Translations under genes and position numbers: made by a program
Part shown: positions 1 through 64,000 of the stretch, one piece after another
Layout: each line of letters starts with the position of its first letter
Numbering within the stretch: the stretch's first letter is position 1
The notes under the pieces: model-generated
What the model was told of the DNA's origin: nothing
What the model saw: only the letters and a program-made list of their open reading frames with translations
Databases searched by the model: none
DNA from: a candidate division WWE3 bacterium RIFCSPHIGHO2_01_FULL_40_23
GTDB lineage: Bacteria; Patescibacteriota; WWE3; UBA101185; 2-01-FULL-41-18
Assembly (NCBI GenBank): GCA_001772615.1
Contig: MEUZ01000001.1
Location: 120,623-184,622, forward strand
Length of the DNA stretch: 64,000 nucleotides
Direction: 5' to 3'

Positions 1-148
1 CCTGGGTGATGAGCTCAAAGAACCCCAGGGTTAAAACTAATCCATACAAACCGAGGAGTTTTGCACAACCCCCTCGGTTTATTTTTTCATACACCGCATA
101 AAACTGACTACGTTGCCCGCAGAGCCCATTTCGGGTAATATTTTCTTA

Positions 149-1258
149 ATGCTCAAACCCGCTTTCTTCCGCAAATTCGCTTGTTTCTTAATAACCCTTA
201 CAATAATTCTCTCATTAAACAAGTTTTACGCTTACGCTCATGTAGACGTAGCAGGGGAAGAGCCGGAGGATATCAAAGTCACTATAGTTGAGCCGGATCT
301 TTTTCCTGCCAAAACTCCTCTTACCATCTGGCTGGAAGTAAAAGACAAAGAAACTAATAAAACCGAGGAAAGTTTAGACATCTTAGTAAATGTAAAAGAT
401 TCCAAAGGAAATGACATCCTAAATACAAGGGCAGAACCTAAAAAGATAGAGGGGGAAGAAATTAACTACATATTTGAAATCACATTTCCCTCCTCCGGAG
501 AGTACAAGATACTATACGAATTCCTGCATGATGATGAAAAGGAGAGCTTTACTTTCCCAATTATCGTTTCAGAACCCTTAAATCAGCCAGGATTTACTCT
601 TAGCCCAACTTTAAAAACAGGGGTAATTATAGTAGGTGCTCTCCTTCTGGCAGCAGCAGTATTTTTCCTTTTTACAAAACGATTTAAAGAGTTAATGATT
701 CTTTTTGCCGTATCGGCAGTCGCTGGAATTGTCGGGTACTCGCTTATTGTTACTATCAGCTCCGGAGCATTAAAGTCTGGGGTTGTTACCTGTCTTGAAG
801 ACGGTAGATGCTTCTGGACAGCACACATCCACGCATACCTTGCTATTGAGGCCTGCGGAGAGAAAAAACTTTTGCCTTCGGAAGTCGGGCCGCTTGCAAA
901 GGTACATACTCATGAAGAACAAAATGTTTTCCACTGGCATGATCGCCTGCCTTATGACACCCAAAAGAAAGAGATTTTAGACACCAAACCTTTAACTCTT
1001 GGTTCTTCTTTTGATGATATTGGAATACCGTTTGACAAAGGTAATGCTTTTGACCTCAAAGACGGGGACAAATGTCCAAACAAAGAGGTGGGCACATGGA
1101 GAATGTTTGTTAACGGAAAGCAAAATGACGAGTTTAGAGATTATATCTGGCAGGACAGAGATGTAATTCTACTTATTTTTGGCAATAAATCTCCTTCAGA
1201 AGTAGAAGAAAACTTAAAAATAAACCCAATCAAATTTCCGGCTTTAGGAAGAGGATAA
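149..1258 (+). CDS. membrane protein: signal peptide, two central TM helices, Cys/His-rich C-terminal domain (HTHEE, HWHD). Function unknown; possible periplasmic redox partner of the downstream CcdA-like protein.
   Basis: Track ORF 113..1258 starts at TTG. The first ATG at 149 gives a signal-peptide-like N-terminus (MLKPAFFRKFACFLITLTIILSL). The stop overlaps the next gene's start (TAATG), suggesting translational coupling. Confidence 0.45.
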   Translation: MLKPAFFRKFACFLITLTIILSLNKFYAYAHVDVAGEEPEDIKVTIVEPDLFPAKTPLTIWLEVKDKETNKTEESLDILVNVKDSKGNDILNTRAEPKKIEGEEINYIFEITFPSSGEYKILYEFLHDDEKESFTFPIIVSEPLNQPGFTLSPTLKTGVIIVGALLLAAAVFFLFTKRFKELMILFAVSAVAGIVGYSLIVTISSGALKSGVVTCLEDGRCFWTAHIHAYLAIEACGEKKLLPSEVGPLAKVHTHEEQNVFHWHDRLPYDTQKKEILDTKPLTLGSSFDDIGIPFDKGNAFDLKDGDKCPNKEVGTWRMFVNGKQNDEFRDYIWQDRDVILLIFGNKSPSEVEENLKINPIKFPALGRG

Positions 1259-2151
1259 TGCTCTTTAAAAGAATTCTTTACCTCACAACATTTTTAATAT
1301 CCCTCAACCTCTTAATGCCTACGCTTGCATTAGCCCAGGAGTATAAATGGGCGGGAGCCGCACAGCTTTCTATACCAATAATTATCGGGCTTGGGTCAAT
1401 TGATGCCATAAATCCATGCGTAATTGGAGTCCTGCTCCTCCTGCTCTCAACACTCTTAAAAGTAGGGGACAAAAAGCTGGTTTTAAAAAACGGCTTTTCC
1501 TATACGGCAGGAGTTTATATAACTTATCTTTTGGGAGGCTTAACTTTACTTGGTGCCTTTAACGCCGTGAGAAGCATTACGTTTATCAGCCAGATTTTTT
1601 ACTTTGTAATAGGGGCTTTTGTCATTGTAGCGGGAACCCTTGAGATCAAGGATTTTTTCTGGTACGGCAGATGGTTTTCTTTAGCAATACCAAAGAGATT
1701 TGTCACTACAATAGAAGAGAGAGTGCAGACAAGCCATCTAAACCTCTTGTCCGCTGCTTTTTTCGGATTTATTGTTACATTGATTGAACTCCCATGTACA
1801 GGAGCCCCATACCTTGCCATTCTTACACTTATGTCCCAGCAAGGTTTTGGCTACATTAAAGCCTTGCCGCTTCTTCTTCTTTATAATCTTGTCTTTGTTC
1901 TTCCCCTTATAGTCATTATTATGCTAGCTTATTTTGGAGTTGGGCTAAAAAGTTTTCAAACCTGGAAGCAGGAAAGGCGGGGCTTAATGAGGCTTGGAAT
2001 TGGATTAACTCTTTGGTTAGTGGGAATCTGGATAATCACAACTTTAAAATCCGACTGGCTAATCCCAATGTTTCTGGGACTTCTTGGAATAGTATTAATC
2101 ATGGCGCTGGCCAAATACATTTTTAAAGTCGGGCAGGAGCTTGAGGTTTAA
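1258..2151 (+). CDS. ccdA: CcdA/DsbD-family transmembrane thiol-disulfide electron transporter
   Basis: Polytopic membrane protein with two conserved Pro/Cys motifs inside TM helices (INPCVIGVLLLL and ELPCTGAPYLAIL), as in the DsbD/CcdA TM core. Confidence 0.55.
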   Translation: MLFKRILYLTTFLISLNLLMPTLALAQEYKWAGAAQLSIPIIIGLGSIDAINPCVIGVLLLLLSTLLKVGDKKLVLKNGFSYTAGVYITYLLGGLTLLGAFNAVRSITFISQIFYFVIGAFVIVAGTLEIKDFFWYGRWFSLAIPKRFVTTIEERVQTSHLNLLSAAFFGFIVTLIELPCTGAPYLAILTLMSQQGFGYIKALPLLLLYNLVFVLPLIVIIMLAYFGVGLKSFQTWKQERRGLMRLGIGLTLWLVGIWIITTLKSDWLIPMFLGLLGIVLIMALAKYIFKVGQELEV

Positions 2152-2698
2152 TATGAAATTAAAATGGGTGGAAAAAAACAATGGCCGCAGGGAAAAGTTT
2201 GATAAATCAAAACTTGCAAGATCTATATATTATTCAATGCGTCATATAGGAAAGGGTACAAAAGAGCAGGCGAGTGAAATAGCTTTGGAGGTTTGGAAAA
2301 ATCTTAGTGAGAATGAGATTGTTTTCTCAAATAAGATTAAAGAAACGGTACTGCATACCTTAAACGACAGGGGCCTAACGGAGGAAGCTTCCACGTATGA
2401 ACTTACTTCACTTCATATAACGGGTGCCGATATAACAGAGGTAAGGAAAAGGGACGGGAGCTTACAAAAGTTTCACCCCTATAAAATCTTCAAATCAGTA
2501 CGCAAAGCCTGTCTTAACGCAGGTATAATCGGTGGAAAACTCTCCGAAGATATTACTAAAGAAGCAGTCCGTAAGCTTTCAATGGAATATCAAGATGAAG
2601 TTTCAACTCATGCGGTCAAAAAGGCGGTTTCAGAAGCCCTAAAGGATGCGGGTTTTGAAGCCGTGGAGAGGAAATATCTGACCCACCGTTACACTTAA
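2141..2698 (+). CDS. standalone protein with two tandem ATP-cone domains
   Basis: Two repeats with the ATP-cone signature (KWVEKNNGRREKFDKSKLARSI and EVRKRDGSLQKFHPYKIFKSV). No zinc ribbon and no catalytic domain. Confidence 0.5.
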   Translation: MRFNMKLKWVEKNNGRREKFDKSKLARSIYYSMRHIGKGTKEQASEIALEVWKNLSENEIVFSNKIKETVLHTLNDRGLTEEASTYELTSLHITGADITEVRKRDGSLQKFHPYKIFKSVRKACLNAGIIGGKLSEDITKEAVRKLSMEYQDEVSTHAVKKAVSEALKDAGFEAVERKYLTHRYT

Positions 2699-2760
2699 AA
2701 GACTTTGGTGGGTTGAAAATTTAAATTAGTGGCTTGCCATGAGCGAGCGAACGAGTCGAA

Positions 2761-2781
2761 TGGTGGGCGCGGATGGGATCG
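2761..2781. repeat. 21-nt direct repeat of the 3' end of the adjacent tRNA (TGGTGGGCGCGGATGGGATCG), att-like
   Basis: Exact copy of 2946..2966, which corresponds to the T-loop/T-stem/acceptor-3'/ACCA of the minus-strand tRNA. Confidence 0.7.
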
Positions 2782-2945
2782 GTCACGCGTCCTAGAAAAT
2801 CTACGTCGCTTACGTTCCTAGATTTTCTACGGCTCGCGACCCCGCCTCCCCTGAAGTATGCGCTTCGCTTAACTTCAGGGTGCGGCATTCGATCTTCAGT
2901 TCCCAATCTAAAGTTCACTTTATTTGCCAATTCACTCCGAGTGTT

Positions 2946-3020
2946 TGGTGGGCGCGGATGGGATCGAACCATCGACATCCACTTTATAAGAGTGGCGCTC
3001 TTCCACTGAGCTACGCGCCC
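2946..3020 (-). tRNA. tRNA with anticodon UAU (probably tRNA-Ile reading AUA), 75 nt, CCA encoded
   Basis: Manual fold of the minus strand: acceptor GGGCGCG/CGCGCCC, D-arm GCTC-AGTGGAA-GAGC, anticodon stem CCACT/AGTGG with loop CTTATAA (U33, A37), variable loop ATGTC, T-arm GATGG-TTCGATC-CCATC, discriminator A, CCA. Confidence 0.65.
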
Positions 3021-3096
3021 CAAACCATCTCGTAAGGATTATAAGATTGCTTCACTTCGTTCGCAATGACAAATAAATATGGCAGACTACGTTATA

Positions 3097-3471
3097 TCAA
3101 TTGGCTTTAATGAGGTAATTATCAGACTCTTTAACTCCTCCTTTTTCATCTTTTATAACAACCTTAAAATTATGATCTTTCCCAGGAAGAAGGCCGTTTA
3201 ACAATATTGAGTGCTCTTTTGAAACAGCGCTTTCGGAAGTTTCAACGCCGTAAAGCTCGGTCGTCCCATAAATAAGCTTGGCAGATACAGGAGCGCTTGT
3301 CTTAAATGAAACTCTTACCGAAGAAGGTGAAAGCTTTTGATAAGTAACATCCGTTATCCTTACACCGACAAATCTTCTCTTAAGGCTTTCTTGATTGCGG
3401 TAAACATACCCTACTAAAAGCCCTAGTGACATCATTAATAAAAACGCAACAATATACTTCTTATACTTCAT
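3097..3471 (-). CDS. small N-terminally anchored protein with an FN3/purple-acid-phosphatase-N-like beta domain
   Basis: N-terminal TM helix, then a beta-rich pattern (SVRVSFKTSAPVSAKLIYGTT...NFKVVIKDEKG). Confidence 0.4.
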   Translation of the reverse strand: MKYKKYIVAFLLMMSLGLLVGYVYRNQESLKRRFVGVRITDVTYQKLSPSSVRVSFKTSAPVSAKLIYGTTELYGVETSESAVSKEHSILLNGLLPGKDHNFKVVIKDEKGGVKESDNYLIKAN

Positions 3472-3473
3472 GA

Positions 3474-3833
3474 TTACTCCCCTTCACCAAAGAAAAAAAC
3501 GAAACGCTTTAACTTTCTTAGCATTTCTTTATTTTTGCCGTAAGCCTTGCCTTTATGCTTGGTTATCTGCCTAATAATCTCTTCCACGGCATCATCAATT
3601 GTACCTTCAAAACTAATACCCGCGCCTGTTGCAACAAAAGACCTTCCCCCTGCCCACACTTCAACCTTGGCCCTAAATCCAAATCTTGGCCCTTTTTCCA
3701 AAACAGCTCTGATATCCACCAACTCCTCTCCAACATCCCTAACAAACTTCTCAATTTTAGAAAGCTTTTCTAAAACCAGCTCACGGCTTGCCTCCGGAAG
3801 GTCAAGATTTGATGTTGCGATCTGGTAAGGCAT
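3474..3833 (-). CDS. hpf: ribosome hibernation promoting factor (RaiA/HPF/YfiA family)
   Basis: Length and motifs of the S30EA/sigma-54 modulation family (LSKIEKF...AGGRSFVATGAGISFEGTIDDAVEEIIRQITKHKGK). Confidence 0.65.
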   Translation of the reverse strand: MPYQIATSNLDLPEASRELVLEKLSKIEKFVRDVGEELVDIRAVLEKGPRFGFRAKVEVWAGGRSFVATGAGISFEGTIDDAVEEIIRQITKHKGKAYGKNKEMLRKLKRFVFFFGEGE

Positions 3834-3885
3834 CCGAGGTAATTATAAAACCCACACCTAAAAGTGGCAACCAACTCCTTCTTTA

Positions 3886-5004
3886 TTAAAGAGCAAACTC
3901 CTCCCTGCTCTCTATGACGTTTTGAAGGTTTTGTCTATCCTGCGGGCGGTTAACAAGAATGCACCCATCAAGCTTCCCCCTGCGAATAAAGTATTGAATA
4001 CACTCCCGATCCGAAATAACTTTAGTCTTTACCTCCGTACTGCCATCAAGACCGGCAAATCCCAGGAAAACTATACTTAACTTATCATGCGTAATTGAAT
4101 ACGCGGAAAGATTATCAAAAACCTCGTTTTTAGAAAGCATATTAAACCCAGCGTACTTTCCTGAAACTGCGGCATTAGTCCAGTTGCCATATCTCACATA
4201 CCTATCAAGTTTCTTACTGAAAAATTTAGCAAGATCTCCCGATGCGTAAACATTATCAAAATCGGTTTTTAAAGTCTGATCAACAACCAGACCCGCGTCA
4301 AAGTTCAAACCGGCACCTTCAAAAAAACTCTTTGAAAGATCAAGTCCTATACCTGTTCCGACTATTGTATCCTCATCAGTTACAAAAGGTGAATCCTCAC
4401 CGTAATAAATCTTAACTCCTCTTTCCTTTAACAGTTTACAGATGAGATCCGAAACTTCTTTTTGTAAAAAGTTCGCCCAGAAGCCCTCCTTTGATACGCA
4501 AAGATGCGTTTCAAGACCATAATGAGAAAATATGTCCACAAATTCAAGTGCAATAAACCCGCTTCCGATTATTACGCCCTTTTTAGCCTTTTTAACATCT
4601 TCCACAACTTTATCGGCATCTTCAATAGTTTGCAAAGAATGTTCATTTTTATACTTATTGAGTTTTTTTGGGACTCCTCCGGTAGTGAGAAGCAGTTTCC
4701 CGTAGTGGAAACCGGTTCCGTCTTCCGTTTTTACAAACTGATTTTTGGGGTCCAGAGATACAACCTTCTTCCCACAAAGATATTCTATATTTTTATCGGA
4801 GTAATGTTTGAAATCCCTTAAGAAAATATCTTCCCGCGCTCTTTCGCCTTTTACATAAAAAGGGATTTTAACTCTTGAATACAGCGGATAATTTTCATCT
4901 TCAATTATTAAAATTCTTGAAGCTGGGTCTTGCACTCTTATGGTTTCCGCAGCCGTGGTTCCCGAAATTCCTCCGCCGACAATAAGAAAATCAACATTTT
5001 CCAT
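3886..5004 (-). CDS. FAD-dependent pyridine nucleotide-disulfide oxidoreductase family (NAD(P)H:ferredoxin/rubredoxin reductase or NADH oxidase-like)
   Basis: N-terminal FAD Rossmann motif (DFLIVGGGISGTTAAE) and a second dinucleotide motif (KGVIIGSGFIALE). Lies immediately downstream of a ferredoxin gene. Confidence 0.7.
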   Translation of the reverse strand: MENVDFLIVGGGISGTTAAETIRVQDPASRILIIEDENYPLYSRVKIPFYVKGERAREDIFLRDFKHYSDKNIEYLCGKKVVSLDPKNQFVKTEDGTGFHYGKLLLTTGGVPKKLNKYKNEHSLQTIEDADKVVEDVKKAKKGVIIGSGFIALEFVDIFSHYGLETHLCVSKEGFWANFLQKEVSDLICKLLKERGVKIYYGEDSPFVTDEDTIVGTGIGLDLSKSFFEGAGLNFDAGLVVDQTLKTDFDNVYASGDLAKFFSKKLDRYVRYGNWTNAAVSGKYAGFNMLSKNEVFDNLSAYSITHDKLSIVFLGFAGLDGSTEVKTKVISDRECIQYFIRRGKLDGCILVNRPQDRQNLQNVIESREEFAL

Positions 5005-5009
5005 TGAAA

Positions 5010-5240
5010 TTATTTTACACTTGGAAATATCGGATTTCCATCCTCATCATATAAAGAAATGGCGGCCGTGGGGCATGACTGCGCCGCAATTAAAAGATCG
5101 GAAATATCTGCTCCCTTTATATTTACAACAACAGCTTTGTTTTCCTCATCAAGCTTAAAGACTTCCCCTGCCGTGGTCACACAGGTCCCTGCTCCTATAC
5201 ATAAATTCCTATCCACAATTACTTTCGTGATCTTCTTCAT
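5010..5240 (-). CDS. Pyrococcus-type single-cluster ferredoxin (C-x2-A-x2-C ... CP)
   Basis: CIGAGTC followed by a remote SCP motif, in a 76-aa protein. Confidence 0.6.
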   Translation of the reverse strand: MKKITKVIVDRNLCIGAGTCVTTAGEVFKLDEENKAVVVNIKGADISDLLIAAQSCPTAAISLYDEDGNPIFPSVK

Positions 5241-5248
5241 GCTTTAAC

Positions 5249-5482
5249 CTACTCACCCACCTCCAAAACTTCATTAAGCCTTGCAATCATTTCATCAATT
5301 TCCCCATCAGTCATACCATGAACTTTTGCACCCATTTCAATAGTGTCAAATGAATTTGCGAAGCACCCAACGCAATGAAGCCCATAATCAAGGAGGGTCT
5401 CCGAAAGTTGCGGGTGCTGGAAAACAACCTCTCCAAGATTCATTTCTTTTGTAATTTTAGAGTCAACTTTTTTCTTTTCCAT
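5249..5482 (-). CDS. DUF1858-like redox-disulfide domain protein (as found at the N-terminus of hybrid-cluster/ScdA-like proteins)
   Basis: 77 aa containing the CVGC motif (DYGLHCVGCFANSFDTIEMGA). Confidence 0.45.
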   Translation of the reverse strand: MEKKKVDSKITKEMNLGEVVFQHPQLSETLLDYGLHCVGCFANSFDTIEMGAKVHGMTDGEIDEMIARLNEVLEVGE

Positions 5483-5506
5483 ATCCTTTATTTTAACAAA
5501 AACGGC

Positions 5507-5863
5507 TTAAACTAGCGCTTTGTGCAGGGCTGAAAGAGAAAGGGTGGCACATTTAACTCTGCTTATGGTTAGATCAGGGTTAACACTCTGGGCTACTTCC
5601 ATTTTGGTTATTTTTTTTGCGTCCTTCACCCGCATACCTTTTACCTTTTCGGTAAGAATTGAAGCCGAAGCAATACTTATCGCACACCCCGCTCCGCTAA
5701 AGCCTATATCTTTAATGACCCCATTCTCAACAAGCACTTCAAGATCAATCATATCCCCACATAACGGATTGCTTTCATGAACGCTTTTTGTCGGAGTAGG
5801 AAGCTTCTTGTAATTTCGCGGGTTTTTAAAATGATCCATTAGTTCTTCTCTATAAATATCCAT
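5507..5863 (-). CDS. sufU: SufU/IscU-type Fe-S cluster scaffold (NifU N-terminal domain)
   Basis: Conserved Cys-containing motifs (LCGDMIDLEV, GAGCAISIASASIL). Immediately downstream of the cysteine desulfurase. Confidence 0.7.
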   Translation of the reverse strand: MDIYREELMDHFKNPRNYKKLPTPTKSVHESNPLCGDMIDLEVLVENGVIKDIGFSGAGCAISIASASILTEKVKGMRVKDAKKITKMEVAQSVNPDLTISRVKCATLSLSALHKALV

Positions 5864-5865
5864 AA

Positions 5866-7080
5866 TTACCTTTTTAAAATCCTTTCCGCCTTTTCTATTC
5901 CGTATAAAAGTGCGTCCACATCTTCCTTTGTATTATAAAGATAAAAACTGGCTCTTGCCGTAGCGGGAATCTTTAATTTGTTGTGCAAAGGCATCGTGCA
6001 GTGATGGCCGCTTCTTATAGCAACCCCTTCCGTATCTAAAACTGACGCGAGATCGTGAGGATGGATACCCTCAAGAGTGAACGCTATTAAACCCGTCCTT
6101 CTTTTAACATCAGTGGGACCATAAGTTTTAAGCCCCGGCACCAGATTTAATTTAGCCAAAGAATAATTTAAAAGTCCTACTTCATGCTCACTAATATTTT
6201 CCATCCCAATCCTATTAAGGTAATCTATACCAGCCCCCAAACCAACAGCACCTGAAACATTAGGAGTGCCCGCTTCAAATCTCCCAGGGATATCGGCGTA
6301 AGTGGCCCGGTCAAAAAACACCTCCTTGATCATTCCGCCCCCGACCTGATAAGGTTCCATATTTTCCAAAATTTCCTTCTTTACATACAAAACCCCAATT
6401 CCCATAGGGGAGAGCATCTTATGACCTGAAAAAGCGTAAAAATCACAATCAAGGCTTAAAACATCAACCTTCATATGAGGCACAGCCTGCGCTCCATCAA
6501 CAAAAACCAAAGCACCTTCCAAGTGAGCTTCTCTTGAAATATCTTTAATTTCCTGGATAGTCCCCAGCACATTTGATGCATGGGAAACTGCAACAATCTT
6601 AGGCTTTAAACCTTGCAAAGACCCCGTAACAAAACCCTCCTCGTCAATGCTTAAGACCTTAAGATTTGCGTTTTTCTCTTTTGCCAGAATCTGCCAAGGG
6701 ATGATATTGCTATGATGCTCAATTTCCGTTACGGCAATCGTATCCCCTTTCTTAATATTTTTTCTTCCCCAAGAATAGGCGACTAGGTTAACGGCTTCAG
6801 TAGTACCCTTTGTGAAAATAATTTCCTCGGGATGCCTTGCATTTATAAATCTTGCAACTTTTTCTCTAGCCTCTTCATACATAGCTGTTGCCTCTTCAGA
6901 TAAAGTGTGGACACCGCGGTGGACATTGGCATTATGGTTTTTATAAAAATTATTTATCGCGTCAATAACCACTTGGGGCTTTTGGCTCGTCGCCGCATTA
7001 TCAAGATATGAAAGTTTTTTACCGTTTATCTCTCGGCTTAATATTGGGAAATCACTTTTTACTTTAGCTACGTCAAACAT
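5866..7080 (-). CDS. sufS: cysteine desulfurase (class V aminotransferase, SufS-like)
   Basis: PLP-lysine motif SGHKM and the catalytic Cys region HHCTMPLH, ~400 aa. Confidence 0.85.
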   Translation of the reverse strand: MFDVAKVKSDFPILSREINGKKLSYLDNAATSQKPQVVIDAINNFYKNHNANVHRGVHTLSEEATAMYEEAREKVARFINARHPEEIIFTKGTTEAVNLVAYSWGRKNIKKGDTIAVTEIEHHSNIIPWQILAKEKNANLKVLSIDEEGFVTGSLQGLKPKIVAVSHASNVLGTIQEIKDISREAHLEGALVFVDGAQAVPHMKVDVLSLDCDFYAFSGHKMLSPMGIGVLYVKKEILENMEPYQVGGGMIKEVFFDRATYADIPGRFEAGTPNVSGAVGLGAGIDYLNRIGMENISEHEVGLLNYSLAKLNLVPGLKTYGPTDVKRRTGLIAFTLEGIHPHDLASVLDTEGVAIRSGHHCTMPLHNKLKIPATARASFYLYNTKEDVDALLYGIEKAERILKR

Positions 7081-7101
7081 AACAGTAAGGGGATATTTTT
7101 C

Positions 7102-7422
7102 TTACCACTCCTCAAGAAAGACGTAAATGTCATCTCCTTCAAGCTTAACTTCATAAGTCTTTATTTTTACGGTTGGGGGAGGCCCCGTCACATCACCCGT
7201 CTTAAGATCAAACTTACCACCATGCCTTGGGCACTCAACACAGCATCCGTCAACAACTTCACCATCTCCCAAATCCCCCCCATCGTGAGTGCATACATCG
7301 GAGATCGCAAGAAACTCCCCGTTTAAGTTTGCAATGGCAACGGGAACTCCGTTTATCCTGAAAGGTTTAATTGAATTAACCGGTATATCCTTTGTGTTTG
7401 CTACTTTTACAAAATCAGCCAT
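7102..7422 (-). CDS. Rieske [2Fe-2S] ferredoxin
   Basis: CTHDGG...CPRHGG (CxH...CxxH) in a 106-aa protein. Confidence 0.7.
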   Translation of the reverse strand: MADFVKVANTKDIPVNSIKPFRINGVPVAIANLNGEFLAISDVCTHDGGDLGDGEVVDGCCVECPRHGGKFDLKTGDVTGPPPTVKIKTYEVKLEGDDIYVFLEEW

Positions 7423-8038
7423 ATTTTGATAACCTTTCTAAAATAATACTTTTTATTTCTTCCCTAATTTTACCATCTGTAATTTTTCCGAAAACCGCTT
7501 CAAAAAAACCTTCAAGAATAATCTTCACCGCTTCTTCTCTTGATAAGCCCCTGCTCATAAGATAAAAAATTTCCTCCTCGCTTATTCTCCCTGTTGTTGC
7601 TCCGTGAGTGGCTTTAACATCATCCGCTTCAATCTCAAGCATAGGTTGTGATTCATTTCTTGCCTTATCCCCCAGAATTAAAACGTCGTGGTCAAGATAA
7701 GAATCCGTTTTCTGCGCCTTCTTTTCAATTTTAATCACACCTTTAAACAAGGAGCTTGACGAATCTTTTAAAACACCTCTTATCTGTGTAAGAGATTTAG
7801 TATTAAAAGCTTTGTGAATTACATTTACCGTCAAATCAATCTTTTCTGATGAAAGGCCCGCGTAAACTCCAAGAATCTCAACTGAAGACCCCTCCTTATC
7901 CAAAATCACATCAAGTGACTTTGATACGCTTCCCCTTGGAACTTCCAGAATAACCTGTTTTAGGACGGGTGAAACATTCACTACCTGATATTTCCCATCA
8001 AGCCTAATTAGCTCAAAAGTCTTACCGGAAACTTTCAT
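7415..8038 (-). CDS. sufD: short SufD-like protein (SufBD-family C-terminal domain)
   Basis: C-terminal motif shared with SufB ([28 protein letters not shown]). Only 207 aa. Confidence 0.6.
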
Positions 8039-9456
8039 CCAACGCTTCCCTCCATCTCAAGCTCAATAAGTTTATTTAGCTCCACCGCATATTCCAGCGG
8101 CAATTCTTTGACGATTGGCTCCATGAAACCTGACACAACAAGATTTATGGCCTCCGCTTTTGACAAACCTCTGCTCATTAAGTAAAACAACTGCTCCTCG
8201 CCTATACGGCTGACGGTTGCTTCATGCTCAATATTTACATCCGATTCGTTAATTCTCATAACGGGATAAGTGTCGGATCTTGAATCGGCGTCTAAAATAA
8301 GCGCATCACATTCAACTCTGGATTTAACACCTTTGCATCCCTCATTTACCTCCACAAGCCCGCGGTAGGACGTCCTTCCGCCGTTTGCGCTTATAGACTT
8401 TGAGGTTATTCTTGAGGTTGTGGAAGGGGCAGCATGCATCACCTTCCCCCCGGCATGCTGATGCTGCCCTTCTCCTGCGTAAGCTATTGATAATATCTCG
8501 CCTCTAGCTCCTTTTCCAAGAAGATAAACGGATGGAAACTTTACCGTAAGTCTTGAGCCGATATTCCCATCAACCCATTCCATTACCGCGTCTTCATAAG
8601 CAACCGCGCGCTTTGTCACTAGGTTATAAACATTTTTGTACCAGTTTTGGATTGTTGTGTACCTGACCCTTGCACCTTTTTTAACGATAATTTCAACCAC
8701 CGCCGCATGAAGCGAACCACTACTATAGGCTGGGGCTGAACATCCTTCTACATAGGCAACATAGCTTCCTTCTTCAGCGATTATTAAGGTTCTTTCAAAC
8801 TGCCCCGCGTTTCTTGCGTTAATTCTAAAATAAGCCTGGAGCGGCCTTTTAACTTGAACTCCTTTTGGAACATAAACAAAAGAGCCCCCGCTCCATACGG
8901 CGCTGTTTAGTGCGGCAAACTTATTGTCTTTTGGGGGAACAACCGTTCCAAAATACTCTTTAAATATTTCGGGATATTTTTTTAAAGCTTCGTCAGTGCC
9001 TAAAAAGATAACACCTTGATCCGAAAGCTCTTTTAACAAAGAGCCGTAAACAACTTCCGAGTCATACTGCGACTTTACACCGCCAAGAAACTCTCTTTCG
9101 GCCTGCGGGACGCCTATCTTATCAAAAGTTCTTTTAATCTCATCGGGAACCTCGTCCCAGCTTTTTTCTGTCTTTTCAGTTGGCTTTAAGTAGTAATAAA
9201 TTTCATCAAATTTAATATCGTCAATGTCTTTTTTGTCTGCAATCCATGAGGGCATTTCTTTATTTTTAAAAGCCTCATATGACTTAAGCCTGAAGTCAGT
9301 CATCCAGGAAGGCTCCCCTTTGATGTATGAGATTTCTTTAACGGTTTCCTGGCTCAAACCTTTTTTTGAGATAAAAGAGTATTTAAACTCGTCATGGAAG
9401 CCAAGCTTATATGTGTTGTCTATTATGCTTTTAGGTCTACTCTGTTTAGATTGCAT
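8035..9456 (-). CDS. sufB: Fe-S cluster assembly protein SufB
   Basis: 473 aa, SufB-like throughout, C-terminus [25 protein letters not shown]. Confidence 0.85.
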
Positions 9457-9491
9457 AAGGTCTTCCTGTGGAAAGTTAAGGATATTTAGCT

Positions 9492-10244
9492 TTAACTTTC
9501 TAAAAGAGCGTAGCCTTTAACCTCAAGCTCTTCTGCAAGATCGTGCCCACCTTCTTTCACAATAACCCCATCCTTCATCACATGCACAAAATCGGGCTTT
9601 ATATACTTCAAAACTCTTGTGTAGTGAGTAATCACCAAAACAGAAAGCCCGGTCTCTTTACGAAGCCTGTTAACACCTTCCGAAACAACCCTCAAAGCGT
9701 CAATGTCCAAACCGCTGTCTGTTTCATCAAGGATTGCAAGCTTGGGTGAGACAACGGCCATCTGCAAAATTTCGCATCTTTTTTTCTCCCCTCCTGAAAA
9801 ACCTTCGTTTAAATATCTTTCGGCAAAGCTTTCGTCAATCTTCAAAAATGCCATTTTTTCTTTTAATACCTTCCGAAAAGCTACGGGGCTTAATCCCTTT
9901 TCATCTCTTGCAGCGGCGAAATTGTTGTAAACAAGCCTTAAAAAGTTGGCTACAGTAATCCCCGAGACCTCGCTCGGATATTGAAACGCAAGAAAAACAC
10001 CTTCCTTTGCTCTTTCAGAAACATCAAGCTTTAACAGGTCTTTCCCGTTAAAAAGAACTTTTCCGCTAAAAACGTCGTATTTCGGGTGCCCCATGATGCT
10101 TTGCGCAAGAGTGCTTTTACCGGAACCGTTTGGCCCCATTAGGGCATGCACCTCACCCTTGCCAATTTTCATACTTAGCCCTTTTAATATTTCTTTATCT
10201 TCAACTTTTACTTTCAGATTTTTTATTTCAAGCATATTGTTCAT
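9492..10244 (-). CDS. sufC: Fe-S cluster assembly ATPase SufC
   Basis: Walker [13 protein letters not shown] signature FSGGEKKR, 250 aa with the SufC-typical [16 protein letters not shown] motif. Confidence 0.85.
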
Positions 10245-10270
10245 AATTTCCCATCCTGAACTGACACTAT

Positions 10271-10377
10271 GTCATCCCGGGCCTGCCGGTAGGCAGGCTT
10301 GACCCGGGATCCCATCGGATCTTCTGTAGAGATCCCGCATCGAGCCTGCCCCTGCGAAGGCAGGGGTGCGGGATGAC
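10271..10377. repeat. composite palindromic repeat (MITE/REP-like), copy A: two hairpins with terminal GTCAT...ATGAC
   Basis: gtcatcccgggcctgccggtaggcaggcttgacccgggat - central GGATCTTCTGTAGAGATCC - cccgcatcgagcctgcccctgcgaaggcaggggtgcgggatgac. Homologous copies occur elsewhere in the window. Confidence 0.75.
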
Positions 10378-10387
10378 ACATCAAAGG

Positions 10388-10654
10388 TCAATCAAGCACG
10401 CACTTCTCTTTATCAAAAGGGCAAACATGAGAAATTCGGTAGTACACCTCCTTGCCTGATTTTTCCGATGCAAGGATTCCCGATTTTTCCATTTCCTTAA
10501 GATGATAAGAGATAGTCGGTTGCTTTAGCTTTACAAAACCTACTAGCTGTGAAACGTTCGCTTTGCCGCTTTTAGCAAGAAAAGAGTAAATAAGCATCCT
10601 AGACTGAACGCTTAAAGCTTTAAAACATGTTGTACAATAGCTCTTAACTGACAC
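10388..10654 (-). CDS. ArsR/SmtB-family metal-sensing HTH regulator (likely regulator of the suf operon)
   Basis: 88 aa with an HTH (VSQLVGFVKLKQPTISYHLKEMEKSG) and Cys pairs at both termini. Sits at the head of the minus-strand suf operon. Confidence 0.6.
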   Translation of the reverse strand: MSVKSYCTTCFKALSVQSRMLIYSFLAKSGKANVSQLVGFVKLKQPTISYHLKEMEKSGILASEKSGKEVYYRISHVCPFDKEKCVLD

Positions 10655-10752
10655 GCATAGATAGTAGTCTATACATTAACTTAAGTCAAACAATCACAAG
10701 GTAGTGGCCGGTAACTTGCTGTGAAAAATGGAAATAAAAAACCGGATACGTG

Positions 10753-10998
10753 TTAGATATCCGGATCCCATACTAAAGCCAGATAAACCTCCGTGGCTTT
10801 AGAGTCTTCAATAAAAATCAGAGCCCCTTCAAGTTCTCCTCCCCCTTTCAAAAGCTCAAACCTCTTGTACCCAAGTTTTGAGGTTGATTGCCCATTATAT
10901 TGAACCTCACAACCTTCCTCAAGGGTTATTTTATTACCTGTCCATTCTACCTCAATGGGAGAGATAACCCTGTAAGTCGCGAGGATTTTAAGCTCCAT
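10753..10998 (-). CDS. hypothetical small beta-rich protein
   Basis: ORF only. Confidence 0.3.
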   Translation of the reverse strand: MELKILATYRVISPIEVEWTGNKITLEEGCEVQYNGQSTSKLGYKRFELLKGGGELEGALIFIEDSKATEVYLALVWDPDI

Positions 10999-11080
10999 AT
11001 CTTTCTCCCTTCCGGCATAAGAGTACCAGTATAACGGTTATTTTTCAAAAGCATGACGGGCGTATATACTAGCTAACGTT

Positions 11081-12238
11081 ATGTTTAGCTTTTTTAAGTC
11101 GCACAAGAAAATTTCCATCGCAATCATTGCAGGTATTGGCTTAACGCTTCTTTTTATTTATAGACAAAGCTCAAATGGAGTAAAAATTACGTCAGCCAAA
11201 GCCGAGATTAAAAACATCACAAAGTATGTTAACGCTCCTGGAGAAACAGATGTTTCAGACAAGTACATAAAGTTTTCACAAGTCAAAGCAAACATTGAAA
11301 AAATCAATGTTAGAAACGGAAGCTCTGTAAAGGAGGGTGACATAATAATTACCCTCAACCCCGCGTCATTAAAGGCTTCTTTGGACACAGCGTCATCGGA
11401 TCTTACTTTGGCAAACACAAACCTTGATTCCAATTATTTTGACATCCTTGCGGCAGAGGCCGATGTTAAAGCGAAAAAACTTCTAAGGGATCACGCCCAG
11501 GAAAGATACAACGGAGACAATTCAAGGGACAATAAAGAGGATCTAAGAACTGCCGAAACAAATTACCAGACAGCCGTTGCCGAGTTAAGTGAACTGAAAA
11601 ACACTAAAGAATCATTAAAACAAAAAGCTAATTCGGCTTACTCCTCTTATCTATCAGCAAAACAAAACTTAAATAACACAAACATCACCGCCCCCTCAAG
11701 CGGAGTTTTGGCCCTGGAAGATATCAGAGAGGGGTCCGAAGTTCTTTCGGGAGGTAGGTTATTCTCAATTGTAAACACACAGGCTTTAAACTTTACCGCT
11801 GAAGTTGACGAAACCGAAATCGCCGAAATAAAAATCGGGCAAAGGGCCACGATTCTTCTTGATGGAAGGCCAAATGAAAAGTTTAAAGGGCAGATTTCTG
11901 AAATCGGCGCCAAGACCAAAACAACGGACAGCGGATCAACGGCCGTAAATGTAAAAGTGACTTTTGAAGATACAAACGTTACACCTATAATCGGGCTAAA
12001 TGGCGAAACAGATATAGAAGTCTCTTCAAAAGAGGCGGTGGTTGTGATTCCTTTTGAGTACGTAGAAGAGGATGACGAAGGAAGCTTTGTGTGGGTAAAA
12101 GAGCGAGGAAGGGCTATAAAAAGAAGGGTGGAAACCGGCATTGACTCCGTTGAACTGGTGGAAATACTAAACGGTCTTACCGAGGGCGAGGAGGTAATAA
12201 AAGGTGAGGGCCTGAAGGAAGGAGTGAAAGTAAAGTAG
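11081..12238 (+). CDS. HlyD/MacA-family periplasmic adaptor (membrane fusion protein)
   Basis: N-terminal TM, biotin-lipoyl-like hairpin motifs (KEGDIIITLNP, ITAPSSGVL), a long coiled-coil and a C-terminal beta-barrel. Lies upstream of MacB-like ABC genes. Confidence 0.65.
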   Translation: MFSFFKSHKKISIAIIAGIGLTLLFIYRQSSNGVKITSAKAEIKNITKYVNAPGETDVSDKYIKFSQVKANIEKINVRNGSSVKEGDIIITLNPASLKASLDTASSDLTLANTNLDSNYFDILAAEADVKAKKLLRDHAQERYNGDNSRDNKEDLRTAETNYQTAVAELSELKNTKESLKQKANSAYSSYLSAKQNLNNTNITAPSSGVLALEDIREGSEVLSGGRLFSIVNTQALNFTAEVDETEIAEIKIGQRATILLDGRPNEKFKGQISEIGAKTKTTDSGSTAVNVKVTFEDTNVTPIIGLNGETDIEVSSKEAVVVIPFEYVEEDDEGSFVWVKERGRAIKRRVETGIDSVELVEILNGLTEGEEVIKGEGLKEGVKVK

Positions 12239-12253
12239 ATCTAATACACACGT

Positions 12254-12352
12254 GTCACTCTGGCACGCGAATTGTCACTCTGGCACGCGAATTGTCATTC
12301 TGGTGAAAGCCAGAATCTAGGATTACAGATCCCGCATCAAGTGCGGGATGAC
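12254..12352. repeat. composite palindromic repeat, copy B (includes a 20-nt tandem duplication, gtcactctggcacgcgaatt x2)
   Basis: gtcattctggtgaaagccagaatcta...gatcccgcatcaagtgcgggatgac. Same architecture as copies C and E. Confidence 0.75.
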
Positions 12353-12354
12353 AT

Positions 12355-13051
12355 GGAGATTCATATTCACATGCTAATCAAGTTAAGGGATATCTCAAAA
12401 ATCTACAAAATGGACGGGGTTGAAATTAAGGCCTTAGACAAAGTCTCGCTTGAGATTAAAGACGGGGAATTTGCGGCAATAATCGGGCCTTCGGGGTCGG
12501 GCAAGTCAACATTAATGCATGTAATTGGTTTTTTGGATGCACTCTCATCCGGAAGTTATTTTTTTGAAGATGTTGACGTCAGCGGTTTTTCCGATTCAGA
12601 GCTTGCAAAAATAAGAAACAGAAAAGTTGGTTTTATTTTCCAGTCTTTTAATCTTCTGCCAAAAACCTCTTCACTTGATAATGTGAAACTCCCCGCTCTT
12701 TACAGTAAAAATAAAAACGACACAGAGGAAAGAGCAAAAAAATTACTTGAAAGAGTCGGGCTTAAAGACAGAATGCAGAATAAGCCTTCGCAGTTATCGG
12801 GAGGTCAGCAGCAAAGAGTCGCGATAGCAAGATCTCTTATGAATGATCCTCAAATAATTCTTGCCGACGAACCAACGGGAAACCTTGATTCAAAATCGGG
12901 AGACGAAGTTTTAAAAATTTTAACGCAGTTAAATAAGGAAGGAAAAACGGTAGTCATTGTAACGCACGATCAAAATGTGGCAAACACCGCAAAAAGAAAT
13001 ATTTTTATAAGTGACGGAAAAATCGTAAAAGATACTCTTACTAAAAATTAA
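12355..13051 (+). CDS. ABC transporter ATP-binding protein (MacB/LolD type)
   Basis: Walker A GPSGSGKST, signature LSGGQQQR, Walker B ILADEPT. The track start at 12272 reads through the repeat element, so the ATG at 12355 (MEIHIHMLIKLRD...) is more plausible. Confidence 0.8.
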
Positions 13052-13204
13052 ATCTTTACCTCCATTTTACTTCGTCCCCCGATTTGACCTTCTTAAAAAG
13101 CCTATGTATTCTAAGGAGAGTTAAAGATTTAACCCCGAAGCAAAAGCTTGGCAAGAGCGGGTGGCAAACTTCCATAAATCTATAGGATATAAATTTACTA
13201 CAGG

Positions 13205-14059
13205 GTGTCAGAAATGATTATGATTCAGCTTGACTTTAAACATAAGGTTAAACCTGCAATTAAGCTTAAAAGATCTCTTCCCCAAACGCCTGAACTCTGT
13301 AAATTAAGCGTTTATGCCAACGCCTTAAATTTTCTTGGTTTTAAAGCTAAATTTGGTACCGAGCTTACACCCGAAAGTCTCCTCATAAAAGTCAACAAAG
13401 AAAGAAAATCCAACGGGAGAAAGCCTATAAATCCCTTTAAAAACATTATCCCGACCAGTGACCTGGAGCAATTCTTCAAGCAGTGTAATCTTGGCCTGCA
13501 CAAAGACTTTTCAGGCGCAAAATACATGAACTTTGATCTTTGGAAAAAGCTTGTCAATAATAAATTTTTAATCGCCCCCGACCATCAGGAGCTCTATCTT
13601 GAGCCTCAAATAGAAAAACTTTATAAGCTCCTTCCGCCTAATGTTCTGAAAACCGTCATAAGCGGACAAAACTTCTCATACAAATCTTTTATTGAATTCT
13701 ACGATTTTACTATAAGGTACTACGGGCCTATAGACGAAGGACACGTGGATATTGTCGTTGATCTTTTTAAGGAAAACGGAATAAAATACGTGGTTTTTGC
13801 CAATTTAAACTCTGTAAACAACAAGGAGCATGTAAAAGTGCCCTGGAACCTTTTTTCAAAGTACCTCTCCCTTGACTGGGGAGGTCTTAAAAAGATAAAA
13901 GATACCTCGGTTCTTCCAAGTAAAAAAGAGATGATTAAACTAAGAAAAGAAGGGGAATTAAGCAAAGACGGTTTTGAGTTTTCCTATGGCCTTTTTGAAG
14001 TTTTTTACAAAAAAGAGCAGGAGGAAACTCTTCATAAGATCATAAATGAATTTGTCTGA
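13205..14059 (+). CDS. hypothetical protein inserted between the MacB-type ATPase and permease genes. Possible papain-like/C39-like fold (LCKLSVYANALNFLG ... GHVDIVV), very tentative.
   Basis: ORF with a 14-nt overlap onto the permease gene. No confident motif. Confidence 0.4.
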   Translation: MSEMIMIQLDFKHKVKPAIKLKRSLPQTPELCKLSVYANALNFLGFKAKFGTELTPESLLIKVNKERKSNGRKPINPFKNIIPTSDLEQFFKQCNLGLHKDFSGAKYMNFDLWKKLVNNKFLIAPDHQELYLEPQIEKLYKLLPPNVLKTVISGQNFSYKSFIEFYDFTIRYYGPIDEGHVDIVVDLFKENGIKYVVFANLNSVNNKEHVKVPWNLFSKYLSLDWGGLKKIKDTSVLPSKKEMIKLRKEGELSKDGFEFSYGLFEVFYKKEQEETLHKIINEFV

Positions 14060-15227
14060 AATTTTAAAGATTTCTCTTAAGGCGATCAGGGTAAATAAAG
14101 GAAGATCGGCCCTTACGGTTCTTGGGGTAGTAATCGGCGTGGCGTCGGTGATCCTTCTGGTTTCTCTTGTTTCAGGCCTTGGAAAGACAATAAGAGATCA
14201 GCTGGAAAGCTTCGGCGCCAATCTTTTGGTAATAATTCCGGGAGAGCCGGGCGGCGGAAGAGGCCCCGGCGGAGTAGTTACCAATAAACTTGAATTTAGG
14301 TTTACCTCACTTTTAGAAAACGGGGTGAATGAAATCAGCGAAGTTGTTCCCTCAATCCAGGGGGTAGGTGTAACAAAATATAAAAATAAAGAAACCTCCG
14401 ACACATCTATTTACGGCGTTACGGGAAATTACTTTGATGCTTTAAACATAGAAATAGTTGAGGGGAAAGCTTTTGCCAAAAACGAGCCTGGTAATTTTGT
14501 AGTCATAGGTTTTAAGGTAAAGGAAAAACTCTTTGGGGCCTCAAATCCTCTTGGCAAAGACATAACCATACAAAAAAGAAGGTTTAAAGTACTAGGAGTG
14601 CAGAAAGAAAGGGGAAATATTTTCGGAAGAGATCTTGATAACGTAATTTTAATTCCTCTTGGGCCCGCAAGGTCGCTTTTAGGAGTTGACAGGCCAAACT
14701 GGTTTTTTATAAAAGTTGAAAACGACAAAGATATAAACATTGCAAAAGAAAAGATTGAAAAACTATTGCTTAAGGATTTAGAGAAAGAAGATTTTACCGT
14801 GTCAACACAGGAAGATACCCTAGCTCTTATCGGAAGGATACTTGGAGTTTTATCGGCGGGATTGGGAGGGGTTGCGGCGATTTCTTTAATTGTCGGCGGG
14901 GTTGGAATTATGAATATAATGCTTGTTTCCGTAACGGAAAGGACTCGTGAAATTGGCTTAAGAAAGGCTCTTGGCGCTAGAAGAAGGGACATTCTGCTTC
15001 AATTTCTAACTGAAGCCGTTGTAATTAGTGTTCTTGGCGGACTCGCGGGGGTTATCGCAGGGATTTTACTTTCTCTTGTTGTGGGGAATTTTATAACCAC
15101 GGAAATTAACTTCTTTTATGTTCTCCTTGCTTTTTTCTTTTCAGCTGTGATAGGGATTATATTTGGAATCACCCCTGCAATAAAAGCCTCAAAACTCTCC
15201 CCCATTGAGGCGTTAAGGTATGAGTAA
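14046..15227 (+). CDS. ABC transporter permease, FtsX/MacB-like
   Basis: N-terminal TM, large periplasmic domain, C-terminal 3-TM FtsX fold (GGVGIMNIMLVSVTERTREIGLRKALGA). Confidence 0.8.
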   Translation: MNLSEILKISLKAIRVNKGRSALTVLGVVIGVASVILLVSLVSGLGKTIRDQLESFGANLLVIIPGEPGGGRGPGGVVTNKLEFRFTSLLENGVNEISEVVPSIQGVGVTKYKNKETSDTSIYGVTGNYFDALNIEIVEGKAFAKNEPGNFVVIGFKVKEKLFGASNPLGKDITIQKRRFKVLGVQKERGNIFGRDLDNVILIPLGPARSLLGVDRPNWFFIKVENDKDINIAKEKIEKLLLKDLEKEDFTVSTQEDTLALIGRILGVLSAGLGGVAAISLIVGGVGIMNIMLVSVTERTREIGLRKALGARRRDILLQFLTEAVVISVLGGLAGVIAGILLSLVVGNFITTEINFFYVLLAFFFSAVIGIIFGITPAIKASKLSPIEALRYE

Positions 15228-15316
15228 GTAAGATTGCTTCATAATCCTGATCACCCGTTTTCATAGGGGTGAACTCCAACCAGAATCTACAATATCATTC
15301 AAACAACTGCGCAATT

Positions 15317-15397
15317 GTCATTCTGGCGCAAGCCAGAATCTAAAATTATAGATCCTGAATCAAGCCTGCCCCTGCGAAGGCAGGGGTTCAGGATGAC
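15317..15397. repeat. composite palindromic repeat, copy C
   Basis: gtcattctggcgcaagccagaatcta...gatcctgaatcaagcctgcccctgcgaaggcaggggttcaggatgac. Confidence 0.75.
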
Positions 15398-15530
15398 GAG
15401 GATCAAGCCTGCCCTGAATATCTCAAGTTATTGCGAACCCGAGCCAGTGCCGAGGGTGAAGCAATCTAGAAATAAATAAACCCAAGGAGTTTGGAAACAA
15501 CGCCTTGGGTTTTTGGGTCGGAAAAGGGTC

Positions 15531-15785
15531 TTATACTAGAGGCTGGCCGCGATAGGTGTACTTGCCGGGGCCGGTTTTCACCGCGCCGAGAAGATTCATA
15601 GCCTCATCAAAACCGGAAAGAACCCTCGCCCCCTCATTATACTGAAGGTATCTGGAAGCACCTGAAATGATGAGATCCAAAAGTTCCTGCGGGTCTGAAA
15701 CATCTCCCAGATACTCAGCTGCGGTCAGGTCCCCTCTCGCCCTTTCCATCTCAGAAGCAAAAGATCTTACAACAATGGTTGCCAT
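15531..15785 (-). CDS. hypothetical protein, strongly GC-enriched relative to surroundings
   Basis: ORF in a ~55% GC stretch bounded by repeat copies C and D. Confidence 0.35.
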   Translation of the reverse strand: MATIVVRSFASEMERARGDLTAAEYLGDVSDPQELLDLIISGASRYLQYNEGARVLSGFDEAMNLLGAVKTGPGKYTYRGQPLV

Positions 15786-15888
15786 GTGTCTTTATCCCTT
15801 CTTTTTTAGAGTTATCTTATAGTATAACAAGATGCGTGGAAGTTTTCAAAAGGTGTATACTATAGGAAACGGGAGAAAGGAGGTAAGG

Positions 15889-16077
15889 ATGAACGGGTAT
15901 GTATTGATTTTCTGGGAGGGGAGATGGAGGATAGTGGATGCTGACACCAAGCGTGAACACCCGTCTTCCATAATGCGAAACGGCTTCGCTTCCAAAGATG
16001 AGGCGAAGAGCTTCGCAAATACGTTTGGCATACCGATCGTTGATTTCGAAAAGAACTTAGTCCAATCACATCAATAA
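15889..16077 (+). CDS. hypothetical small protein (start chosen at MNGYVL with a GGAGG Shine-Dalgarno)
   Basis: aggaggtaaggATG, followed by a terminator hairpin. Confidence 0.35.
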   Translation: MNGYVLIFWEGRWRIVDADTKREHPSSIMRNGFASKDEAKSFANTFGIPIVDFEKNLVQSHQ

Positions 16078-16089
16078 CGCCCCCATCGC

Positions 16090-16125
16090 AAGGCCTGGCG
16101 TACACTAACCCAGGCCTTTTCCTCT
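16090..16125 (+). terminator. rho-independent terminator (aggcctgg...ccaggcct + TTTCCTCTT)
   Basis: 8-bp GC-rich stem followed by a T-rich tract directly after the 15889..16077 ORF. Confidence 0.45.
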
Positions 16126-16132
16126 TGGTCTT

Positions 16133-16178
16133 GTCATGCCAGAATCTAGAAGAGATCCCGGGTCAAGCCCGGGATGAC
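16133..16178. repeat. composite palindromic repeat, copy D (first hairpin truncated)
   Basis: gtcatgccagaatctagaagagatcccgggtcaagcccgggatgac. Confidence 0.7.
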
Positions 16179-16251
16179 ATGAAGTCAGTTCAGGATGGCT
16201 GTATGAGACCTCGCATTCGCACACCTCACGGCCTTGTTATAAAATATCTCA

Positions 16252-17190
16252 ATGGCAGCGCAAATTATTAACGGGAAAGAAATAGCAGCTCAAATACTTT
16301 CAGAAGTTAAATCCGAAATCCTAAAGAATAAATTGAATTTAAAACTTGCGATAATTCAAATCGGTGAGGACGAGGCAACAAACATCTACATTAAAAATAA
16401 AATAAAGAGAGCTGACGAAGTTGGAATTAAAACCGAACTTCATAAATACCAGAATGACATAACTGAAGAAGAGGTGGGAAATCTCATCCAAAAGCTAAAC
16501 GTAGATTCCTCCGTCACGGGATTTTTCATTCAAACTCCCATTCCCTCCCATCTGGATTTATTAAAGCTCGTTTCAAAAATAGATTCTAAAAAAGACATTG
16601 ATGGCATGAATCCTTATAACCTAGGTGCATTACTGCAAGGCAGAAGCAGTGTTTTAGTATCTGCTACAGCAGAGGCTGTACTTAAAACACTAGAATATGC
16701 CTACGTGTGCCATACCGGACTTGATCCATGTCATTCTGGACCTGATCCAGAATCTATAAGCCTAGATCCCGGCCTTCGCCGGGATGACAAAGTAAAAGAC
16801 ACTGCACAACCCGATATCAGTAACCCATTAATGGGAAAACACGCCGTTATAATCGGAAGGTCTTTAATTCTTGGAAAACCTCTTTCAGCCCTTTTACTAA
16901 ATAAGGACTGTACTGTAACTTTATGTCACAGCAAAACAAAAAATCTAAAAGAAATTTGTAAACAAGCTGACATTCTCGTAACGGGAACTGGGCTTAGTGA
17001 CTTTATGAAGAAAGACTTTGTTAAAGAAGGGGTTTTTGTTATTGACTGTGGCTCGCCAAAAGCCGAAGTTGATTTTAATAATGTTATAATGAGGGCAGGA
17101 TATATAACACCTGTCCCCGGAGGCATTGGCCCAATAACCATAGCCTCTCTATTAAAAAACTGCCTCAAAGCACACAATCTTCAACAATAG
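16252..17190 (+). CDS. folD: bifunctional methylene-THF dehydrogenase/methenyl-THF cyclohydrolase FolD, carrying an in-frame ~38-aa insertion derived from a palindromic repeat
   Basis: FolD motifs (GKHAVIIGRSLILGKPLSALL, TVTLCHSKT, ADILVTGTG, VIDCG, TPVPGGIGPIT). The segment CHTGLDPCHSGPDPESISLDPGLRRDDKVKDT is encoded by repeat copy E. Confidence 0.8.
   Translation: MAAQIINGKEIAAQILSEVKSEILKNKLNLKLAIIQIGEDEATNIYIKNKIKRADEVGIKTELHKYQNDITEEEVGNLIQKLNVDSSVTGFFIQTPIPSHLDLLKLVSKIDSKKDIDGMNPYNLGALLQGRSSVLVSATAEAVLKTLEYAYVCHTGLDPCHSGPDPESISLDPGLRRDDKVKDTAQPDISNPLMGKHAVIIGRSLILGKPLSALLLNKDCTVTLCHSKTKNLKEICKQADILVTGTGLSDFMKKDFVKEGVFVIDCGSPKAEVDFNNVIMRAGYITPVPGGIGPITIASLLKNCLKAHNLQQ
16729..16787. repeat. 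composite palindromic repeat, copy E, located inside the folD reading frame
   Basis: gtcattctggacctgatccagaatctataagcctagatcccggccttcgccgggatgac. Same two-hairpin architecture as the intergenic copies. Confidence 0.75.
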
Positions 17191-17253
17191 AGAATAAGGA
17201 GAGTAAAAGATGTTAGCAGAAGAGAAGGTAACAAAGTAGCTCTCACAGGTGAT

Positions 17254-17472
17254 TTGGACACGGATGTTAAAAAGATCATAGAAGCCCTTGAGAAGGCGGG
17301 TTTTACGGTACACGCCAGAAACACAGCGATGGCTTACCGATTTGAGCTGTATGAAGACGTGGACCACGCAGGAGTTTTCTATTACGACAGAGGGGCAATT
17401 CGATTCTTGGAGGCAGACCAAAGGGAGAAACCCGACTTTAAAGAGAAGGTTCGGGCCGCCCTTTGCGGGTAA
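17254..17472 (+). CDS. hypothetical small protein, GC-enriched
   Basis: ORF followed by a terminator. Confidence 0.35.
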   Translation: MDTDVKKIIEALEKAGFTVHARNTAMAYRFELYEDVDHAGVFYYDRGAIRFLEADQREKPDFKEKVRAALCG

Positions 17473-17480
17473 AGTATTCG

Positions 17481-17519
17481 GGGCAGGTTAGAAACACAAC
17501 CTGCCCGTTTTACCTTTTA
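17481..17519 (+). terminator. rho-independent terminator (gggcagg...cctgccc + GTTTTACCTTTT)
   Basis: Hairpin plus T-tract between the convergent genes 17254..17472 and glyA. Confidence 0.5.
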
Positions 17520-18857
17520 ATCTATCCCGGGGACGGGGAAGCGTTTGCAGAGCTTTTTTATTTCTTCTCTAATCTTAAGAAGGTTTTTATTCTTCGCAAT
17601 ATCTCTTCTGAATTTCTTTAAATACGCGGCTCTTTCATCTTTACCCTCGGGAAGTTTATATTTTTCAGCTTCCCTTATAACCGAAGCCACCCACTTTCCT
17701 ATCTTTTCCATTTCCTTTTCTTTCATTCCCCTTGAAGTTATGGCGGGGGACCCAAGCCTAATCCCAGAAGGATAAAACGGAGAGGAGGGTTCCATGGGAA
17801 TCATATTTTTATTCACAGTAATACCGGAAATACTTAAAGCATCCTGCACAAAAATGCCGCTTCCCACCCCGTTTGTTTGCGTTAAATCAACAAGGAGCAA
17901 GTGGTTATCGGTGCCGCCCCCAACTAACTTCAAACCCTCCTTTTTTAAAGACCTTGCAAGGGCCTTGGCGTTTCTAACAACCTGCTTAGCATATTTTTTA
18001 AATTTCTCGGAAGACGTCTCTTTAAGGCAAACCGCAATGCCCGCGATTACGTGGTTATGAGGACCCCCTTGCAATCCCGGAAATACAGCTTTATCTATTT
18101 TGTCCCCTAGCTCCGGGTCTTTCTTTAATCCTTTTTTGGTTACCATTATCATTGCACCCCTTGGTCCCCTTAAAGTTATATGTGTTGTGGATGTAATAAT
18201 ATGCACAAAGGGAGCCGGGCTTTTATGCGCACCGCCCGCAACAAGACCAGCAACGTGGGCGATGTCAGCGGCAAGATAAGCCCCCACGTCATCCGCTATT
18301 TTTGAAAAAACTTCAAATTCATACTCTTTGGTGTACGCTGAACCTCCAACCCATATGAGCTTTGGCTTGTGTTCGGATACAAGCCTGATAACCTCCGAAA
18401 AATCCACAACACCTTCGGAATTCACATGATACGGAACGCTATGGTAATAAAGGCCGGAAAAGCTTGTTTTCCATCCGTGAGTTAAGTGCCCACCATCATA
18501 AAGGTTCATACCTAAAACTGTATCCCCAGGTTTTAAAACAGCAAGATAAACCGCATGATTTGCAGGGCTTCCTGAATAAGGCTGTACATTAACATAAGGC
18601 ACATTAAACAGCTTTTTGGCTCTTTCCTGCGCCAGCTCTTCTATTTCATCAATAAATTCATTACCGGCGTGATACCTTTTATACGGATAACCCTCCGAAT
18701 ACTTATTAGTTAAAATTGACCCCACCGCATCCAAAACCGCCGCACTCGTATAGTTTTCAGAAGGAATCATCTCAAGCCCCTCTTTCTGTCTTCCAACTTC
18801 TCTCTCCAATGATTTAAACAAAGACAAATCCGCTTTTTTCAGGATTTTATAATTCAT
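17517..18857 (-). CDS. glyA: serine hydroxymethyltransferase
   Basis: SHMT motifs along the whole length, including PLP-lysine TTHKTLRGPRG, YSGSPAN, GGHLTHG. Confidence 0.9.
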   Translation of the reverse strand: MNYKILKKADLSLFKSLEREVGRQKEGLEMIPSENYTSAAVLDAVGSILTNKYSEGYPYKRYHAGNEFIDEIEELAQERAKKLFNVPYVNVQPYSGSPANHAVYLAVLKPGDTVLGMNLYDGGHLTHGWKTSFSGLYYHSVPYHVNSEGVVDFSEVIRLVSEHKPKLIWVGGSAYTKEYEFEVFSKIADDVGAYLAADIAHVAGLVAGGAHKSPAPFVHIITSTTHITLRGPRGAMIMVTKKGLKKDPELGDKIDKAVFPGLQGGPHNHVIAGIAVCLKETSSEKFKKYAKQVVRNAKALARSLKKEGLKLVGGGTDNHLLLVDLTQTNGVGSGIFVQDALSISGITVNKNMIPMEPSSPFYPSGIRLGSPAITSRGMKEKEMEKIGKWVASVIREAEKYKLPEGKDERAAYLKKFRRDIAKNKNLLKIREEIKKLCKRFPVPGID

Positions 18858-19021
18858 AAAGCCCTTTCAGCCATATTTTTATAATCAATCAGATGGGACA
18901 AAATGGGCAGTTAGCCAAAATCATAGTAGATCATATTCAGATGGACTTCAATACATAATCCCATAAAACTATTGCAAAGATACCAGAATGTTGTAAATAA
19001 TACTTACACTCTGCCCAATAT

Positions 19022-19633
19022 ATGCCGGGACTAAATTCAAACAATTCAATAAGAAGAGGAATCTTAAGCTACGATTCAAATTTTAAAGACCGCTGTTTTG
19101 CTAATTATACGGATCTGGAACCGATTATAGGCCATTGCAAAGGCCTTGGTTTAAGGATAGTTCTGACTTCGGGAACATTTGATATGGTTCATATAGGGCA
19201 TGCAAGATACCTTGAGACTGCAAAAAAATTCGGGGACTTTCTGATAGTCGGCGTTGACAGCGATGAAAAAGTGAGAAAAAGAAAAGGGCCTGACAGGCCG
19301 ATAGTTCCCCACACGGAAAGAATGGAAATTTTATCCCACATGAGATATGTAGATGCTGTTGTGCTCAAAGCCATCAACGCTCCAAGATGGGCGCTCATAA
19401 AAATGGCAAAACCTGATGTTTTAATTGCCACTCAAGAAACATACACAAAAGAAGAGCTTATTGAACTTAAAAAATATTGCGGCAAGGTTGTGGTTTTAGA
19501 CCCGATGGCAACCACGTCAACAAGCGCAAAAATAAGAAGGCTTCAAATAAGTATGGCGGGAAGACTTGAGAAAATACTAACCCCTAAACTTTTACAAGCG
19601 ATTGAAGAGTCCCTTGAAGAAGTAAAAAAATGA
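19022..19633 (+). CDS. cytidylyltransferase-like nucleotidyltransferase (TagD/RfaE-domain-II-like)
   Basis: GTFDMVHIGHARYL (HxGH) plus the downstream DSDEKVRKRKGPDRPIVPHTERMEIL pattern. Stop overlaps the next start (ATGA). Confidence 0.55.
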   Translation: MPGLNSNNSIRRGILSYDSNFKDRCFANYTDLEPIIGHCKGLGLRIVLTSGTFDMVHIGHARYLETAKKFGDFLIVGVDSDEKVRKRKGPDRPIVPHTERMEILSHMRYVDAVVLKAINAPRWALIKMAKPDVLIATQETYTKEELIELKKYCGKVVVLDPMATTSTSAKIRRLQISMAGRLEKILTPKLLQAIEESLEEVKK

Positions 19634-20478
19634 AAAAAGTTATAGTAGCTTACATTCCGGTTTTACATGAAGGGTATAGAAGGTTCATTGAAAAACATAA
19701 AGATGCCAAAGTCATTTATATTTTCGGAAAAGATATTATTCTGGAATTTGATCACCTCTCAAAAGAGATTAGGGCACTTGATCCAAAGCTTGTTTTAAAA
19801 TCCCTTGAATCATGGGGCTTAATCTCTAAAGCAAAAATCTTAAAACATAATGATCTTCAAAAACTCAACAACTACAAATACAACATTGTAGTTCCTGACG
19901 AAGATGTGACAAAAGAACTTTCTGAAAAGTACTTAAAGAAAGCTAGTGTTTTCTATGACCCGATATTCCTCCGCTGGGACAAACATAAATCTATGGAGCA
20001 AAAGCCTATTGAAGCCGATCAGAAGATATCCTCGGAAGAATTTGATAAAAACGCAATTAGAGAAACCCTTAAAGCTTCAGAAAGAGCTTCCGACTGGTGG
20101 AGAAGAGTGGGGGCGGCAATAGTTAAAAACAAGAAAATCATTATTATTGCGCACAACAGGCACCTTCCATCACCTCATTCTCCCTATGCAAACGGTGACC
20201 CTAGAAACAATTTCCATAAAGGGGTAAACATAGAATTGTCAACAGCAATTCACGCGGAAGCAGATTTAATCTCCCAAGCCGCCAAGAAGGGAATTCCCTT
20301 AAAGGGAAGCTCTATGTATGTTAGTGTGTTTCCCTGCCCTCCATGTGCAAAACTCGTTGCGCGTTCGGGAATATCAAAATTGTATTATGGAGGAGGGTAT
20401 GGGGTTTTGGATGGCGAGGACATTCTAAAAGCATCCGGGGTAGAAATTATTTATGTGGACTTAATGGCAGAAAAATAA
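19630..20478 (+). CDS. dCMP/cytidine deaminase zinc-binding family with a ~150-aa N-terminal extension of unknown function
   Basis: HAEADLISQA...VFPCPPCAKLV (H-A-E ... PCxxC) in the C-terminal half. Confidence 0.65.
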   Translation: MKKVIVAYIPVLHEGYRRFIEKHKDAKVIYIFGKDIILEFDHLSKEIRALDPKLVLKSLESWGLISKAKILKHNDLQKLNNYKYNIVVPDEDVTKELSEKYLKKASVFYDPIFLRWDKHKSMEQKPIEADQKISSEEFDKNAIRETLKASERASDWWRRVGAAIVKNKKIIIIAHNRHLPSPHSPYANGDPRNNFHKGVNIELSTAIHAEADLISQAAKKGIPLKGSSMYVSVFPCPPCAKLVARSGISKLYYGGGYGVLDGEDILKASGVEIIYVDLMAEK

Positions 20479-20487
20479 GCCGGTTGG

Positions 20488-21444
20488 TTAATTACCTTCC
20501 GGCTTACGAACTGTTCCAACCTTGAACCTCACGGGCTCAAAATCGGGCTTACCCATATCAGGAACCACAAACTGAACGTGTAAGTGCTTCACACTGGCTC
20601 CGGAATATGAGCTCTCTCCAAACCTCAAAAAGAACATCCCTCCGATCACTTTGAAGAAAGCTTCCGCCCAAGTGAGCAGTTCAAACAACTCCACTCCGGC
20701 TTGGGGGTTCATCTCCGAAAGAGTTTCCGCATGGAACTTGTAAATGGCCAGAAGGTGAATACGGGTGTTTGACTTTGGCCATTGGGTTAAGGTGAGAACC
20801 CAGAATTTTCCTTCCCTGATAATCTCCTTGTGATGATACTTGGCAAGGTTTTCAGGGCAGAAAGGGCACACACCTTCAGCCGTAATCCGGCTCATTACAG
20901 CCAGTTGATCGGGTGTCCGCGCGTGGGCAAGATCCACATAGACCTTTTTCCTTTTGTACACTTCAAAGGTGTAATCAAAAGGGTTTTTGGCGTCTTTGGT
21001 ACGCGGATCGGAGCTCACAAGCTCCCATTCAAACTCACTGTATCTAGGGAAGGAGGCATCCCCACCAACTTCAACGTCCACCCTAGTGATATAAAGAAAG
21101 TCCGCTAGAGGGAGAAACATTCTGTACACAAGCTCTCCCCCGATAATAAACACCTCCTTATCCTTCATGTAGCCCGCTTTCAGGAGAGCTTCGTCAATGG
21201 TTAAAGCAGTCTCACACCCATCACATACAGCGGGCCTGCTTACCAGGACCACGTTCTTTCTCCCCGGAAGCGGCCCACCCAGATTGTCTCTTATGGACCT
21301 AAAGGTCTTATGGCCCATGATTACAGGGTGGCCTCCGGTTTTATCGGCGAAGTACTTAAGATCCGCCGGCAAGTTCCAAGGCACCTTTCCATCTTTCCCG
21401 ATCACGCCATTTTTGGAAACGGCCGCAATCAAAGATATGGTCAT
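20488..21444 (-). CDS. folA: dihydrofolate reductase fused to a C-terminal HIT-superfamily (HxHxQ branch, Ap4A phosphorylase/GalT-like) domain
   Basis: N-terminal ~165 aa is DHFR (ISLIAAVSKNGVIGKDGKVPW, GRKNVVLVSR, FIIGGELVY). C-terminal ~150 aa carries CPFC and VKHLHVQFVV. Confidence 0.7.
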   Translation of the reverse strand: MTISLIAAVSKNGVIGKDGKVPWNLPADLKYFADKTGGHPVIMGHKTFRSIRDNLGGPLPGRKNVVLVSRPAVCDGCETALTIDEALLKAGYMKDKEVFIIGGELVYRMFLPLADFLYITRVDVEVGGDASFPRYSEFEWELVSSDPRTKDAKNPFDYTFEVYKRKKVYVDLAHARTPDQLAVMSRITAEGVCPFCPENLAKYHHKEIIREGKFWVLTLTQWPKSNTRIHLLAIYKFHAETLSEMNPQAGVELFELLTWAEAFFKVIGGMFFLRFGESSYSGASVKHLHVQFVVPDMGKPDFEPVRFKVGTVRKPEGN

Positions 21445-21471
21445 ACTCCTTTGCTCCTTTCTTTGCTCTCT

Positions 21472-22392
21472 TCAGATTGCTACCGGAATGCCTTTAATTC
21501 CGGGGTGCGGGTTGTAATCCGACAGAGTGAAGTGCCCCCTTCTGAAAGCAAAGAGATCCGTGATACTTTGATCAAGAACCATCGTAGGAAACGGCCTTGA
21601 CTCCCGCTCAAGCATAGTCTTGACGGCAGGAAGCTGGTCCACAAAAATATGCGCGTCGGAAATGGTGTGAATAAACTCATAAGCTTCCACACCTAAAACC
21701 TGCGCAATCGCCATTAACAACGCGAAGTACTGCACCATGTTAGATGGCACCCCCACCCCCGCGTCACCAGATCTCTGGAACATGTGAAGGGTCAGCTTGC
21801 CATTTAGGATCCTTAGATGAACCCAGCCATGGCACGGAACCACAACCACTTTCTGCTGCCTCCCCGTAACACGGATTGCGTATTGAGGAATCCACGGCGA
21901 GACAAAGTGGGTCCTCAATTGAGGCTGTTCCCTCATCTGCCGCAGAATGTATTCAAACTGATTGAACGATCCACCTTCCGCAGTAGGAAAATTGTGAAAC
22001 GCCGCGCCGTAAGAACCGGGACCAAGATCGCCGGGTTCAAGCCCGCGCTTGGCACACTTTTCAGGAGTGGCCCACTTATCCCACCAGTAGCATCCGTGAG
22101 CTTCAAGTTCCCCTAAAGTTCTGGCTCCGTTAATGAAGGCAAATATCTCCCCGATAGCCTGCTGCCAGATTGTTACGGGCAAGCGTTCCGAAGTTTTCGG
22201 ATCCATGTTTCTCTCTGTGATAACAGGAAATCCGTTGTTCAAACGGAATCTCATTATCCCCGGGGCCATGTAGGTAATGGCATCAATCCCTTGTTGTGAC
22301 TGAACCCGCTCTCCATAGCGAAGAATTCTCCACAGGAGCCTTTTGTACTGACCATCAGGCGTGCGATCTGCTAGAGGTTTCATTCTGCTCAT
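21472..22392 (-). CDS. thyA: thymidylate synthase ThyA
   Basis: VVVVPCHGWVHL...LHMFQRSGDAGVGVPSN...YNPHPGIKGIPVAI aligns with the canonical ThyA active-site and C-terminal motifs. Confidence 0.85.
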   Translation of the reverse strand: MSRMKPLADRTPDGQYKRLLWRILRYGERVQSQQGIDAITYMAPGIMRFRLNNGFPVITERNMDPKTSERLPVTIWQQAIGEIFAFINGARTLGELEAHGCYWWDKWATPEKCAKRGLEPGDLGPGSYGAAFHNFPTAEGGSFNQFEYILRQMREQPQLRTHFVSPWIPQYAIRVTGRQQKVVVVPCHGWVHLRILNGKLTLHMFQRSGDAGVGVPSNMVQYFALLMAIAQVLGVEAYEFIHTISDAHIFVDQLPAVKTMLERESRPFPTMVLDQSITDLFAFRRGHFTLSDYNPHPGIKGIPVAI

Positions 22393-22467
22393 CTCCTTTT
22401 TTCAGTTTTCAAGCGATATTAACATGAACAAACAAGCAAACCAAACCTAAGATAAGAAGTGTGTGAA

Positions 22468-23346
22468 CTACTTTAACAACAAAACTCCAACAAATGCCAG
22501 TATTCCGGCTAAAATTTTAAGCCGCCAATGGCTCTTTTCATGAAGGATAACAATTCCCGCTAGAATTGTCAGACTTGATGAGGTGGAAACCACTACGGTA
22601 ACCTTTGAGGCTTCGCCCAAAGATAAGGCTTTTATATACAAATAATATCCGTAAACATTAAAAAAGGCCGTCAGCGGGCTCTTCCAGGAGCCAAGTTTAA
22701 ACTCCCTCTTGATGTCTTTAAGACTAATAAAAGGAAGAAAAATAAAGATGATAGGCAAAAACCATATTAAAGCGGTGTAAAACTCGGAAGTGGTAAAAGA
22801 AGAAGCTCTTTTGTCAAGAAGCCACCCCAATCCCAGAAATAAACTGCAGGCAAAAGCTAACACAAAGTTTTTATCAAAAGACACACTGCCTTTTTTATAA
22901 ACTACAAGAATGTTAGCTCCAACAATAAGAAGCGCGCCCAGTACTTTAAGCAGAGTCAATTGTTCACTATACAAATAGATCGCTCCGAAAAAAGCTATCA
23001 CAGGGGCCAGCCTAAAAAGAATGGTTGCAGTTGAAGCGTCAACTTCTTTTCTAACGTAAAAATGGCTTCTTTCATACAGGCCATAGAATAAAACCACTAG
23101 GAGAATATAGAACCACCCCGTAAGCGATATAGCCGGAAAAGAGAACGAAAAGTTTGTGTCAATAAGAAACAGCAAAAAACCAAACAAGGCTCCCCACAAG
23201 TTAAATACCATGGATGAAGTTCTGGGATTTTCACTTTTTACGGCAAGCAGCCTAAGGAAAAGGTTGTTGGCCGTGAAAAACAAAACGGAAATAAGAGAGT
23301 AAACAAACCAGCTCACAGTATTAATATACCAGATGCTGGGTGACAA
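22468..23346 (-). CDS. DMT-superfamily (EamA-like) 10-TM transporter
   Basis: Two repeated 5-TM halves. Hydropathy only. Confidence 0.45.
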   Translation of the reverse strand: MSPSIWYINTVSWFVYSLISVLFFTANNLFLRLLAVKSENPRTSSMVFNLWGALFGFLLFLIDTNFSFSFPAISLTGWFYILLVVLFYGLYERSHFYVRKEVDASTATILFRLAPVIAFFGAIYLYSEQLTLLKVLGALLIVGANILVVYKKGSVSFDKNFVLAFACSLFLGLGWLLDKRASSFTTSEFYTALIWFLPIIFIFLPFISLKDIKREFKLGSWKSPLTAFFNVYGYYLYIKALSLGEASKVTVVVSTSSSLTILAGIVILHEKSHWRLKILAGILAFVGVLLLK

Positions 23347-23425
23347 CCGTTGCCATCGTGTCCACAGTCAGCGAAGGTTGAAGAAAGTCCCTTTCATCAT
23401 TGCAATAATGGGAGTTTTAACAAAG

Positions 23426-23513
23426 TCATTGCGAAGGCAAAGCCCGAAGCAATCTACAACAGATCCCGCACCTACCACCTCACCTGCTGTCATTCCCGCG
23501 AAAGCGGGAATCT
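23426..23513. repeat. degenerate composite palindromic repeat, copy F
   Basis: gtcattgcgaaggcaaagcccgaagcaatctacaacagatcccgcacc...gtcattcccgcgaaagcgggaatc. Track ORFs 23333..23527 and 23350..23544 overlap it and are probably spurious. Confidence 0.55.
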
Positions 23514-23562
23514 TAACGGAACATTGAACATAGAGCTCATATAAGCTAAAATGCCTCCATAT

Positions 23563-23637
23563 TCCGGCGTGGCGAAACGGTATCGCGGCTCCCTGTTAAG
23601 GAGATGATTGTAGGTTCGAATCCTATCGCCGGAGCCA
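23563..23637 (+). tRNA. tRNA-Asn (anticodon GUU), 75 nt, CCA encoded
   Basis: Manual fold: acceptor TCCGGCG/CGCCGGA, D-arm GCGA-AACGGTA-TCGC, anticodon stem GCTCC/GGAGA (one G-A mismatch) with loop CTGTTAA, T-arm GTAGG-TTCGAAT-CCTAT, discriminator G, CCA. Confidence 0.75.
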
Positions 23638-23658
23638 GAAATATAGTAAAATCAGCCC

Positions 23659-24045
23659 ATGAGTCAGGAAGAAATAATAAAATCGTGGAGAGAAAGTGCC
23701 AAAAGAAATTTGGATACAGCCAGAGATTTAATTAAATCAAAGCATTATGATTGGGCACTGTTCCTTGGTGAGCTTGCGCTAGAAAAATCACTGAAAGGAG
23801 CCATCACCAAACTACAGAATGACTCCCCACCTTATACCCACAACCTTGTCAAGCTAGCAGAACTTTCAAGCATAGCATTTACACAACAGGATTTAGAAGA
23901 TCTTGCCCAAATTACTAAATATAATGTCCAGGCAAGATATGATGATATCAAGTATCAGTTATATAAAATGGCAACAAAGGAATATACAGAAGAATGGTTT
24001 ACAAAAATAGAAAGGCTATATTCATGGATAGGAAAACATTATTAA
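23659..24045 (+). CDS. HEPN-domain protein (partner of the downstream MNT; putative toxin-antitoxin pair)
   Basis: All-alpha, with the ALFLGELALEKSLKGAI pattern. Overlaps the next gene by 22 nt. Confidence 0.5.
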   Translation: MSQEEIIKSWRESAKRNLDTARDLIKSKHYDWALFLGELALEKSLKGAITKLQNDSPPYTHNLVKLAELSSIAFTQQDLEDLAQITKYNVQARYDDIKYQLYKMATKEYTEEWFTKIERLYSWIGKHY

Positions 24046-24353
24046 GGGACGAGCCCAAAAATTTAATAAAAACATTGAGAAAGGCGTTTCAAGCTAACGG
24101 TGTGCCCGTTGATAAAATTATAATTTTTGGATCTTATGCAAAAAAAACTAACAGACCTGACAGTGACTTAGACTTATGTGTAGTTTCAAAATCCTTTGGA
24201 AAAGACTCTTTAAAGGAAATGATGGAGCTTACTAAGATATCATCTAGAATTGACCCAATGATTGAAATTCACCCATATAACCCACAGGATCTTAATAATA
24301 AATTTGATCCGTTGGCGAAGGAAATTAGAGAGCATGGGATTTTGGGGTATTAA
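24024..24353 (+). CDS. minimal nucleotidyltransferase (MNT, Pol-beta superfamily)
   Basis: IIIFGSYAKKTNRPDSDLDLCVV (GS-x9-DxD). Start chosen at MDRKTLL. Confidence 0.65.
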   Translation: MDRKTLLRDEPKNLIKTLRKAFQANGVPVDKIIIFGSYAKKTNRPDSDLDLCVVSKSFGKDSLKEMMELTKISSRIDPMIEIHPYNPQDLNNKFDPLAKEIREHGILGY

Positions 24354-24368
24354 ACAGATTGCTGGCAT

Positions 24369-24408
24369 AAGGAGATGGTTGTAGGTTCGAATCCTATCGC
24401 CGGAGCCA
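24369..24408. repeat. 40-nt direct repeat of the 3' end of tRNA-Asn (1 mismatch), att-like
   Basis: aaggagatgGttgtaggttcgaatcctatcgccggagcca versus tRNA positions 23598..23637 (gatgAttg). Overlaps the 3' end of the recombinase gene. Confidence 0.75.
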
Positions 24409-25911
24409 ATTAGACCGTATCCGAACCAAGTTTCGTGATACCAACGCCTCAAACTCTGGTACAAACTCGAAACTGGTTATTGTTCGTTCTTTTTCCAGAA
24501 ACGCCTTTGAAATGAAGAAGCGGAGAAACTGCTTTTGTTGAACCTTGGTCATTGCGTCGTAAAGCTCACCTATATTTTTCATACCCTGGATCACTTTCTC
24601 AATTTCTGAATCTTTGAGGTTAGTTGAGGGCTTATCCATTTCTATTATCTGTGCATCTACTTGTTTTAGTTCTTCCTTCAACGGCTGGTAGCGTGCCTTG
24701 ATTCTTTCCGATTCAACAAGTTCATCTCCACCAAACATTTTATCTTCAAGCACCTTCATCTTTTTATCAAGTATGTCTCTCCTTTGTCTAAGCGTTTTAA
24801 GTTGTTCAGGAACGCTTGTACCTTGCTCCTGTTTTACTTCCAACAGCACATTTCGTAAATTATTTAATGCCTTTTCGGTAAATACCGTGCCATGAAAAAA
24901 TGCGGATACTCTTTTATCTGCTTTCTCCAATGAAACATAGGTTTTCTCACAAGTCTTACATCTAAAATAGTTACCTTTTGGGTGGTACTCGGCAGCCATT
25001 AAACTGCCGCACTTGAGACAATGGGCATACCCAGCTAACAGGGTGGTATATTTTCTTGTGCGGTTTGCACCTTTGTTTCTTTTTTCAAACATAAGTAGAG
25101 ATTTCTTATACCAATCAACTGGCACAATTGGTTCGTGAGCCGCCTTTTCATATATTACCCCGTCATAAGACAGCCCGCCACAATAGAGTATGTTTTTAAG
25201 GATGTTGGTCATTGTATTTTTATTGACCTTACCACCAGAAGTATTTCTCAGACCCTGCTCGTATAAAATGTTTGTTATTGAGTAGACGGTGTGGTTTCCA
25301 GAAATCCACATTTCATAAGCCTTGTAAATAAAATGTTTCCTTTCTGGGTCAGGGTAAATCGGTTTGTCCTTTTGAAATGAGTTACAAAATCCGAGTGGAC
25401 TTTTTCCTGGTTTCATCCCTTTTTCTGCAAGTGCCTTCATGATCCTTTTCGTTTTTTTACCAGTACGCCTCGATTCCAATTGGTTGACCGCCGCAACAAT
25501 TACATCAAGGAAGTCGCCCTCGTCTGTGTCGCCATAATAAGAACCATCTAATGGAATTAGTTTTATGTTTCTTTTTTTCAGGAACGCCTTAACTGTCAGA
25601 TGATCCGCAACATTTCTTGCCAGTCTGCTTGAGTCTTGAACCAGTACGAGATCAACCGTGGCAGCATTGTCATCACAGTAATCCAGCAGTTCTTCCATAT
25701 CAGGTCTGTCCAGGTCTCTCGCACTTCGCCCCGAATCTTCAAATACTTTCAAAATGGTTATGTTGTTTTGACTCACAAAGTTTTGAAAAAGTTGGTCTTG
25801 CACTTCCAAGCTATGTCCTGTAAGAGCCTGGTTTGGTGTTGAAACTCGTTTGTAGCACACAGATTTTAACATTGTGCCTGTCTTTGGTTTTATATCTTCT
25901 AATCCGTACAT
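24394..25911 (-). CDS. large serine recombinase (resolvase/invertase N-domain + recombinase domain + zinc ribbon)
   Basis: Catalytic motif YKRVSTPNQ near the N-terminus, a C-terminal CLKCGS...CKTC zinc ribbon and a coiled-coil tail. True start may be the internal MLKSV. Confidence 0.8.
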   Translation of the reverse strand: MYGLEDIKPKTGTMLKSVCYKRVSTPNQALTGHSLEVQDQLFQNFVSQNNITILKVFEDSGRSARDLDRPDMEELLDYCDDNAATVDLVLVQDSSRLARNVADHLTVKAFLKKRNIKLIPLDGSYYGDTDEGDFLDVIVAAVNQLESRRTGKKTKRIMKALAEKGMKPGKSPLGFCNSFQKDKPIYPDPERKHFIYKAYEMWISGNHTVYSITNILYEQGLRNTSGGKVNKNTMTNILKNILYCGGLSYDGVIYEKAAHEPIVPVDWYKKSLLMFEKRNKGANRTRKYTTLLAGYAHCLKCGSLMAAEYHPKGNYFRCKTCEKTYVSLEKADKRVSAFFHGTVFTEKALNNLRNVLLEVKQEQGTSVPEQLKTLRQRRDILDKKMKVLEDKMFGGDELVESERIKARYQPLKEELKQVDAQIIEMDKPSTNLKDSEIEKVIQGMKNIGELYDAMTKVQQKQFLRFFISKAFLEKERTITSFEFVPEFEALVSRNLVRIRSNWLRR

Positions 25912-25934
25912 ATTTCAAAATAAGGCAGAAATAA

Positions 25935-26819
25935 TTACTTTCCTATTCGTTCTTTTAACATCCTCCTAACAATACCAGTTAGATAAGCAGCGTGGTTACC
26001 GACATACTTCCCGTTTGCTACATCTTCCTTGTACTCACCATACGCCTTCTCCAAAGCCCAAAACTGCTCATTTCTTATAAGGCTAAGGTAGTTATCCATA
26101 CATTGTTCGTGAACTGCTTCGGCAATCTCCTTCGCTTTAAGTTCGCTGTATAAGCTTGGGCGGAATAGTCTTGTTGGGTTCTTACAAACATATTCGGCAT
26201 CGGACTTTTCTTCGCTCTCGTTTCCTACTTTATTAGAAACCGATAAGGTGTTTTCAATCTTCTTTTCAATATCGGTATGGTTATTATAACCTCTGAACTC
26301 CTTTGAATCATTAACACCCTGTTTAATTGCTACACCAGCACTATCCAACATCTCCAACTTCTGATTTTTAACTTCAACCTCTGTACTATCCTCTGACTTT
26401 TTGTCGCCTACAGTACCAACTTCCTGCTGACTTGCCTCCTTGATAAACAAGTGCTCGATGCTGGTTATTTTCTTGTTAGGATCAATAAAATCTGGAAAAT
26501 GAACCTCAAACGAACCTGACCTCCCAGTTCTATCCATATAAAACAATAACCTCTTACTTTTTAAGGACAAAAGTATTTTATTAACATAGTTTTTTGAAAC
26601 TGATTTCTTACCGCCTTCTTTTCCGAAAACATCATCTCTTATAGCCTCCATGTGAGTTGTGCAAATACCATAAGGATTGCATTGTATACGCAGGTAACAA
26701 TATACGAAAAACTCTGCTCGGTTTATTTCACCGTTTTTGTATAAACTGGCAATGTTTCTTGGAAACACTATCCAGTTTGATAATGGGTTTTCAGTTTGAT
26801 TTTCTTGTTCTTTTTTCAT
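25935..26819 (-). CDS. hypothetical island protein (N-terminal winged-helix-like region; possible replication/regulatory role)
   Basis: ORF only. Co-oriented with the recombinase. Confidence 0.35.
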   Translation of the reverse strand: MKKEQENQTENPLSNWIVFPRNIASLYKNGEINRAEFFVYCYLRIQCNPYGICTTHMEAIRDDVFGKEGGKKSVSKNYVNKILLSLKSKRLLFYMDRTGRSGSFEVHFPDFIDPNKKITSIEHLFIKEASQQEVGTVGDKKSEDSTEVEVKNQKLEMLDSAGVAIKQGVNDSKEFRGYNNHTDIEKKIENTLSVSNKVGNESEEKSDAEYVCKNPTRLFRPSLYSELKAKEIAEAVHEQCMDNYLSLIRNEQFWALEKAYGEYKEDVANGKYVGNHAAYLTGIVRRMLKERIGK

Positions 26820-26954
26820 CTTTTCTCCTTACATCTTTCTTGTCTTCATGCAGCGACATCAGAAAACAAGCCAATTGCCGCAGATATTCCAACATTGCTT
26901 TTTCATCAACCTCAACTTCGTGAACTTTTTTTAGTTGTGCAGTTAAATCCGCTT

Positions 26955-27218
26955 TCATACCTGCTCAGCGTTTATTCGCCCTTTCAAAAACTTGATGTTT
27001 GAAAAGTATTCCGAAGCCTCGACAAATAGGTCTTTCCTCCAAAACTTATCGGCAAGCTCCCGCACCTGGTCAGAATCCTCGAACAGGAAAACTGCCTTTT
27101 GTGGATTGACTGGGGATTTTTCTATACCTATTAACGGATGAAAGCACACAACTGCTGCTGCAAGTGCGATGTCATTTATTGTGAAGGGTTTTTGCTCATA
27201 AATCTTTTCTGGTCTCAT
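26955..27218 (-). CDS. hypothetical small protein
   Basis: ORF only. Confidence 0.3.
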   Translation of the reverse strand: MRPEKIYEQKPFTINDIALAAAVVCFHPLIGIEKSPVNPQKAVFLFEDSDQVRELADKFWRKDLFVEASEYFSNIKFLKGRINAEQV

Positions 27219-27365
27219 GGATTTATTGTAGAGAGACCTTGTTGTACAAAATGTGCGGAGTGTTTGAGAGTGTTCTTGATGAAAATGAGTTAGTGTTTAT
27301 AAAGGGGGAATAACAAAATTATGGTTGCAGTCAAACAGATCAAAAATGGTCAAGGAAAAGGCACT

Positions 27366-28439
27366 CTAAACAAAGGTAGCTTTTACTGTATTTCTTTTTT
27401 CATCGACAACAATGGCTAATCTACCTTTGAGTTTATTTCCTTTTTGCAGTTCCTTGTTGGCGTATTCGATTACCGACAGCATTGTTGTTGGGTTGCTTGC
27501 GGATTTTGATTTTTGTAGGTCTTTTTTATTTGCGATTACCTCAAAGACAGATGGGGTTGTTCTTTCTGCACCTAAAGCGTCAAAAGTAAAAGCAAGTAAC
27601 TTCCAATGTTTTGATGAAGCCTTTCCTATTTTGACTGGTTTGCTGCTTCCGTACTGCAAATAGCCGCATCCTTGTTTTTCAAATAACTTAGGTTTTCCCA
27701 GATAGGTGGACTTGGTTGTACCAAATACCCTTTTGAGTGTTGCAACATCGGTTACTTTTACATTTACAAAACAATGATCTGCGGGAAAGAACTCTATCTC
27801 CTCACCAATCGGTATGTTTCTTTCAAAATCCATTTCTTTTGCAGGTAACGGAAGTTTTCTAAAATCAAAAGCTATTTCCAGCAACTGTATCTTTTTCTCC
27901 TGTTCTAAGGCTCGTAGAACGGTCAGGAACGGGGCTTTCGTATCTGGGCTATCTTCTCTCCTCAGCTTTTGTGCCAACCCTGGATTGTCAAAATAAGTAC
28001 CTAAAATCTTTTCCGTTACCACAAACTCGTTACTGTGTTCTTTTTTTGTAATCTCGAATATAGTCTGAAACATACTTTTTTTGAGTCTTTCAAGTGCGTA
28101 AGAATCTACAGCTTCAAGGTCGTGAAGTTTTTCTGCGTATTTTTGCAGATTTTTCCAATCAATTTTTGCTGAGTACGAAGGCAATACTGCTTTGTTGATC
28201 TTCCTGAAACTTTTGAAAACCTTATTATTTCTCAGTTCGGTCAATGTTTCTTCGTTCTTAAATCCACATAATGAAACATCTTTTTTAACGAACTCGTCGT
28301 CGTTTGTGTTCCTCACATATACAAGTTTTCTTGTAGAATCTTTTGTGCCTTTGGAAAATAAATCCAGCAACTGCATTACAAGACTTACCTGATCATATAT
28401 TTTAATTTCTTCCCACAAAGGGGACACATCTAATCTCAT
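27366..28439 (-). CDS. hypothetical 357-aa island protein, no recognisable motif
   Basis: ORF only. Confidence 0.4.
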   Translation of the reverse strand: MRLDVSPLWEEIKIYDQVSLVMQLLDLFSKGTKDSTRKLVYVRNTNDDEFVKKDVSLCGFKNEETLTELRNNKVFKSFRKINKAVLPSYSAKIDWKNLQKYAEKLHDLEAVDSYALERLKKSMFQTIFEITKKEHSNEFVVTEKILGTYFDNPGLAQKLRREDSPDTKAPFLTVLRALEQEKKIQLLEIAFDFRKLPLPAKEMDFERNIPIGEEIEFFPADHCFVNVKVTDVATLKRVFGTTKSTYLGKPKLFEKQGCGYLQYGSSKPVKIGKASSKHWKLLAFTFDALGAERTTPSVFEVIANKKDLQKSKSASNPTTMLSVIEYANKELQKGNKLKGRLAIVVDEKRNTVKATFV

Positions 28440-28560
28440 ATAATCTAATATGCTGATTTTATCACCTACAGCCTGATCGTTCCTGGAAAATCCTTTTCAC
28501 AAGCGAGAACACCCCAGCTCGATTGCTGGGACTCCCAATGTCCAGAAGGCTACCGCAAAT

Positions 28561-28980
28561 TTACTTTATCTTGTTGTATCGAAACTTGACTTCAATACCT
28601 GACCTCGATGGTTCTGGTTTATCCGCCTCAGTAAAATAGTTTTTCAGCTTAAAAATAAACTCTAATGCTTTTAACTGGCTGTTGTGATCTGGTACTGCAA
28701 CCTGCTCTTTTGTTACTGGGTTGCGAATATACTTAACAGCGTCTAATGCTTCTTTGAGTTTCTCAAATAGCACATAATCAGGTAAATCCAACCTTTCATC
28801 ATAATTGTGCAGATGCAGAAGTATTGAGGGTTTTCTTATGTTTTGGCTTCCTATAACCGATGCTATGTGCCTGTCCTTAACATCCTTATATGCGATCAAT
28901 GCTGCTTCCGTTAAAGAACCAGTCTCAATATATTTTTCAACAAAGATACGCTGAGAAACCGTTAAACGCCTATTCATCAT
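28561..28980 (-). CDS. terminase small subunit-like HTH protein
   Basis: N-terminus LTVSQRIFVEKYIETGSLTEAALIAYKDVKDRHIASVIGSQNIRKPSI matches the characteristic TerS N-terminal HTH pattern (LTxKQxxFxxEY...TxAAxxAGYS). Confidence 0.5.
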   Translation of the reverse strand: MMNRRLTVSQRIFVEKYIETGSLTEAALIAYKDVKDRHIASVIGSQNIRKPSILLHLHNYDERLDLPDYVLFEKLKEALDAVKYIRNPVTKEQVAVPDHNSQLKALEFIFKLKNYFTEADKPEPSRSGIEVKFRYNKIK

Positions 28981-29211
28981 AAGAACAGCCTACAAAATCC
29001 AAGTAAGTTTGTAAAATAGTAAAGCAAAGTAAAGTAAACCTAATAAGCCATATCGAAATGACAACTGTTGGTTGCTGATGTATTATGCACCTATCCAAAA
29101 AACAAAAGATACAAACATTATCAGTCTTTGACACTATAGGGTATGTAATGATATAATGTTGTTATAATCGTTTGAAATCTATCCCACAATCCCAGATAAG
29201 GAGAACAAAAA

Positions 29212-29826
29212 ATGAGCAACAACTGTGGTCGTTGCGGTGCTGACCTTAGTCGTGGCGAGGTCACCATCTACGAAATCAAGGACAACGAATATGTCCCCAA
29301 GGAAGTTATCTGCCACAAATGTGCTGAAAACGACAGGCTGCTGTACTTCCAGAAGACTGGAACGCTGAATATCCGACTCATTACCTCGGCATTGCTTCAA
29401 CGGATGGACGAAGTTCGTGGACACACTGTTCCCAATCATGTGTTCGCCGTCCCCACCACCGAGAAACGGAAGATACTGCGTGCCAGGAAGGACATTGACA
29501 AGGCGGTCAAGGACTTTGAGCGGACTGTCTGGTTCGGTGGTCTTCAAGAGTACATCCAGAAAGCTGAATGGAAAGGTCATAGTGCAAACGCCTACGGCGT
29601 CAAGGTCATGGCGTATGCGATGGCTGGGCGTGTCATGATTACGATGGAAAAAGGAAATGCTACCGTCACCGTGATCACCGCCGAAGATGAAAAGCGTTCC
29701 GTGATGGGTCTTCAAAGCGTTGACGCCACTCTGTTCCAGGCTGTTCAATTGCTCAAGGAAGCTGCCCGCAACTACCAACACAAACGCTTGAAGTTCCAGC
29801 CCGATCAGCAAGTAAGCATCCTCTAA
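29212..29826 (+). CDS. zinc-ribbon (CxxC...CxxC) protein of unknown function; ~50% GC, a compositional outlier
   Basis: Strong SD (aaggagaacaaaaaATG). N-terminal CGRCGA...CHKC. The long antisense ORF 29179..29859 is attributed to the high GC content. Confidence 0.5.
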   Translation: MSNNCGRCGADLSRGEVTIYEIKDNEYVPKEVICHKCAENDRLLYFQKTGTLNIRLITSALLQRMDEVRGHTVPNHVFAVPTTEKRKILRARKDIDKAVKDFERTVWFGGLQEYIQKAEWKGHSANAYGVKVMAYAMAGRVMITMEKGNATVTVITAEDEKRSVMGLQSVDATLFQAVQLLKEAARNYQHKRLKFQPDQQVSIL

Positions 29827-29924
29827 CTGGTTAGCCGACATAGAATCGTTGGAAACCAAAGAACCGCCGTAAGGAAGTGTGAAAAAGATTTACTCACACA
29901 TCCCCAAGGCGGTTTTTGTTTGCC

Positions 29925-30242
29925 CTATTTACCTACATAATTTATAAAAAGATGGATACTCCACAAAGCCCAGGTTGCTATAACAACCACATCTATAAGA
30001 TTGCTTGCTGCTTTCAACTGTTGTTTATCGAATCCGTAATCCTTTATTTGAGAATCGAGGTAACCTCTTACCAACCATACTGTAATGTAAAAAACAACGG
30101 AAATTACCGCCATATTGTTAAACAAGTATGAAACTATTATTAAAGGAAGACCGATTATTTGAATCACATTAGGAACTTCCCTGTAAAAGAAATCCCAAAT
30201 ACCCAGTTCTTTATGAACATTATTCATATTCGGATTATACAA
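29925..30242 (-). CDS. hypothetical small 2-TM membrane protein
   Basis: Hydropathy only. Confidence 0.35.
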   Translation of the reverse strand: MYNPNMNNVHKELGIWDFFYREVPNVIQIIGLPLIIVSYLFNNMAVISVVFYITVWLVRGYLDSQIKDYGFDKQQLKAASNLIDVVVIATWALWSIHLFINYVGK

Positions 30243-30367
30243 TGTTCGGTTTTTAGGCGAATACTGGTATTAAACTTCGTATAAATACAACAATGGGGAG
30301 CCAGTAGAGCTATAGCTTTTTTATCCATTTGTTCAAATTTAATAATTAATATATCTTTGAAGAGGAG

Positions 30368-30769
30368 GTGCCAATGAAGACAATCGCATTAGCAATCGTA
30401 AAGAACCTCAAGGAAGAGGTTTTGATTATCAAGAGGAGAAAGGTAGAGAAAGGCTCTGGGGATGCAAAACTAACATATGCGTTTCCTGGTGGTACCGTCG
30501 AAGATGAAGAGAAAACCACAGCAACTGCTGTAAGGGAAGCTAAGGAAGAAACAGGCTATACAGTAATCGCAAGAAATATAATCTCTGAGCGCAACCACCC
30601 CCAATTCCCTGTTCGAGTTGTTTATGTGGTATGCCAACTGTCCTCAGAAGATCACTCACAGCCCGATGATGAAGAAGTGGTTGAGGTTCTTTGGGTAGCA
30701 GTCCTTAAGCTTTCGGAGTACTTCACTACAGATCTGGATCCCAAAGTCGCTTATTACCTTGGGATATAA
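30368..30769 (+). CDS. Nudix hydrolase
   Basis: Nudix box GGTVEDEEKTTATAVREAKEETGY (Gx5Ex7REUxEExGU). Followed by a 10-bp perfect hairpin at 30777..30803. Confidence 0.75.
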   Translation: MPMKTIALAIVKNLKEEVLIIKRRKVEKGSGDAKLTYAFPGGTVEDEEKTTATAVREAKEETGYTVIARNIISERNHPQFPVRVVYVVCQLSSEDHSQPDDEEVVEVLWVAVLKLSEYFTTDLDPKVAYYLGI

Positions 30770-30973
30770 GTTCGGAATTGATGTAGAGGCGACCTACATC
30801 AATTACTTAATTAAGTTGGTTCCAATTTCATTCAAAAATCCCTTGATATCGAATAAATCCCAGTCAAAGGTTCGAAAAGTGCCTCACTTAGCGAGCCAGT
30901 AAAATTTCCCTTTATATCAACATTTGTAAAATCACCTATAGTAGAGGTTAGAACTTGGTAATATAATGTCCTC

Positions 30974-31558
30974 ATGAAAACTCAAAACAAAATAGCACTA
31001 AAGGAGTTGTCACCAGAACAACGTGAAGAACTACTTAGAGTATTGAAAGCCCGTTTTGAGAAAAACATGAACCGCCACAAAGGTCTTGCATGGGCTAACA
31101 TACAAACAAAACTGGATCCGCCAGCTGGCGGAGAAAAACTGTGGTCACTCAATGAAATGGAGAAAACTTACGGTGAACCGGATGTTGTAGGTCTTAATAA
31201 AAAGACAGGCGAATACATTTTTTACGATTGTTCAGCGGAAAGTCCTAAAGGCCGCAGAAATGTTTGTTACGACCGTGAAGCGCTGGAGGCAAGAAAAGAA
31301 TTTAAACCAAAAGATAACACTATTGATATGGCAGTTGCCATGGGCATTGAGCTTTTAACTGAAGAACAATATAAAGAGTTGCAGAAACTTGGAAATTTCG
31401 ATACGAAAACGTCAAGTTGGATAAAAACACCTTCTGATATTAGAAACTTAGGCGGCGCCCTCTTTGCTGATCGCCGCTACGACAATGTCTTCGTGTATCA
31501 CAACGGTGCGGAATCTTACTATGCCGCTAGAGGGTTCCGTGGCTCGCTAAGGGTCTAA
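30974..31558 (+). CDS. hypothetical protein
   Basis: ORF only. Confidence 0.35.
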   Translation: MKTQNKIALKELSPEQREELLRVLKARFEKNMNRHKGLAWANIQTKLDPPAGGEKLWSLNEMEKTYGEPDVVGLNKKTGEYIFYDCSAESPKGRRNVCYDREALEARKEFKPKDNTIDMAVAMGIELLTEEQYKELQKLGNFDTKTSSWIKTPSDIRNLGGALFADRRYDNVFVYHNGAESYYAARGFRGSLRV

Positions 31559-31694
31559 ATTTTGCACAGACAGCCATTTGAGAAATTGATTGGCTATTTT
31601 GCTTTTTATATCAAACTTTTTCTAACTTCATCCGCTTGAGATTATAATTTTCATGTGAACCTCTACCTATTGCATTAACAACTTCTCTGATAAA

Positions 31695-32771
31695 ATGAAA
31701 GGAATGATAAAGCGAATACTAAGAACAGGATTGGGGATAGTTTTCCTTTTTGTTTTCTTGCTCTTTCTTCTGGTGGGCGCATTTAAGTTTAGGGTTCTTT
31801 CATCAAAGTTATGGAAGACGTCTCTAGAAAAAGGGGGCGTTTATCAACAACTGCAGGATCAGATTACAAAAATGCGAACGGGTCTGGAAGACGCAATAAG
31901 AAAGGAGAGTGGCGGGAAGGACCTACCGCCGGAAGTAGCAAAAGAGCTGGCACCATTTTTGTCTTTAGACAAAGTACTAAGTGCGGATCGTTTCAAAGAA
32001 CTGGCGGAGACAAATATCGACCGCTTATTTGATTACCTCAACGGGAAGGATAAGGATCTCATTTTATACCTGCCGGTAGCCGAGTGGGAATTACCGGTTC
32101 AGACTTTTGGGCAACCCGCACTCGCCAAACTGACAGCCCAAACTCCGGCAAAGGACGCTTTACCGCTGCTTGGAATCAAGCCGGAGCAGACAAAGCTAAC
32201 TATGGATGGGCTTGAGCAGGCGAGGACCATCGTAGGGTATTTGACACCGGCTTGGGTTATCTTGTTACTTCTGATGGTTGTAATGGGCTTGGGACATTAT
32301 TTTCTTGGGGTCGGACCGGCTGGCCGAATCAGCGGAACCGCGTGGTTAATAATGATTTCCGGTTTTACGGCGGCGCTGATCGGATTTAGCGCGGGCGGGA
32401 TTTTTGAGTTCATGGCAGCTAATTCACAACCGCCTATGCCTTCTTGGGGGATAGAGTTGGGAAAAAGCTTGGTTGAACAATTCTTTAACTTTGGGGCAAT
32501 GGTTGGTCTGGGAGCCGGTATTGCAGGGCTTGTAACAATCGTTGCGGTAATGTACTTCATCAAACAAGGAAAAATTAAACAGGAGAAGGAAGCAATAGGT
32601 ACTTTTAAAAAAATTCTTTCTTTTGTTATAGGAATCATATTAGGTTTCATGATACTGGTAGCCGCGCTTGTTGTGACAGGGGTAGCAATTGGCGGAAAAG
32701 TTAGCTTAAAAGCTAATGGAGGCTCCGTAGATACCGGTTCACAACCGGTGGAAGAAGACACCACCAAATAA
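31695..32771 (+). CDS. hypothetical polytopic membrane protein
   Basis: N-terminal TM, soluble middle section, C-terminal cluster of 4-5 TM helices. Confidence 0.45.
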   Translation: MKGMIKRILRTGLGIVFLFVFLLFLLVGAFKFRVLSSKLWKTSLEKGGVYQQLQDQITKMRTGLEDAIRKESGGKDLPPEVAKELAPFLSLDKVLSADRFKELAETNIDRLFDYLNGKDKDLILYLPVAEWELPVQTFGQPALAKLTAQTPAKDALPLLGIKPEQTKLTMDGLEQARTIVGYLTPAWVILLLLMVVMGLGHYFLGVGPAGRISGTAWLIMISGFTAALIGFSAGGIFEFMAANSQPPMPSWGIELGKSLVEQFFNFGAMVGLGAGIAGLVTIVAVMYFIKQGKIKQEKEAIGTFKKILSFVIGIILGFMILVAALVVTGVAIGGKVSLKANGGSVDTGSQPVEEDTTK

Positions 32772-32923
32772 CAATTGATCGTTTAGATTATTTATAAAAA
32801 CCCTATCTTCAAAAAATACTTATCTAAGCGTTTATATTACCAAGAGGAACATGGAGCCGGGAACCATGCGCACTCAATCATAGGAAAGACGCTGATCATA
32901 GAGAGTTTCCCAGCTGTGAGCTG

Positions 32924-32950
32924 TTGACACCCCACCAACTAATGTATACT
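32924..32950 (+). promoter_or_regulatory. sigma70-like promoter candidate: TTGACA-15 nt-TATACT, ending 6 nt before the ATG at 32957 (possible leaderless transcript)
   Basis: Consensus -35 and near-consensus -10. The spacer is short and there is no room for an SD. Confidence 0.3.
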
Positions 32951-32956
32951 TAATTC

Positions 32957-33547
32957 ATGAAGATCCTGCCAAGACGTTCTTATAGAGAACGCGGTTTTAC
33001 CAGTACCTATTTCGTCATCGCCGCAGCAGTTCTTCTAACAATTTTAGGCTTAGCTTATTTCTCATTTAAAAACAGTTCCAGGAAGGCGCAAGAAAATTCC
33101 AAATCTTCAAATTCAAATAAAGGAAGCCAAACGCAGGATCAACAGACAACTCAACCAACAAATACACCTGAACCATCAAAAGGTCCTAGCCCAAGCGGTA
33201 ACAATGACACACCAACTCCAATCGTAGATGTGAGCGGAAAATGGAGCGGAAGCTACACCATAAAATCACCTTCCGAGTGCACAAAATATAGTAGTGGGTG
33301 GAGTGCAACTCTTGCAGTAAAAGATAATAGTGTTAGTGGCAACGTAAGTTTGGATATAGGGCTAAGCGGCAGCGTTACCGGTTCCGTTTCCGGAAACAAC
33401 GTAAGCTGGAGTGGAAGCGTTAAAGGCGGGGCAGTTACATTTAGTGGAACTGTCAACGGTAATAACTTTAGCGGTTCATTTAAGGGTCCAAGCTGCACGG
33501 GCAAAGGTAAAGAGACAAGTGGAACATTTTCAGGAAGCAAACAATAA
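32957..33547 (+). CDS. membrane-anchored protein with Pro/Thr/Ser-rich linker and Gly/Ser/Asn-rich repeats
   Basis: N-terminal TM. Low-complexity repeats (SGSVTGSVSGNNVSWSGSV...). Confidence 0.45.
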   Translation: MKILPRRSYRERGFTSTYFVIAAAVLLTILGLAYFSFKNSSRKAQENSKSSNSNKGSQTQDQQTTQPTNTPEPSKGPSPSGNNDTPTPIVDVSGKWSGSYTIKSPSECTKYSSGWSATLAVKDNSVSGNVSLDIGLSGSVTGSVSGNNVSWSGSVKGGAVTFSGTVNGNNFSGSFKGPSCTGKGKETSGTFSGSKQ

Positions 33548-33550
33548 AGA

Positions 33551-34987
33551 ATGGAGACTCATATGAGTTTTTTTAAAAATACCAAGGTAATAGCAGGATT
33601 TGTTGCGCTTGTGGTTATTGCCGGTGTTGCCATCACTATCTTTTTGAAGTTACCAAAGACCTCAAATTATCAAGATCTTGCAAAAGATATCAACTTTATA
33701 CAAGAAAATACAGCAGAAGTTTTTGCTGCGCAGTCTTCGGGGGACGAATTTTTAGCAACAGGAAAAGCTAATATAGATTCTGAAATATTCATTAATGCTG
33801 TGAATAATAAGGCAGCAAATGTAATTACTAACCTAGCCACTCTTGATGTATCAGAGAAAGATACACTTTATGATTACAACTTGTCGCTAAAAGAATGGGC
33901 GACAGAAATATCCTCTGTACATGATATAAAAAACTGGGAAGCTACTTTTGAAGAACCTCGTCCCTTCACCATGAGTTTGACGAATGCCGAAGCGCAAGAA
34001 GCGCTTAAAGTAAGCATTGAAAAAATAGAAATACTTAAAGAATTTGGAGACGTTGCGATTATACAAAATGATAAAGAAACCCTGCGCTATATATCGGCTA
34101 AACTTATGGCACAGTTATACTGGCTTAAAGGCCTTGAAGCCTCAACTAATCAAAGCTTATTTAAACTTTCATACTCTAAAACAGCGTACGCAGCCTTTCT
34201 TCCTCATCCAAAAAGAACATGGCCCACAGTAAGAAGAAACGTTTGCTATAAAGGAGTTTGTATTACGGATTTTGTTAGATCAATTGAACCGGCTTCCAAA
34301 TTTGCCTGGAGCGCAAAAACTTATTCATACAAATACGGACCTGCAAGCACCAAAGAATGGCAGGATTCCTGGAAAGACGCAAAACCCTTAATAGAAAGTG
34401 CAGGAGGACAGGCATTGCCATGCTTTGGATGCGTTAGCGAGGGACAAAAAGAAGAAGCCAAATACTCGCCAAGCGTTCAATCTTTTTTTGATGAATGCTC
34501 GCAAAAGGGAGGAACCACCGGAGGTGGCGTTAAAGAAAGGCTTCCAACAACAGAAAGCGGATATAGCTGCAACTACCCGTCCGGTAAAAGTGCGTGTTGG
34601 GATCTTCTTACTTATTCAGGGGGAAGGTACATGGGAGGAAATCCAGGGTGCCCCGAGCAAAACCTTGTTCCCAAGGTCATTATCGTTGCACCAACAGAGG
34701 AAAAACCGGCGGTTGCCCCTCCAAAATCTAATACTGAAACCGGATGTAGTGATGACATAAAGGCACAATTAAAAGAAGCAGACGCGCTTGTGAAACAAGC
34801 TGAATCAGTAGTGCAACAATCTGAAAGTGTAGTTAATAGTTGCGTACCGCCTAAAACCGGTCCTAATTATTGCGCGACGCTTAAAGCGCAATGGCAAACA
34901 AGTAGGGCAACTTTAGATACAGCAAAAGCTGATTATGAAAAAGCTAAAGCAGATTACTTAAAAAAATGCGGTCAATTGCCACAATAA
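33551..34987 (+). CDS. membrane-anchored extracellular protein with a Cys-rich C-terminal region and a terminal coiled coil
   Basis: N-terminal TM. At least 12 Cys in the last 200 aa. Confidence 0.45.
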   Translation: METHMSFFKNTKVIAGFVALVVIAGVAITIFLKLPKTSNYQDLAKDINFIQENTAEVFAAQSSGDEFLATGKANIDSEIFINAVNNKAANVITNLATLDVSEKDTLYDYNLSLKEWATEISSVHDIKNWEATFEEPRPFTMSLTNAEAQEALKVSIEKIEILKEFGDVAIIQNDKETLRYISAKLMAQLYWLKGLEASTNQSLFKLSYSKTAYAAFLPHPKRTWPTVRRNVCYKGVCITDFVRSIEPASKFAWSAKTYSYKYGPASTKEWQDSWKDAKPLIESAGGQALPCFGCVSEGQKEEAKYSPSVQSFFDECSQKGGTTGGGVKERLPTTESGYSCNYPSGKSACWDLLTYSGGRYMGGNPGCPEQNLVPKVIIVAPTEEKPAVAPPKSNTETGCSDDIKAQLKEADALVKQAESVVQQSESVVNSCVPPKTGPNYCATLKAQWQTSRATLDTAKADYEKAKADYLKKCGQLPQ

Positions 34988-35108
34988 ACCATTTTGCTCT
35001 AGCTGGAAGGTTCTTTCCAAATCTGTATAACTGCTGTTCCTGGGATTGAAAAGTTTGACTGGGCGCCGGAATTGACAACTATAACTTTCCGGGTTCATAC
35101 TTAATCAA

Positions 35109-35744
35109 ATGTCCAAAGCACTTGCAAAAAAGCTTGGCTTCACTCTCCTTGCCGTTGTCATTATTGCCCTAGTAATATTCCGAGGCAGGATTTATGAAGG
35201 TCTTGGAACAAAATATCTCTGGGTTAAGGATCAGCAAGATGTAAAGGTTGATAAGAGTGACCCGGAGTGGCTTGATAAATACTGCAAGCTTGAAATTAGA
35301 AATCTCCCAAAGGTTCCTTTTGCAAACAAGGGACTTGAGAAAGATGTAAACGGAGAAGACGTACAAGAGTACGGCGTTCCGGACATTTCTCTCAAAAAAT
35401 TTATCCCGGAGGACAAATGGTTTGAAACAGAAGGTTGCGGTTTGTGGTACAAATACAGTGACGAAGAAGCATACCCATCGGTCGGCGTTGACTATGCTTT
35501 TCGCATAGACGTAGCAAACACTTTCACGGAAAATGTTGACACACTTATTACTGAAGCGATGGACAAGAGCTGGAAGAAGATATCTCCAATAAGCGATGAG
35601 GACGCAGGACGACCATTTACAATGTATGATGGCTTTCCCTTAATATTTACGCGCGAAAACAAGAAATTAAACACGGTAGAATACATGACGGCTGATTTTG
35701 GGGGAAGTACGTTTTTCATGAATTTCTACGTGTACGAAAAGTAA
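35109..35744 (+). CDS. membrane-anchored protein of an unknown family (paralog of 45274..45924)
   Basis: ~50% identity to the 216-aa protein at 45274..45924 (shared VDKSDP(E/N)WL..YC..E(I/V)(R/K)NLP, DEKW, W(Y/Y)(K/T), SVGV(D/E)Y, TDTL, SWKKISP, GRP, YDGFPL(I/V)FTREN, TVEY, VYEK). Confidence 0.55.
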   Translation: MSKALAKKLGFTLLAVVIIALVIFRGRIYEGLGTKYLWVKDQQDVKVDKSDPEWLDKYCKLEIRNLPKVPFANKGLEKDVNGEDVQEYGVPDISLKKFIPEDKWFETEGCGLWYKYSDEEAYPSVGVDYAFRIDVANTFTENVDTLITEAMDKSWKKISPISDEDAGRPFTMYDGFPLIFTRENKKLNTVEYMTADFGGSTFFMNFYVYEK

Positions 35745-35785
35745 CCTTTCCTTGAAAGCACCAAATCAGCAAAGGGGTTTAAAGT

Positions 35786-36151
35786 TCATTTCTTCCTAAG
35801 AGGCCGTTTGATAGCAAGGAGCGATTTTACATCATCTATGTCCCTATTCGTCTTTATTTCAAAAAATAGCCATTTACCATCGTGAAACTGTTTTGCCTTC
35901 TTAAATATGTCTTTAGCTTTCAAGCTAATATCAGCTTGTTGAACCTTTTCATTTAAGCTGGCACCAATAACAACCGTGACGGTATATACCCCATTCTTAG
36001 TTTCAATGTAGCATAAGGACTTTCCGCCTTTTCTAAAAAATATCGTCTTTTCTCCTTCTTTTGATTCTTTAGTTTTCTCTTCAGGAGAATAGGCAAACCT
36101 TATAAAATTTATTAAGCCAGTTATTAATTTTGTGGGATCCTCACTCTTCAC
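35786..36151 (-). CDS. hypothetical protein
   Basis: ORF only. Confidence 0.35.
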   Translation of the reverse strand: MKSEDPTKLITGLINFIRFAYSPEEKTKESKEGEKTIFFRKGGKSLCYIETKNGVYTVTVVIGASLNEKVQQADISLKAKDIFKKAKQFHDGKWLFFEIKTNRDIDDVKSLLAIKRPLRKK

Positions 36152-36239
36152 TTTTATATTATACTTTTACGCCACACCTACTATAATTTCATATTTCCTT
36201 AACTTAGTGTGAGATTGGTAACTAATTAGCCCACAAACC

Positions 36240-36563
36240 CGGAGGATACAATGGCTAGAAAGATTCTAATTGTCTGTGTAGTACTGGTGTTGGCTGGTTG
36301 GTAACCAGTTTCGCATCGGCCAAGAGGTTTGCGCTACGGAAAGTTTCCTTCGGGAGACTTTCGCTGACCGCGGGACCATCACCGACATCAGGGGAGAGCT
36401 CATTTACCTAGATGGCAACGGCCCTGTCAATTACGGGCACTTTCAATATTGCCGCAGCTAGCGAGGCCACCATTTAAAGGCCCCTTACGCTGATCGGAAG
36501 GCTCGACGGACACCTTGAGGAAACAGTAATGTTTCCGACTGGTGTCCGTTTTTATGTTATTTT
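36240..36563 (+). ncRNA. candidate structured RNA / small-protein locus: strong SD + 17-codon hydrophobic ORF (MARKILIVCVVLVLAGW) followed by a ~270-nt GC-rich structured region ending in an intrinsic terminator
   Basis: ggaggatacaATG at 36251. Multiple hairpins including a cUUCGg tetraloop. Terminator cggacacc...ggtgtccg + TTTTTATGTTATTTT at 36507..36563. Local GC ~52% versus ~37% in flanks. Confidence 0.3.
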
Positions 36564-36583
36564 GATAAACTGGCTTAAAGCTG

Positions 36584-37741
36584 ATGAAAATACCTCAAGT
36601 ACTTAAAAATATAGTGCTGCCCATGATACTGGGTGTTGTTTCAGCTTATTTTCTCGTTACGGCAGTAATAAATTATTATTCCGGAAGTTCTACTTCGGAA
36701 AAACCTGTTCAAAACACAACGCAACTCACTCCTTCTCCAACAATCTCCACCCACTCCGTTTCTTCCCCAACTCCTAAAATAAACCTAATTTCCCCTCCTC
36801 AAAGAAAAATACTGCCAAACGGCTATCATACCTTTCAAACCTTTAATAACTGCGGGCCCGCTTCGTTATCCATGGCTCTTTCATACTTTGGAATAAACGA
36901 AACCCAGACAAAGTTAGGCCAGGATTTAAGACCTTATCAACATCCTAAAGGGGATAATGACGACAAATCCGTAACTTTAGCCGAAATGGCGGAGAAAGCA
37001 AAAGAATACGGGCTTGCACCGTTCCATAGGCCGGGCGGCGATATGGAAAAGATCAAGCTCCTTATTGCCTACGACATCCCGGTTATTACAAGAACGTGGA
37101 CAAAGGTAAATGAGGATATTGGGCATTTTAGAGTAGTTAAAGGATATGATGATTCTAAAAAACAAATCATCCAGGATGACTCTTTGCAAAATAAAAACTT
37201 ATGGTTCACCTATGACGTATTTAACACAATGTGGGAAAAGTTTAACTTTGAATATTTGGTTTTGGTTCCGAAGGATAAAGTTGAGATAGCGGAGGAAATC
37301 TTAGGGGAAGATAAGGATGAACAAAAAGCCTGGAAAAAAGCGGCGCAAAACGCTCAAAGGAAGCTGGAAGCAAACCCCAATGATATTTATTCGCGCTTTA
37401 ATTTATCGGTTGCTTATTATAACTTAGGGCAATATGAAAGATCGGTTGAGGAGTTTGAGAAAGTTGAGGATAGGCTTCCTTTTAGAACTCTTTGGTATCA
37501 GATAGAACCTATTCAAGCTTACTTTGAATTGGGAGATTACAAAAAAGTTTTCTCCGTAACTGACAGAGTTTTAAGTAATGGCAATAGAGCTTTTTCAGAG
37601 CTTTATCTAATCCGAGGAGAAATATATTTAAAACAAAACGATAAAGAAAATGCTAAGAAAGAATTTGAAAAAGCCGTCTTTTACAATGTAAACCTTAAAA
37701 GCGCGCAGGAGGCATTAAGTTCTGTATCAACAGATTTATAA
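36584..37741 (+). CDS. membrane-anchored peptidase C39-like (double-glycine-peptidase-like papain fold) domain protein with C-terminal TPR repeats
   Basis: NNCGPASLSMALSYFG (Cys motif), GHFRVVKGYDD (His motif), then TPR-like repeats (YYNLGQYERSVEEFEKV, LIRGEIYLKQNDKENAKKEFEKA). Confidence 0.6.
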   Translation: MKIPQVLKNIVLPMILGVVSAYFLVTAVINYYSGSSTSEKPVQNTTQLTPSPTISTHSVSSPTPKINLISPPQRKILPNGYHTFQTFNNCGPASLSMALSYFGINETQTKLGQDLRPYQHPKGDNDDKSVTLAEMAEKAKEYGLAPFHRPGGDMEKIKLLIAYDIPVITRTWTKVNEDIGHFRVVKGYDDSKKQIIQDDSLQNKNLWFTYDVFNTMWEKFNFEYLVLVPKDKVEIAEEILGEDKDEQKAWKKAAQNAQRKLEANPNDIYSRFNLSVAYYNLGQYERSVEEFEKVEDRLPFRTLWYQIEPIQAYFELGDYKKVFSVTDRVLSNGNRAFSELYLIRGEIYLKQNDKENAKKEFEKAVFYNVNLKSAQEALSSVSTDL

Positions 37742-37854
37742 GGTACCCAGTTATTTCAAGAAATGATGATCGTAATACATAAAACCCTATAGTCTTTACT
37801 TTGAGTTTGGCATGGGCTATAATTCCCACATCCTAAAAACCACGGAGGAATCAA

Positions 37855-38141
37855 TGAAAACCGTTTTGCTTACAACCGTAGGCGAAATTACGGACGATGA
37901 AGAGAGGCTTTTCTTCAGTCTGTACAACCTGCTGATGGATGCTTGGCAGAGTGGCTCCGTCATCATTGCAACCCCCAACATTCCGTTGGCGGAGCTGAAT
38001 GCCCTGAAAAAGGAGTTGGCAAACTGCGCCAATGCCGAGAGCCTTGATTTGGATGCGATCGTCTTTGCTTCCACCGAAGGCGGCGACCCCAAAGAGACTG
38101 AGCGATGGGAGTTAGGCTGGGATAAAGAAAGTCCCAATTAA
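37855..38141 (+). CDS. hypothetical small protein, GC-enriched (~50%)
   Basis: ggaggaatcaATG start. The antisense ORF 37817..38137 is rejected. Confidence 0.35.
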
Positions 38142-38194
38142 TACAAACGGTTTAATGTTAATGTTTCAGATTTAAAATATCTGATACTACTTAG

Positions 38195-38893
38195 CTATAA
38201 AACCCGTAGTTGTTTTTTACCATAGATTAACCAGTTGTCACAAATCGCCGCACCATTAACATTAAGTACCTGCACGTCAGTAAAATACTCTGAAACCATC
38301 TTTAAAAAAGCCAATCCTACCTCATTGTTATCTTTTGAAACTACAAAGCTAAAAACTACTAAACCTCCGTTTTCGCATAAGTTAAATATTTGTTTTAAAA
38401 AACCGGCCTGTGTTGGAATCTTTGAAAATATGGGCGGTTCATGAGTGTCAACTACAATTACGTCAAATTTACTTCTGATACCAAAAGCATCCGGTTTTGA
38501 TAGCACCTCAAAAGAATCTGCTTCAATAACCTTGTGATTTAGAATTTTTTCGGTATCAAAATATTTTTTTGCCACTTCAATTATCACCGGATCAATCTCA
38601 ACACTTGTTATCTTTATTCCCGGATAAACTTCGCTCATGAAATGCTGGATAGTTGCTCCCCCAAGTCCTAATATCAGAGCAGATCTAACAATTTCTTTAT
38701 TTTCTTTAATCAAGTAAGAAGTGATTTCCCAATAACTGCCGCGAGCCTCCGGGGAGTCGTATTTTAAAGATTGAACACCTCCGCCAAAGATAAACTTGGT
38801 GTTGCCAAAAACTTTTATAACCTTTATATCCCCATTGAAATCCGAATGTGCGCTGAATATAACTCTGTGAATAAAAAGTTCAAGAAAAGACAT
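38195..38893 (-). CDS. spermidine-synthase-like / class I SAM-dependent methyltransferase fold protein
   Basis: LILGLGGATIQHF...VEIDPVIIEVAKKYF...FDVIVVD. Confidence 0.5.
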   Translation of the reverse strand: MSFLELFIHRVIFSAHSDFNGDIKVIKVFGNTKFIFGGGVQSLKYDSPEARGSYWEITSYLIKENKEIVRSALILGLGGATIQHFMSEVYPGIKITSVEIDPVIIEVAKKYFDTEKILNHKVIEADSFEVLSKPDAFGIRSKFDVIVVDTHEPPIFSKIPTQAGFLKQIFNLCENGGLVVFSFVVSKDNNEVGLAFLKMVSEYFTDVQVLNVNGAAICDNWLIYGKKQLRVL

Positions 38894-38915
38894 CCGTGCA
38901 ATAATAGCATTTGAG

Positions 38916-39806
38916 ATGATCCTGGATATTCGTCAATCTAATAAATGGACAGAATACCTGAAAATGTATGGCTGGCGGGAAGCAAGGCTTAAAAACGGCG
39001 CTGTTGTCAGGTTTAAACCTACGTTTGCCGGCCTTACAGCCAAACTTCAAAGACCAAAGAGCCTCATGAATCCAGACCTGGAAGAGTTGGATGAAATGTG
39101 CAAAGAAATGAGGGTTATTATTTTAAAATTTGAACCGGGGCTGGACCAAGACTTAAAGTTAATCAAAAATCATAATTTTATAAAAGTTGGTACGCCCAAT
39201 CTTGCCACCAAAACCATATTTATTGATTTAAGGAAGGACCAAAGCAGTCTTTGGAGTGATCTATCAAGTAACGCGAGAAACCTGGTGAGAAGGGCAAAGA
39301 TAGAAGGGGTAAAAATTACGGAGGAAAAAAACTTAGTAAGCGGGTTAGGAGGTTTTTATAAAATACTTTCCCGGACCGGACGAAAGAAAAAGTTTTATGT
39401 GCAGAGTTTTGAAGAATTAAAAAGAAAATGTGAGGTCTTTAACGAAGATTCACATTTGATGAGTGCTTACAATAGCGAGGGCGATCTTTGTGCATCACAG
39501 CTTTATTTAGGTTTTAATAATAATATTTGGGGCTTTCATGCGGGAATTTCTGAAAAAGGAGAAAAGAATCGCTCGGGATATAAACTTTTGTGGGAGTCAT
39601 ATTTACTGTTTAAACAAAAAGGGTACGAAATTATTGACTTAGAGGGAATTGAAGATGACAGGTACCCAACATTTACAAGAGAATGGAGAAATTTTAGCAA
39701 TTATAAAAAGAAGTTTGGCGGAGAGATAGTTACATTCCCAGAAACTTATACAAAATTCTTCTCTATCCCTTTTAAACTCCTTGCCAAAGCCGGCTTGTCA
39801 ATTTAA
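38916..39806 (+). CDS. FemAB-family (GNAT-fold peptidyl/aminoacyl transferase)-like protein
   Basis: Size and scattered similarity to FemAB/lipid II aminoacyltransferases (NARNLVRRAKIEGVKI..., GFHAGISEKG...SGYKLLWESYLLFKQKGYEIIDLEG). Confidence 0.45.
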   Translation: MILDIRQSNKWTEYLKMYGWREARLKNGAVVRFKPTFAGLTAKLQRPKSLMNPDLEELDEMCKEMRVIILKFEPGLDQDLKLIKNHNFIKVGTPNLATKTIFIDLRKDQSSLWSDLSSNARNLVRRAKIEGVKITEEKNLVSGLGGFYKILSRTGRKKKFYVQSFEELKRKCEVFNEDSHLMSAYNSEGDLCASQLYLGFNNNIWGFHAGISEKGEKNRSGYKLLWESYLLFKQKGYEIIDLEGIEDDRYPTFTREWRNFSNYKKKFGGEIVTFPETYTKFFSIPFKLLAKAGLSI

Positions 39807-39941
39807 CGAGGGCATGTAGGAGCGTTTTTGCGGTTTGATAGTGAGGCCGAAGAAGCGGTAAAAACATTTACGAAGCGGCGCCTCTTTTAAAACCCCCATT
39901 CGCTAGCCATAAATCGTATAAAACAATGATATAATGTAAGT

Positions 39942-40139
39942 ATGTATAACTGGTCAACTGACCTAGAAAAGTTGAAGAATTATCCGGAGCAGTACAAAAT
40001 CTGGAAGTTAGAGCAGCTTATAAATTTCGGACTGGGCGGGGAGAAGCTTAGCAGAAAAAGTGTAGAAGAAAATCTGCACAAACTGCATATAGATCAAAAG
40101 AAAAGGGACTATTTTAAATTCCTGTTAGATATACAATGA
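39942..40139 (+). CDS. small protein translationally coupled to AbiEii (putative minimal AbiEi-like antitoxin)
   Basis: ATGA overlap with the downstream gene. 65 aa. Confidence 0.3.
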   Translation: MYNWSTDLEKLKNYPEQYKIWKLEQLINFGLGGEKLSRKSVEENLHKLHIDQKKRDYFKFLLDIQ

Positions 40140-40798
40140 GTAATTTTAAGATACTCACAGCGAGGCAGCAAAAGTTCCTAGACGCTTTCAGCAAAACGAG
40201 CGACCTCTCAAAAATATTCTATCTATCAGGAGGCACTACACTGGCAGAATACTACATACCTTATAGGTACTCCGAAGACTTGGATTTTTTCTCCGATAAG
40301 GATATTGAAACCGAGCCTTTGATAGTCTTTACCAAATCATTAAAAAATTCTCTGAACTACAATACTTTTGACTTTAACACCAGCTTTAACCGGAATTTGA
40401 TTTTTTTAAACTTTGGTGATGAAGTACTAAAAACAGAATTTACTTATTTTCCTTTTACTCCTATTGAAAACCCAAAATTAGTTAACGGAGTTTTGGTTGA
40501 CAGCGTGCTTGATATCGCGGTAAATAAGCTTTTTACAATATATCAAAAACCCAGAAGCAGAGACTTCATGGATCTTTACATGATAATTAACAAATACCCT
40601 TATTCCCTGGAAAACATAATTTCAAAAGCAAAATCAAAATTTGATTGGAATATTGACCCAATTAAGTTGGGGACACAGTTTCTTTTGGCAAAGGAGTTGA
40701 AAGATTATCCAAAACTCATGGAGCCTATTGACGAAAATAAATGGCAAGCTTTTTTTGAAGAGGCTGCGAAAAACTTGGGTGAGAGGATCTTTGAGTAA
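40136..40798 (+). CDS. AbiEii/DUF1814-type nucleotidyltransferase toxin (abortive infection / type IV TA)
   Basis: LSGGTTLAEYYIPYRYSEDLDFF matches the AbiEii GGTAL...R.SEDiDf signature. Confidence 0.65.
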   Translation: MSNFKILTARQQKFLDAFSKTSDLSKIFYLSGGTTLAEYYIPYRYSEDLDFFSDKDIETEPLIVFTKSLKNSLNYNTFDFNTSFNRNLIFLNFGDEVLKTEFTYFPFTPIENPKLVNGVLVDSVLDIAVNKLFTIYQKPRSRDFMDLYMIINKYPYSLENIISKAKSKFDWNIDPIKLGTQFLLAKELKDYPKLMEPIDENKWQAFFEEAAKNLGERIFE

Positions 40799-40828
40799 CC
40801 GCACCCCTGGCTGATAATCCTTCAAAAA

Positions 40829-41092
40829 CTATTCTGAAAGCTTAAACGAGGAAATAATCTTTTCAAACGTATCAAACCATTCCTGCGCCGCGCCCTTCCC
40901 TTCCCCTTTTTCAAGAGTTGTCCTAAACTCATCCATTTTATCCAAATCCCATACTTTCTCGTCACCGCAGTTTACTGAATCAACTTTAAAAAACTCCGGC
41001 ATAGCGGAAATTATTGATTCCTTAGGACCTGCCAGACTAACAATAACCCGATACTCCCCGGGGTAAAAAGCCACAGAACGCCCAAATCTCAC
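40829..41092 (-). CDS. hypothetical protein
   Basis: ORF only. Confidence 0.3.
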   Translation of the reverse strand: MRFGRSVAFYPGEYRVIVSLAGPKESIISAMPEFFKVDSVNCGDEKVWDLDKMDEFRTTLEKGEGKGAAQEWFDTFEKIISSFKLSE

Positions 41093-41523
41093 ATCACAAA
41101 CTTCAAATGCTGCCAGTGATATTGTAACCTGCCATTTAGCAAACCGATTTTTACTAAATTTTCACCTTCTCCTTTTGCCAAGCGGGCTTTTTCCGCCAAA
41201 GCGGCGGTACGCCCCATATTCATAGGCAGATCTTCAGGAATGCTTAACAACTTTTCGGCAGATACCGCAAGCACCGGTTGTTTTGCGCCTTTCCCATCTC
41301 CGTTTAGAAGAACTGAAGAAGGATATTTAAAAGAAAAACCCGCTTCTTTGTCTTCGTAAGTTTTCCATTCGGGTACGTCTTGCTCGGTATCTGTAACCTT
41401 TGGTGCTGGAGTTTCAGGAGCTTTTGAGGACTTAAATAGAATAAAAACAGCCCCTCCGGCTATAAGTAGGGCCAGAATCACTAATAGCACATAAACAGGG
41501 CTAAATCCGTTGGGCCGTCGCAT
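41089..41523 (-). CDS. hypothetical N-terminally anchored protein
   Basis: TM followed by a soluble domain. Confidence 0.35.
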   Translation of the reverse strand: MRRPNGFSPVYVLLVILALLIAGGAVFILFKSSKAPETPAPKVTDTEQDVPEWKTYEDKEAGFSFKYPSSVLLNGDGKGAKQPVLAVSAEKLLSIPEDLPMNMGRTAALAEKARLAKGEGENLVKIGLLNGRLQYHWQHLKFVM

Positions 41524-41656
41524 AAATTTATTATGGTAGAAAGCGGAGGCAAAGTAAACGCCTTAGGGATCTATACACTATAGGTTAATTAATTGGTTTC
41601 TTCATTTTTTAATTTAAAAAGACTCTCAAAAATGCTAGTACTGTTATAATTGCTTT

Positions 41657-42214
41657 GTGAGTAAAGTAAAAGTTATCGTAACTCTACTTATAACAGGATT
41701 AGGTTTTGCCCTCATACTTTTCTATCTCAACTCTTCAAGAAAGCCGGAAGAACCGCAAGCCGAAGGAACTTATCCAGAAAAAGAAATTGCAAAAGAACCC
41801 ACTCAACAACCTACACAATCCGCTGATTACAAAGCAAGCTTTGCCATCTACACAAACAATACATTCAGAATTTTTACCGCATCCATGTACCACAATCTTT
41901 CGCCGGATGTTTATATTAAAAAAGACAACCCAAACATTGTTCACGTAAAAGAAGCGGGCATTACTTGGGGTGATTTCTTTGACACCCTGCCATTAAAACT
42001 AACTAAAGACTGCTTAACTACAGGTACAGGACAAACTTTCTGCACCGGAGCAAGTGGAGCTTTGGAATTTTACTTAAACGGAATTAAAAATGAAGAGCTT
42101 CTAAATCAGGAAATCAAAACCAACGACAAAGCCTTAATAACTTTCAGGGGTAGTGGCGATGCTGACTTGCAAAAACAGCTTCAAAGTATCCCTGACCCCG
42201 AAACCGCACTCTAA
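41657..42214 (+). CDS. hypothetical N-terminally anchored protein
   Basis: TM followed by a soluble domain. Confidence 0.4.
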   Translation: MSKVKVIVTLLITGLGFALILFYLNSSRKPEEPQAEGTYPEKEIAKEPTQQPTQSADYKASFAIYTNNTFRIFTASMYHNLSPDVYIKKDNPNIVHVKEAGITWGDFFDTLPLKLTKDCLTTGTGQTFCTGASGALEFYLNGIKNEELLNQEIKTNDKALITFRGSGDADLQKQLQSIPDPETAL

Positions 42215-42229
42215 CAAACGTTGAACAGG

Positions 42230-42949
42230 CTACAATCCAAGAAACAGCATGACGCTTGCAAACAAAAGTCCAAACCCTACCACATGCCTAAACTTTCTTT
42301 GCGGAACTTTATCTACGAATCTTTTAGCAAGGTAAGCTCCCATAAACGAAACCAGAATCGCTAAAATTAAATCTCTAATTGAAAAATCCGTAAGCTTAAC
42401 ACCTCCCTGAAAATACCTAATGAGTCTTGAGCTATCTATAAAGAGGGCTATAACTCCTGACGTAAAAATGTAAACCTCTTTAGGAAGTTTAAACGCTTCA
42501 AGAAACGCTCCCCTCACCGCACCTCCAACTCCGAATAATCCCGCAAAAAAGCCCGAGAGGACGCCACCAATAAGGGCGTTAGAATTACTCTCTGCTAATT
42601 TCCACCTTGGTCTAAAAACTATAAACAATGTGTAAACAAACAAAAACACCGCTAAAAGTCTTTTTAAAATATCCGAACTTACGGAAAGAGGTATAAAAGC
42701 TCCTAAGTAACTTGCGAGAACGCCTGGGATACCAAATAAAGCTATCAGCTTCCAGTTGATGCCTTTCTTGAAAAAATACATTTTCCAGACATCACCAAAC
42801 CAATGGATAATACCCACAAATAACAAAACCTCGGGCAAAGGAAACCAGATTGCTAAAACAGGAACCATAATTGTTGAGGTCCCAAAGCCCGTGACAGTCC
42901 CAAAAAATGCTGACAGGAGAGTAAGAAGTAAAATCGGAAGAAGTTCCAT
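42230..42949 (-). CDS. TauE/SafE-family membrane exporter (sulfite exporter-like)
   Basis: ~240 aa, 7-8 TM, Gly-rich motifs (GFGTSTIMVP, FAGLFGVGGAVRGAFL). Confidence 0.65.
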   Translation of the reverse strand: MELLPILLLTLLSAFFGTVTGFGTSTIMVPVLAIWFPLPEVLLFVGIIHWFGDVWKMYFFKKGINWKLIALFGIPGVLASYLGAFIPLSVSSDILKRLLAVFLFVYTLFIVFRPRWKLAESNSNALIGGVLSGFFAGLFGVGGAVRGAFLEAFKLPKEVYIFTSGVIALFIDSSRLIRYFQGGVKLTDFSIRDLILAILVSFMGAYLAKRFVDKVPQRKFRHVVGFGLLFASVMLFLGL

Positions 42950-43213
42950 ACTATTTATACTCTCATAAAACTATTTCTAATATCAAAAGTTGAAAGTGGG
43001 TGGGGAATTGGCGTTTCAGACAGCGCTTGTTGCAATTGAAATCTAGCCCAAACCGAGTCAGCACAAAAACCTCCGAGATCATATCAAGGGGGTTTTCTTT
43101 TCAAACAACCATCGTTTAAAAGGCGTCAAGAACGTATAATTAGTTAAGCGAAACAAATTTTATATTTTCCTCTTTTCTGCTACTATCCTTTCTAATAAAC
43201 AAAGGAGACGGAC

Positions 43214-43618
43214 ATGAACATTCTGAACTGGTCCTTTTGGCACTGGGCCCTCATCTTTTTTGGAGGCCCAACCCTTTTCTTTACTTTTGCGGGGCGGCTC
43301 TTCCCAAAAGTCAAGAATGAGAGCATAAAGACAGCCCTCATAGGAACGGATGTGTTGACTTTGTTTGCTGTATGCCTCACATCTCTGGTGAGCCTTGTGA
43401 TGGCACTGCAGTCACTGGCGGGTTGGGGGTACGGGACGTTCCTTTTGTGCCTAACCGTTCCTGCGGCACTTGCCATCGCCTATGCACTGTGGGATGCCGG
43501 TATGATGTTCCTCCTTACCAAGTCGGGGACCACTATCTACCACCTAAACGCGGATTACACACTGATTAGTGTGGCAAGACCGCCCAAGCACGGGACTCAC
43601 AACAAGCCCATACCTTAA
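43214..43618 (+). CDS. hypothetical 4-TM membrane protein, GC-enriched (~52%)
   Basis: aaggagacggacATG start. Confidence 0.4.
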   Translation: MNILNWSFWHWALIFFGGPTLFFTFAGRLFPKVKNESIKTALIGTDVLTLFAVCLTSLVSLVMALQSLAGWGYGTFLLCLTVPAALAIAYALWDAGMMFLLTKSGTTIYHLNADYTLISVARPPKHGTHNKPIP

Positions 43619-43778
43619 GGAGAAAGAAAGCTCCAAGTAAGATTACCCGCAAGGAGTAACAGCTTCCTAAGCCGTTGGTTAGTCAGCCCGGGATATACTC
43701 TGTGCATTCCCGGGCTTTTTCACTCGCTTTTCATAGACAAGATGATGAGTTGATTGCTGGAATGGAAAGTTTTCCCAC

Positions 43779-44207
43779 TTACGGGAGATTGTGGGGGCTT
43801 AAACAGTCAATGTACTCCCGATCTTTTCTTAAGATGTGGTGTGAAAGCCAGTTCTGCGTAAACTCCGCAACCTCTTGAGCCAATGCATAAATGTCAACAC
43901 TTTCTTCTTTAAGCTGACCCAGATACTGTTTGACTTTATCTCTATAAACGGCGTGGGCAATGGGATGGTCCTCACAACCGGAGCACCTATACTTCTCCAT
44001 ACAATCCTCTTCATAATCAAGGTGGAGTAAAGCGTAATTTCCCAAATCAACAAGGAGGAAAATTAGCGACTCTCTTAATTCGCTGTTACGACGTTTTTCA
44101 ATCATTGTAAGGATTCTGTTTGTTAGGGTGAAAAAATGTTTGTGTTGTTCATCAAGAGAAGGGACTTTTACGCTGTATTTATCATCCCACTTAAAAAGTT
44201 TCGCCAT
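43779..44207 (-). CDS. hemerythrin-like (bacteriohemerythrin) protein
   Basis: KWDDKYSVKVPSLDEQHKHFF...HLDYEEDCMEKY...HPIAH...NWLSHHILRKDREY (HHE cation-binding pattern). Confidence 0.65.
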   Translation of the reverse strand: MAKLFKWDDKYSVKVPSLDEQHKHFFTLTNRILTMIEKRRNSELRESLIFLLVDLGNYALLHLDYEEDCMEKYRCSGCEDHPIAHAVYRDKVKQYLGQLKEESVDIYALAQEVAEFTQNWLSHHILRKDREYIDCLSPHNLP

Positions 44208-44263
44208 TGAAAAATAATATTATCCTATGCGACATGTGTCAACGGGCAGTAAAGTAACAAAGT

Positions 44264-44962
44264 TCAGTTAGAAACCGGTTTTACAGATTCCACAGACTTT
44301 TTGATTACGTCTTCATAACTTGTCCATGAATTAAGCGGCGTTGTTCCGGTCATTACCAGAGCATAATCATCATTTACAAAAAACACGTACTGTATTTGGC
44401 GAAGTAGAAAGCCATCGGCGCGCGCGTTGCTGACTTCAAACACGTACACATCCATATCGTTTATCTTTGTAGAGTAGTCTGTAATAAATTCCATACTTGG
44501 ATATTGCTCCAAAGTTGCATCTTTCCACTTTGCCTGATAATCCGAGAAGGTCTTTACACCGGATGGGTGCTTTCCGGAAACTGCATTAACGTTAGCATAA
44601 AATGTTTGGCCATTATCAAACTTCTCTCCCGTTACGGAAGCCGCTACAAAGTCAACTCTGTTGTCTTCAGCAGTCGCCCAGCCAACAGGTAGATTTATAG
44701 AAAACTCCAGATTTCCACCGGCATCTTTAAATGTTGTAGGACGAGTCGCCAGCTTTACCTCTTGAGTAGGCATTTTAGTCAACGGTTTATCTTCCGCGGG
44801 AGCCTGCGTACTCGGCTGATCCGTTGTAACCGAGGGTTTTGTGCTTGAGACTGTGAAATTAAATTTAAGAGCTCCTGTTGATATTAAAACTAAAGTTAAC
44901 AAAACAACGGCTACTACAACACCTACAAAGATGACAAGTTTTTTATTTTGGAATATTTTCAT
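44264..44962 (-). CDS. hypothetical N-terminally anchored extracellular protein
   Basis: ORF only. Confidence 0.4.
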   Translation of the reverse strand: MKIFQNKKLVIFVGVVVAVVLLTLVLISTGALKFNFTVSSTKPSVTTDQPSTQAPAEDKPLTKMPTQEVKLATRPTTFKDAGGNLEFSINLPVGWATAEDNRVDFVAASVTGEKFDNGQTFYANVNAVSGKHPSGVKTFSDYQAKWKDATLEQYPSMEFITDYSTKINDMDVYVFEVSNARADGFLLRQIQYVFFVNDDYALVMTGTTPLNSWTSYEDVIKKSVESVKPVSN

Positions 44963-45233
44963 TTATGACTTCTGCTTTCTTGCCCCATAAAAAATACGCA
45001 GTTATAGCCAGGGCAGTTAGTACAACTATAACGTATGCGATTAAAGTAAAATTCAGAGTTTGAACTACTGAAACTCCCGCAACCTGCGAGACTTCAGGCG
45101 GAGTCAACCCCATCACAAAAACGCTTGGAATAGCATAGTCCATAGGATTCGCACCTGATGCCAACCCATTAACTACTGCCGCATTTTGAATGCCTGCTTG
45201 CAAACCTGAATTTAACAAAGTGCTTATACCCAT
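44943..45233 (-). CDS. hypothetical small protein with a C-terminal TM helix
   Basis: ORF only. Confidence 0.3.
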   Translation of the reverse strand: MGISTLLNSGLQAGIQNAAVVNGLASGANPMDYAIPSVFVMGLTPPEVSQVAGVSVVQTLNFTLIAYVIVVLTALAITAYFLWGKKAEVINENIPK

Positions 45234-45273
45234 AACAATAATAATACACTAAAACTTTAGCAGTTCATAAACT

Positions 45274-45924
45274 TCACTTCTCATAAACCAAGAAGTGTAT
45301 GTAAAGGCTCCTGCTTCCAAAACTCACTGTTGCGTATTCCACCGTCCCCAGTTCTTGATTTTCCCTGGTAAATACTAAAGGAAAACCGTCGTAACTATAA
45401 TGCGGCCTGCCGCCCTCGGAATCGCTTAAGGGCGAGATTTTCTTCCAACTGCCGTCTATTGCTTTTGTATACAGGGTGTCTGTATTTTCTTCAAATGCAT
45501 TGACATAGTCTATGTGAAAAATGTACTCCACCCCAACAGAGGCGTACGCGTCCTCCGGTTTAAATGTATACCAGATAGCACAAGTCTGACCTTTATACCA
45601 TTTTTCATCAGGAATATATTTATGAAGGTACACATCGGATATTGAGTTACGGGAGCGGGGATGCACGTCCTTAACGGTGAAGGCAAATGGAGCCTCGGGC
45701 AGATTTTTCACTTCTTTAAGACAATAGTTCTCAAGCCAATTAGGATCACTCTTGTCAACTTCTGTCTTGTTAACCTCTTTGACAGGTAGGAGCTTGATCC
45801 CAAAACCTTTAATAAGTTTTTGCCTATAGAGAAAAAGAGTTACAATTATTATTACCGGTATGAGGACAATAAGAATCCTACGCACATAAATAGTATGTGC
45901 ATCCGAACAAAAGCTTGTCAACAT
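45274..45924 (-). CDS. membrane-anchored protein, paralog of 35109..35744
   Basis: See 35109..35744. Confidence 0.55.
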   Translation of the reverse strand: MLTSFCSDAHTIYVRRILIVLIPVIIIVTLFLYRQKLIKGFGIKLLPVKEVNKTEVDKSDPNWLENYCLKEVKNLPEAPFAFTVKDVHPRSRNSISDVYLHKYIPDEKWYKGQTCAIWYTFKPEDAYASVGVEYIFHIDYVNAFEENTDTLYTKAIDGSWKKISPLSDSEGGRPHYSYDGFPLVFTRENQELGTVEYATVSFGSRSLYIHFLVYEK

Positions 45925-46073
45925 TTAAGAGGTTTTGCACCAACGAAGCGCTTTAAATTAAGAAAGTTGACATCTAAACTTTAAAGAATACTGTTTTGCC
46001 AATTATATTAAACTGATATACCATCCAACCAGAATCACCCACAAAACGGTTTTTGAATAGTATACTTTTATAA

Positions 46074-46247
46074 GTGAAAAGAACCATAATCTGGGTGGTC
46101 GTCTTATCTTTACTTGCAGTGGACTTTGCAGCGCTTGATGATATTACAACGGGAAATGAGCCAAGCTACTTCCTTGAGTATGCTATTTTAATTATCAGTC
46201 TTCTGATTTTCGGTGTTCTTGGATTTATTACTATACGAAAAAGATGA
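46074..46247 (+). CDS. candidate unannotated 57-aa 2-TM membrane protein with a GTG start (VKRTIIWVVVLSLLAVDFAALDDITTGNEPSYFLEYAILIISLLIFGVLGFITIRKR)
   Basis: Open frame with two clean hydrophobic helices. TAGTATACT -10-like element 8 nt upstream. Below the track's length cutoff. Confidence 0.25.
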   Translation: MKRTIIWVVVLSLLAVDFAALDDITTGNEPSYFLEYAILIISLLIFGVLGFITIRKR

Positions 46248-46295
46248 CACCTTGAAGTATTGCATGGAAGATGGGGAGTGGTATATTTAATATAA

Positions 46296-47627
46296 ATGAA
46301 CCCTGCCTTACTTAAACGAAGCATATTAACGGTGCTTATTATCACGGCTCTATTTTTACTCACATCAGGGTGGCAAAACGCCAACGCATCTACAAAAACC
46401 CTCAAATCAGTTAAAGACGCATCCGTAAGATCAAAATCCTCATCAACCAATGTTAATACCGAAAGTTTGGAAGTTGCCTATGATGAAGAAATTTTCTTAT
46501 CGGATGATAAAAGAGCTTCCTATGTCCAGTTTGATATAAGTTCACTTCCAAGCAACGCGATCATCAATTCCGCGAAACTAAGACTTTACCAAACTTCCCA
46601 TTCATTAACCGACAACACTGTAACAATAGACGCGATCAGAGTTATATCGGAATGGAGCGAAACAGGGGTTAAATGGTCAAACAAACCCTCAACTTACAAC
46701 CCGACAGCAAGCAAGTCCGTAACGGAAACCGCAACGTGGGTTGAATGGACTGTTACAAACACAGTTAAAGGCTGGAAAGACGGGACATACTCAAACTACG
46801 GTTTTGAGATATCCGGGAAAGATCAATCAAGCGATTACTTTTTAAAATTCTCGTCAAGGGAATCGGACAAAGACCCCGAACTTGTAATTGACTATGATGT
46901 TCCAATAGATTTTAACATCGGAATCATTAACCCAAACCTTTTTGATTTAACAGCTCCTGAAATATCAGACATAAAAGTTAAAGATACTACAGACACATCT
47001 GCAAAAATAACCTGGAAAACAAACGAGGATACGGACGGATTTGTGGATTATGACACCGACACCAGCTACGACAAAACGGCTAACGGCGAGCTGGATACAA
47101 AAGACCATGAACTATCCCTTTATGATCTTGAACCTGAAACAAAGTACCACTACAGAGTAAGAGCTAAAGACGCCGCGGGAAACGAAACCAAAGCATCAGA
47201 TAAAACTTTCACAACACTGGAGCAGGAAGAGCTTTCTCCAGCCGCCCCGCAACAGACGCCAACCCCGACTCCAACACCAACAAGTGTGACCCAAGAGGTA
47301 GAAGATGAAGCAGTCGTGAGAGAGGAAACAGGATCTTCTGAAGAACCGCAGGAATCTGCAACCTCAACACCAGAAAGCGCAAAAGGAGATGAAACGGGCA
47401 GCTCCAAATACGTTAGGGTTGAGGACCTGATGAAATATCTAAAAATAGGTGGCATAGGTTTGGGAATAATCTTAATATTTATAATTGGAATTCTTCTTGG
47501 AAAGAAACTTGCAGGGAAGGGAGCGCCACACAAAACCGCAGCGGAGGATGAACACGCAAAACACCATCATACGGAAGAGGAGGAAGCGCACCATGAACAC
47601 AAGGACATGGAGGAACCCCCATCTTAG
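46296..47627 (+). CDS. secreted DNRLRE-domain + fibronectin-III-domain protein with Pro/Thr linker, acidic stretch, C-terminal TM anchor and His/Glu-rich tail
   Basis: AKLRLYQTSHS...IRVISEWSETGVKWSNKPS (DNRLRE-like). FN3 motif ITWKT...YHYRVRAKDAAGNE. PTPTPTPT linker. TM IGGIGLGIILIFIIGILLG. Tail HAKHHHTEEEEAHHEHKD. Confidence 0.55.
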   Translation: MNPALLKRSILTVLIITALFLLTSGWQNANASTKTLKSVKDASVRSKSSSTNVNTESLEVAYDEEIFLSDDKRASYVQFDISSLPSNAIINSAKLRLYQTSHSLTDNTVTIDAIRVISEWSETGVKWSNKPSTYNPTASKSVTETATWVEWTVTNTVKGWKDGTYSNYGFEISGKDQSSDYFLKFSSRESDKDPELVIDYDVPIDFNIGIINPNLFDLTAPEISDIKVKDTTDTSAKITWKTNEDTDGFVDYDTDTSYDKTANGELDTKDHELSLYDLEPETKYHYRVRAKDAAGNETKASDKTFTTLEQEELSPAAPQQTPTPTPTPTSVTQEVEDEAVVREETGSSEEPQESATSTPESAKGDETGSSKYVRVEDLMKYLKIGGIGLGIILIFIIGILLGKKLAGKGAPHKTAAEDEHAKHHHTEEEEAHHEHKDMEEPPS

Positions 47628-47639
47628 TAAGAAGGGAAG

Positions 47640-48023
47640 CTAAATAGCTTCAAGTCTTATATTAACGTTAGTTTTTCCCTGAATGTTAACACCCTGCACA
47701 ACAACAGCCTTTCCGCTCTCATGACCATCAAAAACCATGCTAAAGGTATCTTCCGTAACGGATGTATTTATCGTCCTTTCAGTAAGCCCCATCTTTGTAA
47801 GTTCCGTTCTGTAAAACTCTTCGGTTTGCTTAAGGTTTAATGAGGTCTGAAAGTTGACTTGGCTTCCATCAGTCCCTTTTGTAAAATTAGAAACCGACGA
47901 AGGCATAGGGAAGATTGTATCGTAACCCCCGCCGACTTTCCCACCTTTTAGAACAAAAGATACGACAAGTAAAATAACTACAACGGCACCAACTATCAAA
48001 ACAAGTAAATATTTTTTATTCAT
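47640..48023 (-). CDS. hypothetical N-terminally anchored small protein
   Basis: ORF only. Confidence 0.4.
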   Translation of the reverse strand: MNKKYLLVLIVGAVVVILLVVSFVLKGGKVGGGYDTIFPMPSSVSNFTKGTDGSQVNFQTSLNLKQTEEFYRTELTKMGLTERTINTSVTEDTFSMVFDGHESGKAVVVQGVNIQGKTNVNIRLEAI

Positions 48024-48075
48024 AAATTAAATCTAACATACCAATGACATTGTAAAAAGGGGTACAATAAACCTG

Positions 48076-48879
48076 ATGACTCCTATTTATGAACTTCTTA
48101 ATTTATCGGGGAAAACCGCTATTGTAACCGGCGGGGCTTTAGGGATCGGTTACGGAATAGCAAGCAGGCTTGCGGAAGCTGGTGCTAACGTTGTAATCGC
48201 GGATTATAAAGAACAAGAAGCAAAGGATGCGGAACAGGAGCTTTTGTCGCGCGGCTTACATACTAAGGCAGTCAAAACCGATGTTTCCGATGAAACCTCG
48301 GTAATGAAAATGGTGGGAGAGACCGTTTCCTCTTTTGGCTCAATTGATATTTTGGTAAATAACGCAGGAATTTATCCTTCAATACCTGTTTCCAAGATGA
48401 CACTAGCCGATTTTGAAAAAGTAATTGCCATTAATCTTAAAGGCGTTTTTCTATGCACAAAATATGCATCAAACCTGATGATTCGGGAGGGTAACGGAGG
48501 AAAGATAATAAACATTACATCTATTGACGCACTGCATCCTTCGTCAATTGGGCTTGCTCATTATGACGCCTCCAAACACGGTGTGTGGGGCTTCACAAAA
48601 AACATTGCTCTGGAGCTTGCACCTCATAAGATTTGGGTAAACGCAATTGCGCCAGGAGGAATTGCCACCCCGGGAGTAAAAGAGCTTCAGCAGAAAATTC
48701 CTTCGGAAAGCACTGTGGACATGAGTAAAATGCTGGAAGTATTTCTTAAAAAAATCCCGATGAGAAGAATGGGAGAACCTGATGATATTGCTAAAGTTGC
48801 ATTATTTTTAGCTTCTGATATGTCCTCTTATATGACGGGAAGTCAGATTGTGGTTGACGGCGGCGTCCTCCTATCTTAA
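48076..48879 (+). CDS. SDR-family oxidoreductase (FabG-like)
   Basis: TGGALGIGYGIA, NNAG, YDASKHGV (YxxxK). Confidence 0.8.
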   Translation: MTPIYELLNLSGKTAIVTGGALGIGYGIASRLAEAGANVVIADYKEQEAKDAEQELLSRGLHTKAVKTDVSDETSVMKMVGETVSSFGSIDILVNNAGIYPSIPVSKMTLADFEKVIAINLKGVFLCTKYASNLMIREGNGGKIINITSIDALHPSSIGLAHYDASKHGVWGFTKNIALELAPHKIWVNAIAPGGIATPGVKELQQKIPSESTVDMSKMLEVFLKKIPMRRMGEPDDIAKVALFLASDMSSYMTGSQIVVDGGVLLS

Positions 48880-48887
48880 ACCCCCAT

Positions 48888-48955
48888 GTCATCCCGCACT
48901 TGATGCGGGATCTCTACAGAAGATCCAACGGGATCCCCGCTTTCGCGGGGATGAC
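48888..48955. repeat. composite palindromic repeat, copy G (inverted orientation relative to copy A)
   Basis: gtcatcccgcacttgatgcgggatc-tctacagaagatcc-aacgggatccccgctttcgcggggatgac. The central ggatctctacagaagatcc is the reverse complement of the copy A centre. Confidence 0.75.
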
Positions 48956-49049
48956 AAGTCCTGTTCAGCATAGCATCGACCAGACCCATCCATGTTCTTA
49001 GATAGCGTTGATTTGGCTTAACCCCCAACCTGAAATATAATAATACCGC

Positions 49050-50795
49050 ATGGAAATACTCAATAAGATAAAAGAACTTTTAACCCAAGGGTTTATTAAC
49101 GAAGAAAACGGCGTTCTAAAAGAATCGGTTATCGGAAATATTTTTTTGAGTTTGGGCACTTCAGTATTATGTTTTGCAGCTTCTCTGCTTTTACTAAACT
49201 CATTAGGATTTTTTCTGGGGTTTGAAGTTTCATCTCTTTCCGTAATGATCTCATTAGTCGTAAGTGCTTTATTCCTCATCATTTCCGCTGGCAAACTATC
49301 AGGTTTTAAATGGGTGCCTTTTGGTTTGTTAGCATTTGCACTAATTGTACTTGCAGGTTTCTATGTAATGAAATTCCAGTCAAAAGTTTTTGACATTTCA
49401 TATGACGGGCAGGCTTATCATCAGGAGGCTATTTTTCAGTTAGTCAAAGGCTGGAATCCCGTTTATAAACAACTGACTTCCGAAGAAGCCAACAACATGC
49501 ACAGACTCCTTAACCACTATTCAAAAGGCCCCTGGATTATGTCGGCGTCCATATTTAAGTTAACCGGGCAGATAGAAACCGCAAAAATCTTCACTCCCCT
49601 ATTTATTATTGCTTCATTTCTTATAGTAGCCTCTTTTCTGACATCAGTAAGGAGCATTAATCCGGTTTTTAGTATTTCCATTGCTTTGCTTGCCGCCTTA
49701 AACCCCGTATCCATATATCAATCCTTAAGCTTTTACGTTGACGGACAGCTTATGTCACTACTTATTTGCCTTATCAGCGCTTCCGCCATAGTTTACCTCT
49801 CAAAAAACAGCTACTCCCTGTGGACTCTTTTTTCCACTCTGGTAATTCTTCTTAACATTAAGCTTACGGCGGTCGCTTACGCCACCATTCTTCTTGCCGG
49901 TCCTTTTTTAGCTTTATTTTTAAAGGAAAAAATTGATAAGCTAATTGCCTTTTCATCAGTTACAGTAGTCTCTTATTTCATAGGTATCGTAGTCATAGGA
50001 TTTAATCCTTATGTAACTAACACGCTTTACAAAGGAAATCCGCTATATCCTGTGGTAGGAAGCGGAGCGGAAGCTTACATTGAGGGCAACATGCCGGAAA
50101 ATTACTTTAACAAAAACCCCGTCTCAAGGCTCTTTTCGTCAGCATTTTCAAAATCCGAAAACGTAAGAGGAAAAGGTAAATTCGCGTCCCTTAAAAATCC
50201 ATTTTCGGTTTCACCGGAGGAGACAAAGGCTTTTGGGGCAATGGGAGCAAAAGTCGGCGGGTGGGGCCCACTCTTCGGGGCCGCTTTAATAATTTCACTT
50301 TTAGGATTTGCTACACTAATAGCTTTAGGAAAAGAAACAAAGCTTGGAAAAAGCGCCCTTTTAATAATAGGGCTAATACTTATCTCATGCTTTATTAACC
50401 CCATTTCTTCTTTAGCGAGATTCGTCCCTCAATTTTATTTAATTCCTTTAATAATTAGTGTGTTTATCTTTATGGGAAGGGGTGTGTTCACAAAAACATT
50501 TGGCATTGCCGTTATGGCAATCCTTATTGCCAACAATTATTTGATCGCACAAAGTTATTTCAATTACAACTTTGAGATGACAAAAAGATGGGAGGAGAAG
50601 CTTGTTGAGCTCTCCGACAGGTCGGGAGAAAAGGCTCTTGTTATTGATTTTGATCAATTCAGATTAAGCGGGATGGAAAGATTTAAAAACTACGGAATTG
50701 ACTATATAGAAGCCAAATCGGAAGAGTGCAAGAACAGTGCCAGATTGTTCCCCGAAAGCGTGATTATAGAATGTAAAGAGCAAAGTTCAAACTGA
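49050..50795 (+). CDS. large polytopic membrane protein (>=12 TM), possibly a GT-C-fold glycosyltransferase or polymerase
   Basis: Hydropathy and gene context only. Confidence 0.4.
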   Translation: MEILNKIKELLTQGFINEENGVLKESVIGNIFLSLGTSVLCFAASLLLLNSLGFFLGFEVSSLSVMISLVVSALFLIISAGKLSGFKWVPFGLLAFALIVLAGFYVMKFQSKVFDISYDGQAYHQEAIFQLVKGWNPVYKQLTSEEANNMHRLLNHYSKGPWIMSASIFKLTGQIETAKIFTPLFIIASFLIVASFLTSVRSINPVFSISIALLAALNPVSIYQSLSFYVDGQLMSLLICLISASAIVYLSKNSYSLWTLFSTLVILLNIKLTAVAYATILLAGPFLALFLKEKIDKLIAFSSVTVVSYFIGIVVIGFNPYVTNTLYKGNPLYPVVGSGAEAYIEGNMPENYFNKNPVSRLFSSAFSKSENVRGKGKFASLKNPFSVSPEETKAFGAMGAKVGGWGPLFGAALIISLLGFATLIALGKETKLGKSALLIIGLILISCFINPISSLARFVPQFYLIPLIISVFIFMGRGVFTKTFGIAVMAILIANNYLIAQSYFNYNFEMTKRWEEKLVELSDRSGEKALVIDFDQFRLSGMERFKNYGIDYIEAKSEECKNSARLFPESVIIECKEQSSN

Positions 50796-50940
50796 CCTTC
50801 TTACAGGATTGCTCTTTTGAAATTCTTTGTGGTAAATAACCATATCGGTAAGAAGGTTCATATTGTATTTCTTAACGAGATCTCTAACCAAAACCTCAAG
50901 CTCTTCCCGATAATCCTTGTATTGCGAGTCATAAAACTCT

Positions 50941-52533
50941 TTAAAAATTGGCGCTCTCATTACCCTTATTGATATCGCCAACAGAATAAACCCAGATAGT
51001 GGGGTTGTGGTAATACTTCACGGTTGATGAAGCTTCCAGGTAATTGGGGGCAATAAAGTCGGATTCAAACGCGTCAACTTTAAACTTTGCGACCAATCGG
51101 CTTCTTTTTAGAAATTTCTGAAACTCCTCCCAGCCTTCCCTATATTTATCAGCGTTCCTATAATTTTCAAATACCCTTATGTCCTGGCTGGTTAGAACAA
51201 CCAAACTGTTGTCAATATTCCAATTTTCTTTAGTTCTTGGTGCACCCGCCAGCAACTTAGAATTGTACCCGGCTACATAGGTATGATATCCAATGTCATG
51301 AGCTCCACCCAAAAAATGGACCTCCATATCCCTTGTCACATTCACAAGAAGCCACTCCAAAGCCACTTCCCTGGTGTCTTTCTTAGTTAAGTAGTAATCA
51401 AAAATAACAATTCTTGCCAAAGAAACACAAAATATCAAGATTACCACTATAGATCCGGCCAGAGCCCGCCTGGTAAATAATTTATAGATAAAAAAAGCGG
51501 CAAAAAACGCCAGGAAAGGGGTGATGGCAGTAAGAAGCCGATCAAAGCGGACAGACCTCGTCCCAATAACCACAAAATACAAAGCAGGAAATAACATTAC
51601 ATACAACTTATGACCATAATCTGATTTTAAATAGAAAAACGCTCCGGCAATGCTCGCAAAAAACAACGGGTAATACAGCCCAACCTTAAGAGCGTACTGG
51701 AAAAAAAAGTTAAAAGAGGACATTCCATTAGCGGCGGAGGCATATATAGCGTTATTTTGAATTTCCATCGCCTCCGTTATCAATCGCGGCCAAATGTTAA
51801 CCGGCGCAGTTATGAAAAACTCAAATTGTGAAAGAACAAATCCCACAATGCTAAAGAATCCGATGATTACAAATTTTATAAACAGTCCTTTGATGTCAAT
51901 ATTCTTTTTCGCCCACTGCCGAATTAAAAAAACTAGTAGCGGAACTAAAAACAGCGTCCCATTTAGCCTAATAGACATTGCCAATCCCGCGGAAAAAGCA
52001 GCACTCATAAGATGGGCCGGTCTGTTTGAGGTGATGTATAAAATACTTAAATAAATTGATAAAAGACCAAGAAAGTGGGTATAAACATCCTGCCTTAAGT
52101 AATGGGAAGTCTGCACGTCTACGAAAGTTATACTCAAAAATAGCGCCGACAGAAGAGCGAGCTTTTCATCAAATAATTCCCTGACAATCAAAAATATAAA
52201 TAAGACATTAATAGTTGAGAGTACCGCACTTAATACACGCCCAATATAAAGAGTGCTGGCTCTATACATTCGGTCAGCGCTGGGACTTTTGATGAGGCTT
52301 ATCTTGTTTTCAACCACCGCCGCGTCTATCGTCTGCACCACATAATGCATAATATTTAGAGCCTCTCCTTTTTTGTAGTCCACTTTATACTCCCCCCTGG
52401 CTTTGGCGATAGTTAAAGTCTCATCGGTATGAGTAAAAAAGACAGGCAGGCCAAAATCCGCTCCCCAAAACCTTAGAATAAATGCAAAAAATAATACCGA
52501 AATCAAGAGCTTATTCTCGGTCAATTCAAGCAT
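50941..52533 (-). CDS. GT-C-fold membrane glycosyltransferase (PMT/ArnT GT39/GT83-like)
   Basis: Multi-TM N-terminal domain with an acidic DE motif in the first loop (FFTHTDETL), plus a C-terminal soluble domain. Confidence 0.45.
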   Translation of the reverse strand: MLELTENKLLISVLFFAFILRFWGADFGLPVFFTHTDETLTIAKARGEYKVDYKKGEALNIMHYVVQTIDAAVVENKISLIKSPSADRMYRASTLYIGRVLSAVLSTINVLFIFLIVRELFDEKLALLSALFLSITFVDVQTSHYLRQDVYTHFLGLLSIYLSILYITSNRPAHLMSAAFSAGLAMSIRLNGTLFLVPLLVFLIRQWAKKNIDIKGLFIKFVIIGFFSIVGFVLSQFEFFITAPVNIWPRLITEAMEIQNNAIYASAANGMSSFNFFFQYALKVGLYYPLFFASIAGAFFYLKSDYGHKLYVMLFPALYFVVIGTRSVRFDRLLTAITPFLAFFAAFFIYKLFTRRALAGSIVVILIFCVSLARIVIFDYYLTKKDTREVALEWLLVNVTRDMEVHFLGGAHDIGYHTYVAGYNSKLLAGAPRTKENWNIDNSLVVLTSQDIRVFENYRNADKYREGWEEFQKFLKRSRLVAKFKVDAFESDFIAPNYLEASSTVKYYHNPTIWVYSVGDINKGNESANF

Positions 52534-52547
52534 GGTAGTATAGTACC

Positions 52548-53468
52548 ATGAAATTCTCAGTTGGAATTTGTGTCTATAACGAGGAAAAAAACATAAAGCA
52601 GATACTGCATAGTGTTTTTTCCCAAAAACTTGGAGGTCATGTCCTATCCGAAGTTTTGGTTGTGGCTTCAGGTTGTACTGACAAAACCGTGCCCGCAGTC
52701 AAAAAACTGCAAAAAAAAGAAACTAAAATAAAACTAATTGAGCAAGTAAAGAGAGAAGGTAAAGCTTCTGCTCTCAATTTATTCGTAAAAAAAGCCAAAA
52801 ACAGAAATCTTATTTTATTAAGCGCGGACACAATGCTTGAAAAAAACACGTTCATGCATCTTCTTGATTCTCTGTCACAGGAGCAAGTGGGCATGTCGGG
52901 GGCCCGAGTTATACCTATAAACAACAAGGACACTTTTATCGGATACGCCGTTCATTTACAATGGAGGCTCCATCATTTATTGAACCTGGATGAAAAAAAG
53001 CAGCCAAAAATTGGAGAGATTGTCGCTTTTAAGAAGATTTTTGAACGGATCCCGCCCTCCTCCGCCGTGGACGAGGCAAGCATTGAACCTCTCATCCACA
53101 ACCAGTCCTACGCCGTTGTTTACAACCCAAGCGCGATTATTTACAATAAGGGTCCCGAAACAATATTAGACTTCATCAAACAGCGTAGAAGGATTTACTC
53201 TGGGCATACAGCGTTAAAATATAGGCAAAACTATAGGGTTAGCACGTACAGCGGCCTTAAAATTATGAAAGTGCTTATAAAAAACCTGGAATTGCGCCCA
53301 ATTTATATTGTTTATACAATCGGCGCTATAGCACTGGAGGGTTTTTCAAGGTTGCTTGGGACAATTGACTATTTTTTAAAGACCAAAGATCACACGGTCT
53401 GGGAAGTGTCAAAAACAACTAAAACATCTTTTAGTAATCTAAAAGTGGTAAAAAATTATGATAATTGA
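52548..53468 (+). CDS. family 2 glycosyltransferase
   Basis: N-terminal FSVGICVYNEEKNI ... SADTM pattern typical of GT2. Confidence 0.7.
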   Translation: MKFSVGICVYNEEKNIKQILHSVFSQKLGGHVLSEVLVVASGCTDKTVPAVKKLQKKETKIKLIEQVKREGKASALNLFVKKAKNRNLILLSADTMLEKNTFMHLLDSLSQEQVGMSGARVIPINNKDTFIGYAVHLQWRLHHLLNLDEKKQPKIGEIVAFKKIFERIPPSSAVDEASIEPLIHNQSYAVVYNPSAIIYNKGPETILDFIKQRRRIYSGHTALKYRQNYRVSTYSGLKIMKVLIKNLELRPIYIVYTIGAIALEGFSRLLGTIDYFLKTKDHTVWEVSKTTKTSFSNLKVVKNYDN

Positions 53469-53700
53469 AGTGGACAGGGAAAAATGCGTGGGCGCTCTGC
53501 CCTGCATAGCCGTTGCGCCTAAAACATTTAAACTTGACAAAGACAAAAAAGCATACGTTATTGACCCGAAAGGAAATAACTATAAAACGGTGCTGCTAGC
53601 GGCGAGATCATGCCCGGTAAAAGCTATCAAAATTTTTGATGACCAGGGTAAAGAAGTTTATCCGGGTAGTGAATTTAACAAGGAAGACAACACCTTTTAA
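53458..53700 (+). CDS. Pyrococcus-type single-cluster ferredoxin (C-x2-A-x2-C ... CP)
   Basis: CVGALPC ... SCPVKAI. Same ligand pattern as the ferredoxin at 5010..5240. Confidence 0.6.
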   Translation: MIIEVDREKCVGALPCIAVAPKTFKLDKDKKAYVIDPKGNNYKTVLLAARSCPVKAIKIFDDQGKEVYPGSEFNKEDNTF

Positions 53701-53706
53701 GGACCT

Positions 53707-54786
53707 ATGTTACAACTATTATCAAAGATCCCTCAATATAAATTAGCCTATCATCTGGGATGGCCCAAGATATTACCAGCTAACTACACCTTCATTATCT
53801 CCACATTTTGCAATTCCAGATGCAAAACCTGCTATGTCTGGAAGCAGCAGCACGAAGAATTAGTCCTGGATGAATGGAAAAAAATATTAAAAAGCATAGG
53901 CAAGGCCCCTTTCTGGGTCACGGTATCGGGAGGTGAACCATTTATACAGCCGCATATCGCCGAGCTTTGCAAAATGATATGTGAAATATGTGAACCCGCT
54001 ATTCTGAATATTCCAACCAACTCTACAATGTACAAAATTATCCCCGGGAGGCTAAAAGAGATTTTGGAAGGGGCAAAGAAAACACAAATTATCATAAACC
54101 TTTCCTTGGATGGGGTTGGAGAAAAACACGACCAAATAAGACGCACTCATAACAATTTTGAGTATTTTAAAGAGAACTACAAGAACATTAAAAAAATGAA
54201 GGCAAGCTATGACAACTTAACCGTCGGTATTCATTCAGTAATATCAAAGTTTAATTTTAACGACGCAAGAGAACTCTTTGACTATGCCTTAGGCTTGGAA
54301 CCCGACCAGTACATCACCGAGATTGCGGAAGAACGCAAGGAGCTGGATACTCACGGCAAAGCCATAACGCCATCATATGAAGAATACTCTCAAGCTATTG
54401 ATAATTTAATTGAACGGATCAAAAAAAGAAGGTTTACAGGAATGGCTAAAATAACGGAGAGCTTTAGACTGGAGTATTATGACATGGTAAAAAAATGGTT
54501 GAAAAGAAGAGAGCAGATTTTCCCATGTTTTGCGGGAGTTGCCAGCTGTCAGGTTTCAAGCTGGGGAGAGGTATGGCCGTGCTGCATTAGAGGAGACAAA
54601 ATGGGAGACTTGCGGGCTGTAGATTACGATTTTAAGAAAGCATGGTTCAACCAGGAGGCGGACAGAATAAGAAGAAGCATAAAAAATAGAGAATGTGAGT
54701 GCCCTCTTGCTAATGCAAGTTACACCAATATGCTTATGCATGTTGCAACCTTAACCAAAGTAGGGCTTAGAGTATTAATCCCTTAA
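53707..54786 (+). CDS. radical SAM enzyme with a C-terminal SPASM/twitch-like Cys-rich domain
   Basis: CNSRCKTC (Cx3Cx2C), GGEP SAM-binding motif, and a C-terminal CFAGVASCQ...WPCC...CEC cluster. Confidence 0.75.
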   Translation: MLQLLSKIPQYKLAYHLGWPKILPANYTFIISTFCNSRCKTCYVWKQQHEELVLDEWKKILKSIGKAPFWVTVSGGEPFIQPHIAELCKMICEICEPAILNIPTNSTMYKIIPGRLKEILEGAKKTQIIINLSLDGVGEKHDQIRRTHNNFEYFKENYKNIKKMKASYDNLTVGIHSVISKFNFNDARELFDYALGLEPDQYITEIAEERKELDTHGKAITPSYEEYSQAIDNLIERIKKRRFTGMAKITESFRLEYYDMVKKWLKRREQIFPCFAGVASCQVSSWGEVWPCCIRGDKMGDLRAVDYDFKKAWFNQEADRIRRSIKNRECECPLANASYTNMLMHVATLTKVGLRVLIP

Positions 54787-55737
54787 CCGATCTTTTTCCC
54801 ACAACCACAAATAAACCGCACCTGCCAGCGCCGGAGCCGTGCGGGCAATAATAAAGGAAACAATAGACATCCCAAGTATTTTTTCCGGTGATGCTGTGTA
54901 TTCACCAAGTACCAGTAAAAGCGCGGCCTCTCTTGTTCCTATTCCGCTAACGGTAATGGGTATCAACCCAATCACTGATGAAAAACTCAATGCTGATACC
55001 AACACAGGAAAGGAAACTCCTAAATTAACTGACAGAGAAATAAGATATATACAAGTATAAACAGTCACCCAAGCGAAAAGTGAAATTATCAAAGGATAAA
55101 AAGACTCTCCCAGTGTGGGTATATTTCTATACAGATTCTTAATCTTAGTACCGTATCTAGACTTAATATCGGAAGGAATGACGAAATTGTAAATAGCAAC
55201 AGCCAGTCTTCCGAATAAACTTTTGTCAAGCAGGCCTGTAGAAAGACCCACCAAAATAAAGATAATGGAAAATCCGTAAATGTAGTTGTTCCATCTGGAA
55301 TGCACAAACATTAATGTCCCTATTGATGCAATAATCAGTAAGGAGACGGCCTCCAAAAACTTATCCGTTAAAGTGGTTAAAACCAAAACCTCTTTTTTTA
55401 TGCTTTTGTCCCTCAAATAAAGCATTTTCGCCAGAGTGCCTACCTGCGTCGGTGTAATTATTGAGTAAAAATATCCGATACATGTGGCTCTAAAGAGGTC
55501 GCTTAACGGGACATGAACATTTTTTTTCGCCAAAAGACATTGCCAGCGATAACTTGTTAAGATTATGTATAAAATCAATGGAAATACAGACAACAACAGT
55601 AAAATTACATTCATTTCCTTCACTGTATTAAGGAGATTGGATATTCCAACTTTGTAAATCAACAAAAAAATTAAGAATAAACCAAAAGTTAATGCTATTT
55701 TTATATAGTGGTTTTTGATCAGCTTAAAAAATCTCAT
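54775..55737 (-). CDS. UPF0104/lysyl-PG-synthase-TM-type flippase-like membrane protein
   Basis: SYRWQCLL ... ITPTQVGTLAKMLYL signature, 8 TM. Confidence 0.55.
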   Translation of the reverse strand: MRFFKLIKNHYIKIALTFGLFLIFLLIYKVGISNLLNTVKEMNVILLLLSVFPLILYIILTSYRWQCLLAKKNVHVPLSDLFRATCIGYFYSIITPTQVGTLAKMLYLRDKSIKKEVLVLTTLTDKFLEAVSLLIIASIGTLMFVHSRWNNYIYGFSIIFILVGLSTGLLDKSLFGRLAVAIYNFVIPSDIKSRYGTKIKNLYRNIPTLGESFYPLIISLFAWVTVYTCIYLISLSVNLGVSFPVLVSALSFSSVIGLIPITVSGIGTREAALLLVLGEYTASPEKILGMSIVSFIIARTAPALAGAVYLWLWEKDRLRD

Positions 55738-55738
55738 A

Positions 55739-56896
55739 TTAGAGGAAATTAAGTCCCATTCTGTCTAAAATAAATGGTGTGAAATCTATTAACCTACCGG
55801 CTCCTATTTTCCCGGCGTTTGAAATATACACCGACTTTTCGCCATCCAGGTTCTGTCCATACCCATGCATTGCCTTAACTTCGTTGAATCCCTGAAAATG
55901 GTTGGGATAGATTAAACTGCCCTCATGAACTGCGTAAATTAAATCCCCAAATCTGTTATCCTTAAAGTTGAGGTGATACTTTTCCTTGATATCATCACTT
56001 ACAAAATAACCAAAACTTTTATCTTTTAGCGCGCCCATTATTTCCTGCTCTATTCCCCTATCTTCCAGGTAAAATCTGGCCATGGTGCTATCCAAAAACA
56101 CTTTGTACTTTTCGGACTTTGGGAGAAATTCCAACAGGTTAACTTTGTTTTTAACTTCTATCAAACCATGGTCGGACCAGATGATTATCAAGTCCTCCTC
56201 CCAGGAAAAATCACTAACAATTGACCGGATATGTTTATCCTGTTCAATTAATTTTTCCTTCAATAAAGTCACATCCGGACCGTACAAGTGGCCAAAGTAA
56301 TCTAAATCCCATAAATGCATAAAATACAAATCAGCTTCAGAGCGTTTTAAAAGGCTTTTAAAGTAGCTGGCTCGGGAAAGATCGCGATTTCTTACAAATG
56401 GTGTAAGGCGCGACTTCTCGCGGCTTGAAAAAACCAAAGGCCAGTTATACCCGATGTATATTTTGGAATTATCGTCTAAATAGTTGAATAAAGTTTTAAC
56501 TGCCAGAGCGCTTCGTTTATGATAAAACTTTTCGGGCGACTGTTTGAACTCTTTCAAAACTTTAAGGTCAACGGCCGGAGTAAAAAAATCTTTTCCAAGC
56601 GCAAAATTCAAAAGATTTATCAAATAAAAAGAATAGGGATTAGGAACTACTCTTACAATCTGATAAAAAACCTTATCCAAAAATGATCTTTGTTGATTTA
56701 AGATAAAACTGGAAAACTGGTTTGTCTCTTCGGGGTACTTTCCCGTGATAAAAGTGGAGAAAATACTGCCGTAGCCTAGCATCCCCTCACAAAAATTTAA
56801 TCCATACCGTGCCTTTAAGGAATGAAGAAACGGCATAGTTTCCGGTTTTATGTAATCGTGTCTTAGGGCGTCAACCCAGAGGATAAGAACTTTCAT
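55739..56896 (-). CDS. alkaline-phosphatase-superfamily metalloenzyme (type I phosphodiesterase/nucleotide pyrophosphatase-like)
   Basis: ILWVDALRHDYI metal-site motif near the N-terminus, later WSDHG. No CxPxR sulfatase motif. Confidence 0.55.
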   Translation of the reverse strand: MKVLILWVDALRHDYIKPETMPFLHSLKARYGLNFCEGMLGYGSIFSTFITGKYPEETNQFSSFILNQQRSFLDKVFYQIVRVVPNPYSFYLINLLNFALGKDFFTPAVDLKVLKEFKQSPEKFYHKRSALAVKTLFNYLDDNSKIYIGYNWPLVFSSREKSRLTPFVRNRDLSRASYFKSLLKRSEADLYFMHLWDLDYFGHLYGPDVTLLKEKLIEQDKHIRSIVSDFSWEEDLIIIWSDHGLIEVKNKVNLLEFLPKSEKYKVFLDSTMARFYLEDRGIEQEIMGALKDKSFGYFVSDDIKEKYHLNFKDNRFGDLIYAVHEGSLIYPNHFQGFNEVKAMHGYGQNLDGEKSVYISNAGKIGAGRLIDFTPFILDRMGLNFL

Positions 56897-58197
56897 ACAA
56901 TTTTAAGAAAAAAATAAAGTACATAGGCATTTGATAATACCCGGCTTATGATGTTCCACTCTTCTTCCGGGTTGTGAGAAGCTTCTTTTACCGGATACGT
57001 TTTTTCTAAGTAATACCGAGCTTTGCCAAGCATCTTAGGATCTATACTTTTGTCGTCTTGAATTGAGTATATTAAATAAATTAAGCTGGTAAAAATTGTT
57101 AAATCAGGCCCCCGCGGGTTTAGCAAACACTTTGGATAGAAAACCTTCCTCAAGATCCACATTCTATAAAAGTATAAAATATTCAAAAAACTCATTGCGG
57201 CATAAACTGCTGCTGTCAGCCAAAACCCTTTCAATCTGAATCTAAATCCAACATAAGGACCGTAGTACAACTCCCATAGGTCATGGTAAATGATTTCGGC
57301 CAGCCGGGGATAGTCATCAATTTTCTTCCTTACCAAACGGGAAACATAGTACTTGGTGCTTTCTCCCACAGGGATTCTATATTCCTGAAAAATCTCAAAT
57401 GGAGAAATTTTTATGGAAAAATCAGGATTTAATTTGAAATCTAAGGCTTTTTGCGCTAGGTTGGGCAAATCCGGGATTTTGGAATGCAACTCTTTAAAGT
57501 CGTCCTTGTAACATTTGTGAAAAACCCGAGCTCTTTCTCTGTATGAAGGTTTAAATTTGTCATTCAACAGAAGCAGAGCCGTAGGGATGTCTACCAGAGC
57601 TTTCCCTCCCAAATACAAAAGCCCATGTTTCTCGCTACGGGAAATAGTTCGGCGCAGAAAGTCGGTAGAGAAATAGTGCGATAGCATTGCAATCCTATTG
57701 AGCAGAACTCTTAAACCTTCTGCAAGCGGCAGGTCCTTGATCTTAAATTCAGGTATTCTGGCTAAATAATCTTTACCCCAAATTACTGCACCGGCGTTAC
57801 GCAGCTCGTAGTATCTAATCATAGGCAGGATCTTCCCCAAGTCCTCCGTCTTGAAAGCCTTAAGATCAATGTAAAAAGTGTCAGCATAATCTTCTTTTGA
57901 AAAAGAATGAAAAGGTACCCCTGTTTTCTTCAGACCAAGCTTTCCCGAAGCTTTGTTTGCAGCTTCATTCAGCCGCTTCTCGGAAACTTTGGATTCAACG
58001 ACTAAATAAATTTCAAAATCGTTCACCGGGACAAGTTTATCTCCCCTCCTTTCAAGACTTCCCTCTCCTCGCCCGAAGCCTCCTGCGAGAATAATACTTT
58101 TTATCTCGGGGAGTTCTTTCCGCAGTACTCCCACCACAATGTCCAGATATTCCCGGACACATTTGTCAGACTTAGGGCCTTGAGCTGTATATCTCAT
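56893..58197 (-). CDS. hypothetical protein with an N-terminal Pol-beta-type nucleotidyltransferase motif
   Basis: LAGGFGRGEGS...VNDFEIYLV. Confidence 0.4.
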   Translation of the reverse strand: MRYTAQGPKSDKCVREYLDIVVGVLRKELPEIKSIILAGGFGRGEGSLERRGDKLVPVNDFEIYLVVESKVSEKRLNEAANKASGKLGLKKTGVPFHSFSKEDYADTFYIDLKAFKTEDLGKILPMIRYYELRNAGAVIWGKDYLARIPEFKIKDLPLAEGLRVLLNRIAMLSHYFSTDFLRRTISRSEKHGLLYLGGKALVDIPTALLLLNDKFKPSYRERARVFHKCYKDDFKELHSKIPDLPNLAQKALDFKLNPDFSIKISPFEIFQEYRIPVGESTKYYVSRLVRKKIDDYPRLAEIIYHDLWELYYGPYVGFRFRLKGFWLTAAVYAAMSFLNILYFYRMWILRKVFYPKCLLNPRGPDLTIFTSLIYLIYSIQDDKSIDPKMLGKARYYLEKTYPVKEASHNPEEEWNIISRVLSNAYVLYFFLKIV

Positions 58198-59195
58198 AGG
58201 TAGCCATTCTTTTTATACCAGCTGACTGCCTCATTAATCCCTGCCTTTAAATCAATAGGGTTGTAATTCAGATCGGTCATTGCTTTAGTTACGTTAAACA
58301 CCCTGTTTGCGGTAATGTAATCAATGCTTTTTCTGGTTATGCCAAAATCAATCCCTGTAATGTTTTTGATTTTTTCAAAAAAGAAGGCTCCTGTGTAAGC
58401 AACAGGCAACGGTACGTGAAACCCGGAATATTTGACATTTAATTCTTTAGCTATTGTCTCAACAAGCTCATTTAATTCATAAGACCTTTTATCTGAAATG
58501 ATGTATGTTTGATTAGTGGAAGTTGTGTTCTCAATAACTCTCATAACCGCCTGGACAACGTTTGATACGTGAACAAGGGGCAGTTTGTTTTTCCCACTTC
58601 CAAAAATGGGGAATACGTGTTTCCGTATAAGTTTCATAAATTTTAAAATCGCCCGATCTACCTTCAGTATTTCGGGGTTGCTCACACCGCCTCCGTACAC
58701 CATAGAAGGGCGCAAGATGGTGAATGTAAAACCGTACTTTGACGCGTATCCTTTAACGAGAAGCTCACCTTCGTATTTGCTGCGATCGTAAGGTTGAACC
58801 GGGCGGCACTTATCTTCTTCGCTTAACACCTTGTGAGTGTTTATTCCCATCGCGTCTACACTGCTTAAATAAATAAACTTCTTTATTCCTTTGCTCTGCT
58901 TGAGAAGGTTTTCCGTGCCCGTTACATTGATTTCTTTAAACCGGTGGCCTTCGGTTTTAAGGTCTTTTACGTTTGTCAAAGCGGCGCCGTGGATCACAAC
59001 ATCTATGCCAGTACATATTCCGTTGAGGGATGCCAAGTAAGTTAAATCCGCAGTAAATTTCTCAACGTTACCAGGCAAAAAACCGGTTTGCGAACCCTTT
59101 CTTACCAGGCACCTAAGCCGATAATTCTTGGCTAAAAGAGCTTTTACCAAGTGCCTGCCGATAAAACCTCCTGCCCCTGTCAGTAGTATTTTCAT
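58194..59195 (-). CDS. NAD-dependent epimerase/dehydratase (extended SDR)
   Basis: MKILLTGAGGFIGRHL, YxxxK (YDRSKYEGE). Confidence 0.8.
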   Translation of the reverse strand: MKILLTGAGGFIGRHLVKALLAKNYRLRCLVRKGSQTGFLPGNVEKFTADLTYLASLNGICTGIDVVIHGAALTNVKDLKTEGHRFKEINVTGTENLLKQSKGIKKFIYLSSVDAMGINTHKVLSEEDKCRPVQPYDRSKYEGELLVKGYASKYGFTFTILRPSMVYGGGVSNPEILKVDRAILKFMKLIRKHVFPIFGSGKNKLPLVHVSNVVQAVMRVIENTTSTNQTYIISDKRSYELNELVETIAKELNVKYSGFHVPLPVAYTGAFFFEKIKNITGIDFGITRKSIDYITANRVFNVTKAMTDLNYNPIDLKAGINEAVSWYKKNGYL

Positions 59196-59962
59196 TCCAC
59201 TTCTCCAAAAACGAACTGATGGTGGGCAAAAACAAAACTTACTGGCCTAAATATGGGTTTTCTTTCAAGAAAGGACCATTTATCAACAAGTTCAAGACAC
59301 CTTTCAGCTTTCCTTAAATCAGTAGATCTCTTCGAGTTATAATCAACCGCAGGACTTTGCTTAAAAACGTTCCTTTTGACCTCGGCAAAAGACGCGGCGG
59401 TATCAGGCCACCACGGAATGTCAATATAACCGCTTTTTAGCGGCTTGATTCGTTCTTTTCTCATGGCGTTTTTAAGCCCTAAGATTGTCCTTAAGGCTCT
59501 GGAACCTCTTTCCGCGTGAGTACACACTTTATTTGCAAACAGGTGATATCCAAAGTGAAACACTGCCCCATAATTAAACAGGTTTGGCGTAAACACCAGT
59601 ACATATTTATTGGAGTATTTCCTCATTTGGTTAATAACTTCAGGCGTTATTTGGGCTGCAGCAAAATTCCATACCAGGTTATATTTCTTGCTACCTAAAT
59701 CGGGGACAAACTTCGGCTTCTCTTTAAACTTCCAAAGATTTTTCAGATCTAAGCTTCTGTCATAAACCGACACGTCTTTTCCTTTTTTAAGAAAAACCAA
59801 GTTGTCATACCCTTTGGTGAACGGGCACTCATACTCTAATATTGAGCTGACGATAATTTCACCTATCAAATTTTCCAGAAATTCTCCCAGCATTACCCGC
59901 TCGTAAACAGACCCCAAACCCTCATCCAACGTGTTCTCTATAATCAATTTCTTAACATTCAT
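59192..59962 (-). CDS. hypothetical protein (glycan cluster)
   Basis: ORF only. Confidence 0.35.
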   Translation of the reverse strand: MNVKKLIIENTLDEGLGSVYERVMLGEFLENLIGEIIVSSILEYECPFTKGYDNLVFLKKGKDVSVYDRSLDLKNLWKFKEKPKFVPDLGSKKYNLVWNFAAAQITPEVINQMRKYSNKYVLVFTPNLFNYGAVFHFGYHLFANKVCTHAERGSRALRTILGLKNAMRKERIKPLKSGYIDIPWWPDTAASFAEVKRNVFKQSPAVDYNSKRSTDLRKAERCLELVDKWSFLERKPIFRPVSFVFAHHQFVFGEVE

Positions 59963-59966
59963 GTTT

Positions 59967-60710
59967 TTACTTTCTAACTTTCAAAACGCAAATTTCTTTT
60001 TTAAAAGGTATTTTTGATATTACAATACCTAGCATTTTTTTGACCGGTGTTATTTTTGTGCCTTTAACCCCTAGATCTCCAAACCAGGCCTCTACCGCGC
60101 TTGCTTCCGTATAGGCTTCAATTTTGAAATTATGGTATTTAAACATTTCAATTAGAGCTTTTTTAGTGAAATGCGCCATGTGCCCGGAAATGCGATTTTC
60201 CGAAAACGCTCCATAGTTTTTTTCAAGAGAAGTGCTCCCGCTCATCATTTGAAAACCAAGAGCTAATAATACGATGTTCACCAAACTATCAGTCCTTGGA
60301 ACAGTTATTACTGCTACTCCCCCTTTCTTCAATAACCGGTATATCTCATCCACCACAAAATCCGTGTTGTAAACATGCTCCAGGGTATCCAAACATGTGA
60401 TTAAATCAAAGTATCCGCTCGCAAAAGGGGTTTCTTTGTCTTCATTTAAATCAATCTCAAAAGCATTAACACCCCTCTTTCTCGCCTCTTTTACATTCGC
60501 GACATCAACCCCATAAGCTTCTTTGGCATTCACTTTTTCGGCAATATACTTTGTCACTAAACCGTTGCTGCACCCGATATCCAAATACCTGTTAACTTCT
60601 TTGTTTCCGATAATTTTTACCGCCTTTCTGATCCTATCGTCAATATAATCATGCGGAAACTGCTCGGATATTTTTTTGTTCACGAGTGATACTTTAGATG
60701 TTGATTTCAT
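59967..60710 (-). CDS. class I SAM-dependent methyltransferase
   Basis: YLDIGCSNGLVT motif I, DLITCLDTLEHV. Confidence 0.7.
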   Translation of the reverse strand: MKSTSKVSLVNKKISEQFPHDYIDDRIRKAVKIIGNKEVNRYLDIGCSNGLVTKYIAEKVNAKEAYGVDVANVKEARKRGVNAFEIDLNEDKETPFASGYFDLITCLDTLEHVYNTDFVVDEIYRLLKKGGVAVITVPRTDSLVNIVLLALGFQMMSGSTSLEKNYGAFSENRISGHMAHFTKKALIEMFKYHNFKIEAYTEASAVEAWFGDLGVKGTKITPVKKMLGIVISKIPFKKEICVLKVRK

Positions 60711-60713
60711 TCA

Positions 60714-61628
60714 CTATTTACTGCATTTAACAACTAAGCTATATCCTTTAGAACTCAAGATATCATCTGCCAGATAAAAAGGGTAAAAGAAGGGAAAGGT
60801 GGTTACAATCGCCAACTCACTGGCAAATGAATACTTGTTTTTATTGTCTTTATTCCACTCGAAAAACTTGAGCGAATGAATAATGGAATGAGGCAGAATA
60901 GAAAAAAACTTGATATTGTAGTTAATCTTATTTATCTTAAAACCTCTTTTTTCCAGCTTTGAGACCAATTGATCCTCCGTGTAAGTCTGATAATGGGTGT
61001 ACTTTTTATCCGCCAGCTGCCGGTATTGCTTAGGGGTGCTGGCATGAGAAAGGACGGAGTTAAATAATAATTTCTTAATCTTTGGAGGGAGTTTAATCAA
61101 AACTTTTATAATCGGCATGATTTTTGGCGTGGGCACCGAGAGCACAAATATACCTTCCGGCTTTAATACTCTAAAACATTCATTAAAGGCGTTTTCTTCA
61201 TCCTTAATGTGTTCAAAGGTGGAAATGGAAAATATTTTATCAAAAGTGTTCTCTTCAAAGGGCATTTTCCCCGCGCTTGCCTCTGCATACTTTGCCCTTA
61301 ACCCCATTTTGGCAGCTCTTTCTTTCGCCTTTTTTATTGCCCCTTCCATCACATCCAACCCCGTCACATCATAACCCTGTTTAATTAAGTCATTGGTAAA
61401 AACCCCATCACCGCAGCCCACATCCAGAATTTTATCCTCATTTGCCGGTTTGAGTTCTTTAAACACTAAACGGGCCTCGTTCCTTCTTGGTGGGTAGGGG
61501 TAGCCCAGTATAGATAGAAGCAGATCCGCAGGTTTGTTTTTACCTTTAAAATCAGGAAAGTAACCAAAAGACATCGCTATATTATATACATTTTCGTAGA
61601 TTCCTATGGCTAAAGCCGTTACATCCAT
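60714..61628 (-). CDS. class I SAM-dependent methyltransferase
   Basis: ILDVGCGDGVFT motif I, FDKIFSISTFEHI. Confidence 0.7.
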   Translation of the reverse strand: MDVTALAIGIYENVYNIAMSFGYFPDFKGKNKPADLLLSILGYPYPPRRNEARLVFKELKPANEDKILDVGCGDGVFTNDLIKQGYDVTGLDVMEGAIKKAKERAAKMGLRAKYAEASAGKMPFEENTFDKIFSISTFEHIKDEENAFNECFRVLKPEGIFVLSVPTPKIMPIIKVLIKLPPKIKKLLFNSVLSHASTPKQYRQLADKKYTHYQTYTEDQLVSKLEKRGFKINKINYNIKFFSILPHSIIHSLKFFEWNKDNKNKYSFASELAIVTTFPFFYPFYLADDILSSKGYSLVVKCSK

Positions 61629-61670
61629 AATACGATTGCCCCGGAAAATGAATTATGATAGAAAAAAGTA

Positions 61671-62516
61671 ATGAAAAAGAAATTGCCCATCCTAATAGGA
61701 TTGATATTTATTGCTGGTTTAGGGTTTTTCCTGTTTAAAAAATACTCTAAGCGTCCTCCATCCCAAGATCAAACCGTCACTACGCCATCGCCCACACCAA
61801 CTAACTTATTAACTTTAGAAAGCACGCCTAAATACGAAGTGTCATCACAAAATGTAAATTACTACGGAAATGTAAATGGGTACCTTGCTAAACCTGCGCA
61901 AGATGGCACTTACCCGGGAATTGTTATGATCCATGAATGGTGGGGATTAAACGACAACATAAGAGAGATGGCAAAACTACTTGCATCGCAAGGTTACATA
62001 GTTTTAGCGGTAGATTTACACAACGGAAAAGTTGCTCAAACTGCAGATGAAGCAAGGGAGCTTACATCATCTCTAAATCAGGACGAGGCATTAAATAACA
62101 TGAAAGCGGCAAGAGAGTATTTAATAAAAGGGAACGCTGATAAAATCGCAGGACTTGGGTGGTGCTTTGGTGGCAAACAGTCACTTCAATTAGCTTTAAG
62201 CGGGGTTCCACTTGACGCAACGGTTATTTATTACGGAAGTCTTGAAACGGATCAAAATAAACTATCAAGTATAAAATGGCCTGTGCTTGGGGTCTTTGGG
62301 GGTGAAGATCAATCCATACCGGTTGATTCCGTTAAAGAGTTTGAAACGGGGTTAAAAAATCTTAAAGTTGAGAATGAAATTTACATTTATCCCAAGGTCG
62401 GTCACGCTTTTGCAAATCCTTCAAATCAAAACTACGCTCCTGAAGAAACAAAAGACGCCTGGGCTAAAACCCTTTCATTCTTGGAAAAACACCTACAGAA
62501 AACCTCCAATAAGTAG
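61671..62516 (+). CDS. dienelactone hydrolase family alpha/beta hydrolase
   Basis: GIVMIHEWWGL, GWCFGG nucleophile elbow, C-terminal GHAF. Confidence 0.7.
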   Translation: MKKKLPILIGLIFIAGLGFFLFKKYSKRPPSQDQTVTTPSPTPTNLLTLESTPKYEVSSQNVNYYGNVNGYLAKPAQDGTYPGIVMIHEWWGLNDNIREMAKLLASQGYIVLAVDLHNGKVAQTADEARELTSSLNQDEALNNMKAAREYLIKGNADKIAGLGWCFGGKQSLQLALSGVPLDATVIYYGSLETDQNKLSSIKWPVLGVFGGEDQSIPVDSVKEFETGLKNLKVENEIYIYPKVGHAFANPSNQNYAPEETKDAWAKTLSFLEKHLQKTSNK

Positions 62517-62581
62517 CATAATTTACTTCTTGTAGTGAAAAGCCGAAACTGGAATAATTGCAAAATAAACTTTGAAAGGGG

Positions 62582-63061
62582 GTGGAAAAAATGGGAAGCG
62601 GCAAAGACCTTTTGGACAAAGGCGGGAAGCTTATGGCTCTGGCGGGAGTTGCTTTCGTAGGATATGCCATAGTATTCCTCGCGCTTAACTTCTGGGGCGA
62701 AGGATTTGAACTGGGTGTGAACGAAATTAACGGAGCATCGCGACAGGATTTAATGGCCTTTAACCCGGCCGTACTCTATTACATTGGCCATCTTCACGTT
62801 GCCACGGCAGGATTTATTGCGGCAACTGGGATCACAGTAGTCATGTTATCTTGGTATGGGGTCAGACAAGGACTTAAGTGGGCATGGACGGCGGCAGTTG
62901 TTTCACCGGTTGTAGGACTGGGAGTTGCTCTGCCAATGCATTACCTTGGTCTGTTTGAGCATAACTGGATACTGCACTTAGGACCAATTTACGTTGCTAC
63001 GGCGCTATTTGTATATGGAGTTATCCTTTCGTGGAAAGGCTTAGGGAGAGAAGCGGTATAA
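62582..63061 (+). CDS. hypothetical 4-TM membrane protein
   Basis: Hydropathy only. Confidence 0.4.
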   Translation: MEKMGSGKDLLDKGGKLMALAGVAFVGYAIVFLALNFWGEGFELGVNEINGASRQDLMAFNPAVLYYIGHLHVATAGFIAATGITVVMLSWYGVRQGLKWAWTAAVVSPVVGLGVALPMHYLGLFEHNWILHLGPIYVATALFVYGVILSWKGLGREAV

Positions 63062-63226
63062 AAAATATCACACGAAAGGGTCAACACAAACATTATCAGG
63101 AAAAACCATAAAGAACGAAAGCTTCAACTTTTGATAAGTGTTCTTTTAAGTCTTTAGCTTTGTACAAAACTTTCTTATATAATCCAGCAACAAATCAACT
63201 AACCAACAAAAGAAGGAGAGACAATC

Positions 63227-63961
63227 GTGGCAACGAGAAAGTACGGAGTGAACGTTGTATCCCTCTACCCATGGTGCCTTGGCCCAAATGCCCGCGAAAG
63301 AACTATAAAGCTGGCATACAGGGCGGGCTTTAACGGAATCCAGGCTCTGCCCTTACGCGGCTGGGACCTTGCCAATGTTAAGAAATGGGAAAGGTGGGTA
63401 ATTTCGTACGAAGATGCCTGGAACTTTGGCCCGTTGTGGAAGATGCCGCTTAGGCATCTTGGCATTTTACCAACGGCGCCCACGTGGTGGGACGCACTTT
63501 TCTTTCAAAGGGCAAATTCGCCTGTAATGAAAGCTCTACCTAGCATGCACCATTGGGGAGAAGGCATTCTCACGGAAATCCATCCAGAGCTTGGGACGGA
63601 CCATCGCCTTTACATTGAGAAGGCGACTCAAGGGCACATGATGGTCTGGGACACGTATCACGTACAAAGACCATTAAGAAGCGGTGGTCCCGGCATTCAA
63701 GACTGGCCAAGGCTTTTGGGGGCGGTATGTGATGCAATCAAACTTATCCATGTACACCCTGTTGGTGATGAGGAAGGGAGTCTTCTTGCTGGAACGGGGG
63801 AAATTGCCTCAATGCTGAAAATGCTCAAGAAGTACGTGAATCCCGAAGTTCCTGTAATCCTGGAGATCACCCCAAGGATTACAACACCGACTAAGACCCG
63901 TATGAGGCTCACGAAACTTCTAAGGGCAACTCAACAATTTTTTGAGATAATCTTAAGCTGA
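63227..63961 (+). CDS. hypothetical protein (possibly a xylose-isomerase-like TIM barrel), GC-enriched (~52%), GTG start with an AAGGAGAG SD
   Basis: LAYRAGFNGIQALP, VWDTYHV, IHVHP, ILEITP patterns. Weak. Confidence 0.35.
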   Translation: MATRKYGVNVVSLYPWCLGPNARERTIKLAYRAGFNGIQALPLRGWDLANVKKWERWVISYEDAWNFGPLWKMPLRHLGILPTAPTWWDALFFQRANSPVMKALPSMHHWGEGILTEIHPELGTDHRLYIEKATQGHMMVWDTYHVQRPLRSGGPGIQDWPRLLGAVCDAIKLIHVHPVGDEEGSLLAGTGEIASMLKMLKKYVNPEVPVILEITPRITTPTKTRMRLTKLLRATQQFFEIILS

Positions 63962-64000
63962 AAGGAGAAAAACCGTGTCACTTTTGGAGATTGCCCTACT

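What the first reader, a model, noticed from the sequence alone, without database searches (positions are those of the whole stretch)
2946..3020. tRNA with a genomically encoded UAU anticodon (probable tRNA-Ile for AUA)
Most bacteria read AUA with tRNA-Ile2(CAU), modified to lysidine by TilS. A genuine UAU anticodon implies a different strategy, a modified U34 as in Mycoplasma mobile and a few other lineages, and predicts that tilS may be absent from this genome. The fold is canonical (U33, A37, 7-bp acceptor, CCA).
Basis: partly seen in the sequence, partly recalled or inferred. Interest (0 to 1): 0.55.

Follow-up and report, generated by a model that had tools for sequence, protein, structure and literature searches.

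The report
Isoleucine tRNA(UAU) of a CPR bacterium
This is a genuine isoleucine tRNA with a gene-encoded UAU anticodon in a groundwater 'candidate division WWE3' (CPR) bacterium, a group that mostly lacks the enzyme TilS that other bacteria need to read the AUA codon, so it is a new example of a known but supposedly rare decoding strategy.

Summary
A canonical 75-nt tRNA lies at 2946-3020 on the minus strand, with anticodon UAU (ARAGORN; Rfam tRNA 72.2 bits).

The window comes from a Rifle-aquifer candidate division WWE3 bacterium (CPR/Patescibacteria). AUA is a major codon here: 24.8 per 1000 codons and 33% of Ile codons. In conserved proteins it aligns with Ile/Val/Leu and never with Met.

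The same tRNA sits at the same syntenic position in three other WWE3-clade genomes. A truncated scan of species-representative genomes returned 120 tRNA(UAU) genes, at least 71 of them from CPR.

Published family counts show TilS in 123 of 2321 CPR genomes against 866 of 1198 other bacteria. MnmG is in 5 of 2321.

I found no tilS and no Ile2(CAU)-like tRNA in about 79 kb of this genome, but the rest of it could not be searched.

Best reading: this tRNA is the TilS-independent AUA decoder, as in Mycoplasma mobile, probably with unmodified U34. It is a new member of a known kind.

Unexpected extra: directly downstream (2761-2945) lies a member of an uncatalogued structured element family. These elements follow tRNA genes and repeat the tRNA's 3' end from C56.

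The parts
2946..3020 (-). tRNA-Ile(UAU) gene, 75 nt, CCA encoded
   Evidence: ARAGORN; Rfam RF00005 72.2 bits; cloverleaf minimum-free-energy fold. An identical gene occurs in five independent metagenome assemblies. It is syntenic in WWE3 relatives L131, L132 and L133.
3038..3066 (-). Promoter-like site (TTGCGA, 17 nt, TATAAT) directly upstream of the tRNA
   Evidence: Consensus scan, 10 of 12 matches. This is a consensus match only.
2761..2945 (-). Downstream non-coding element: spacer plus structured core plus a 21-nt copy of the tRNA's 3' end. No terminator-like site separates it from the tRNA.
   Evidence: Covariance model R1, built from 41 metagenomic copies, hits 2761-2898 on the minus strand at 41.9 bits, E=4e-9. 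No terminator-like site was found in 2600-3200.
2881..2897 (-). 5' motif GAAGATCGAAUGCCGCA of the element. In the family it reads NNGGANUCGAA.GCCG.A, and its first 9 nt pair with positions 56-64 of the 3' copy.
   Evidence: Alignment A3. The P1 helix covaries with tRNA identity and has at least 7 of 9 pairs in 50 of 69 copies. In the window only about 5 pairs form.
2849..2880 (-). Hairpin 1 of the element (CCCUGAAGU...ACUUCAGGG)
   Evidence: Read from the sequence. The equivalent hairpin has a different sequence but the same pairing in L131 and across the family.
2837..2848 (-). Invariant motif GAGGCGGGGUCG
2787..2836 (-). Hairpin 2 of the element (variable sequence, conserved pairing)
   Evidence: All 10 of its base pairs show compensatory changes in A3. 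The window and L005 differ by an A-U to U-G change in this stem.
2782..2786 (-). Invariant GUGAC junction immediately before the tRNA-end copy
2761..2781 (-). Exact 21-nt direct repeat of the tRNA's 3' end (C56 to A76: CGAUCCCAUCCGCGCCCACCA)
   Evidence: In the family the repeat starts exactly at C56 in 73 of 76 copies.

Best explanation
The gene encodes a functional tRNA-Ile whose unedited UAU anticodon reads the abundant AUA codons of a candidate division WWE3 (CPR/Patescibacteria) bacterium. It takes the place of the tRNA-Ile2(CAU)-plus-TilS (lysidine) system of ordinary bacteria.

Shown:
- The tRNA, its anticodon and its Ile-type identity nucleotides.
- Heavy use of AUA as an Ile-like codon.
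- Conservation of the gene at one syntenic position across the WWE3 clade and its wide occurrence in CPR.
- Strong depletion of TilS and MnmG in CPR genomes.

Inferred:
- This particular genome lacks tilS and a tRNA-Ile2(CAU).
- U34 is unmodified or lacks any xm5 group, because MnmG is missing from CPR. It would then pair strongly with A and only weakly with G, as measured for M. mobile and for the B. subtilis tilS-deletion suppressor.
- The IleRS of this lineage accepts U34.
- Competition from tRNA-Met, and possibly the ribosome, keeps AUG misreading low.
For: - tRNA calls and fold.
- Organism: proteins identical to candidate division WWE3 bacterium RIFCSPHIGHO2_01_FULL_40_23 / RIFCSPLOWO2_01_FULL_41_18.
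- Codon usage: 378 ATA in 15228 codons, which is 24.8 per 1000 and 33% of Ile codons. That exceeds ATC (16.0) and ATG (15.7).
- Codon meaning: in SufB, SufC, SufS and GlyA aligned with E. coli, 29 ATA codons face I 13, V 5, L 8 and M 0. ATG codons face M in 9 of 31.
- Synteny: the order Suf operon, NifU, DUF1858, S30AE, tRNA-Ile(UAU), then XerC-like, DivIC, tRNA-fMet, tRNA-Met, TrpRS, FtsH holds in three other WWE3-clade genomes, with compensatory changes in every tRNA stem.
All 120 are ARAGORN Ile(tat); at least 71 are named CPR lineages; 122 of 123 have A73.
- TilS family: 123 of 2321 CPR genomes against 866 of 1198 non-CPR. MnmG: 5 against 897.
- No PF01171/TilS in about 79 kb of this genome or in four relatives' loci.
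- Nearby CAU tRNAs are an initiator (C1xA72) and one elongator class only.
- Precedents: unmodified U34 tRNA-Ile(UAU) works in M. mobile (PMC3575796) and in B. subtilis (PMC3919564).
Against: - tilS, tRNA-Ile2(CAU) and IleRS of this genome were not examined. Only about 8% of a roughly 1 Mb genome was visible.
- About 5% of CPR genomes do carry TilS, and some bacteria have both systems (L. casei, L. plantarum, Cyanothece).
- The modification state of U34 cannot be read from DNA.
- This tRNA differs substantially from the syntenic tRNA of other WWE3 genomes (57 of 72 identical to L128, the only one scored). It also sits next to a recombination-prone element, so replacement by transfer cannot be excluded.
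Confidence: 0.8

Rival explanations
1. Redundant decoder: the genome also has tilS and tRNA-Ile2(CAU), and the UAU tRNA is a second or minor AUA reader, as in Lactobacillus casei, L. plantarum or Cyanothece.
For: Such mixed genomes exist. 123 CPR genomes do have a TilS family member. Most of this genome was not seen.
Against: TilS is missing from about 95% of CPR genomes. No TilS was found in about 79 kb here or beside ftsH in five WWE3-clade loci. CPR loci show only two CAU tRNA classes, initiator and one elongator type, often clustered with the UAU tRNA. AUA at 25 per 1000 codons needs a major decoder.
Confidence: 0.12
2. Imported or mobile tRNA: the gene was brought in by a phage or integrative element and is not part of the core translation set.
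For: Its 3' end is duplicated 165 nt downstream, and one haplotype (L005) has a different downstream arrangement. The best phage matches are T4-like phage tRNAs at about 80% identity. It differs from the syntenic tRNA of other WWE3 genomes (57 of 72 identical to L128, the only one scored).
Against: Position and orientation are conserved between S30AE and the XerC-like gene across WWE3 genomes whose FtsH is only 56-61% identical to the window's. No integrase, phage gene or other protein family is linked to the downstream element: at most 7 of 119 loci share any neighbouring protein family. Phage hits cover only generic tRNA parts. The viral-contig scan for the element gave only chance matches.
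Confidence: 0.05
3. Different identity or codon meaning: the tRNA is charged with another amino acid (for example Met) or AUA is reassigned.
For: A UAU anticodon could in principle read AUG as well. CPR lineages with recoding exist (SR1/Gracilibacteria read UGA as Gly).
Against: ATA codons align with Ile/Val/Leu and never with Met in four conserved proteins. A73, C4-G69, U12-A23, A37 and A38 fit the Ile identity set (sequence). A separate elongator tRNA-Met is present nearby.
Confidence: 0.03

Closest known systems
Mycoplasma mobile tRNA-Ile2(UAU) system (Taniguchi et al. 2013, PMC3575796)
   Same: Gene-encoded UAU anticodon on a canonical tRNA with A37. The lineage lacks TilS. U34 is probably unmodified. 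AUA is read as Ile.
   Different: A different phylum, and here the trait appears clade-wide rather than confined to a single species. The M. mobile hallmarks were not examined: IleRS Arg865 in place of the Trp conserved in TilS-bearing bacteria, and a ribosome that rejects AUG. In M. mobile U34 was shown chemically to be unmodified; here that is inferred only from the absence of MnmG in CPR.
Bifidobacterium / Neorickettsia tRNA-Ile(UAU) with eukaryote-type IleRS (PMC3575796 discussion)
   Same: Bacteria without tilS that carry a tRNA-Ile(TAT) gene.
   Different: Those use a horizontally acquired eukaryote-type IleRS. The IleRS type of WWE3 is unknown.
Lactobacillus casei / L. plantarum, Cyanothece, Ferrimonas (tilS plus tRNA-Ile(TAT))
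   Same: A tRNA-Ile(TAT) gene in a bacterium.
   Different: In those organisms it is redundant with the lysidine system. That is unlikely here but not excluded.
Bacillus subtilis tilS-deletion suppressor tRNA-Ile1(G34U) (Kohrer et al. 2013/14, PMC3919564)
   Same: Unmodified U34 binds AUA strongly and AUG weakly. This shows the mechanism can work on an ordinary bacterial ribosome.
   Different: It is a laboratory mutant derived from tRNA-Ile1(GAU), not a natural dedicated gene.
Archaeal tRNA-Ile(UAU) in Nanoarchaeota/Korarchaeota lacking TiaS (own knowledge)
   Same: Small-genome, episymbiotic lineages that replace the modified-C decoder with UAU. DPANN archaeal genomes also appeared in my scan (L061, L081, L084, L091, L114).
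   Different: A different domain, and the missing enzyme is different (TiaS/agmatidine).
For the downstream element: att-site duplications of tRNA 3' ends left by integrative elements (own knowledge), and permuted tmRNA (Rfam RF04321)
   Same: A direct repeat of the 3' part of a tRNA gene beginning in the T-loop. There is weak Rfam similarity to permuted tmRNA (E=0.016 to 2.1).
   Different: The element is only 85-175 nt. It has no integrase or any other linked gene. It follows tRNAs of at least 30 anticodons. It has a conserved core with covarying hairpins, has no tag reading frame, and matches no Rfam 15 family.

Membership tests
tRNA (Rfam RF00005) | Cloverleaf with conserved U8, G18G19, U33 and the T-loop GUUCGAxxC; score above the gathering threshold | tested here: met
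   72.2 bits against a gathering score of 29, full-length match; cloverleaf minimum-free-energy fold; ARAGORN call.
tRNA-Ile (IleRS substrate; E. coli identity set, own knowledge of Nureki 1994) | A73, C4-G69, U12-A23, A35, U36, A37, A38, C29-G41 | tested here: met
   All are present in the sequence except 29-41, which is A-U. A73 is found in 122 of 123 collected tRNA(UAU) genes and C4-G69 in 83 of 123. Charging itself is not testable here.
TilS-independent AUA decoding by tRNA-Ile(UAU) (M. mobile type) | Genomically encoded UAU anticodon | tested here: met
TilS-independent AUA decoding by tRNA-Ile(UAU) (M. mobile type) | AUA codons in use and meaning Ile | tested here: met
   24.8 per 1000 codons. 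ATA codons align with I/V/L and never with M.
TilS-independent AUA decoding by tRNA-Ile(UAU) (M. mobile type) | No tilS in the genome | tested here: inconclusive
   None in about 79 kb of this genome. Lineage prior: TilS is in 123 of 2321 CPR genomes.
TilS-independent AUA decoding by tRNA-Ile(UAU) (M. mobile type) | No tRNA-Ile2(CAU) gene | tested here: inconclusive
   The only CAU tRNAs within about 10 kb are an initiator (C1xA72) and an elongator-Met-like gene that is orthologous across WWE3. The rest of the genome was not seen, and no isotype-specific model was available.
TilS-independent AUA decoding by tRNA-Ile(UAU) (M. mobile type) | IleRS adapted to U34 (Arg/Lys at the E. coli Trp905 position, or eukaryote-type IleRS) | not tested
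   No IleRS gene of this organism or of any CPR genome could be retrieved. The class I synthetases found near tRNA(UAU) in other loci are ValRS or LeuRS, plus one archaeal IleRS.
TilS-independent AUA decoding by tRNA-Ile(UAU) (M. mobile type) | U34 unmodified | not testable with these tools
   Indirect only: MnmG is present in 5 of 2321 CPR genomes, so cmnm5/mnm5 modification is unlikely.
Integrative-element att duplication at a tRNA gene (considered for 2761-2945) | Integrase or cargo genes between or beside the repeats | tested here: not met
   There are 164 nt of non-coding sequence between the repeats. No recurrent neighbouring protein family was found in 119 loci.
tmRNA / permuted tmRNA (considered for 2761-2945) | Rfam score above gathering; tag reading frame; complete T-arm | tested here: not met
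   12.5-28.9 bits against a gathering score of 47. ARAGORN finds no tmRNA. The 5' strand of the T-stem is absent from the copy.

The most novel reading that the evidence does not exclude
Lysidine-free AUA decoding may not be a rare oddity. It may be the normal state of the whole CPR/Patescibacteria, and of DPANN archaea. These lineages would read AUA with a plain UAU anticodon carrying neither lysidine (no TilS) nor an xm5U group (no MnmG). That would fit the proposal that UAU was the ancestral AUA decoder.

In addition, the tRNA here is followed by a member of an undescribed family of structured RNA or mobile elements. Each copy carries the 3' end of whichever tRNA it follows, starting exactly at C56, and may act at the RNA level as a tRNA-end mimic or as an RNA-templated insertion.
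Probability: 0.5. Interest if true: 0.7.

Novelty: new member of a known kind. Interest (0 to 1): 0.5.

Why it matters
TilS is usually described as essential and nearly universal in bacteria. A 2026 preprint still calls bacterial tRNA-Ile(UAU) rare.

This window, the genome scan and the published family counts point the other way. A very large bacterial radiation reads a common codon (AUA, 2.5% of all codons here) with a bare UAU anticodon.

That raises testable questions:
- How do CPR IleRS enzymes accept U34?
- How is AUG misreading avoided without wobble modification?
- Is UAU ancestral or secondarily regained?

It also matters for annotation, since CAU tRNAs in CPR should not be called Ile2, and for using TilS as an antibacterial target or phylogenetic marker.

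I found no paper in the searchable library that links CPR with lysidine, TilS or tRNA-Ile(UAU). That does not prove nobody has reported it.

Tried and rejected
- **TilS in WWE3 by protein search.** A three-sequence TilS profile (E. coli, Geobacillus, Aquifex) returned only Enterobacteria and Aquificae among the 120 rows shown. It was useless for CPR.
- **The usual tilS-(hpt)-ftsH neighbourhood.** I used the WWE3 FtsH as bait. In the window's genome and all four relatives' loci examined, TrpRS or hypothetical genes precede ftsH, not tilS. The 434-aa unannotated ORF upstream of TrpRS is a membrane-anchored repeat protein with no PP-loop.
- **Local TilS HMM and E. coli IleRS phmmer over all ORFs of the loci held at the time (130, 134).** No TilS was found. 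The class I synthetase hits are ValRS, LeuRS and one archaeal IleRS. The expected number of chance tilS hits was below 1, so this is uninformative.
- **Supplements.** None are held for Taniguchi 2013 or Kantor 2013.
- **The downstream repeat as a classical att site, a tmRNA or a known Rfam family.** All rejected.
- **Viral-contig scan for the element.** Only chance matches: no GAGS prefix and no upstream duplicate.
- **Empty-site comparison of L131 with L133.** The flanks are too diverged to be informative.
- **An acceptor-5'-strand mimic as a general feature of the element.** It is perfect in only 6 of 69 copies.
- **The third protein search and the representative-library search** were left unused because no CPR seed sequence was available.

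Full report
**1. The observation**

ARAGORN finds two tRNAs in the window. One is tRNA-Ile(tat) at 2946-3020 on the minus strand. Rfam's tRNA model matches 2949-3020 full length at 72.2 bits, against a gathering score of 29 (E=7.5e-14).

The 75-nt RNA folds by itself into the cloverleaf (-30.2 kcal/mol, z=-2.96). The anticodon loop is C32-U33-U34-A35-U36-A37-A38, the discriminator is A73, and CCA is encoded.

A sigma-70-like promoter (TTGCGA, 17 nt, TATAAT) ends 18 nt upstream. No terminator-like site follows the tRNA.

**2. The organism**

SufS, SufB, GlyA and FolD of the window are identical to proteins of candidate division WWE3 bacterium RIFCSPHIGHO2_01_FULL_40_23 / RIFCSPLOWO2_01_FULL_41_18. 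These are Rifle-aquifer MAGs of the Candidate Phyla Radiation (CPR, also called Patescibacteria); the longest contig carrying these proteins is 258.5 kb.

The same locus was assembled independently in several ENA, JGI and Logan metagenomes. The tRNA is identical in the five that cover it.

**3. What AUA means and how much it is used**

In 47 ORFs (15228 codons), ATA occurs 378 times. That is 24.8 per 1000 codons and 33% of Ile codons, more than ATC (16.0) or ATG (15.7).

I aligned SufB, SufC, SufS and GlyA with their E. coli orthologues (43-54% identity). The 29 ATA codons face Ile 13, Val 5, Leu 8 and Met 0. ATG codons face Met in 9 of 31. AUA is therefore a frequent, ordinary Ile codon and needs an efficient decoder.

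**4. Identity of the tRNA**

The sequence carries A73, C4-G69, U12-A23, A37 and A38, which belong to the E. coli IleRS identity set (own knowledge: Nureki 1994). Only 29-41 differs (A-U).

The two CAU tRNAs within 10 kb upstream of the window are:
- an initiator, CGCGGGG...CCCCGCA with the C1xA72 mismatch;
- a second gene, GCCAGCG..., orthologous to GCCAACG/GCCGATG genes in other WWE3 genomes.

That second gene belongs to the single non-initiator CAU class seen across CPR loci, so it is most simply the elongator tRNA-Met.

**5. Conservation**

Three further WWE3-clade genomes carry a tRNA-Ile(UAU) in the same place, right after the S30AE gene or the small gene that follows it. Their FtsH proteins are only 56-61% identical to the window's. 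They are L131 (the 897-kb contig MEWB01000001), L132 and L133.

Every stem has compensatory changes. The acceptor stem is GGGCGCG in the window, GGGUGUU in L131 and L133, and GGGUGAU in L132. The anticodon stem is CCACU/AGUGG in the window and GACGU/ACGUC in L131.

I scanned the 185,579 species-representative genomes with a generic tRNA(UAU) pattern.
- All 120 hits are ARAGORN tRNA-Ile(tat).
- 71 are named CPR lineages: Saccharibacteria, Parcu-/Paceibacteria, Uhr-, Kaiser-, Nomura-, Taylor-, Vogel-, Adler-, Woese-, Levy-, Shapiro-, Dojka- and Peribacteria, and WWE3.
- The rest are unclassified MAGs, Planctomycetota, Chloroflexota, a few others and five archaeal MAGs (two named Micrarchaeota).
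- 122 of the 123 collected genes have A73, and 120 have seven paired acceptor positions.

The sample is truncated and the pattern fixes many positions. It therefore shows breadth, not a calibrated frequency.

**6. TilS**

No ORF of the window, of the 8.7 kb upstream (L008) or of the 6.4 kb downstream (L136) carries PF01171 or matches a TilS profile. That is about 79 kb of a roughly 1 Mb genome, so it decides nothing by itself.

Direct protein searches could not reach CPR TilS. The classical position upstream of ftsH is occupied by TrpRS or hypothetical genes in five WWE3-clade loci.

Decisive lineage-level evidence came from the literature. In Supplementary Data 1 (Table S2) of Meheust et al. 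2019, the tRNA(Ile)-lysidine synthase family (K04075, PF01171) is present in 123 CPR genomes and 866 non-CPR bacterial genomes, and is flagged 'depleted'. It is present in no archaea. The study used 2321 CPR, 1198 non-CPR and 79 archaeal genomes. For scale, EF-Ts is present in 1983 CPR and 1046 non-CPR genomes. It is the only PF01171 family in the table.

MnmG (K03495) is in 5 CPR genomes against 897 non-CPR. MnmA is common in both (1495 and 948).

The paper's main text does not mention lysidine. None of my searches combining lysidine with CPR terms returned a paper containing both. A February 2026 preprint still describes bacterial tRNA-Ile(UAU) as 'rare cases'.

**7. Mechanism**

The closest studied system is Mycoplasma mobile. 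There tRNA-Ile2(UAU) has an unmodified U34, IleRS has Arg865 in place of the Trp conserved in TilS-bearing bacteria, and the ribosome discriminates AUA from AUG (PMC3575796). In the B. subtilis tilS-deletion suppressor, an unmodified U34 tRNA-Ile binds AUA strongly and AUG weakly on normal ribosomes (PMC3919564).

CPR lack MnmG, so U34 of this tRNA most likely has no xm5 modification. MnmA acts on Lys/Glu/Gln tRNAs (own knowledge). I infer, but did not show, that this tRNA is the main and probably only AUA decoder here, and that the WWE3 IleRS accepts U34.

**8. Surroundings: an unexpected element**

The last 21 nt of the tRNA (C56 to A76) recur exactly at 2761-2781, 165 nt downstream on the same strand. 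The interval holds these parts in order:
- a 5' motif, GAAGAUCGAAUGCCGCA;
- hairpin 1;
- the invariant motif GAGGCGGGGUCG;
- hairpin 2;
- GUGAC, followed directly by the copy.

The distant WWE3 genome L131 has the same motifs with different, compensating hairpin sequences. It ends with a copy of its own tRNA's 3' end, 20 of 21 identical.

I estimate about 10 would be expected by chance.
- 89 of 121 copies lie within 400 nt downstream of a tRNA, and the tRNAs carry at least 30 different anticodons.
- In 76 copies the sequence after GUGAC repeats that tRNA. The repeat starts exactly at C56 in 73 of the 76 and typically runs 18-25 nt. It often includes 1-5 nt of trailer.
- CCA is present only in the downstream copy in 9 cases, and only in the tRNA gene in 1 case.

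On 41 sequences the proposed structure has a covariation score of 0.533. Column shuffles give 0.153 (0 of 500 reach the observed value) and slid registers give at most 0.124. All 10 pairs of hairpin 2 show compensatory changes. The 5' motif pairs with positions 57-64 of the copy and covaries with tRNA identity.

A covariance model built from these sequences scores the window copy at 41.9 bits (E=4e-9). It also finds copies in Taylor-, Vogel-, Adler- and Paceibacteria, Saccharibacteria and WWE3 genomes.

No Rfam 15 family matches. No protein family is linked to the element. Viral contigs gave only chance hits.

Within one genome, copies can be old and divergent (L121 and L018, about 60% identical). 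They can also be recent, with the same core attached to different tRNA-like ends (L036, 92% identical).

I cannot decide between two readings:
- (a) an insertion element that targets the 3' end of tRNA genes and duplicates C56 to the end;
- (b) a functional RNA that mimics the 3' third of its tRNA.

The window copy is a degenerate member, with only 5 pairs in P1. The L005 haplotype looks like a recombinant with another copy.

**9. Verdict**

It is a new member of a known kind, TilS-independent AUA decoding by tRNA-Ile(UAU). Its added interest is that it appears to be the rule in a very large bacterial radiation.

The absence of tilS from this genome, the IleRS adaptation and the state of U34 all remain to be shown.

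Noticed in passing
window 2761-2945 (minus strand); also L131:833-944, L112:334-470, L121:1044-1139 and 7359-7476, L036:5736-5833 and 6548-6647, and L259-L377: An uncatalogued structured element family lies directly 3' of tRNA genes of many anticodons in CPR and groundwater metagenomes. It has a conserved core (GAGGCGGGGU[C/A]G ... GUGAC) with two covarying hairpins, followed by a copy of the upstream tRNA from exactly C56 to its 3' end. There is no Rfam match and no linked protein gene.
   Followed up: partly
L005:4792-4975 compared with window 2761-2945: A strain-level haplotype shares the tRNA and the first part of the element. It then diverges inside hairpin 2, with one A-U to U-G change that keeps the pair. 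It ends in a different tRNA-like 3' end (CGAUUCUCUCCCUUCCCACCA) and continues into different genes (a 195-aa ORF, tRNA-Val, tRNA-Gln, a response regulator). It looks like recombination between two element copies.
   Followed up: partly
window 23608-23637 and 24379-24408; ORF 23659-24045; ORF 24394-25911 (minus strand): The last 30 nt of tRNA-Asn(GUU) are repeated exactly 771 bp downstream. The interval holds one 128-aa ORF. A large serine recombinase (Resolvase plus Recombinase domains, 505 aa) whose stop-codon end overlaps the second repeat by 15 nt (24394-24408). This is probably an integration scar or the edge of an integrated element.
   Followed up: partly
L008:1-1412 (about 7.3-8.7 kb before the window start): The FtsH of this organism is 1046 aa and contains an intein (PF14890). 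Relatives have intein-free FtsH of about 600-620 aa.
   Followed up: no
L014:98-483, L023:5794-6001, L118:4723-4902, L131:757-7168, L132:7158-8942: In CPR genomes the initiator tRNA, the elongator tRNA-Met and often tRNA-Ile(UAU) lie close together. Only two CAU tRNA classes were seen in these loci.
   Followed up: partly
Meheust et al. 2019, Supplementary Data 1 (PMC6744442): MnmG/GidA is present in 5 of 2321 CPR genomes against 897 of 1198 other bacteria, whereas MnmA is common in both. CPR therefore probably make s2U but no (c)mnm5U at wobble positions. I did not find this discussed in the papers I could search.
   Followed up: partly
L013, L035, L037, L066, L086, L093, L096, L110, L115, L126, L127: Eleven MAGs labelled 'uncultured Gammaproteobacteria' (TPA assemblies) carry tRNA-Ile(UAU) genes. 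At least one of them (L013) closely resembles a Saccharibacteria/CPR gene (L016). The taxonomic labels may be wrong.
   Followed up: no
L026, L059, L081, L108, L125: A ValRS gene lies within a few kb of tRNA-Ile(UAU) in five unrelated loci. In the archaeal locus L061 an IleRS lies next to it.
   Followed up: no
window 3097-3471 (minus strand): A 124-aa ORF with no family match follows the S30AE hibernation-factor gene and immediately precedes the tRNA promoter. A similarly placed 127-aa ORF is present in L133; L131 has no ORF in that interval.
   Followed up: no

What the first reader, a model, noticed from the sequence alone, without database searches (positions are those of the whole stretch)
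10271..10377. Family of composite two-hairpin palindromic repeats (MITE/REP-like) with at least seven copies and compensatory stem variation
Copies sit at 10271-10377, 12254-12352, 15317-15397, 16133-16178, 16729-16787, 23426-23513 and 48888-48955. They share terminal GTCAT(Y)C...GGATGAC, an internal GATC-flanked centre (GGATCTTCTGTAGAGATCC in copies A and G) and two hairpins. Stems differ between copies but stay complementary (cccgca/tgcggg; cccggg/cccggg; ttctgg/ccagaa; tcctgaa/ttcagga), which points to selection on the hairpin structure, either RNA/DNA structure or transposase recognition. Copy G is inverted relative to copy A, and copy B carries a 20-nt tandem duplication. Most copies lie just 3' of genes, where they could act as terminators or mRNA stabilisers, and several carry GATC. 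This density (about 1 per 9 kb) is high for a small genome.
Basis: seen in the sequence. Interest (0 to 1): 0.7.

Follow-up and report, generated by a model that had tools for sequence, protein, structure and literature searches.

The report
GTC-tagged DNA hairpin repeats (SRM/CGTC-REP)
The repeats are real and belong to a known, widespread class of short DNA hairpin repeats (CGTC-tagged REPs, also called NTS or Ssn-related motifs); here they occur in a tiny-genome CPR bacterium (candidate division WWE3), where one pair even sits in frame inside the essential folD gene.

Summary
The unit is a 23-24-nt module: (T/C)GTC tag, 8-bp stem starting AT, 4-5-nt loop, then C. The window holds 12 intact modules (about 1 expected by chance), mostly as inverted pairs with the tags outside. 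It also holds truncated copies and three copies of an ATTGC-stem variant. Stem covariation is genuine: 100% of stem cells pair, and 4 of 7 positions change on both sides. An unconstrained metagenome scan gave 104 of 122 matches fully complementary, with 31 different stems.

The module meets the published definitions of CGTC-tagged REPs (Di Nocera 2013) and of the Ssn-related motif (Chenal 2025). The invariant bases are the ones Neisseria SsnA needs for cleavage and binding. My model built from the window also finds clusters flanking a GIY-YIG gene in another organism.

Sister genomes have empty sites at four positions. There is no target-site duplication, no T-run after the hairpins and no G·U wobble excess, so the element acts as DNA and is neither a classical MITE nor a terminator. 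No Ssn gene lies in the 84 kb of this genome I could see.

Verdict: a new member of a known kind. Side findings are the in-frame folD insert, recurrent "orphan-head" duplications and a two-tier loop variant.

The parts
10270..10311 (+). Module A1. TGTC tag, stem ATCCCGGG, two-tier loop with inner hairpin CCTGCC-GGTA-GGCAGG followed by CTTGA.
10327..10378 (-). Module A2. TGTC tag, stem ATCCCGCA, two-tier loop CCCCTGC-CTTC-GCAGGGG-CAGGCTCGA. Forms a tags-outside (HH) doublet with A1. Lies 10 nt after the ArsR stop and 26 nt before the SufC start.
   Evidence: (L087 19070-19121)
12254..12293 (+). Two tandem 20-nt 'orphan heads' (GTCACTCTGGCACGCGAATT x2) immediately 5' of module B1.
12293..12321 (+). 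Module B1. Stem ATTCTGG. Matches the SRM string.
12324..12353 (-). Module B2. Stem ATCCCGCA, loop CTTGA. Its tag abuts the ABC ATPase start codon ATG at 12353. Doublet B fills the HlyD|ABC junction, which is overlapping in relatives.
15316..15344 (+). Module C1. Stem ATTCTGGC.
15347..15398 (-). Module C2. CGTC tag, stem ATCCTGAA, two-tier loop identical to that of A2.
   Evidence: (D3)
15430..15467 (+). ATTGC-stem variant (ATTGCGAA...GAAGCAAT-CT). No GTC tag.
15399..16131 (.). Lineage-specific, higher-GC cassette carrying two ORFan genes (15531-15785 on the minus strand, 15832-16077 on the plus strand). It is bracketed by the same-orientation doublets C and D and is absent from relatives.
16132..16150 (+). 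Module D1, truncated (TGTCAT|GCCAGAATCTAG). The 5' arm and loop are deleted.
16150..16179 (-). Module D2. Stem ATCCCGGG. Beyond the tag it shares about 15 nt of flank with A1.
   Evidence: (I4)
16708..16824 (+). 117-nt (39-codon) in-frame insertion in folD (ORF 16252-17190). It consists of a 21-nt orphan head, doublet E and a 35-nt tail.
16729..16758 (+). Module E1. Stem ATTCTGGA.
16761..16789 (-). Module E2. Stem ATCCCGGC.
23425..23457 (+). F1. ATTGC-stem variant with an AGTC tag, upstream of tRNA-Asn.
23488..23516 (+). Module F2 (TGTCATTCCCGCGAAAGCGGGAATCT). Its 20-nt palindrome fits the dRS3 pattern ATTCCC[N8]GGGAAT, and the module differs from the published NTS string only at the first base (T for C) and in the tail.
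48887..48916 (+). Module G1. Stem ATCCCGCA. Begins 8 nt after the stop codon of the short-chain dehydrogenase (SDR) gene.
48928..48956 (-). Module G2. Stem ATCCCCGC. Doublet G is inverted relative to doublet A.
   Evidence: (I2)
3041..3071 (-). ATTGC-stem variant with a TGTC tag, 24 nt upstream of tRNA-Ile(TAT).

Best explanation
These are CGTC/TGTC-tagged repetitive palindromic DNA elements. They belong to the same family as Neisseria dRS3/NTS, Rickettsia RPE-4/-6 and the 'Ssn-related motifs' (SRM). Most are arranged as inverted heterodimers with the tags outside ('HH' dimers). The host is a candidate division WWE3 (CPR) bacterium.

They act at the DNA level. When the DNA is single-stranded (replication, repair or uptake), each module folds into an 8-bp hairpin. 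That hairpin presents an unpaired GTC on its 5' side and a C on its 3' side.

Inferred by analogy: this is the substrate of a small GIY-YIG single-strand nuclease of the Ssn family. Such an enzyme binds the hairpin plus the 3' C and nicks a few nucleotides upstream, in or near the GTC tag. Nicking and processing of single-stranded intermediates, not cut-and-paste transposition, would then spread and rearrange the elements.

Shown here:
- The elements were gained in this lineage at sites that are empty in sister genomes.
- They leave no target-site duplication.
- They tolerate nested hairpins in the loop.
- They are often accompanied by one-module-length duplications of the tag plus the 5' arm.

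Side effects rather than the primary function: they can land in frame in coding sequence (a disordered loop in FolD), and they sit where ribosome-binding sites are needed. Any effect on mRNA would also be secondary.
For: Fit to published definitions:
- The module matches the CGTC-REP definition: a CGTC tag often changed to TGTC, an 8-9-bp stem beginning A-T/T-A, a 4-5-nt loop, a short tail, predominantly HH dimers, intragenic units, and no dedicated transposase.
- Six modules match the SRM string HGTCWYN(0-2)YYVSBRHN(0-5)WNVSBRGN(0-2)RNCYNB, against 0.15 expected.
- The invariant columns are G2, T3, C4, the A-T/T-A/C-G stem positions, and C26. Chenal et al. found the three bases upstream of the palindrome decisive for SsnA cleavage, and the C just after it decisive for binding.

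Link to Ssn:
- A covariance model built only from this genome's modules finds 10 hits flanking both sides of a Pfam-confirmed GIY-YIG gene in L199. These include the same doublets and the same two-tier loop motif GGCAGGCTYRA.

Structure and level of action:
- Structure is conserved while sequence is not: 104 of 122 unconstrained metagenome matches are fully complementary, with 31 different stems.
- The constraint is on DNA, not RNA: 96% Watson-Crick pairs, with G·T (8) about equal to A·C (9), and no T-runs after the hairpins.
- The composites fold as single-stranded DNA with z-scores of -3.9 to -5.6.

Gain in this lineage:
- The orthologous junctions SufC|ArsR, HlyD|ABC and FtsX|FolD, and the folD codon site, are empty in L093-L096.
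- No TSD was found at the flanks of 51 doublets.
Against: - No Ssn/GIY-YIG gene lies in the window or in 10 kb on either side, about 84 kb in all. This holds for motif, phmmer and HMM searches and for the precomputed Pfam lists. I could not reach the rest of the genome.
- I could not show that any CPR genome encodes an Ssn homolog. L199's relatives carry Ignavibacteria/Bacteroidota names.
- Chenal et al. report that changing the palindrome sequence while keeping the hairpin abolishes Nm SsnA activity. This genome has at least 7 different stems among 13 modules, so one enzyme may not recognise all copies.
- How SRM/CGTC elements multiply has not been demonstrated in any organism.
Confidence: 0.68

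Rival explanations
1. Orphan, self-maintaining palindromes. The repeats belong to the CGTC/SRM sequence family, but this genome has no cognate nuclease, either because it was lost or because it never arrived. The copies then spread and persist through host recombination, replication slippage and template switching within quasi-palindromes. That process automatically restores complementarity, so the compensatory changes need no selection.
For: No Ssn gene was found in 84 kb. Chenal et al. report that 19% of genomes with more than 200 SRMs lack an Ssn homolog, and Di Nocera et al. found no dedicated enzyme. Orphan-head duplications one module-length upstream (19 of 208 modules), tandem 20-nt repeats and truncated copies (D1, F) look like products of slippage or template switching.
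Against: All 12 modules have perfect 8-bp stems or nearly so, and the unpaired tag GTC and the 3' C are invariant. Template switching inside a palindrome would not conserve unpaired flanking bases, so this pattern suggests recognition by a protein. The new insertions at four sites, compared with sister genomes, argue for an active process.
Confidence: 0.17
2. RNA-level elements. The hairpins act in transcripts as terminators, 3'-end stabilisers or translational modulators, and that function is what conserves the stems.
For: A, B, C and G begin 8-90 nt after stop codons. C lies between the FtsX stop and a terminator-like hairpin at about 15481-15517, so it is probably transcribed (read by eye). 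Di Nocera et al. argue that many REPs are transcribed. SRM-derived arms supply AGGA/GGGA just upstream of the SufC and ABC start codons.
Against: No T-run follows any module. Modules occur in both orientations within each doublet. There is no excess of G·U-type pairs: 8 G·T against 9 A·C among 665 cells. Copies lie inside an ORF and upstream of tRNA genes. No Rfam family matches.
Confidence: 0.08
3. Transposase-mobilised miniature elements: REPINs moved by a RAYT (IS200/IS605 Y1 transposase), or MITEs derived from an IS.
For: The inverted-pair architecture resembles REPINs and BIMEs. The distribution is patchy, with gain in this lineage.
Against: The tag is GTC, not GTAG. No Y1_Tnp or other transposase appears in any of the Pfam lists or recurs in 119 repeat-bearing loci. 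No TSD was found. The two arms of each doublet have different stems, so they are not true terminal inverted repeats. The literature finds no RAYT association for CGTC REPs.
Confidence: 0.04
4. Recombination or integration target sites. The hairpins serve mainly as attachment sites or portable homology for integrating elements, in the way dRS3 is used by Neisseria filamentous prophages and flanks variable islands.
For: The same-orientation doublets C and D bracket a lineage-specific, higher-GC 0.7-kb cassette. dRS3 is a known target of a phage recombinase. Three independent contigs break inside the cassette at position 15855.
Against: The cassette genes are ORFans with no copy elsewhere, so mobility cannot be shown. 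The integrated phage-like element in the window uses the 3' end of tRNA-Asn, not a module. Most doublets flank nothing foreign.
Confidence: 0.03

Closest known systems
Ssn-related motifs (SRM) / Neisseria Transformation Sequence (NTS) and dRS3 (Chenal et al. 2025, PMC11893778)
   Same: The layout is the same: an unpaired (C/T)GTC, a palindrome beginning ATYC, a short loop, then a C after the palindrome. Six copies match the SRM search string. Module F2 (TGTCATTCCCGCGAAAGCGGGAATCT) contains the dRS3 pattern ATTCCC[N8]GGGAAT. As in Neisseria, copies cluster around membrane-transport genes and occur as inverted pairs flanking genes.
   Different: The tag is TGTC rather than CGTC. There are many different stems in one genome. 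The host is a CPR bacterium, a group not mentioned in that paper's main text. No ssnA gene was seen in the accessible 84 kb. About a quarter of the modules carry a nested inner hairpin.
CGTC-tagged REP superfamily, families CGTC-1 (4-nt loop) and CGTC-2 (5-nt loop) (Di Nocera et al. 2013, PMC3733652)
   Same: The tag (TGTC is an allowed variant), the 8-bp stem starting A-T/T-A, the 4- or 5-nt loops, the HH heterodimers with 12-21-nt spacers, the intragenic copies, and the lack of an associated transposase.
   Different: The tail is mostly CTA/CTC rather than the CCA consensus. Modules of CGTC-1 and CGTC-2 type are combined within the same doublet. That study found the family in 5 phyla, mainly alpha-Proteobacteria, not in CPR.
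Rickettsia palindromic elements (RPE-4 / RPE-6 are CGTC REPs)
   Same: In-frame insertion of the palindromic repeat into an essential protein-coding gene, which is tolerated as an extra surface peptide.
   Different: Here the insert is a 117-nt composite in folD. A second lineage (L093) carries a different 222-nt composite at the same codon position.
GTAG REPs / REPINs / BIMEs with RAYT transposases
   Same: Short hairpin repeats with an unpaired tag, organised as inverted dimers. They are thought to be processed as single-stranded DNA, and they leave no TSD.
   Different: The tag is different (GTAG), the enzyme family is different (Y1 transposase), and no RAYT is present here.

Membership tests
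CGTC-tagged REP superfamily (Di Nocera 2013) | Unpaired CGTC tag at one end (TGTC or CCTC variants allowed) | tested here: met
   12 of 13 modules carry TGTC and 1 carries CGTC. G, T and C are invariant. Definition taken.
CGTC-tagged REP superfamily (Di Nocera 2013) | Stem of 8-9 bp whose first two pairs are A-T and T-A | tested here: met
   Stems are 7-8 bp with perfect pairing, and all begin AT...AT.
CGTC-tagged REP superfamily (Di Nocera 2013) | Loop of 4 nt (family 1) or 5 nt (families 2-4) | tested here: met
   10 of 13 modules have 4-6-nt loops. The other 3 have a 21-27-nt loop containing an inner hairpin. The paper notes aberrant loops in some taxa.
CGTC-tagged REP superfamily (Di Nocera 2013) | Short unpaired tail, consensus CCA | tested here: inconclusive
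   The first tail base, C, is invariant. The next bases are mostly TA, TC or CC, giving CTA rather than CCA.
CGTC-tagged REP superfamily (Di Nocera 2013) | Predominantly HH dimers (tags outside) | tested here: met
   A, B, C, E and G are intact HH doublets and D is a truncated one. HH definition. There are 48 HH pairs in the metagenome loci.
Ssn-related motif (SRM) (Chenal 2025) | Matches the SRM search string and is enriched over dinucleotide-type shuffles | tested here: met
   6 exact matches against 0.15 expected.
Ssn-related motif (SRM) (Chenal 2025) | Conservation of the bases that SsnA needs: the 3 nt upstream of the palindrome and the C after it | tested here: met
   Invariant G2, T3, C4 and C26. 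The mutational data are described.
Ssn-related motif (SRM) (Chenal 2025) | A cd10448 GIY-YIG (ssn) gene in the same genome, typically flanked by the motifs | tested here: inconclusive
   None in the window or within 10 kb on either side. The rest of the genome could not be reached. The association was reproduced in another organism (L199).
Ssn-related motif (SRM) (Chenal 2025) | Cleaved as single-stranded DNA by the cognate Ssn | not testable with these tools
   Requires biochemistry.
GTAG REP / REPIN-RAYT | GTAG tag and an associated RAYT (Y1 transposase) gene | tested here: not met
   The tag is GTC. No Y1_Tnp appears in the Pfam lists, and none recurs in the 119 loci.
MITE (IS-derived) | Terminal inverted repeats plus a target-site duplication | tested here: not met
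   None of 51 doublets has an adjacent TSD of 3 nt or more, and flank similarity equals the control. The arms of each doublet have different stems.
Intrinsic (rho-independent) terminator | GC-rich hairpin followed by a T-run | tested here: not met
   None of the modules appears among the terminator-like sites. The tails are CTA, CTC or CCC.
Any Rfam RNA family | Reaches a family's gathering score | tested here: not met
   Only two tRNAs are found in the window.

The most novel reading that the evidence does not exclude
In this CPR lineage the GTC-tagged hairpins may be propagated or maintained without a canonical Ssn partner, or with an unrecognised one. Two recurrent features would then be footprints of the still-unknown copying mechanism of CGTC/SRM elements. 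The first is the 'orphan head': the tag plus the same 5' arm, duplicated one module-length upstream, seen in about 9% of modules across unrelated metagenomes. The second is the conserved two-tier loop variant (...GGCAGGCTYRA). A plausible mechanism is a nick at the tag followed by hairpin-primed or template-switch synthesis. The doublets may additionally act as portable homology that captured the FtsX-FolD cassette, and they may repeatedly hit the same permissive codon of folD.
Probability: 0.15. Interest if true: 0.65.

Novelty: new member of a known kind. Interest (0 to 1): 0.35.

Why it matters
The finding extends a cross-phylum class of single-strand-DNA hairpin repeats (dRS3/NTS/SRM, the CGTC REPs) to the Candidate Phyla Radiation. 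These are ultra-small genomes that are thought to depend on DNA uptake. In Neisseria, the Ssn-NTS interaction restricts incoming transforming single-stranded DNA.

It also provides clean filled-versus-empty sites, including an in-frame insert in an essential enzyme. It flags two family-wide anatomical features, orphan-head duplications and two-tier loops, that could help work out how these elements multiply. That question has been open since the first descriptions of the family.

On a practical level, the repeats fragment metagenome assemblies and generate spurious 'hypothetical proteins'.

Tried and rejected
- Rfam gathering search of the window: only two tRNAs.
- Same-strain contigs L001-L006 are at least 99.9% identical to the window, so they are useless for presence/absence.
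- Motif searches for GIY-YIG in the window and in the SHMT-neighbourhood loci found nothing.
- All-against-all clustering of ORFs in the 119 repeat-bearing loci to find an associated gene: no recurrent family beyond MacB-type ABC and FtsX proteins, 5 loci each.
- TSD test: negative. The apparent 12-nt direct repeat flanking the L093 folD insert therefore remains anecdotal.
- GATC/Dam idea: GATC is at chance frequency.
- Terminator idea: no T-runs.
- Cassette-mobilisation idea: both cassette proteins are ORFans with no Pfam, PHROG or NCBIfam hit and no homolog in the fetched loci.
- First tag-and-tail script used a wrong length range. It was discarded and redone.
- Supplementary tables of the Ssn paper are not held, so its CPR coverage could not be checked.
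- Literature search found no report of these repeats in CPR.
- Viral contigs: only 11 matches, not pursued further.

Full report
**1. What is in the sequence**

The module is an unpaired (T/C)GTC, an 8-bp stem that always starts AT-YC, a 4-6-nt loop, the complementary arm ending GR-AT, and then an invariant C.

A scan requiring GTCAT plus a perfect stem finds 12 such modules in the window, against a mean of 0.98 in Markov shuffles. A relaxed scan and an exhaustive covariance-model search add only a truncated copy (D1), three weak or degenerate hits, and one more intact module 5 kb left of the window in the same genome.

Ten of the intact modules form five inverted pairs with the tags on the outside (A, B, C, E, G), separated by 12-21 nt. 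D is such a pair with a half-deleted left module. F is a degenerate ATTGC-stem variant, plus a truncated arm, plus one intact module.

G is inverted relative to A (I2). B carries a 2 x 20-nt tandem repeat. The stems differ but remain complementary.

**2. Is the covariation real?**

On the 13 modules of this genome, the seven alignable stem pairs are 100% paired. Four pairs show changes on both sides (15 cells), 0 of 500 shuffles reach this, and slid controls give 11-53% pairing.

Because I had found the modules by requiring a stem, I repeated the test without that requirement. Of 15 sites that have only the tag and the AT-C tail at the right spacing, nine have 5/5 inner pairs. Shuffles gave 2 of 1708.

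An independent test used the public metagenome collection. The pattern TGTCATYC-NNNN-CTYGA-NNNN-GRATCT leaves four stem positions free. Of 122 matches in 119 contigs, 104 had all four free positions and the Y-R pair complementary (chance is about 0.2%), with 31 different stems. The structure, not the sequence, is what is conserved, and the family is very widespread. Host contig GC ranges from 0.23 to 0.67 with a median of 0.40.

**3. Organism and context**

The FolD protein of the window is identical to a GenBank protein of 'candidate division WWE3 bacterium RIFCSPHIGHO2_01_FULL_40_23'. The nearest SHMT relatives are other CPR/Patescibacteria MAGs.

Nine of the 12 modules lie in 10.2-16.8 kb, around a suf operon, a MacB-type efflux operon (HlyD-ABC-FtsX) and folD.
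- Doublet A lies 10 nt after the ArsR stop and 26 nt before the SufC start.
- B fills the HlyD|ABC junction, and its tag abuts the ABC ATG.
- C follows FtsX and D precedes folD.
- E is inside folD.
- F lies upstream of tRNA-Asn.
- G begins 8 nt after the stop codon of a short-chain dehydrogenase (SDR) gene.

**4. Gain relative to sister genomes**

Three syntenic loci from related WWE3-like genomes were recovered. In L093 and L095, HlyD and ABC overlap. SufC and ArsR are 8 nt apart in L093. FtsX and FolD overlap in L093 and are 139 nt apart, without modules, in L094. Sites A to D are therefore filled only in the window's lineage.

FolD is 312 aa here against 274 aa in its closest relatives. The alignment places a 39-aa (117-nt) insert between LEYAYV and LMGKH. 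The insert consists of a 21-nt copy of the module head, doublet E and a 35-nt tail.

An AlphaFold model folds the enzyme confidently, with a mean pLDDT of 87.6. It leaves residues 158-186 as a disordered loop between helix 138-155 and strand 197-201. The insert is present in all contigs from several samples. A more distant relative (L093) has a different 222-nt insert at the same position, also made of GTC-tagged modules.

**5. What it is**

A literature search with the sequence itself led to two papers.

Di Nocera et al. 2013 define a 'CGTC-tagged' REP superfamily. Its features are a tag often changed to TGTC, 8-9-bp stems beginning with A-T/T-A, 4- or 5-nt loops, a short tail, predominantly HH (tags-outside) dimers that are often heterodimers, intragenic copies, and no dedicated transposase. 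Neisseria dRS3 and Rickettsia RPE-4/-6 are members. Every feature except the exact tail consensus is met here.

Chenal et al. 2025 show that the longer form of dRS3 (NTS, CGTCATTCCCGCGMAVGCGGGAATCYRG) and its relatives ('Ssn-related motifs') are bound as single-stranded hairpins and cut a few nucleotides upstream by SsnA. SsnA is a roughly 100-aa GIY-YIG nuclease whose gene is typically flanked by the motifs. Six window modules match their SRM search string, against 0.15 expected.

The positions that never vary in my alignment are the GTC upstream of the palindrome and the C just after it. The mutational analysis in that paper found the upstream bases critical for cleavage and that C critical for binding.

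The covariance model built only from this genome's modules also finds ten hits on both sides of a Pfam-confirmed GIY-YIG gene on contig L199. These include identical doublet architecture and the same two-tier loop motif. The homologs of that protein number in the thousands and are labelled Ignavibacteria/Bacteroidota.

**6. DNA or RNA? Transposon or not?**

- No module is followed by a T-run.
- In the unconstrained metagenome set, 638 of 665 stem cells are Watson-Crick. G·T (8) is no commoner than A·C (9), so there is no RNA-type wobble tolerance.
- The composites fold well as single-stranded DNA (z -3.9 to -5.6). They fold either as two hairpins or, when the outer tags also pair, as a branched structure.
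- Flanks of 51 doublets show no target-site duplication.
- No transposase or other gene family recurs in the 119 repeat-bearing loci.
- GATC is at chance frequency and arises from the GGAT|C junction.

**7. What remains open**

No Ssn-like gene exists in the window or within 10 kb on either side. I could not reach the rest of the genome or show an Ssn in any CPR genome. The stem diversity within one genome also sits uneasily with the sequence specificity reported for Nm SsnA.

The mechanism I commit to is single-strand hairpins recognised and nicked by an Ssn-type nuclease, with spread through single-stranded intermediates. It is therefore an inference from family membership and from the conservation pattern, not something shown for this genome. 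A rival in which the repeats are orphans maintained by slippage or template switching keeps appreciable weight.

**8. Features worth recording**

(a) In 19 of 208 modules from many organisms, a copy of the tag plus the same 5' arm, without a 3' arm, lies 19-24 nt upstream. That distance is one module-length. The downstream control is flat. Window copies B1 and E1 show this, and so does the L093 insert; A1 and D2 are preceded by a shared flank that contains a 5'-arm sequence (ATCCTGAA) but no GTC tag.

(b) Three window modules, one in L093 and several in L199 have a nested inner hairpin followed by CAGGCTYRA in the loop, with covarying inner stems.

(c) A sub-family ATTGCGAA...GAAGCAAT-CT occurs three times (0 expected). 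Two of the three lie just upstream of the two tRNA genes.

(d) The same-orientation doublets C and D bracket a lineage-specific, higher-GC 0.7-kb cassette of two ORFan genes.

**9. Verdict**

They are not MITEs in the transposase sense, and they are not terminators. The family is already known, so this is a new member in a new host group, with a few instructive anatomical details.

Noticed in passing
window 23563-23637 and 24368-24408; 23659-24353; 24394-25911; 28561-28980: The 3' 41 nt of tRNA-Asn are duplicated 771 nt downstream at 98% identity. The two copies bracket a HEPN/nucleotidyltransferase pair. A large serine recombinase and phage-like genes (small terminase subunit) follow. This looks like an integrated phage-like element using tRNA-Asn as its attachment site.
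   Followed up: partly
window 20488-22392: The thyA-folA block has GC of about 0.50 against about 0.40 for the window, which suggests horizontal acquisition. The DHFR ORF is 318 aa, but Pfam DHFR covers only residues 2-165. The roughly 150-aa C-terminal extension has no Pfam hit and contains an HLHVQF (HIT-like) motif.
   Followed up: partly
window 2946-3020: ARAGORN calls a tRNA-Ile with anticodon TAT (UAU), an uncommon way of reading AUA in bacteria. An ATTGC-stem repeat variant sits 24 nt upstream of it, and another sits upstream of tRNA-Asn.
   Followed up: partly
L087:1-1412 (left of the window) and L093:2739-4580: Precomputed Pfam lists show an intein (Intein_splicing) inside FtsH in this genome and inside SufB in the related genome L093.
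   Followed up: no
window ~14912-14961 (L002) and 19630-20478: Strain-level variation: contig L002 from another sample has a roughly 50-60-nt duplication or indel inside the FtsX permease gene, giving a called product of 298 aa instead of 393 aa, and a split dCMP-deaminase gene. In L231 folD is called as two ORFs.
   Followed up: no
window 15855 and 16168: Three independent contigs (L003, L005, L006) all end at window position 15855, inside the C-D cassette. L004 ends at 16168, inside doublet D. The region fragments assemblies or is polymorphic in the population.
   Followed up: partly
L094:2340-2470: In a sister genome, the FtsX-FolD spacer, which is empty of GTC modules, holds an unrelated long near-perfect palindrome (GGGAAAGATACGAGTATGTATTTTTGAGGG...CCCTCAAAAATACATTCTCGCTATCTTTCC).
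   Followed up: no
L097-L215 (metagenome loci): The only protein families recurring near modules in the 119 loci are a MacB-type ABC ATPase and an FtsX permease, 5 loci each. This is the same operon type that the window's modules cluster around. It may be coincidence, because these genes are common in CPR.
   Followed up: no
L216-L226 (viral contigs): Only 11 matches to the module pattern were found in 2.9 million viral contigs. All 11 have perfectly paired stems, so the elements are rare in phage or prophage sequence.
   Followed up: partly
window 15481-15517: A terminator-like hairpin with a T-run (ACCCAAGG...CCTTGGGTTTTTGGG) lies downstream of doublet C and the ATTGC variant. These repeats probably sit in the 3' UTR of the FtsX operon transcript.
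   Followed up: no

What the first reader, a model, noticed from the sequence alone, without database searches (positions are those of the whole stretch)
16729..16787. Palindromic repeat inserted in-frame inside folD, adding ~38 residues while preserving the ORF
FolD normally runs from the substrate-binding region directly into the GKxAVVIGRS NADP loop. Here a 59-nt repeat copy plus flanks is translated as CHTGLDPCHSGPDPESISLDPGLRRDDKVKDTAQPDISNPL between LVSATAEAVLKTLEYA and MGKHAVIIGRS, and the frame is maintained. This resembles the Rickettsia palindromic elements (RPEs) that insert in-frame into housekeeping proteins. The gene looks otherwise intact (all FolD motifs present), so the insertion probably forms a tolerated surface loop.
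Basis: partly seen in the sequence, partly recalled or inferred. Interest (0 to 1): 0.75.

Follow-up and report, generated by a model that had tools for sequence, protein, structure and literature searches.

The report
Hairpin repeat translated inside folD gene
A small selfish hairpin repeat (a "CGTC-tagged REP" dimer, the same superfamily as some Rickettsia palindromic elements) sits in frame inside the essential folate enzyme gene folD of a candidate-division WWE3 bacterium. It adds a floppy 38-residue surface loop without breaking the gene, which is a known phenomenon now seen in a new host group.

Summary
folD (16252-17190, +) is an intact 312-aa ORF with a 114-nt (38-aa) insertion at 16708-16821. 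118 of its 120 closest homologues, including the nearest ones (65-70% identity), lack it.

The core (16729-16789, 61 nt) is an inverted pair of hairpin units: TGTCAT + 6-bp stem + 4-5-nt loop + stem' + ATC. Ten more units with this exact build lie in intergenic DNA of the window.

The architecture matches the published CGTC-tagged REP superfamily (Di Nocera 2013). That superfamily includes Neisseria dRS3 and Rickettsia RPE-4 and RPE-6, and is already known to sit in frame inside genes. The encoded DPGLRRDD is identical to a listed CGTC-1 peptide.

AlphaFold2 places the insert as a low-confidence loop between helix 138-155 and Rossmann strand 197-201. The rest of the fold is FolD (TM about 0.9).

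The insert-bearing DNA is identical in eight loci drawn from several assemblies, so it is not an assembly artefact.

New points:
- The host is a CPR bacterium.
- A second WWE3 lineage carries an independent REP insertion in the same FolD loop.
- Related elements sit in frame in RadA, and probably RecG, of other CPR bacteria.

This is a new member of a known kind, of moderate interest.

The parts
16252..17190 (+). folD (bifunctional methylene-THF dehydrogenase / methenyl-THF cyclohydrolase), 312 aa, intact ORF that hosts the insertion
   Evidence: ORF list. Pfam PF00763 and PF02882. PDB FolD hits down to 1.5e-57. 100% identical to a protein of candidate division WWE3 bacterium RIFCSPHIGHO2_01_FULL_40_23. 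AF2 model at pLDDT 90.7, Foldseek TM about 0.9 to FolD structures.
16708..16821 (+). Whole insertion relative to orthologues: 114 nt = 38 codons (C153-S190). GC is 49% against 37% for the rest of folD.
   Evidence: Alignments A1 and A2. Codon-level comparison with empty sites of P0003, P0004 and P0007. GC content. AF2 low-confidence loop. Boundaries are good to about 1-2 codons.
16708..16728 (+). Truncated, degenerate REP unit: TGCCAT-ACCGGA-CTTGA-TCC(A). It has the tag-like head, AT, left stem and canonical CTTGA loop. The right stem is cut off by the next element.
   Evidence: Read from the sequence. CCGGACTTGATCC recurs as the stem-loop of REP units in other genomes, e.g. 6 copies in L052. 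Moderate confidence.
16729..16754 (+). Left REP unit of the intact dimer: TGTC tag, AT, stem TCTGGA, loop CCTGA, stem TCCAGA, AT, C
   Evidence: Unit finder. 96-97% identical over 26-30 nt to units in Daviesbacteria, Flavobacterium, Ignavibacteriaceae and Patescibacteria contigs.
16755..16764 (+). 10-nt spacer between the two units (TATAAGCCTA). With the flanking ATC/GAT it can form a small third hairpin.
   Evidence: Sequence. RNA fold of 16729-16789.
16765..16789 (-). Right REP unit in inverted orientation. On the minus strand it reads TGTCAT-CCCGGC-GAAG-GCCGGG-ATC. On the plus strand it encodes DPGLRRDD.
   Evidence: Unit finder. DPGLRRDD is listed as a CGTC-1 REP-encoded peptide in Additional file 3 of PMC3733652. 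It also recurs in translated REP arrays P0124-P0126 and P0129.
16729..16789 (.). Intact 61-nt head-to-head (tags outside) REP dimer. It folds into a closed multi-branch structure.
   Evidence: MFE -26 kcal/mol, z = -4.65, 0 of 200 shuffles as stable. Only 1 of its 6 reading frames is stop-free, and that is the one in phase with folD.
16790..16821 (+). 3' part of the insertion (AAGTAAAAGACACTGCACAACCCGATATCAGT, roughly K180-S190), of unassigned origin
   Evidence: No significant similarity to any repeat in the window or the fetched loci. No flanking direct repeat.
16132..16198 (.). Intergenic family member 54 nt upstream of the folD start. The dimer's left unit is internally deleted, and an outer arm GTCAGTTCAGGATGG follows.
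10251..10379 (.). Intergenic family member: HH dimer with long structured loops (nested CCTGCC...GGCAGG hairpins), preceded by the outer arm CCATCCTGAACTGAC
   Evidence: Intergenic position.
12293..12353 (.). Intergenic 61-nt HH dimer, preceded by a partial unit at 12273-12292. It overlaps only the mechanically called TTG start of an ABC ATPase ORF.
   Evidence: The ABC_tran domain starts at residue 55 of that ORF.
15316..15398 (.). Intergenic HH dimer downstream of the MacB/FtsX gene. The right unit carries a CGTC tag and a 27-nt structured loop.
23488..23512 (+). Single REP unit TGTCAT-TCCCGC-GAAA-GCGGGA-ATC, 50 nt upstream of tRNA-Asn
48887..48957 (.). Intergenic 71-nt HH dimer immediately after the stop of an SDR-family gene

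Best explanation
A non-autonomous hairpin repeat of the CGTC-tagged REP superfamily landed in the folD coding sequence of this WWE3 (Patescibacteria/CPR) lineage. The insertion comprises a 61-nt head-to-head dimer, a truncated older unit on its 5' side, and 32 nt of unassigned sequence on its 3' side.

It persists because three conditions hold:
- The total length is a multiple of three (114 nt).
- The element lies in the single reading frame, out of six, that has no stop codon.
- It lies in the short connector between the interdomain helix and the first beta-strand of the NADP-binding Rossmann domain. That end of the strand is opposite the cofactor-binding end.

The mRNA is therefore read through, and the element is translated into a roughly 38-residue, probably disordered surface loop on an otherwise normal FolD. 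The loop is most likely neutral passenger sequence rather than a functional addition.

Shown here: the insertion, its repeat identity, its lineage specificity, the intact frame, the predicted loop location, and recurrence in other genes and lineages.

Inferred: translation, retained enzyme activity, and neutrality.

Unknown: how the element moves. No dedicated transposase is known for CGTC REPs.
For: Insertion and intact gene.

Repeat family:
- The window holds 12 units with the identical build. Stems covary between copies (TCTGGA/TCCAGA, CCCGCA/TGCGGG, CCTGAA/TTCAGG, CCCGGC/GCCGGG) while the tag and the AT...ATC frame stay fixed.
- The copies fold well, with z from -2.8 to -6.5.

Family identity, from the published definition of CGTC REPs:
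- The CGTC tag is often TGTC. Stems are 8-9 bp and start with AT. Loops are 4-5 nt.
- HH dimers (tags outside) predominate.
- Intragenic copies occur, and dimers encode 20-30 aa.
- CGTC-1 corresponds to dRS3 and RPE-6, and CGTC-4 to RPE-4.
- DPGLRRDD and CHS......R(R/G)(N/D)D-type peptides are listed there.

Lineage specificity and independence:
- P0001 is 65-70% identical to insert-free P0002-P0004.
- P0005 carries a different, roughly 75-aa REP-built insert in the same loop. It is 79% identical to insert-free P0007 but only 62% to P0001.

Not an artefact: folD DNA is identical in 8 loci drawn from several assemblies (ENA, JGI, Logan), and 21 contigs on record encode the identical protein.

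Selection filter: only 1 of 6 frames of the core is open, and it is the one used.

Structure: AF2 pLDDT is above 90 outside residues 156-190 and below 50 for 160-184. Foldseek TM normalised to the target is 0.82-0.93 against solved FolDs.

Low constraint on the loop: variant P0123 differs from P0001 at 8 residues, all within 164-195.

Recurrence: an in-frame insert of about 43 aa in RadA of a Levyibacteriota MAG, and about 17-20 aa in RecG of a Daviesbacteria MAG.
Against: - There is no transcript, peptide or enzyme data, so translation and activity of the insert-bearing FolD are inferred only.
- About half of the insertion is not an intact repeat. The 3' 32 nt match nothing, so the history of the insertion (one event or several) is unresolved.
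- Tails are C(T/C)N rather than the published CCA consensus, and three window units have 21-27-nt loops. The fit to the four published CGTC families is therefore to the superfamily, not to one named family.
- P0123 is a single low-provenance sequence. It includes a change in the nearly invariant G195, its DNA could not be retrieved, and it may contain assembly errors.
- Whether the loop contacts the FolD dimer interface was not tested.
- I did not check whether the genome holds a second folD copy.
Confidence: 0.8

Rival explanations
1. The REP-derived loop has been co-opted. It gives this FolD a new property, such as a partner-binding or regulatory surface, or the in-gene mRNA hairpin tunes translation or mRNA stability. 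On this view selection maintains it, rather than it being a tolerated passenger.
For: Both 8-bp stems of the dimer are perfect. The same loop was hit independently in a second lineage. In variant P0123 the inferred changes fall in the loop, spacer, tag and flank, not in the stems (by inference from codons).
Against: The insert is predicted to be disordered. All 8 amino-acid differences in P0123 lie inside the insert, which argues for weak constraint on its peptide. The two lineages' inserts differ in length and sequence (38 against about 75 aa). Published intragenic REPs sit in unrelated proteins, which the authors argue speaks against a function. Perfect stems can equally mean a young insertion.
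Confidence: 0.1
2. The gene is a pseudogene or the insertion is an assembly artefact. Repeat-induced misassembly would have joined a REP copy into folD.
For: Short palindromic repeats are classic causes of misassembly. One JGI contig encodes the gene as two pieces, P0122 (100 aa) and P0121 (194 aa).
Against: The folD DNA is identical, insert included, in 8 loci drawn from several assemblies and assemblers. The break in the split JGI copy lies near residues 98-118, upstream of the insert, and P0121 still carries the insert in frame. The ORF is open and keeps every invariant FolD column. The MacB-folD-glyA synteny is conserved. The odds that a random junction is both in phase and in the only open frame are low.
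Confidence: 0.03
3. The insert is present in the DNA but absent from the mature protein. It would be removed by RNA splicing, protein splicing or translational bypassing.
For: The element is a very stable hairpin structure. Mobile GC-rich palindromes that ribosomes bypass are known in yeast mitochondria (my own knowledge, not tested here).
Against: A bypassed or spliced element would not need to be stop-free and a multiple of three. Yet all four intragenic cases examined (two FolD, RadA, RecG) are open and in phase. However, my screen could only find open cases. At 38 aa with no Hint or intein motifs, it is far too small for an intein. No Rfam family, including introns, matched there.
Confidence: 0.02
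4. Both WWE3 lineages inherited an ancestral insertion in this loop, and all other relatives lost it precisely.
For: Both inserts occupy the same 5-6-residue connector and are built from the same kind of unit.
Against: Each insert-bearing protein has closer insert-free relatives: 79% for P0005-P0007 and 70% for P0001-P0002, against 62% for P0001-P0005. This would require several independent, exact, in-frame deletions. The two inserts share no alignable sequence beyond the generic unit build.
Confidence: 0.03

Closest known systems
CGTC-tagged REPs (Di Nocera, De Gregorio & Rocco 2013, BMC Genomics 14:522; PMC3733652), especially CGTC-1 and CGTC-2
   Same: - The terminal tag is CGTC, often TGTC.
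- The stem is 8 bp and begins with AT.
- The loop is 4-5 nt, followed by a short tail.
- Copies are mostly head-to-head dimers with the tags outside and a 10-100-nt spacer.
- Most copies are intergenic, close to gene 3' ends.
- Some copies lie inside genes, where dimers encode 20-30 aa.
- Stem changes are complementary between copies.
- No target-site duplication is seen, and no dedicated transposase is known.
- The encoded peptides are the same type, and DPGLRRDD is listed verbatim.
   Different: - The host phylum differs. The paper reports Proteobacteria, Chlorobi, Bacteroidetes, Spirochaetes and Thermotogae, while this is Patescibacteria (WWE3).
- The tails here are CTN or CCC rather than CCA.
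- Some copies have 21-27-nt loops holding a second nested hairpin.
- folD is not among the published target genes.
Rickettsia palindromic elements (RPE; Ogata et al. 2000 Science 290:347, as summarised in PMC10969869 and PMC3733652)
   Same: Palindromic repeats inserted in frame into unrelated housekeeping genes of a small-genome bacterium and translated as extra peptide segments compatible with the fold. RPE-4 and RPE-6 are themselves classified as CGTC-4 and CGTC-1 REPs.
   Different: The classic RPE-1 is about 100-150 bp and encodes its own conserved peptide. RPEs are defined within Rickettsia. Here the element is a 61-nt REP dimer in a CPR bacterium. Only 1 of the window's 7 elements (2 of its 12 units) is intragenic, whereas nearly half of RPEs are. 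No direct sequence comparison with RPE consensus sequences was run.
Neisseria dRS3 repeats / NIMEs
   Same: According to PMC3733652, dRS3 repeats are CGTC-1 REPs. The single unit at 23488-23512 (ATTCCCGC-GAAA-GCGGGAAT) has the ATTCCC-N8-GGGAAT form that I recall for dRS3 (my own knowledge).
   Different: Neisserial copies are mostly in large intergenic clusters interleaved with other repeats. Here the copies are dispersed dimers, and one is coding.
GTAG-tagged REPs / REPINs mobilised by RAYT transposases
   Same: Short hairpins with a conserved unpaired tag, organised as inverted doublets that can fold into a larger structure. They are occasionally intragenic.
   Different: The tag is TGTC/CGTC, not GTAG. 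No RAYT association is known for CGTC REPs, and none was looked for successfully here.
Bacterial MITEs (ERIC, Correia/NEMIS, QMITE, Nezha)
   Same: Small, non-coding, structured, with terminal inverted repeats (TGTCAT...ATGACA). Some MITEs make in-frame fusions.
   Different: There is no consistent target-site duplication around the window copies, no recognisable parent IS, and a modular single-unit form also exists.

Membership tests
CGTC-tagged REP superfamily | Unpaired terminal tetranucleotide CGTC (TGTC or CCTC accepted variants) at one end of the hairpin | tested here: met
   11 of 12 window units start with TGTC and 1 with CGTC. Both folD units are TGTC. Definition.
CGTC-tagged REP superfamily | Stem of 8-9 bp whose first two pairs are A-T and T-A | tested here: met
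   All 12 units have AT + 5-6 bp ... + AT. The folD units are ATTCTGGA/TCCAGAAT and ATCCCGGC/GCCGGGAT, 8 bp each.
CGTC-tagged REP superfamily | Loop of 4-5 nt | tested here: met
   folD units have CCTGA (5) and GAAG (4). 8 of 12 window units have 4-5 nt and 1 has 6 nt. 3 have 21-27-nt structured loops, a deviation of the kind the paper allows for some families.
CGTC-tagged REP superfamily | Short 3-nt unpaired tail (consensus CCA) | tested here: inconclusive
   A conserved C follows the stem in 12 of 12 units. The next two bases vary (CTA, CTC, CTG, CTT, CCC) and do not match CCA.
CGTC-tagged REP superfamily | Units mostly paired as HH dimers (tags outside) | tested here: met
   5 intact HH dimers, 1 HH dimer with a deleted left unit and 1 singleton in the window. 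No TT or HT dimers. HH definition.
CGTC-tagged REP superfamily | Dispersed multicopy family, mainly intergenic and close to gene 3' ends, with occasional in-frame intragenic copies | tested here: met
   6 of 7 elements are intergenic and 1 is in folD. A pattern scan found the same build in 73 contigs from many phyla. A whole-genome count for this organism was not possible, because its genome was not among the genome-contig hits.
Rickettsia palindromic elements (RPE) | Sequence membership in one of the RPE-1 to RPE-10 consensus families of Rickettsia | not tested
   No RPE consensus sequences were available to align. The link is only through the published equivalence RPE-6 = CGTC-1 and RPE-4 = CGTC-4, and through similar peptides (CHSRESGNP, DSRFRGND against CHSGPDPES, DPGLRRDD).
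Rickettsia palindromic elements (RPE) | In-frame insertion into a housekeeping ORF at a structurally permissive site | tested here: met
MITE | Terminal inverted repeats plus a target-site duplication, and derivation from an IS | tested here: not met
   TIR-like ends exist, but there is no consistent flanking direct repeat at 6 window copies or at folD (best 7-nt match, 522 of 2000 shuffles as good). No parent IS was seen.
GTAG REP / REPIN-RAYT system | GTAG tag and an associated RAYT (Y1 HUH transposase) gene | tested here: not met
   The tag is TGTC/CGTC. A RAYT was not searched for genome-wide. Only 10 window ORFs were scanned with Pfam.
FolD (methylene-THF dehydrogenase/cyclohydrolase) | Both Pfam domains, conserved catalytic-core residues, FolD fold | tested here: met
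   Invariant columns are retained, including Y46, K50, Q94, P96, D117 and PVPGGVGP. Foldseek top hits are all FolD/MTHFD.
Intein / intron / bypass element | Hint-domain splicing motifs, a ribozyme fold, or take-off and landing codons with an in-gap stop | tested here: not met
   The insert is 38 aa with no stop in frame. No Rfam family matched in the region. No extra Pfam domain was found.

The most novel reading that the evidence does not exclude
CGTC-type REPs may be a currently active, cross-phylum mobile family that has invaded CPR/Patescibacteria and repeatedly remodels their housekeeping proteins (FolD twice, RadA, RecG). The two independent hits in the same 5-6-residue FolD connector would then reflect a real insertion-site preference, for example a DNA structure or replication context at that spot, rather than only survivorship in a permissive loop. 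If so, REP insertions would be a general and datable source of the lineage-specific protein insertions often seen in CPR proteomes, and a route to finding the unknown mobilising enzyme.
Probability: 0.2. Interest if true: 0.55.

Novelty: new member of a known kind. Interest (0 to 1): 0.35.

Why it matters
In-frame REP/RPE insertions have been known since 2000-2013, so the mechanism class is not new. The added value has four parts.

1. It extends CGTC-tagged REPs, and their in-frame "protein decoration", to the Candidate Phyla Radiation. I found no paper in the held library that links REPs to CPR. The pattern scan also suggests occurrences in Nitrospirota, Chloroflexota, Ignavibacteria and others beyond the five phyla originally reported.

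2. It gives a clean natural experiment. Two independent insertions of different length sit in the same FolD connector. This marks the helix-to-beta1 loop as highly permissive, which is useful for engineering insertions or tags into FolD/MTHFD.

3. It bears on annotation. NCBI names this FolD "hypothetical protein". REP-derived peptides such as DPGLRRDD, CHSG...PES and ...RGND inflate "hypothetical" ORFs and lineage-specific indels in metagenome-derived proteomes.

4. Because the mobilisation mechanism of CGTC REPs is unknown, small CPR genomes that carry these repeats could narrow the list of candidate enzymes.

Tried and rejected
- A word-indexed protein search with the 43-aa insert peptide returned nothing: "no candidate shares three 5-residue words". 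That search was wasted.
- An exhaustive phmmer search of the 38-aa insert against 1.84 billion representatives gave only 7 hits. The six I retrieved are translated REP arrays, not decorated housekeeping proteins. They support the repeat identity but add no new in-frame cases.
- The genome contigs pattern scan did not return this organism's own genome. I therefore could not count copies genome-wide or look for other intragenic copies in this MAG.
- DNA for variant P0123 is not on record, so synonymous changes and stem conservation could not be checked directly.
- A search for a target-site duplication at folD was negative. The 12-of-13-nt direct repeat flanking the P0005 insert is only weakly significant (19 of 2000 shuffles).
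- The 3' 32 nt of the insert could not be assigned to any repeat.
- L043 (Lachnospiraceae Lon protease) matched the DNA pattern, but I read it as ordinary Lon coding sequence, a chance hit, because no second inverted unit follows the match.
- Rfam gathering-threshold scan: only two tRNAs, and nothing at the repeats.
- Intein, intron, bypass, pseudogene and misassembly readings were considered and rejected for the reasons given under the rival explanations.
Full report
**1. What is in the sequence**

The window comes from a candidate division WWE3 bacterium (Patescibacteria/CPR). The folD product is 100% identical to a protein of [quoted passage not shown], which NCBI names "hypothetical protein".

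ORF 16252..17190 (+) is open for 312 codons. It carries both FolD Pfam domains: PF00763 at 6.8e-31 and PF02882 at 5.6e-45.

Solved FolD structures align in two blocks, query 1-148 and 192-312. About five residues lie between the blocks in the crystal proteins, against about 44 here. In an alignment of the 120 best homologues, the stretch equivalent to E148-G195 is:
- 9-10 residues in 118 proteins,
- 48 residues in this protein,
- 84 residues in one other protein, P0005.

The insertion is therefore 38 codons (114 nt, 16708-16821, C153-S190). It has 49% G+C against 37% for the rest of the gene. The intact repeat is 61 nt (16729-16789), not 59.

**2. The repeat**

A 23-nt pattern from the element occurs 3 times in the window, against 0.01 expected. 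Repeat finding and direct reading show a modular unit: (T/C)GTC-AT, a 5-6-bp stem, a loop, the complementary stem, then AT-C.

A script that requires a perfect stem found 12 such units, all with the ATC tail. The seven other GTCAT hairpins it found are chance-like and lack the tail.

The stems differ between copies but always by complementary changes: TCTGGA/TCCAGA, CCCGCA/TGCGGG, CCTGAA/TTCAGG, CCCGGC/GCCGGG, TCCCGC/GCGGGA, CCCCGC/GCGGGG. Loops are GAAA, GAAG, GCAA, CTTGA or CCTGA. In three units the loop is 21-27 nt and holds a second nested hairpin.

The units are arranged as follows:
- five intact inverted pairs with the tags outside (10270-10379, 12293-12353, 15316-15398, 16729-16789, 48887-48957),
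- one pair with a deleted left unit (16132-16180, 72 nt upstream of the folD start),
- one singleton (23488-23512).

As single strands the elements fold much better than shuffles. The folD copy has an MFE of -26 kcal/mol, z = -4.65, with 0 of 200 shuffles as stable. The others range from z = -2.8 to -6.5.

All copies except the folD one are intergenic, mostly right after gene ends. The copy at 12293 overlaps only a mechanically called TTG start, 50 codons before the ABC domain begins.

**3. Anatomy of the folD insertion**

| Coordinates | Content |
|---|---|
| 16708-16728 | TGCCAT-ACCGGA-CTTGA-TCC-A |
| 16729-16754 | intact left unit (TGTCAT-TCTGGA-CCTGA-TCCAGA-ATC) |
| 16755-16764 | 10-nt spacer |
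| 16765-16789 | inverted right unit (GAT-CCCGGC-CTTC-GCCGGG-ATGACA) |
| 16790-16821 | 32 nt with no match to any repeat |

The first segment looks like a unit with a degenerate tag, truncated in its right stem. Its core CCGGACTTGATCC recurs as a unit stem-loop in other genomes, for example six times in L052. The last 32 nt match no repeat in the window or the fetched loci. There is no flanking direct repeat.

The flanks are probably the remains of an older unit, but only the 5' one can be argued for.

Of the six reading frames of the 61-nt core, only one has no stop codon, and it is the one in phase with folD.

**4. Is the gene real and intact?**

The folD DNA, insert included, is base-for-base identical in eight loci. 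They come from ENA assemblies, two JGI metagenomes and a Logan assembly. In all, 21 contigs on record encode the identical protein.

One short JGI contig splits the gene near residue 100, upstream of the insert. Its downstream piece still carries the insert in frame.

Every column that is invariant across the 120 aligned FolDs is kept in this protein. The MacB/FtsX - folD - ... - glyA neighbourhood is shared with the insert-free orthologues.

AlphaFold2, run with the 120-sequence alignment, gives mean pLDDT 90.7 and pTM 0.87. Residues 160-184 score below 50 and the 10-residue blocks around them 38-68. The flanking helix 138-155 and strand 197-201 are confident.

Foldseek against the PDB returns only FolD/MTHFD structures, with TM normalised to the target of 0.82-0.93.

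The insert therefore leaves the helix that links the two domains and re-enters 2-5 residues before the first Rossmann strand (K196-HAVIIG). By the general rule for Rossmann folds, which is established knowledge and was not computed here, the cofactor binds at the C-terminal ends of the strands. The insertion is therefore on the far side. Contact with the dimer interface was not tested.

**5. Lineage specificity and a second, independent hit**

The closest FolDs all lack the insert. With the insert masked, P0002, P0003 and P0004 are 70, 68 and 65% identical to P0001, and each is 274 aa. Their DNA shows short uninterrupted connectors, for example LKHTNVSLPGKH.

P0005 (343 aa, locus L009) has a different insertion of about 75 aa in the same connector. 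Its DNA contains stacked partial units (GGTCATCCCCGC..., TGTCATCCCCC...). These are followed by a tags-outside pair, TGTCAT-CCCC-[32-nt structured loop]-GGGG-ATC ... GAT-TCCC-GTATTCAT-GGGA-ATGACA.

P0005 is 79% identical to insert-free P0007 and only 62% to P0001. Two independent gains are much more parsimonious than one gain plus several exact losses.

The P0005 insert is flanked by a 12-of-13-nt direct repeat (CAAGAATTCACC / CAAGAACTTCACC). This is only weakly significant (19 of 2000 shuffles).

**6. The family elsewhere**

One scan of GTDB species-representative genomes with TGTCATTCTGG-N3-9-CCAGAATC-N6-20-GATCC found 73 contigs. By my count of the record titles, about 24 are Nitrospirota/Nitrospinota/Thermodesulfovibrionia, about 22 Patescibacteria (Daviesbacteria, Gracilibacteria, Saccharibacteria, Levyibacteriota, Gottesmanbacteria, Peribacteria) and 10 Gammaproteobacteria. 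The rest include Flavobacteriia, Ignavibacteria, Chloroflexota, Zixibacteria, Micavibrio and one Methanosarcinales MAG.

Most continue into the inverted second unit ending GGA(A/T)GAC(A/G). These are MAGs, so single odd assignments may reflect binning errors.

I screened those loci for elements embedded at least 60 codons deep in open frames. This gave two more decorated housekeeping genes:
- RadA/Sms in a Levyibacteriota MAG (L056). About 43 extra residues...RHSGERNDSRIERLQDSGHARMTD..., lie between RadA blocks that are adjacent in 5LKM.
- RecG in a Daviesbacteria MAG (L054). GHPALDAGSINIDSGFRQND falls in a gapped region relative to 1GM5, a net gain of about 17-20 residues.

A third hit, in Lon of a Lachnospiraceae MAG, I read as ordinary Lon coding sequence, a chance match.

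**7. Comparison with what is known**

Di Nocera et al. 2013 (PMC3733652) define CGTC-tagged REPs as follows:
[quoted passage not shown] - a 3-nt tail,
- predominance of HH dimers, defined as tags outside,
- spacers of 20-100 bp, or as little as 1-5 bp,
- no associated transposase,
- intragenic copies in which "dimers ... encode 20 to 30 amino acids", often in DNA replication and repair genes.

They equate CGTC-1 with Neisseria dRS3 and R. conorii RPE-6, and CGTC-4 with RPE-4.

Their Additional file 3 lists REP-encoded peptides. These include DPGLRRDD, which is identical to folD residues 172-179, and also RHPGLDPGS..., CHSRESGNP, DSRFRGND and VIPAKAGI.

An exhaustive phmmer search with the insert found seven proteins. 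The six I retrieved are translated REP arrays full of DPGLRRDD, LGPGLRRDDK and CHSGLDPES-type motifs.

Every defining feature I could test is met except the tail consensus, which is C(T/C)N here rather than CCA. folD, radA and recG are not in their target list, and CPR is not among their phyla.

The same paper notes REPs at about the same site in recB of two Xanthomonas species. Same-site recurrence therefore also has precedent.

A 2024 MITE review describes RPEs as the extreme case of in-frame fusions and speculates that similar events occur elsewhere.

I found no paper in the held library that connects REPs with Patescibacteria/CPR. That is absence from that library, not proof of novelty.

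**8. Mechanism and confidence**

*Shown:* a REP dimer of the CGTC superfamily lies in frame inside an otherwise intact, syntenic folD, in a predicted surface connector, and this has happened at least twice in WWE3.

*Inferred:* the element arrived by the still unknown REP propagation process. No target-site duplication is present, so it is not a classic MITE.

*Inferred:* the copy survives because its length, phase and location are compatible with function, and it is translated as a disordered loop.

The only population-level hint is variant P0123. Its eight differences from P0001 all fall within residues 164-195. If eight changes were spread evenly over 312 residues, the chance of that is about (32/312)^8, roughly 1e-8. 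By single-nucleotide inference from the codons, they map as follows:
- two to the loop of the left hairpin,
- one to the spacer,
- one to the tag,
- three to the 3' flank,
- one to G195.

None maps to either stem. The sequence has a single source and its DNA was not retrievable, so I treat this as suggestive only.

I put 0.8 on the passenger-loop explanation and 0.1 on a co-opted function. Artefact or pseudogene, removal from the product, and ancestral insertion each get a few percent.

**9. Verdict**

The element can now be named more precisely than "RPE-like": it is a CGTC-tagged REP head-to-head dimer. It is a new member of a known kind, in a new host phylum, a new target gene and a recurrent site. 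Interest is moderate, at about 0.35.

Noticed in passing
window 23563-24408 and 24394-25911: The 3' 41 nt of tRNA-Asn(GTT) (23597-23637) are repeated at 98% identity at 24368-24408. The interval holds a HEPN-domain ORF (23659-24045). The second copy abuts a large serine recombinase gene (24394-25911, minus strand; Resolvase + Recombinase domains). This looks like an att duplication from an element integrated at tRNA-Asn.
   Followed up: partly
L009 7442-7690 (Logan SRR22388340 contig; FolD P0005): A second WWE3-like lineage has an independent, roughly 75-aa REP-built insertion in exactly the same FolD connector. It has stacked partial units and is flanked by a 12-of-13-nt direct repeat (CAAGAATTCACC / CAAGAACTTCACC; 19 of 2000 shuffles as good). 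More REP-like units lie right after the folD stop, at 8022-8090.
   Followed up: yes
L056 about 6764-6830 (Levyibacteriota MAG DAIDHL010000012.1), ORF about 5846-7330 (-): A REP dimer of the same family lies in frame inside RadA/Sms. It adds about 43 residues between blocks that are adjacent in S. pneumoniae RadA, 5LKM.
   Followed up: yes
L054 3932-3996 (Daviesbacteria MFDM01000031.1), ORF about 2346-4427 (-): A REP dimer nearly identical to window copy 12293-12353 lies in frame inside RecG (peptide GHPALDAGSINIDSGFRQND), a net gain of about 17-20 residues relative to T. maritima RecG.
   Followed up: partly
protein P0123 (SRR3989344), equivalent to window 16738-16836: A 312-aa variant of this FolD differs at 8 residues, all inside or at the edge of the insert (P164L, D165N, I169K, D179E, V181E, T184P, Q186H, G195E). 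There are no differences in the other roughly 280 residues. The DNA was not retrievable.
   Followed up: partly
proteins P0121/P0122 (one 2306-nt JGI contig), equivalent to window about 16545-16605: In one assembly the gene is called as two ORFs, broken near residues 98-118, well upstream of the insert. This is either a frameshift or deletion variant or a sequencing error.
   Followed up: no
window 10327-10377 and 15347-15397: A second palindromic module (CCTGCCCCTGCGAAGGCAGGGG, or CCTGCCGGTAGGCAGG at 10283-10298) sits inside the loops of three REP units, always followed by the canonical (C/T)TGA or TCGA loop end. It looks like one hairpin repeat nested in another.
   Followed up: no
window 10251-10265, 16184-16198, 48960-48975: Some dimers carry an additional outer inverted arm (CCATCCTGAACTGAC / GTCAGTTCAGGATGG; degenerate GTCCTGTTCAGCATAG at 48960). 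A longer composite element may therefore exist.
   Followed up: no
window 2946-3020 (-): A tRNA-Ile with anticodon TAT (UAU), an uncommon way for bacteria to read AUA.
   Followed up: no
L009 143-1984 (-): The SufB gene in the P0005 lineage carries intein/Hint domains (PF14890, PF07591) according to the precomputed Pfam hits.
   Followed up: no
L010-L082 (genome-contig scan): The TGTCATTCTGG...CCAGAATC...GATCC element occurs in MAGs labelled Nitrospirota, Nitrospinota, Gammaproteobacteria, Flavobacteriia, Ignavibacteria, Chloroflexota, Zixibacteria and one Methanosarcinales archaeon. That is much wider than the five phyla reported for CGTC REPs in 2013. A Nitrospirota subfamily is almost sequence-identical across many MAGs, including ones labelled Deferribacteres and Bacteroides, which may be mis-binned.
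   Followed up: partly
window 12272-13051 (+): The mechanically longest ORF of an ABC-transporter ATPase starts at a TTG inside a REP dimer. The ABC domain begins at residue 55 and the orthologue in L083 is 221 aa, so the true start is probably downstream of the repeat.
   Followed up: partly
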